A DNA stretch of 21,436 nt from Selaginella moellendorffii (lineage: Eukaryota; Plantae; Lycopodiophyta). Positions 1 through 21,436 of the stretch are shown piece after piece; position 1 is the first letter of the stretch; every line of letters starts with the position of its first letter. A program made the translations under genes and the position numbers. Location of the stretch: positions 1,207,890 through 1,229,325 of the forward strand of contig NW_003314283.1 in NCBI RefSeq assembly GCF_000143415.4, in the 5' to 3' direction. The notes under the pieces are model-generated. The model was not told the DNA's origin. It did not search any database and saw nothing but the letters and a program-made list of their open reading frames with translations.

Positions 1-399
1 AGTCAAAAGTACTTAATAGACTTCTAGTTTGTCTATATCTCAAATTCAGATCTAAAATATTATCATTTAGTCAAAAGTACTTTATATCTTTTAGCTTGTA
101 AGATGTGATTAGAATATGATGATAATATAAATGATTTAGTACCTGATATAAGCAAACAAAGCTTCACTTATATGAGTATCATATTGGACATCTCTAAACC
201 ATGTCATGTCTTGCATAAGAGGAAATTCTCCTAAATCTCCTGAAAATGGTAAATTTCTGTGAGTTCTTTGTCTTTTTTTATCACGTTCTAATTTCTTCCT
301 TGAATACTAATGTAAATACTTCTTGCAAATAAATAAGCTTATAAAAGCTCGTTTACCCTTACCTATAAGCTATAACCTTGTATCATCCTCAAGAAAATA

Positions 400-2100
400 A
401 CATTTCATAACCTTGACTAAGTGTAATAGTAAATATACTTGAGTAGTCATTGCACCTATAAGTAGCTCAGCTTCTTAAGAGATATGTAGTAATTATAACT
501 TTCTGCTTCATTGTTGGGATGAGATTTTCTTTTTTAGTGTGGGACATAACAAACTTCTTGTTAAAAGCTTAAAAATGTAATACTATAATATTAAATTTTC
601 TAAGTCAAAGTATTAATATGTCCATTAGTACTATAGGTAGTATATCCTACATAATTTAAAGTTTTTGAATGATATTAACAAAGTACATATTAATCTTAAA
701 ATATGTAGATAATCATGGCTCTTCATGCCATAAAACTTACCTTTATCTCCAACCACATTGGAGTATACAGTTTCATAACTAATAGGAATTTTAAAGTTTC
801 AAATCCTTTCATCAAGTATAATTTTTTATTCACACCCTCTTTGTTTAAATTAGAAAAAAATATAAAGTTAGTTCTTACCCTCTTTTTTAAAAATTTACCT
901 CACCATGATAATATAGATGTAGTTTAATCTTTGTATGAAAATTAATTCTTAAATTTTGCTCTTTGTCCTTTTAGTCCCTTTTTCTAGTGAGAAAATTGTA
1001 AATTATCTGAACAACATTTTTAAAAATATGAATTTAGTCACAATTAATGTTTCCAATAGATTGAAACATAAAACCCAACTAATATCAACCTGCTCAATTC
1101 CCAAAGCTTTCACAACTTCCACCCAAAAACTTTCTGTGATTTTAGTAGGTGGAATTTCATTCTCTTCAAATCCATTAAATAGCTTATAATCATCATCTTA
1201 TAAACTCAAAAAATATTAAACTATAAAAGTTTTACTTATGTTTTATACTCCCTTCTATATGGATTATTAAGGTCATCCAAGAATTTTCTGTGGTCAAGTT
1301 ACACGTGCTTTTTGGGTTTCATAAACAATCCCCTATATAAACTGATGCCCATAGTCAAGGCAAAAATAATTTCACTTAAAGTTGATAAATCTATAAAAGT
1401 ACAATATTGGAAAGTCACGTATAGTCCACAGAAGTATTAATTGTCCTTTGGCTAACTCATATCAACACAAGACACACTATTCCACAATATTTTAAAATCT
1501 AGAATCAAGTGAAAGAAAATATTAGGTCTTTTTTTTGAAATAAATAAAGAGTAAAACATGAATTAAAAATACCTGAAAGTATTGTTGCCATAAAAAATAA
1601 TACCCCTCCTCAACTGCCTATAAAACCAACTTTGATACTCCTTATTATGATAATCTATAATACTTTCATGAATTTTATTAGATACACACCATCTGCAACA
1701 AATGATAAGAACCTATTATCTATCCAACTTATCACAAGCTTTGCAATTTCCTTACTGTTATACCCTTAAATTGATAGGAAAATAAAAAATGACTTTTTAG
1801 GGCACCTCAAAAGTAACATCTTGCTTGTATTGTAACTTATTATACTCAAGACACCTTAACTTGTTACAATTGTCACTTCGGAACAAAATGCAATTGTTAA
1901 CACATGTATATTTTGTTGCACTTCAATATATTACCTTTTTTCCATTTTCTTGTAAGGTGGTGGAAATTTTGTTTTCATTTGATATTATTTTATGAAGCAT
2001 CTACAAAATAAACTTAGAATAATTTATAAATATTTACAAATCTTATAATAACCTCAATTTGATTCTTGAATATATAGAAGTGTTAATAAAGAACAAATCA
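400..2100 (-). mobile_element. Decayed CACTA (En/Spm) Tnp2-type transposase remnant
   Basis: Manual minus-strand translation gives Tnp2 motifs in the expected order, with stops and frameshifts: TCVNNCILFR..C (~1910-1850, cf. HACPNDCILY), VADG (~1695), LLWTIRDFP (~1435-1410, cf. LLWTINDFP), DHRKFL..NPYR (~1295-1255), FYGMKSHDYLHIL (~736-698, cf. GLKSHDCH), MTTQVYLLLHLV (~452-417). No TIR found; boundaries approximate. Confidence 0.85.
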
Positions 2101-2942
2101 CTGATATCTTTACTTCTCAAACTATAAAAATATTTTTAAAACTGAAAAGTAATGTAAAATAAACTTGAGTAAATTTACTTCATTAGCATGCAACCATGAA
2201 TGAAAATAGTCATGAACCTCATTAAGCTTAGATTATCTTGTTTTTCCAAGATGTTTTATTATTGTGGCTCTTTTTGCATATGAATATGTGAACTTGGTCC
2301 AAAAATTAAAAAAACATAAAAAGGTATAAACTTTAAAGGGGCATTTTGATATAACTTATATATTCGACAATTGTGGTATACCATCGTCTTCACATTTGCT
2401 TCACTTTAAGCGAGTAGTAACCTGCTAGTTTCCAGCAAGAGCCACAAGATAATTCTTTGTTGCATGGGTTATAAGATCCCATAAGGAGGATTGAGAGTGA
2501 CGGCAATGAAAAGTGGTGTTGAGGAGACTCTTCACAAGCTTTTTTGTTCCCTTAGCTACTGCTATTGTCTCCTTAGTCACACATTCCAGGATTCACTGTT
2601 GGTTAGCCATTGATGCTATGAATCTAGGTGAAGAGGAAAAAGATTTAAAATTTTGCAAGAAAGAATGGATTTTAGATTACCTTTTACCCAAAAGCATCTA
2701 GTGTACAAGGAGTTATGTTGAGGCCAGGGAAGTGGCTTCTTCCTTGAATGTTGGTAGCTAGCAAAGATGCTCCCTTTCTTGGTGAAATTGGAGAGATTGG
2801 AACCACAAAGAAACCTATGAGAGATAGTATTGATTGCTTGGCTTGACTACAATAAAACCTAAAATGTGAAGTTGAAGCATAGTTAAAGCATAGGATGTAT
2901 GTAGAAGTGAAGGGAGGAAATAAAAGAGAAGGTTCTTGGATC

Positions 2943-3323
2943 ACCTCTGCCAGTCAAGTGCAAATGCTCTTCCTGTTTGGCGACTCAATCTTCGACACCA
3001 GCAACAACAACTTCCTGCCTGGCTTGCTGGCGGTGGCCAACGTCATGCCTTACAGGACGACGTCCTTTGGAGTGCCAACAGGAAGGTTTAGTGATGGCAG
3101 GCTGATAGCAGACTTCATCGCCGAGTTCCTGGGACTACCATACATTCCACCCTTCATGTAGCCGGGGGTGAGCTTCATCCACGGTGCAAACTTTGCGTTG
3201 GCTAGCAGCAGCCTGCTCAATGCCACCGACACACCGCTCGGGGTCCTCTCGCTCTACGCACAGATGGACCAGTTCCAGTACCTCTCGACCGTCATGCGGC
3301 AGCAAAATGGCGACTGCCACGAG
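2943..3323 (+). pseudogene. GDSL esterase/lipase N-terminal fragment (pseudogene)
   Basis: Reads LFLFGDSIFD..NNN ... [39 protein letters not shown]. In-frame TAG at 3159-3161. No signal peptide and no C-terminal half. Sharp GC-rich island in AT-rich DNA. Confidence 0.92.
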
Positions 3324-3388
3324 TTTTAGTCTAAAGTTTAAATAAAAAAATGTAGTAATATATATGTACTTATAAGGTCTGTAAATGC

Positions 3389-3401
3389 ATATATATATAT
3401 A

Positions 3402-3432
<31 letters not shown>

Positions 3433-3444
3433 GTGTGTATGTAT
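3389..3444. repeat. Compound microsatellite (AT)n/(TATATG)n/(TG)n
   Basis: Directly visible in the sequence. Confidence 0.9.
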
Positions 3445-4170
3445 TTACCCTATTTTTAAGCAGTGGTCTAAACCCTCATTAATATACTTATTTCTGAACA
3501 CTCATATTAATAGAGCTGAAAGGCACTTCAATTCATCCCTAGAGTTTTTTTGTAATGCTTTACTTAGTGTTTGGGATTTTGTTTTTGTTCTTATTCCTTC
3601 ATTCTCTTTCATATTTAAGTTTGAGTTTGGATTTCTCTAGATCTAGAATTGTAACTATTAAATATATTCTTCCTTTTTCAATCTCCATTGCATTTTCTTC
3701 TTTCATATGCTCAAGAGTTTGGCTCTATCCCCTTATTTAATGGCTTAAGACTTTGAAACTCTAGTTTTATTCCACTGCCTTTGGCCTATATGTTTAAAGG
3801 TTAAAGTTCTATTATGTGGTTATTTTATGATAATCATTATAAAGTAGAGGGTGAAAACTATATATATTATATATTCCAATTATTTGTGTGTTGCTATTTT
3901 CAACTCCTATGGGATGTGATTACATGGCTTATTTGTTCTTGGTATCCTACCATCTTTTATTGATGTAAAGTGTAATGATTGGAGAGCTATAGATGATGTG
4001 ATATAACTTTTAGAGAATGTTTAAAGATCATGTTTATAAGAAGATAATGTGTATAAGCTTGAGTGGGTTTCTGATATTGATGAGGAATTTAATTATCAAG
4101 AACAGAGTGCTTTTGTGTTTTTGGCCATATCTGGATCTTCTCTCATTCTTGGAGCTTCTCCATCGTGCAG

Positions 4171-4483
4171 CAAGTTCCTGCCAATGACTAGAAAGATTTC
4201 TATGTGGGGACTTTCAACGGGACGATTCACATAGTTGCGGGAGGCGGCGAGCCAGTTCCCGGAGAGCAGGCCATCGTGGAGCTTGAATCAGGACTGCGAC
4301 TTTAGCTACACCAAGCTCACCTCGTTCAATCGCTCGTCGCTGCTGTTCGAGTACAAGAAGAGCCGCGATGGCGAAGTCTATGACCGGTTTTGGGTCCACA
4401 GGGAGTACAAGGACGTCCTGGGCTGCGACTCTCTCAACATGTTTTGCCCCCTGGTTGCCTCCGCCGAGAACTATCCAGCATAG
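4171..4483 (+). pseudogene. Orphan last exon of a purple acid phosphatase (PAP1/PAP24/PAP27-like nucleotide pyrophosphatase/phosphodiesterase group)
   Basis: After acceptor tgcag (4170): ...*KDFYVGTFNGTIHIVAGGG, then a frameshift to SQFPESRPSWSLNQDCDFSYTKLTSFNRSSLLFEYKKSRDGEVYDRFWVHREYKDVLGCD. This matches the recalled PAP C-terminus GTIHVVVGG..SLLFEYKKS..G.V.D.F...R.Y.DVLAC. One premature stop, one frameshift, upstream exons absent. Confidence 0.85.
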
Positions 4484-4659
4484 CGATCACGATCATCCAG
4501 TGACCATCTTCACGATCTTCCTGACTGACAACCAAATTTTTGTGTTCTGCCAATTTTTTTTTTTTTTTTTTTGAAACTGGATTTGGGTGGTGCGAGGCTA
4601 ACTTTCGTAACTGTTTGATTTTCTTTTTCCCGGGAAGAGGGGAAAAAAAGCGAAGGGCG

Positions 4660-5347
4660 ATGAGGATTGTTCCAAATCGATCCGCTGGGGAGGAGAAGCT
4701 CACCTCTCCCTCGGCCGTGACCGAGAAGTGCCTCATGAGCATGAAGAAGACGGACTTGATTCGATGGCTCCAGCAACACAAGGTGGAATTGCCTCCAAAG
4801 GTAGCGTAAATCTCTCCCTCGCTCTTGTCCTCCTCTTCTTTTTTCTAGAATCCACTCCAAGCTTTCAAATCCTTCCTCTTTCGTCAAGCAGTGAGATTCA
4901 ATCGATGTACGATCCCACATTGCCATGTCTAACTTGCAGAACCAGCTCAAGGAGTACTATCTGGGCATGGCTCTGCAAAAACACGCAGAGCTCGGAGGAG
5001 GCCACCGGCATGTCCAAGTCGCCACCAGACGCCACCCAAGCCAGCTCCCGAGAGGAAAAGGGTAAGAAGAGAAAACCTTGACACATTGTTTGCATAACGA
5101 AAGAAACTTGTAGAGAGGGAGGCCGAGGCGAAGATCCAAGTCGCCTCATCCTTCCCGGTCCTCCCACCTAAGGCGGTTGCGATCCTATCTCCCGGGGAGG
5201 CCGCTGTTGGGATTTCTAGGCGTGGGGCTCAGCAGGAGAAAGCTGCTGAGATTCATCTTTGTGGCCGCGATTGTGTTTGGTGTGCTTGGTTACGCGTACC
5301 AGGTGAGGAGATTCCAAAGGAGGAGGAAATGGTGCTGGCAAAGATGA
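4660..5347 (+). CDS. Putative 3-exon gene (4660-4800, 4940-5061, 5114/5116-5347): LEM-like/HeH domain, basic SR-rich linker and C-terminal TM helix; possibly frameshifted
   Basis: ATG at 4660; GT-AG introns 4801-4939 and 5062-5113. Spliced exon 1-2 gives MKKTDLIRWLQQHKVELPPK|NQLKEYYLGMALQKH. Exon 3 gives RGRPRRRSKSP...LLRFIFVAAIVFGVLGYAYQVRRFQRRRKWCWQR*. The frame closes only with a weak acceptor 2 nt downstream (exon start 5116) or with a 1-nt indel in exon 2. Confidence 0.6.
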
Positions 5348-5680
5348 CTATATTGTTTAATGTTCTGGCATTAAAGAAAACAAGATTGATTAGAAAAAGA
5401 TATTTTAGATCTTAATTCTTATATAAGGAGATTAGACAACATGTGTAAGCGCGGAGGACGACCAAACATAAACAAACACAGTGTATAAGACCATGTCAAA
5501 GTCATTGAAAAGTGTGGACTCCATGCAATTAAGGCAGCCAAATTTGACAGTGATATGGTCAGAGGAGAAGAGTTCTCCTCAAAATTGCCATGCAAACGTA
5601 GAGAAGACAAAAGAAAAATGTAGGCTCACTTCACTGAAATTCTCCCTTGCGTGTTGTATAGTAGCATCCCAATTGCTCAG

Positions 5681-5687
5681 TATAAAA
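5681..5687 (+). promoter_or_regulatory. TATA box of the germin-like gene
   Basis: TATAAAA 150 nt upstream of the ATG at 5831, followed by a CT/CA-rich leader. Confidence 0.6.
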
Positions 5688-5830
5688 GCCCATCCCCTCA
5701 CCACAATTTTCATTCATTCTTCCAATTTCATTCATCCATCCTCATATCATTTGATCTCGTCCCAATTGTTCCAGAGCTTATCGAGCTTGCTTTGAGAATC
5801 CTCGTTCCAGAGAGCTCGAGTTTTAGATCC

Positions 5831-6490
5831 ATGGCCATGGCGCCCGCTTCGTCAATCCTGCTTCTGAGCACCATGATCATCGCATTCTTGGCCAGCGCAG
5901 TGCTCTCCGACCCAGATCCACTCCAAGACTTTTGCGTCGCGGATCTCACCGCATCACCGGGCGTCAATGGCTTCCCATGCAGGAACGCGTCCAGCGTCAC
6001 GGTGGAGGACTTCATCTACAGAGAAATGGTGAATCCGGCCAACATCACCGCCATGAATCGCGCGGGCGCAGTGTTTGGAACCGTGCTGAGGTTCCCCGGG
6101 ATCAACACCCTTGGCCTCTCCATGGCCAGGCTCGACTTGCTACCCGAGGGGATTATCGCGCCACACACCCATCCCAGGGCCACGGAGATGGTGTACGTCG
6201 AGGAGGGGAGCGTATACGCCGCCATTGTCACCGCGGACAACCGCTTGTTTGCACAGGTGCTGACCAGAGGCGAGGTGATGGTAATTCCGCGTGGATTGAT
6301 CCACTGGCAGATGAATGTCGGCAGGAACAATGCCAAGATCATTGCTGCGCTCAACTCTCAGCTCGCGGGGACGCAATTTATAGGGAGGTCCATGTTTGGA
6401 TCGAGCCCCCAAGTGCCCGACGAGGTGCTAGAAAAGACCTTTTTTATCGACAACACTACCATCAATCAGGTCCGATCCGTCTTTGCTTGA
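5831..6490 (+). CDS. Germin-like protein (cupin), intact, intronless, 219 aa
   Basis: Signal peptide, DPDPLQDFCVAD, NGFPC, germin box 1 GIIAPHTHPRATE, box 2 GEVMVIPRGLIHWQMN. All four Mn ligands (H,H,E,H) and both Cys are present. Confidence 0.95.
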   Translation: MAMAPASSILLLSTMIIAFLASAVLSDPDPLQDFCVADLTASPGVNGFPCRNASSVTVEDFIYREMVNPANITAMNRAGAVFGTVLRFPGINTLGLSMARLDLLPEGIIAPHTHPRATEMVYVEEGSVYAAIVTADNRLFAQVLTRGEVMVIPRGLIHWQMNVGRNNAKIIAALNSQLAGTQFIGRSMFGSSPQVPDEVLEKTFFIDNTTINQVRSVFA

Positions 6491-8936
6491 TTTAATCTTC
6501 TTTGATCTTCCAAACTGAATGCACATTCAAATTCAATATTGAAAGGTTTAGTTTCTCCTTCTTAATTATTTTTTTAATCTCAAAACTATTTAAGAAGATT
6601 AGCAAGTTTTGTTATATAATTTATTTTTGTTATTTTGCTCATAAAATTCATATCCAAAAGCTTTTAATTGGTTTGAGTTTTTTCAATATTAATGTTTATT
6701 ACCCTTAAAAATTTTTTTTAAAGAGTTCCTACAAGAAATTACTTTTCTCTTTTTAATTAGAATTAAGGATATTATAGATATTTTGATATAATTTTTTATA
6801 AGTTAGAATGGTTTGAAAGGATAAATTATGTGCTATTAATTATTTTTATTATTTCTTTTAAAATTATATTGATGTGAAAAAATCATTCTAAGCCATAATA
6901 GTTTTGATCTGTTATTAATTGTAGAACACTCAAGCACAAATATGTAAACTATTAGGGAGAACAAGAAATTTCAAACCCCAGTGCATTCCATTGATCTCAG
7001 CAAGATCAAATCATCTAGCTTGGACTTGCTAAGCTTTGCAGTCAAAGAAGGTATAAAATGCTTTAATCCATGGTATGACATTTACCTCACATGGCAGTGA
7101 TTATATCTATTTGTAGCAATGTTGGCTAAAGGTGGAGGAGTGCAAGATCATTTGAGCACATCCATCAGTCAATTTGGATTTACAAACATAAACATAATTT
7201 GAATAAACATTAATTTTAAATCAGACCTTGATTATAAGGAAATTAGATTAAAGATAAAATTTAGAGATAATCTAGGAATATTTATTACAAAATAGGTGTA
7301 ATATAGATCCTTAGCACCAGTGAGTAGGATATGACAAGAACACAATGTTTGAAAGAAATTCTTTTCTTATTGCCAGTGTATATAACTAGGTAATATAGGT
7401 TCTTTTATATTATTTTTTCTATCACAGTTTTTAAAAAGATATATTACTGAGATGATACCCTAAAGCATTTTAATTTGACATTGATGTATAAAATCTATAA
7501 AAATGTTTTTTTTGGAGTTTTAAAAGTAGTAATAAAGTATGGTAATGAATGTGTAATTGCACATGGGTGCATCTTTTATTTATATATGTACAGATTTCTT
7601 TTTTTTTTTAATTGCACTTAAAATATTATGCATAAATCAGATTGATTGCTATAATAGTAATCAAAACGGTGCATTATAAAATTTGAATAGGATGTAGACA
7701 AACACTTCATGCATATATGAAACCATGTCCTTTTTGAGTGATTCAATTCAAGTTATGATCCATGAAATTTGACATATACAAAAATGTGCAAAACACAGGC
7801 AAAAGGCAACACTACCTTGATTTTCATTGCCGCACTATTGAAAGTGACAAATACCTCCTTATACTTCCCAAGAACATAGTCTATACCTCAATCATGGCCA
7901 CAACACTTTACTGCTCAAGGTTATACTGTGTTGCTGGCTCGATTGCATCAAGCACACTGCCTAGCAGTAGGATCAAACAATCTTTATCAATTTGTTGATA
8001 ATCTCTTCAAGCACTTATTGTTACTTTAGGATCCTACTCCTTTGGATCAAACCCTTGTTCTTCGTGAAGAACTTGATTGCCATGGCAATGTCAAAGCAAG
8101 TGCTCTAATGTGGCAATGGTGTCACTGAATTGGCATAGCTGGTAGTGGCCAGTGGCCAGTGCGTGGAGGTTCATGGCTAGTGCTCTTTTGGAACAATATT
8201 CGGTTTAACTACACTTCCAATCAGTGGACAAATCAAATTTAAAAAACAAAAAATAAGATGCTAATATGACAAATAAATTGATGTGGTTTAAGAATTCATA
8301 TGTATATATGAACTTGTTTTCATGGTTAATTCTATGACACTACTTCTTAGGGAATGTAAGATAATCAAGAGCATTGTCTCCAATGAAAAATAAGTGAGCA
8401 TCCAGACTTATGTTGCTTTACATTCATACGCATGTGAAATCAACATGCAACACAAAAGTTTTTTTATATTCTTAAGCATTTTAATGTATAAAATTTTATT
8501 TCCAATAGATTCTGTTGAGTAAAAATGTTGGCTGACTAAGAAAAACATAAAAAAGTAATTAAACTAACCTTTGAATACTAATTAAGCCTTTGATATGGCA
8601 GGAGTAGTTAATATGTGATTGCAGGTTTTGGGGGAGAACATGTAGCATGGCAAAAGTTTTGTTATACTGAATATGTTTAACTCATAAAATAATGTTGAAC
8701 ACACCAGTTTTTTTTAAGGTATATATATTTTTGCATGTGTTACAATTTTCTTCAATTGTAGTCTCATATTAATAACCTTAATATAAGTTATAATGCGAAC
8801 CAAGAAGAGACAAAATTAACTTTGAATTCTGCTACAAAACTATAAAGTACTAATCTCCCAAGCACCAATCCATTCCATCTCATTCATTCAATCAAAGCCT
8901 GTGTAATCAGTTCTATCCCTATTGTAGCCAAACAAT

Positions 8937-9256
8937 ATGGCTGTATCGAAAATTATATTCTTCATGTTCTTCACATTAGATCCACTCCAAGACTTTTGCA
9001 TTAGAGACCTAAGCGCCATGATCATCAATGGCTTCCCATGCAGAACTCCTCCAACACCACAAACATGGATCGCTCTGGTGCAATCTTCCTTTTGCACATC
9101 CAAGCCTCAATACCCTGCATTGCTAGGCTCGATTTCCTTTCCGAGGGGATCATCCCCTCCACACACCCATCCCAGAGCCTCAGACATGGTGTACATTAAG
9201 GAGGGGAGTGTCTATGCTGCCATTGTCACTGTGGACAACTGCTTGTTTTCTAGTGT
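8937..9256 (+). pseudogene. Germin-like paralog, frameshifted and truncated by a CACTA insertion
   Basis: DPLQDFCIRDL, INGFPCR, PPHTHPRASDMVYIKEGSVYAAIVTVDNCLFSSV, colinear with the 5831 gene, with internal deletions. Similarity stops exactly at CACTA (9257). TATAAA at 8841. Confidence 0.9.
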
Positions 9257-11880
9257 CACTACTACACAAAAGCATTATATTGAAGTGTTTTTCTAACAAT
9301 TTTTTTGTGTTTTTTGGAACTTTAAGTTGTAATTTTCAACTACTTGCTATCAACTTAAATGTTACTAGAAAATTGGCTTTAGTTACAAATTTTAAGTTGT
9401 AATTTCTGATAACATTTATAGTTACTCAAATTTAAGTTGGAAACTATAGTTGTCCTTTACAACTAAAATATAAATAAAAAATTTTAGTTGTATTTTAAAA
9501 CATATTCTTTAATATTAGATAAGTTCATATATGTTGCTAATTAGAGTTGCAATTGACAACTTTTAACCTGCAACTAAAATGTAAGTTCTTAAGGTTTGTA
9601 GTTGCAAAAGTTTTAGTCACAAATTTCAACAATATTTACAGAAAATAAATTATAGTAATGTACCTACTTTTAACTCATAATTTCCTAACAAAAGGACTTT
9701 GTTTTCTTTCTCAGATCTATATTATGTTTCTTGTTTAGGATTTAGGAATAAAAGTTGCATGTTGGTGTTTAAGATGTAAAGGTAATTATATTCACCTCAT
9801 ACAAATTACTATACATCATATTCATTTTTATAGTAAACATCCTTCAACACCACATAATACATGGTTTCCAGTAGAAGATATTCAAGGGATTAAATTACAT
9901 AGATCTACTACTTCAATAGAATAATTTTTTGAAATTGGTGAAAGTTTTATACTTTCAGATGATTGTGGTATTAATTTGAGTGGTGGTAATGGAGGTGGAA
10001 ATGATAATATTGAGGATGGTAATGTATTTTATTATTTTTCAGAATGGTTACATGGAAATGAAGACAATTTATTACCTATTTATGAAGGGGCTAGTGCTTA
10101 TATTTTTTCAGCTTGTTTAAGTATTCTAAGCTATTATTGGAATATCAAACCAAGCAACAGATCATTTTATAAGGTAATTTTATTTATTATTTAGTATTAA
10201 ATTTTTCATTATTTGGATGAAGGCTCTTCAAACAAATGTTGCCTACAAATAATATTTTTCCAAATAATTATAAGGAATTGGTAAAAATCACTAAACATAG
10301 TGGACTTATCTACAAAAAGATTGATTCATGTATGAATGATTGTATGTTATTAAAGACCTTCAATTTTATCAAGTTTGTAATGCTAATGGCAATAAAGATT
10401 TTAATAATTATATACTTGAGAAAATAGTGAGCTATTTTTTTATTATACCTCGATTTCACAACAATTTCAATGTACAGTAAATAGCACAATACATTACTTA
10501 TCATTTTTATCATTGATCCATTCATGGAATAATGAAAATGCCTACTGATGGTTCAGCTTGGAAAACGTTCAAAGATGATTATCTAGATGTTGCAACAGAT
10601 CCAAGAAATATACATCTTAGTGTAGCTGCAAATAGTCTTTCTACAACAAAATTAATGGCAAAACCATATTCATATTTGGAAATTATTGTAGTCAATAATA
10701 ATATACCACTAACTCTAGCAATTAAGCCTTTATTTATATTTCCTATTATGATTATACTAAGTATTAGTTAAAAATAAAATAAAATAACTATATTTATAAT
10801 TTTTCTAGGTCCAAAACCTAATATTTATTGGTAATTATTTATGGAAGAGTTAAAAAAATTATGGGATGGAGTGCTATGCAAAAATAATTTTAAGCTAGAG
10901 GGTCAATATTTTTTCAAGTTTAGAATAGCAGTGCAATGGTTTATTCATGATTTTTTGGATTTCTTAGATTATGATCACGAAATTTACATAAATGCATAAT
11001 TATTGGTCATCAGTGTTTTCTACCTATAGATCATCCATTTAAGTCTACTAATAGAAGGTAAGATTTTAATTATTATTTTTAAAAATTAAATTAACCTATA
11101 ATTTTAATTAGTTTATTTAATGGTAATAATTGTATTTGACTAATACTAGGATAGATAACTCCAGAACAATGGGAAATATATTTATATTTGGTTAGACACG
11201 AAGATCAAATATCATTACCTAATGATAAAAAATGGTTATCCATATTCTATCAGTTTTTATATTTTTATAAGTTGCAAGTAATATTCTTAAAGGATTACGT
11301 ATATATATTTAAAAATATTTCTGAAACTATATATAAAACTATTACTGGTAAGAATGATGGATTAAATACTAAAAAGGACTTAGTTGCATGCAGAATGAAG
11401 TAAAATATGTGGCCACGACATGATGGAAACTTTGATCATGGGACTTGGTTATTAATAAATCATTAAAATAAATTGTTTATTAATAATATAAAGGCTTTTA
11501 AAATGCCTACAACATATGGAACTCATTTTCAAATTATGTGGATGAGAAAGGTAATTTAACTGGTATAAAATTCATGATTGGCTTTATTTACTACAAGTAA
11601 ATTTCTATATTTACTATTACATAAATTAATATTTTTAAAAGGATTTTTATTCCATTTTTATAATGGGAAACACAACACCTCAATTACGGAAAGTAATATA
11701 TTTGCTTGGAGAAGTTACAAGGTACTAATTGATTTAATTTTTTTGAATTCAATTAAGTTTAATTTTAATTAGCTTTTTAACTGCTCAAGAAGTAGATAAA
11801 TTTTTAATACCTATTATGCAAGAAAGATTTATCATATATGTATATTTATTAGGAGCAACTATTGTTTTTCTAAAACTAGT
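9257..11880 (+). mobile_element. CACTA DNA transposon (5' TIR, subterminal repeats, decayed Tnp2); 3' end not found
   Basis: Starts CACTACTACACAAAA. Many direct and inverted AGTTG(T/C)AA / CAACT motifs at ~9320-9630. Tnp2 motifs LPTNNIFP, YKKIDSCMNDCML, PTDGSAWK..DPRNIHL, EELKKLWDGV, WFIHDF, GHQCFLPIDHPF, KNISETI, GNLTGIK/HDWL with short introns. Confidence 0.9.
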
Positions 11881-13780
11881 ATATGCTTGCTAAAATTGAG
11901 GTAGGGAAGCTTATTTGCAAACTTGGGATAAGTTTGGGATCCAAAAAGTGAGACTAAAGGGCAATTGTGGCAAAAAGTATAATGCTTGCATCGAGGAGGT
12001 GAAGAAAGTGTATAACAACTAGGGCCTTGCAATGAGTATTTTGTTTTACTTAAATACTTCTCTCTTTAGTGGCTGGTGAATGTAAGTAGCTTTTTCAGAG
12101 TATGAATTGACAAGCTATGGGAAACTTTTGTCAAGAAAAAAAAAATTAGAGATTTCACAAAGTACTTCAATCTATCATCTATTCCTTTTTCATTTCACTC
12201 TATTCTTTCCTAACCTTTTCTTATGTCCTGATTTGAGTTACTTTTTCATATATTTTTTGTTTCTTCCTCATTTATAACATTTCCTTTTACTTGCATTTGA
12301 TCATTTTTAGTTTAATATGAAGTTGAGATATGGATGTTGAGCATGTGCATAGAGCAAAAATCTTGTTTTTGTTTCTTTGATTATTTTTTAGTGTTAAGTA
12401 TTCCTTTATTCCAAGAGTTTTGTCATTTTTCTCAATTTTTGGTTGAGTCCATTTTTCCCGATATAAGTGCCATTAAGAGTCTTTGCCTTACCATTGTTGT
12501 TGAAGAGTTTTTCTTATTCCCTTGAATGGTCATCCTATAAACAAAAGTGCACCTCTTTTTTAAATCAGTTAAGGGATGTTATATTTGGACTTCCCATCAA
12601 TCATTTAGCCTAGTACTACTCAAACTTAAGAACATTTAGTTCTAAATATCCCAAGACCCTTAACTGATTAGAGAAGGGAGTGTGCTATTGTTCATGGCTC
12701 TTTTCTTTTATATTTTAATTTTTATGGATCATCTCTCAAGGTGTTCCCTTTGGTTGCTTATAATCTGTCACACTTCCCTGCAAATTCATGCCCTCATGAA
12801 CAAAAGTTGAGAGCTATAACTCTCTTGACATTTTACCCCTCGGGTTGAATCTAGCTGGAGGCAAATTAAATTTGCCAGATATCATTATCAATATATGGTG
12901 TGATTCCCTTAGTCAATCAATAGAGTTGGACCCAAAACCTTTTTAATACTAATGTAAACTTCCAAATTTGGACTTCTCAGACGATCACTTAGTTTAGTAC
13001 TACTCAAACCTAAGGACGTTTAACCCTAAGTATCTAAAGACCCTTAACCAATTAAAAAAGAGGATGCGTTTTTGTTCATGGGCTCTTTCCTTTTATATTT
13101 TAACTTTGATAGATCATCTTTCAAGTTGTTCTCTTTGGTTACTTACACTAAATTTAAGAGCTTATAAATATATTATAACAAAAGGTACTTTGTTAAACAA
13201 GCTCTAAGAACATTTATTACTTTTATTTCCTTATTGCTACTTTGGTGTACTAAAAATTTCTTTTTTTGATACTTGTTTATCCATTTTTTTTCCACAATGT
13301 TCTTTTTCAATTTTTTTTCACTTTCTCCTCTTTTCCCTGATATTTTAAACTTTTTTTTCTTTAAAGGAAGGGGTAGAATGATGGACATGAGTTCAACCCT
13401 AATAATAGAGTGAGGATAAGCAAATACAGTAATAGAATAAGGACAAATGACATAAATATTGCAAGTATAGCAAGCCCAAATAAAATATCCAACTTTAATT
13501 TAGTGAGGCCAAATGAAAATATTGATAAAAAAGAGAGGATGAGTGTAATAAGTTCAAATAGAGTTAGTGCTCTTTTTTTCCTTAAGGAGGGGATAAGAAG
13601 AATAAACAAAGTGGGTTTAACTTTTTATATAGAATGTTAGATGAGGATGAAGGTTGTGAGTTTAGGTTCAAAAGTTGACCAAAGTAAAGACACAAAAGTA
13701 GGTTTGTATGGTCAGAAGTTTGGATTAATAGAGATTTCAGAGGATGGCTGATGAGCAGCATTAAAGACAAGATGTAGTGT
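11880..13780 (-). mobile_element. Probable highly decayed LINE ORF2 remnant (APE endonuclease to start of RT)
   Basis: Weak minus-strand motifs in a plausible order: IMISGKFNLP (~12890-12860, cf. GDFN), LSDR (~12990, cf. SDH), a K/Q-rich linker, ISFPTSILASIY (~11915-11880, cf. RPISL.S...K). A-rich minus strand. Motifs are degenerate. Confidence 0.4.
12583..13147. repeat. Diverged ~180-bp direct duplication (12583-12762 and 12966-13147)
   Basis: Shared blocks atttggacttc, tagtactactcaaac, aagacccttaac, ttgttcatgg, ttttatattttaa, gatcatct, ctttggtt at an offset of ~383 bp. Confidence 0.85.
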
Positions 13781-13825
13781 ATACTGCATTATAGTATTTG
13801 GTGGACTATAATATATATATATATA

Positions 13826-13980
13826 TGGAAAGGGAATATAGAAAATGTGCATATCAATTAGCCCAAAAACCCTAGTTTATATATAAGAGCACGGATTGAA
13901 ACCAATCCGACAGGTACTAAAATCCCACTACATTAATATTAGTATACGGCATTGTAGCCGTACACCTAGTATTCACATCA
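13826..13980 (-). repeat. Putative 155-bp 3' LTR of the host gypsy element
   Basis: On the minus strand it follows the PPT GAGAGGAAGGGT, starts TGATGTG, contains TATATATAAA and ends TTCCA against a (TA)n tract. The second LTR is not in the window. Confidence 0.65.
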
Positions 13981-14320
13981 ACCCTTCCTCTCGGAATAAT
14001 AAAAGACCATTAGGGTTCTCTTGTAGATGGGCCGGGATCTAGAGGACCGTAAGAAGGAGGCATCAGCGGATCTATAGGTGGTATTAGTTGTTCTTGATCC
14101 TTTTGTATGAAGCGTTTCAACCGTTGCATATGCACAATTTCTGGAGGATTGGCCTGGTGGACATCATGCCAAACGTCATAAACTTGGGGTTCAACTTGCC
14201 GCAACACCTAATATGGTCCTTTCCACTGAGCAAGAAACCCCTTAGATAAACCACGTACCATAAGATGGGGAAAACGGACTAACACTAAATCATCCACTTT
14301 GTACTTCGCATGTGGATGAT

Positions 14321-15386
14321 TGTAGCGCATGTGATCATGGGATGAGATTTGGATATACTGTCACCGTGGATCCTTGAAACCTTGGGGGATAAATGGGGAT
14401 AAAATAGCCACTAAGGGCTCTCTCATCAAGCAATTGCCCCTTTTCCAGTTGGCTTAAGGGGAGAGAGATAAAGTGTGCTACAGTTGGTATCGGAGCAAAT
14501 GGCACGGGTTCGATTCCCATTGATTAGTGGCTACTTCAAAAAATATAATATACCCTTGAGCAAGGTATATTCCTACCCCTAAATTTGAAATCGTATGTAT
14601 TGGGCATCCATGCGTACGTTCTTCCTCTTGTGTGGAGTATCCACGGACGAAGGTATCCACCGTGGGATTGCGGTACGGGTGGATGACTAGTTGCCTCACA
14701 TGGAATAACTAATCTACACAATGGAAGGATTGGTAGATTGAGTGCGGAAATGGAGGTGCTGGTTCCCCTTGGCTCAGTAGGGGTTGTTAGTCAATAGTCC
14801 TCATTCGTGGGATTGCGGTACAGGTGGATGACTAGTTGCCTCACATGGAATAACTAATCTACACAATGGAAGGATTGGTAGGTGCTGGTTCCCCTTGGCT
14901 CAGTAGGGGTTGTTAGTCAATAGTCCTCATTCGTGGGATTGCGGTACGGGTGGATGACTAGTTGCCTCACATGGAATAACTAATCTACACAATGGAAGGA
15001 TTGGTAGATTAAGTGCGGAAATGGAGGTGCTGGTATAACTAATCTACACAATGGAAGGATTGGTAGATTAAGTGCGGAAATGGAGGTGCTGGTATAACTA
15101 ATCTACACAATGGAAGGATTGGTAGATTGAGTGCGGAAATGGAGGTGCTGGTTCCCCTTGGCTCAGTAGGGGTTGTTAGTCAATAGTCAATGAGGACATT
15201 GACATCTCTGAAGGGGGGGGTGAGTGTAGCGCATGTGATCATGGGATGAGATTTGGATATACTGTCACCGTGGATCCTTGGAACCTTGGGGGATAAATGG
15301 GGATAAAATAGCCACTAAGGGCTCTCTCATCAAGCAATTGCCCCTTTTCCAGTTGGCTTAAGGGGAGAGAGATAAGGTGCACTACA
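14321..15386 (+). mobile_element. TRIM-like non-autonomous unit with two 162-bp LTRs (14321-14482, 15225-15386)
   Basis: LTRs are TG..CA with 4 differences by eye. tRNA-iMet PBS TGGTATCGGAGC at 14485-14496. PPT GAAGGGGGGGGTGAG at 15210-15224. Non-coding interior. Second PBS at 15389-15400. Confidence 0.9.
14661..15188. repeat. Nested tandem repeat inside the TRIM
   Basis: 145-bp unit (14661-14805), a copy with a 19-bp deletion (14806-14931), and a third copy containing a triplicated 59-bp subunit (starts 14976, 15035, 15094). Confidence 0.95.
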
Positions 15387-15899
15387 GTTGGTATCGGAGC
15401 AAATGGCACGGGTTCGATTCCCATTAGCATTGAAGTTAGTTCATGTGAGATTCGTGATCATTGCTAGGCATGACTTGGCTATAGACTTCTTCGAGCTTTT
15501 GGTTCTTTGAGTTTTCATGCTCATTGTTCCATTTGTTAGGAGTTGTTGGGGGAAGGCATTTTGGCTCATTAGCTTCGATGTTGACGTTAGTATTTGCATC
15601 TAGCAATCATTGGTGATGATTGACTATCATCTAAGATAGTTGATTATCCTTGTCCAGGGTTTTGCTTGATTATTGTTGGTATAGAATGATTTGCTGTTCT
15701 TCAGGATAGTAGATTATTTCTTCGATGATGATTATGCATTTCTCTATTGATAGGATGATTAATGATCTTTTATGGTGGTTAGTTGTTCTCTTTGATGGCT
15801 TGTGGCTTTTCGCAATATCACATGTTCTTTGTGATTTGCTTTGGATTGGTCTCTTGGGTTTGAGACATCAGTAAGAAGTTGCTGACACTTGCTTAGGCA

Positions 15900-16923
15900 A
15901 CTTGAGTTCCTTGGTGTTATTGGCTGGGATCTGTTCAGCTTGACTGGTGCGATAGTTGGCATTAACGAGTGTTTGTTGGTCTTACCGCATTCATTCTATT
16001 TTGTTGATTATTGCTCAAGTTAGTTCTGATAGATCAAGATGTTATTTCCTTCAGGTGATACATTCGCGAGCATTTTGCTTGCCAGTCAATGATACTTTGT
16101 GTTCTTTGAGTATTCTTTGGTAAGTTGTTTGGCTTACTGTCCGCTATCTTCGGTAGTTAAATTTTATCATTGAGTTTCCTTGATGACATACTTGCTATTG
16201 AATTTTGTTTGATGGTGAATCCTATGTTTACCAATTTTAATGATCTTGGTGGTTCCTGCACTATTATACTGGTTTATCAGATGATAACTTTCTTGGAATA
16301 CTTTTGTGTTCTAATCTAAGATATATTCACTGATAATTAAGTCTCTAAGATATCATTGTTTATGACTTTGATATTGTCCATCTATTGATCTTTGAGTTTG
16401 GGCCAGTATAGGCAGACTGGCTTTGGCACTTCGTGTGCATGGTGAAATCTCTAGTCATGGGGTAGCTACTGTCGACTGGTTACATAACCCGCCTCTCTGT
16501 CGATGTTCCTTATTCCGTTAAAAAGGGCGTGACCGTGTAAACAACTCTAACTGCCTATTTACAGTAGTCTATCTAAACCTTACTGACGGGTTTGGTTTCT
16601 TTGCTCAGGAGGGTTGGGGCCTCTGGCTTCTCTCTCTATGTCCCTGCGGGCAGGGCATATCACACTTTTGTAAGCTGGGTGACTCCTAGAGCAGCAAGGG
16701 TGGCTAATTCCGTTGGTCATTTCCTTGTCGGCGACGGCCGGAAGGTGTCTAAGCTAGTAGCGCATCCGCGTTAGACAAAGAGGTTGCCTCCTAACTCATT
16801 TAAGTTGGTGCATTTCTCACATAGTGTGCGTACCGTGAACTTTTTCTGGAGTTGTTTCCTTGGCGGTATTCTAGACTTGAGTATGCATCGACGAGGACGT
16901 CGATCTTCCCTAGGGGGGGAGAG
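15900..16923 (+). pseudogene. Heavily deleted gypsy (chromovirus-like) pol relic ending in a PPT
   Basis: Motif islands: VDY (~16003), FGL (16128), FLDDIL (16176), FTDN/KSLRY (16326), YDFDIVH (16361), LRRVGASGFSLYVPAG (integrase C-terminus-like), a possible chromodomain relic, and PPT AGGGGGGGAGAG (16912-16923) followed by TGT. Confidence 0.65.
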
Positions 16924-17263
16924 TGTCGCGAATGTGACTTCGGGTATCGAAAGTTACTTGTCGGCTAGTCCTTTCGGATATTCTTTCCTTACTGCCACGA
17001 TGGCAGGAGGTCGGTATTGCTGGACCCGTTATCAGTCTCCGCCTAAGCTAGTTGAGAAACTGGTCTTTGCGTGTGCACTTGACCAGATGAGCATAAGGAA
17101 GGAATTCCTAAGTGTCTATTTAGTCAAGCATACTTGACCTGGTTAGAGAAACTCATTTGTTGACTTGCACTTGCTAGTGTTGGGAACCCCCGTGATATTG
17201 AGCTTGGTCCCTCAATATCGCAAGATGATAGCTTACCGTGTCTGCCAAACACCCTCGCTATCA
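16924..17263 (+). repeat. Putative LTR-C
   Basis: Starts TGTCGCGA directly after a PPT. The end at CGCTATCA is a guess; no second copy in the window. Confidence 0.4.
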
Positions 17264-17513
17264 TGCCCTTTGTGTTGGTCTCATTTCGGTCCCAAATGCT
17301 ATTTATGGAAAGTGTCCAGATTTGCTCATTTGGCATATCTACGGAATGTAGAGATCGTTCTGAACACAATGGTGTTCGTCCTGTGTCCAAATTCACAATC
17401 TAGGGACATTCCATATTTAGTAAGTTTCGAGCTTGTTCCAGAGACTAACTCCTGATACTAAGGGAAGCTTGGGGTGAAAGCCCAAAGCGTGTATTCCTCA
17501 AGGGGGGGGGGGT

Positions 17514-18056
17514 TGTGGGGGGTTCCAAATGTATAGTAGGGATAGTGGGTAGGTCGGGCATGGCCGACCAACCTGAGGCATAGTCTAGCTCCCACTTGCG
17601 TGCCTGTCCTTGTTCTGCGTCCGGCTTGGGTCTAAGCCCAAGTTCCATTCCATGCTAGTTGGTGGAGTACCCATATCCTCGCGTTAGGCCACCGGTATGC
17701 TGAAATAGCGCTAGACTCCGTTTGGCTCCGTTTTGCGTGCTGGTCTTGGCATTAGGATGCTGGTTACTCTAGGACTGTTCCAAGTCGCTCCGGGCTCCTG
17801 TCCCTTCGCTCCTTGGGCTTCATGCTCGGGAGTTGCTCCGTGGTTCGGTTCCGTCACTCCTTGGCTCCACGCTTGGGAGTTTGGCACCATTCCTTTGTTC
17901 AGTGGCCCAAGGCCCTGAACCTCGGGTTCTTATGGACACGTGGCATGTGACACGTGGCATCCATCACGTGGCACAAAGAGGGTTTAGGTTCCGCTTCGTG
18001 GTGTTATCCTATGGTAAATCACCATAGGATAAAGAGTCAAAACCACGTGCGCTACA
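17514..18056 (+). repeat. LTR-B (543 bp) preceded by a G11 PPT
   Basis: PPT at 17500-17512, TG start, CA end at the TSD. Its start and upstream flank match the minus-strand LTR at 21389. Confidence 0.8.
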
Positions 18057-20454
18057 ATGATGATAGGAGTTGTAACATCATTGTTGTTTTACTTGTATGC
18101 AGCCTAAGTGTTCAGCAGATTTTGCCCCAACAAGTGGAAGAATGCTCATCAAATACTGATTCCACAATGTAGTATCGGTAGCTTGTGGCAATTACGAAGG
18201 TAAACTCAACTCTATTGGTAATATTGGATCATGACTATATAAAAGTTTATATAGTGAAACATTAATAGAACTTTGCACCTCTGTGACATATGCATACTGA
18301 AAAGATGGTAAATAACCATCTCAATCTGAATGCTAAAAGTTCACGTACTTTGCGATCATTCCTTTGAATGTCCAAATGAGCCGTTCCACCAAACTATCTG
18401 ACTATGGATGATAATCACTCGTGAAAATGTGGCATATCCCCAACCGAGATGTCAAAACATGAAATGCCTCAAACATAAATATGGGACTATTATCCAAAAG
18501 AATTCGCTCCAAACAAGAATTCTGGAACACCACTTGATTGAGAAGGAAGTATTTAATATCAATTGCAGAGGTGCTAGCAAAAGCACCAACTTCCACTTAA
18601 CGAATCAAATAGTCAGAAGCAATAATAACATATTCATTGCCAACAGTCGATCGTGGAAAAGGTCTTATAAAGTTAAATGCTACTAATTCAAACAAACAGA
18701 AAACTTCAATTGACTCCAATTGTCCTTCCACGGCACGAGGGGGAGTATTACGAGCTTAGCACCAAATGCAGCTATACACATACTGGATAACATCATGTCA
18801 TATCTCCAGCTAATAACTTGTGCAACTTCTCGATCACACGACAATGTCCTATATGCTTGCCTAGAATAGAAGAATTATGGTAGGTATGGAGAAATTGTGG
18901 AATAAAGACAAAAAGCACCACCAACTGTAAAGGATCATCAGGATCTGTCCCCACAAAATAAAGAAGGCCATTTTCAAGGTGATATTGAGAATATAAATGT
19001 CGAAATAACAAATCATCAACAAGTGATGTAGGATTTTCAAACCCATCTCGAAGCCTTCGAATCTATGGCTCAAGCTTTTGAGCCTCGCGAACCTTATCAG
19101 GAGAAGATAGATCTTGCTCTGCACCTTGTAGACACTGACTATCAAGTACAACAACTGCCGACAGCAAAGAATCCTCATCTAGAAAATCCACAGATGCTGG
19201 AATAACAAGCTCATCAGAAACATGAGAAGAGAGTGGAGAAGGAAGAAGAGCTCGAGAAAGGGCATTAGCATCAGCCATAAAACTCCTTAGGTAATGAACA
19301 ACATTAAAATCATATATTTGAAGCTTCAAAGCCCACTAAGCAATACGACCAACCAAGTTCTTTCACTTCAATAATGAAGTAATGGCAGCATGATCACTTT
19401 CAAGTAACGTCCAAGAACCATGTAGATATGCATGAAGTTTCTTGAAACCCCAAACTACTATTAAACATTCCTTCTCTATCATGGAGTAGTTCACCTCCAC
19501 TGGTTGTAATGTATGGCTTATATACGCAATGGGATGGCGCTGACCAAGCATACTTAGGCTCTCTTGTATCAACACATCTCCAAGACCAATATCAAAAGCA
19601 TCCATGCGCAAAATAAAAAGGTCAAGTATAGTTAGGATATGCTAAAATCGGAGGAGTCGTCAATAGCTCTTTGAGATCCACGAATGTCTGCTCACAAGCT
19701 GAAGACCAAATAAATGACTTCAACAATGCCCACAATGGTGCAGTGCGATCAGAAAGATGATCCACAAAATGATCGAGAGAGTGCACCTTGCCCAAGAAGC
19801 ACTGCACATCAGTCATATACTTTGGAGTAGGGAACTTTAGAACAACCACAAGTTTGTCAAAATCAACTTGCAAACCCTCACGAGAAATATAATACCTAAG
19901 ATAAGTTGTGTCTTTGGACTCAAATACGCACTTTGACCACTTCAGCTTTAAACCAACATCCCATAGCCAATCTAACACTTTACAAACATCACAAACATGC
20001 TCCTCCCATGTCCTCTTTAAGTGAATCAAGATATCATTAATGAAGTCAACAATCACCTCCGACATATTGCAAAGAACCTCGTCCATCATCCGCTAGAAAA
20101 TTTCTGGAGCATTGTTCAAACCAAACAGCATTATCAAGAACTTATACAAACCAAATGATGTACAAAAAGCAGTGTTAGGAATATCTTCTTTGACCATCAG
20201 TACTTATTAGTACCTAGAAGTAAAATCTAGCTTGGTGAACTAACAACTTCGCCCCAAACGATCCAAAAGATCAGCAGTGTGAAGAAGAGGGTACATATTT
20301 GGGATCGTCACTTTTGTTTAATAGACAATAGTCGATGCAGAAATGAATACTCCCATCAGACTTTGTCACAAGATGAGGTTCACATGCCTAAGGACTTCGT
20401 GACTTCCAAATAATACCCTTCTCCTGTAAGCAACTAATTTTTCCATTCTACTTT

Positions 20455-21436
20455 TGTCACTTAACCACACCTCTGACCACTTGGAAGAGTCTCATTCACA
20501 ACCTCCATAAGTCCAATTTAGGACTTGGGGCTTGCTAACCCCAAAGATGGCATCTATGCCACTCAACGTTTGCACTTGGTCCAAGTGTTCCACGTGTCCG
20601 AGCCTATGATCGACACCCCAAGGTACCACCAACATCCAGCCCGCTATGTTAAGGCCATACCCATTCACCTTGGTCACACCGGTGGTCCAACACCACCAGC
20701 ATCACAATCCCATCTCTCAAAGATTGGGTAATCCGTCCATGAGTGGTTCTCTTAGATCCACTCCTTAGCATCCTTAGAATGCCTGCAGATATGGGGAACA
20801 GCCTTCCCCATTATCCCTTTTACGGTCCCCACCAAGTCCCGTTTCTATCCATGGCCGTGTTTGCCAACACTGCCACTCGGACAAGGTCCACTAATCCGAC
20901 CACTAAGTCTCCACTGTCCTCGGGGACTTCCTCACCACAAGACTGCATCTTTGGTCACCACACTAGAGGATTGCTCCTCTTCTTTTCCACAATTTGGGAC
21001 TTTGGGACAACATTTTGGAACACCGTGGCCTTACCCAAACCTCTTGGGTACTCTCCCCACCTTCTGCCTTTGGGTGCTCTAGCCATGGGCTTAGAGCAAA
21101 GTTCCATTGAGCCACACCAGGTATCCAAGTAGGTAGTGCCACCCACACTTGGACTAGGAGCATTGGCCATTCGATCTCCTAGGGGAACTAGAGCCGGCTC
21201 TTGAACACTTCACCAAGCTACCCCACTTGTCGGTTCGTATTCACTCTAGTTTTGGACTTCCGAGTGGTCAAGTCATCACCCAACACCTGGGACAGCCTTT
21301 CTGGGCCAAACTAGCCTTTCTTGGCCAAACTAACTCCACTGGGCTCCAACCCTCACACTCTCCCTACTATACTTTTGGAACCCCTTGCAGCCCCCCCCCC
21401 CCCCCCCCCCAAGGAGAAGATAGCTTTGGGCTTTCA
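20455..21436 (-). mobile_element. 3' end (PPT and 3' LTR) of an LTR-B-related retrotransposon abutting the host RT
   Basis: Minus strand reads TGAAAGCCCAAAGC..G20 PPT (21391-21410), then TGCAAGGGGTTCCAAAAGTATAGTAGGGA, near-identical to 17475-17545. Shared internal blocks TCTAAGCCCA, GAGTACCCA, GGACACGTGG. The LTR end at GTGACA (20455) is inferred from where RT homology resumes. Confidence 0.75.

Follow-up and report, generated by a model that had tools for sequence, protein, structure and literature searches.

The stretch of DNA analysed here (the window, 21,436 nucleotides of Selaginella moellendorffii) holds a small spliced gene which is already annotated but unstudied, and which we regard as a plausible but orphan and polymorphic gene, LAP2/emerin-like by analogy. 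On the whole, the reading that we tentatively prefer, giving it a chance a little short of even, is that of a real, lineage-restricted small gene, the intact allele of which would encode a tail-anchored, strongly basic protein that combines a SAP/HeH-like module with a single AT-hook. The gene corresponds to the hypothetical gene SELMODRAFT_414039 (106 aa; EFJ25236.1, UniProt D8RRF6), the protein of which begins with a 100% match to the candidate's exon 1. The same exon is 98% identical to SELMODRAFT_406014 (150 aa; UniProt D8R0D7), which is located on another scaffold. No paper mentioning either of the two turned up in the literature, whether under its locus tag or under its database identifiers. 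An earlier, sequence-only reading of this DNA had described the gene as encoding a candidate LAP2/emerin-like protein of the inner nuclear membrane, with a LEM-like domain, an AT-hook-like motif and a tail anchor, retained in an early-diverging land plant lineage; as to the lineage it was right, the source being the lycophyte S. moellendorffii.

The candidate's neighbours are a purple acid phosphatase gene on one side and a germin-like cupin gene on the other (Table 1); its ATG lies 177 nt past the phosphatase stop codon, in a GC-rich spacer. The second locus, on GL377569.1, has the same order of purple acid phosphatase, candidate and germin-like gene, and was aligned to positions 4105-6871 of the window at about 94%. 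Since the published assembly of the heterozygous S. moellendorffii plant contains both haplotypes, SELMODRAFT_414039 and SELMODRAFT_406014 are treated here as alleles. The annotated protein of the germin neighbour begins two codons after the first ATG. An Rfam scan of the whole window returned nothing.

Translation and the JGI gene models of both haplotypes reproduce exactly what the sequence-only reading had given for the beginning of the gene, namely the ATG at 4660, the join of exon 1 to exon 2, which is identical in the two models, and the joined peptide. The main positive evidence for the region having evolved as coding sequence is the GC3 periodicity. The GC content at the three codon positions of the spliced CDS is 0.55, 0.48 and 0.68 respectively, with a permutation p of 0.00085 when any frame is allowed, and the periodicity appears in the proposed frame only. 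It matches that of the real genes on both sides, with 0.54, 0.44 and 0.74 in the germin gene and 0.48, 0.42 and 0.83 in the phosphatase exon, while intron 1 and the downstream spacer, which serve as controls, are flat in their codon-position GC.

Table 1. The candidate gene, its predicted parts and its neighbours, by position in the window
Feature	Position	Strand	Description and evidence
Purple acid phosphatase, last exon	4235-4483		Metallophos_C (Pfam); flanks the candidate
Exon 1	4660-4800	+	47 codons from ATG; disordered N-terminus, short helix, helix 1, larger part of the long loop (predicted); translation, identity to SELMODRAFT_414039, GC3 0.72 like neighbouring genes
Helix, 11-residue loop, helix module (predicted)	4723-4990	+	Protein residues 22-64; split by intron 1; AlphaFold2, single sequence
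Intron 1	4801-4939	+	139 nt, GT...TTGCAG; without codon periodicity; spliced in both annotated alleles
Exon 2	4940-5061	+	122 nt, ends in phase 2; helix 2 of the module (predicted) and start of the linker; translation, both allele proteins
Haplotype polymorphism in exon 2	5027-5037		11 nt in the window against 3 nt (GAG) in the other haplotype; net 8-nt frameshift; alignment to GL377569.1 and allele proteins
Intron 2 as annotated	5062-5113	+	52 nt, GTAAGA...TTGTAG; splice deduced from both allele proteins; alternative acceptor AG 5114-5115
Exon 3, annotated, window allele	5114-5171	+	Out of frame with AT-hook and helix; stop 5169-5171; SELMODRAFT_414039 ends ...GKGEGGRGEDPSRLILPGPPT
R-G-R-P codons (AT-hook core)	5114-5125	+	In the frame of the membrane helix
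Exon 3, unannotated acceptor	5116-5347	+	R/S/P-rich basic linker, membrane helix, basic tail, stop 5345-5347; 164-aa model
Single hydrophobic helix, candidate tail anchor	5243-5302	+	Kyte-Doolittle 2.05 (best 19-residue window); AlphaFold helix in the other allele
Basic tail or start of third intron	5303-5347	+	14-residue basic tail VRRFQRRRKWCWQR, or donor CAG/GTGAGG at 5302/5303
Germin-like cupin gene	to 6490		Flanks the candidate on the other side

Beyond the polymorphism in exon 2 the two alleles are read in different frames. In the other haplotype, GAG stands in place of the 11 nt, so that exon 2 ends in phase 0, and the junction reads ...EKPAPERKR/RGRPRRRSKSP..., then onward through the membrane helix. 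In the window, exon 2 ends in phase 2 and is joined by the annotated splice to the first acceptor AG at 5112-5113, which both annotated models use. Exon 3 then starts from 5114 and reads ...GKGEGGRGEDPS... as far as the stop, and the annotated product of 106 aa is without the AT-hook, without the membrane helix and without any hydrophobic stretch. Because this annotated splice ends at 5171 with neither AT-hook nor anchor, the window allele is probably truncated or null, unless the AG 2 nt downstream is used. In fact, the linker, helix and tail of the window are reached solely via that second AG (5114-5115, exon 3 from 5116), 2 nt beyond the annotated acceptor, which splits the first R codon of RGRP and gives KGGRPRRR, compared with KRRGRPRRR in the other allele. 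The two haplotypes differ again near the end of the gene. SELMODRAFT_406014 ends ...AYQGD, that is, its model splices at the donor CAG/GTGAGG, and in the window a G-to-A difference at 5426 moves the acceptor matching this third-intron donor by one base. Overall, the full architecture is clean only in the other allele, and in the window it requires an unannotated splice. The individual elements named by the sequence-only reading, which are the hydrophobic helix, the basic tail and the AT-hook-like RGRP codons, are all present in the window. The combination of predicted helix-loop-helix module, AT-hook and anchor stands for the other allele at the level of architecture, but it falls for the window allele, whose annotated splice stops before these parts are read.

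A rival reading is that there is no functional protein-coding gene here, and that the annotated model is a gene-predictor construct or a very young proto-gene, whose features are incidental to an R/G/P-rich reading of GC-rich DNA. We consider this unlikely, though far from negligible. It is favoured by the frameshift between the haplotypes, and also by the divergence of the two in the remaining sequence. Of about 485 exon positions of the candidate, 8 are not the same in the two haplotypes (4 synonymous and 4 non-synonymous, exons 1 and 3), in addition to the frameshifting indel; the introns diverge at a rate similar to that of the exons, and the exons are no better conserved. For the germin gene, 9 differences in 660 nt are found between the haplotypes (5 synonymous and 4 non-synonymous), with no gaps; the ratio of 4 to 4 in the candidate resembles the 5 to 4 of this bona fide gene, which counts in favour of coding sequence. 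The synonymous excess is not significant (p 0.11), the constraint on the candidate looks weak, and the haplotype data neither prove nor exclude purifying selection. The same alternative also gains from the fact that the models of the two alleles end differently and that no Pfam family is hit above its threshold.

In addition, none of the searches brought up a relative of the candidate. With SELMODRAFT_406014 as the query, an exhaustive HMMER scan covering 1.84 billion cluster-representative proteins returned its own allele and three repeat artefacts, and no homologue. The three non-self hits, which are two TPR proteins (confirmed by Pfam) and one repetitive protein matching the low-complexity linker, were rejected as artefacts. 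Word-index searches of a 5.8-billion cluster index with exon 1 alone, with the whole protein and with the domain alone found the two Selaginella alleles only. As far as sequence comparison reaches, therefore, the candidate is an orphan gene, and the claim that it had been retained from an ancestor finds nothing to rest on in either kind of search. Both alleles form singleton clusters that carry the original EFJ/UniRef accessions only, with no XP_ accession and no EukProt source, unlike the adjacent germin, which has both; this suggests that later annotation sets dropped the candidate model. All of this would fit a gene-predictor construct. Against it, however, stand the codon-position periodicity described above, the canonical splice sites with a polypyrimidine-rich intron, and the open reading frames of exon 1, early exon 2 and exon 3 in both haplotypes, and to these are added the confident single-sequence AlphaFold helices and the AT-hook in its context, both described below. 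A real, lineage-restricted small gene is the reading with which we go on.

As for the N-terminal module, the sequence-only reading had aligned a 39-mer of the spliced peptide, without gaps, to a string given for the human LAP2 LEM-like domain. A true homologue of this LEM-like (HeH) domain would make the protein an ancient LAP2/emerin-type tether of the inner nuclear membrane retained in lycophytes, which we hold to be very improbable. The arithmetic of the alignment is reproduced, with 11 of 39 identities, a BLOSUM62 score of 25 and, for this one fixed pairing, a shuffle p of about 1e-4. It also speaks for homology that PF08198 (Thymopoietin, LAP2 LEM-like) is the only Pfam family hit by the 56-aa spliced peptide (14.2 bits, E 0.035), and that the same family is hit by SELMODRAFT_414039 with 13.0 bits and by SELMODRAFT_406014 with 10.5 bits (E 0.081 and 0.52 respectively). 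However, all three scores are less than half the curated gathering cut-off of 28.6 bits and cover profile positions 19-42 of 48 only, which leaves the candidate outside the family. The Pfam models of SAP (PF02037), HeH, LEM (PF03020), Rho_N and TPR gave no match at E up to 10, so the comparison with LEM-like, HeH, SAP and Rho_N profiles, proposed as a check by the sequence-only reading, yielded the sub-threshold PF08198 hit and nothing else. Searched as single exons against Pfam, exons 1 and 2 returned nothing and exon 3 noise only. In the PDB, a sequence search with the spliced peptide gave noise only (methylglyoxal synthase, CTPR3 and the DC-SIGNR neck), LAP2 being absent from the hits.

The TPR repeats offer a yardstick for these numbers. 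Against the repeats of two TPR proteins of bacterial type (P0004 and P0005, both recognised as such by Pfam), the same 39-mer has ungapped scores of 32-38, and VELPPKNQLKEYYLGMALQKH is 35-42% identical to the helix-B/helix-A junction of many of their repeats. Because TPR repeats score equal or higher on the same peptide, the resemblance to LAP2 is unspecific, and the claim that it exceeds chance appears weak. A TPR assignment was itself rejected, there being one junction-like unit, no Pfam TPR hit and no TPR structure among the fold neighbours. We take the TPR likeness as a measure of chance similarity, for a short amphipathic helix-loop-helix seems to match several unrelated families alike. 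Beside a profile match, it is BAF binding that defines a LEM domain. No chain of homologues links the candidate to the known LEM-like members, the protein searches giving the two Selaginella alleles only, with no intermediate homologue in any plant, alga or other eukaryote. From the side of evolution, Koreny and Field (2016) traced both the LEM-like domain and the MSC domain back to the last eukaryotic common ancestor, which is in favour of an ancient origin, but they also found the LEM domain and the emerin/LAP2-beta C-terminal region to be restricted to Holozoa (PMC5630835), and the candidate has no MSC domain.

The predicted fold bears on the same question. The full-length fold model is that of the other allele (SELMODRAFT_406014), made by AlphaFold2 without an alignment. 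It has helices at residues 22-27 and 30-39, a loop at 40-50 and a helix at 51-64, with pLDDT 81-89 in the region of residues 21-60, and further on a disordered linker followed by a helix at 126-147 with pLDDT of about 81-91. The domain-only model (SELMODRAFT_414039 residues 14-72) has the same topology at lower confidence, with a mean pLDDT of 66 and 69-78 in the module. Foldseek against the PDB gave no significant match to the full-length model (best E 0.85). The top of its list is dominated by helix-extension-helix domains, including YqbF, MKL1 SAP, the C-terminal domains of MANF and CDNF, Rho, 3'-exonuclease and emerin LEM. Among them, the Rho N-terminal domain (2a8v) has an rmsd of 1.8 A over 45 columns, and the emerin LEM entry 6ghd_G reaches a TM of 0.71 on target length with an rmsd of 2.1 A. 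Emerin LEM as a fold neighbour is a point for LAP2-type homology, and its entries overall have TM 0.64-0.71 on target length, but with E of 2.3-4.4. For the domain-only model, the nearest entry is 3'hExo, 1zbh (E 0.22, probability 0.75, 28% identity; non-significant), and the matching part of this and of the other 3'-exonuclease entries we take to be the SAP domain. Its other neighbours are the SAP domains of PIAS1, Tho1, Hcc-1 and DEK, together with Rho and MANF. The domain-only model being nearest to SAP domains argues against a specific LEM-like homology, and so does the fact that neither model has the LAP2 LEM-like domain in its list of the best 50 Foldseek neighbours; the list of the domain-only model contains no entry of LEM or LEM-like type at all. 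All these fold matches are weak, since they are non-significant (E at least 0.22) and a two-helix module is easy to match. A generic SAP/HeH-type fold of the module is plausible on the models, and the LEM-like family assignment specifically is not supported. Thus the AlphaFold and Foldseek comparison which the sequence-only reading had suggested did bring out a helix-extension-helix-type topology and neighbours of that type, but none at significance and none from LAP2.

The C-terminal half of the intact allele carries the remaining two features. An AT-hook has a G-R-P core, typically R-G-R-P, with K/R flanks, and this is what is found in the other allele, as KRRGRPRRR. The pattern [KR]RGRP[KR] appears in 0.16% of composition-preserving shuffles of that allele's linker (p 0.0016). 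The same KRRGRPRRR may also be read as resembling a nuclear localisation signal. The hydrophobic helix LLRFIFVAAIVFGVLGYAY, starting at 5243, is followed by 14 residues when the third intron is kept, and by 3 residues (other allele) or 7 (window) when it is removed. Such a tail-anchor layout is present in SELMODRAFT_406014 and in the alternative-acceptor product of the window, and absent from the annotated window product. There is one hydrophobic helix only, and no MSC/Man1 match in Pfam, which places the protein outside the HeH-MSC group.

Where the anchor would insert is a further matter. Plant tail-anchored proteins with strongly basic tails go to the outer membranes of organelles, and because of this behaviour the strongly basic unspliced tail, with 7 of its 14 residues basic, would favour organelle outer membranes over the ER and the nuclear envelope. 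The protein could then be a real tail-anchored protein of the mitochondrial or plastid outer membrane (or of the peroxisome), having its basic linker and tail for targeting or RNA binding and no role in chromatin. The only moderate hydrophobicity of the anchor helix points the same way, and the caveat was already raised by the sequence-only reading. However, the tail is spliced away in the model of the other allele, which ends GD; the AT-hook and the predicted SAP/HeH-like module are nucleic-acid-binding features; and the likeness of KRRGRPRRR to a nuclear localisation signal speaks against it as well. We judge a location at the organelles without chromatin function to be improbable.

Returning to the preferred reading, a lineage-restricted gene with a tail-anchored and basic product, the intact allele would begin with a disordered N-terminus, to be followed by some 40 residues of helix, extended loop and helix, by a very basic R/S/P linker with the AT-hook, and by a C-terminal membrane helix. 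The protein would be inserted post-translationally via this last helix, as tail-anchored proteins are, and its basic, candidate DNA-binding N-terminal part would be exposed to the cytosol or nucleoplasm. It might then diffuse from the ER to the inner nuclear membrane, where the AT-hook, and perhaps the helix-loop-helix module too, would bind AT-rich DNA at the envelope and so be retained there. In this way the protein may act as LAP2-beta or emerin do, the likeness being one of analogy rather than of common descent. Carried to its full extent, this would be a lycophyte-specific reinvention of the LAP2/emerin layout, an inner-nuclear-membrane tether binding AT-rich chromatin through a SAP/HeH-like module and an AT-hook, and segregating in the sequenced plant as an intact and a frameshifted allele; in this complete form we think it quite improbable.

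Chromatin attachment at the plant nuclear envelope is only partly understood, and to our knowledge plants lack recognised LEM-domain tethers. If the proposal is true, the protein would be a directly testable candidate tether and a case of convergent evolution of the LAP2/emerin layout. Its present value is mostly cautionary, in that a 40-residue helix-loop-helix peptide is seen to match LAP2, SAP and TPR about equally. With unspecific matches, no relatives and a frame-broken copy in the window, the candidate tells nothing secure on the ancestry of LEM-like proteins in plants, and for the present it is of modest interest.

It is useful finally to set the candidate beside known systems. With TPR proteins it has in common the resemblance of VELPPKNQLKEYYLGMALQKH to a repeat junction, and the designed CTPR3 is a top PDB sequence hit; it differs in having one unit only, a predicted loop of 10-11 residues and no TPR structure among its fold neighbours. 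In the fold comparison, the predicted module comes nearest to the SAP domains of 3'hExo/ERI1, PIAS1, Tho1, Hcc-1 and DEK and to the N-terminal HeH domain of Rho. Domains of the SAP and Rho_N type bind nucleic acid and are widespread in plants. Unlike these, the candidate leaves the Pfam models of SAP, Rho_N and HeH silent at E up to 10, and the conserved glycine of the SAP loop is replaced in it (LPPK); none of the SAP/Rho HeH proteins is known to be tail-anchored. The AT-hook proteins, HMGA and the plant AHL family, share with the other allele the R-G-R-P core with basic flanks. The candidate differs from them by its single hook and by having no PPC/DUF296 domain (no Pfam hit), and we know of no membrane anchoring as a feature of AHL or HMGA proteins.

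Membrane proteins of the nuclear envelope provide the other comparisons. The NEAP proteins, which are small and plant-specific, sit at the inner nuclear membrane by means of a C-terminal membrane helix, carry a nuclear localisation signal and contact chromatin factors. Their structure is based on long coiled coils, and their conservation extends across the seed plants, whereas the candidate is without a coiled coil and without relatives. The HeH-MSC proteins of the inner nuclear membrane have a DNA-binding module of the HeH/LEM-like type at their N-terminus and tether chromatin without BAF (PMC5630835, PMC6240307), and tethering by LEM and BAF is likely restricted to Metazoa (PMC5630835). The fungal and protist members, Heh1/Src1, Heh2, Lem2 and Man1, are large, with two membrane helices and a C-terminal MSC domain, in contrast to the single anchor of the candidate, which has no MSC. 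Compared with LAP2-beta and emerin, the candidate is without the LEM domain, without the lamin-binding region and without a detectable chain of homology, and in its length of about 150-165 aa an AT-hook takes the place of the second DNA/BAF-binding domain. What the intact allele does share with LAP2-beta and emerin is the order of its predicted parts, an N-terminal helix, long loop and helix, then a low-complexity basic linker, and finally a single C-terminal membrane helix.

Based on the comparison of the two haplotypes, colinearity starts at position 4105 of the window, which places a breakpoint at 4104/4105. The AT-rich 4.1 kb before it (1-4104) match nothing in the 5.4 kb that precede the colinear part on the other haplotype; those 5.4 kb hold the body of the purple acid phosphatase gene. 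Colinearity from 4105 only, together with the lone last phosphatase exon inside the window, shows an insertion or rearrangement in or beside the phosphatase gene. The gap between the phosphatase and the candidate gene is only 176 nt. A run of 19 T is located at 4554-4572, between the phosphatase stop and the candidate ATG; the haplotypes differ from each other in this run and by a 13-nt indel immediately 3' of it.

Downstream of the candidate, the intact germin-like gene is followed at about 3 kb by a degenerate germin fragment, probably a pseudogene left from tandem duplication, and additional germin copies are present on the other haplotype. Farther on, the direct-repeat cluster contains two 208-nt copies with 97% identity, 904 nt apart, as well as repeated minus-strand ORF fragments, and looks like a portion of a transposable element. 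These features and a retrotransposon remnant are listed in the table.

Features around the candidate gene, in window coordinates
Feature	Position	Strand	Remarks
Last purple acid phosphatase exon	4235-4483		sole phosphatase exon inside the window on this haplotype
Germin-like cupin gene, intact	5837-6490	+	217 aa (P0008)
Degenerate germin fragment	8937-9296	+	weak Cupin_1 match; 90-nt repeat, 84% identical
Direct-repeat cluster	14300-15430		units of ~59, 126 and 145 nt
ORF, retrotransposon remnant	19622-20089	-	weak reverse-transcriptase and RT-RNaseH matches

In the database records, the two alleles of the candidate protein (P0001 in the window, P0002 on the other haplotype) have the original GenBank and UniRef accessions only, whereas the adjacent germin, compared through its record P0006, has RefSeq XP_ and EukProt records in addition. 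This difference hints that the candidate model was dropped in later re-annotation.

At 4940-5081, the other two reading frames of the candidate's exon 2 are likewise open and read as linker-like peptides. One of them is S/P/K-rich with a KKRKP-type basic cluster at its end, while the second, R/P-rich, is the frame read by the other haplotype past its indel. That both alternative frames are open and linker-like may explain why the net 8-nt indel between the haplotypes is tolerated.
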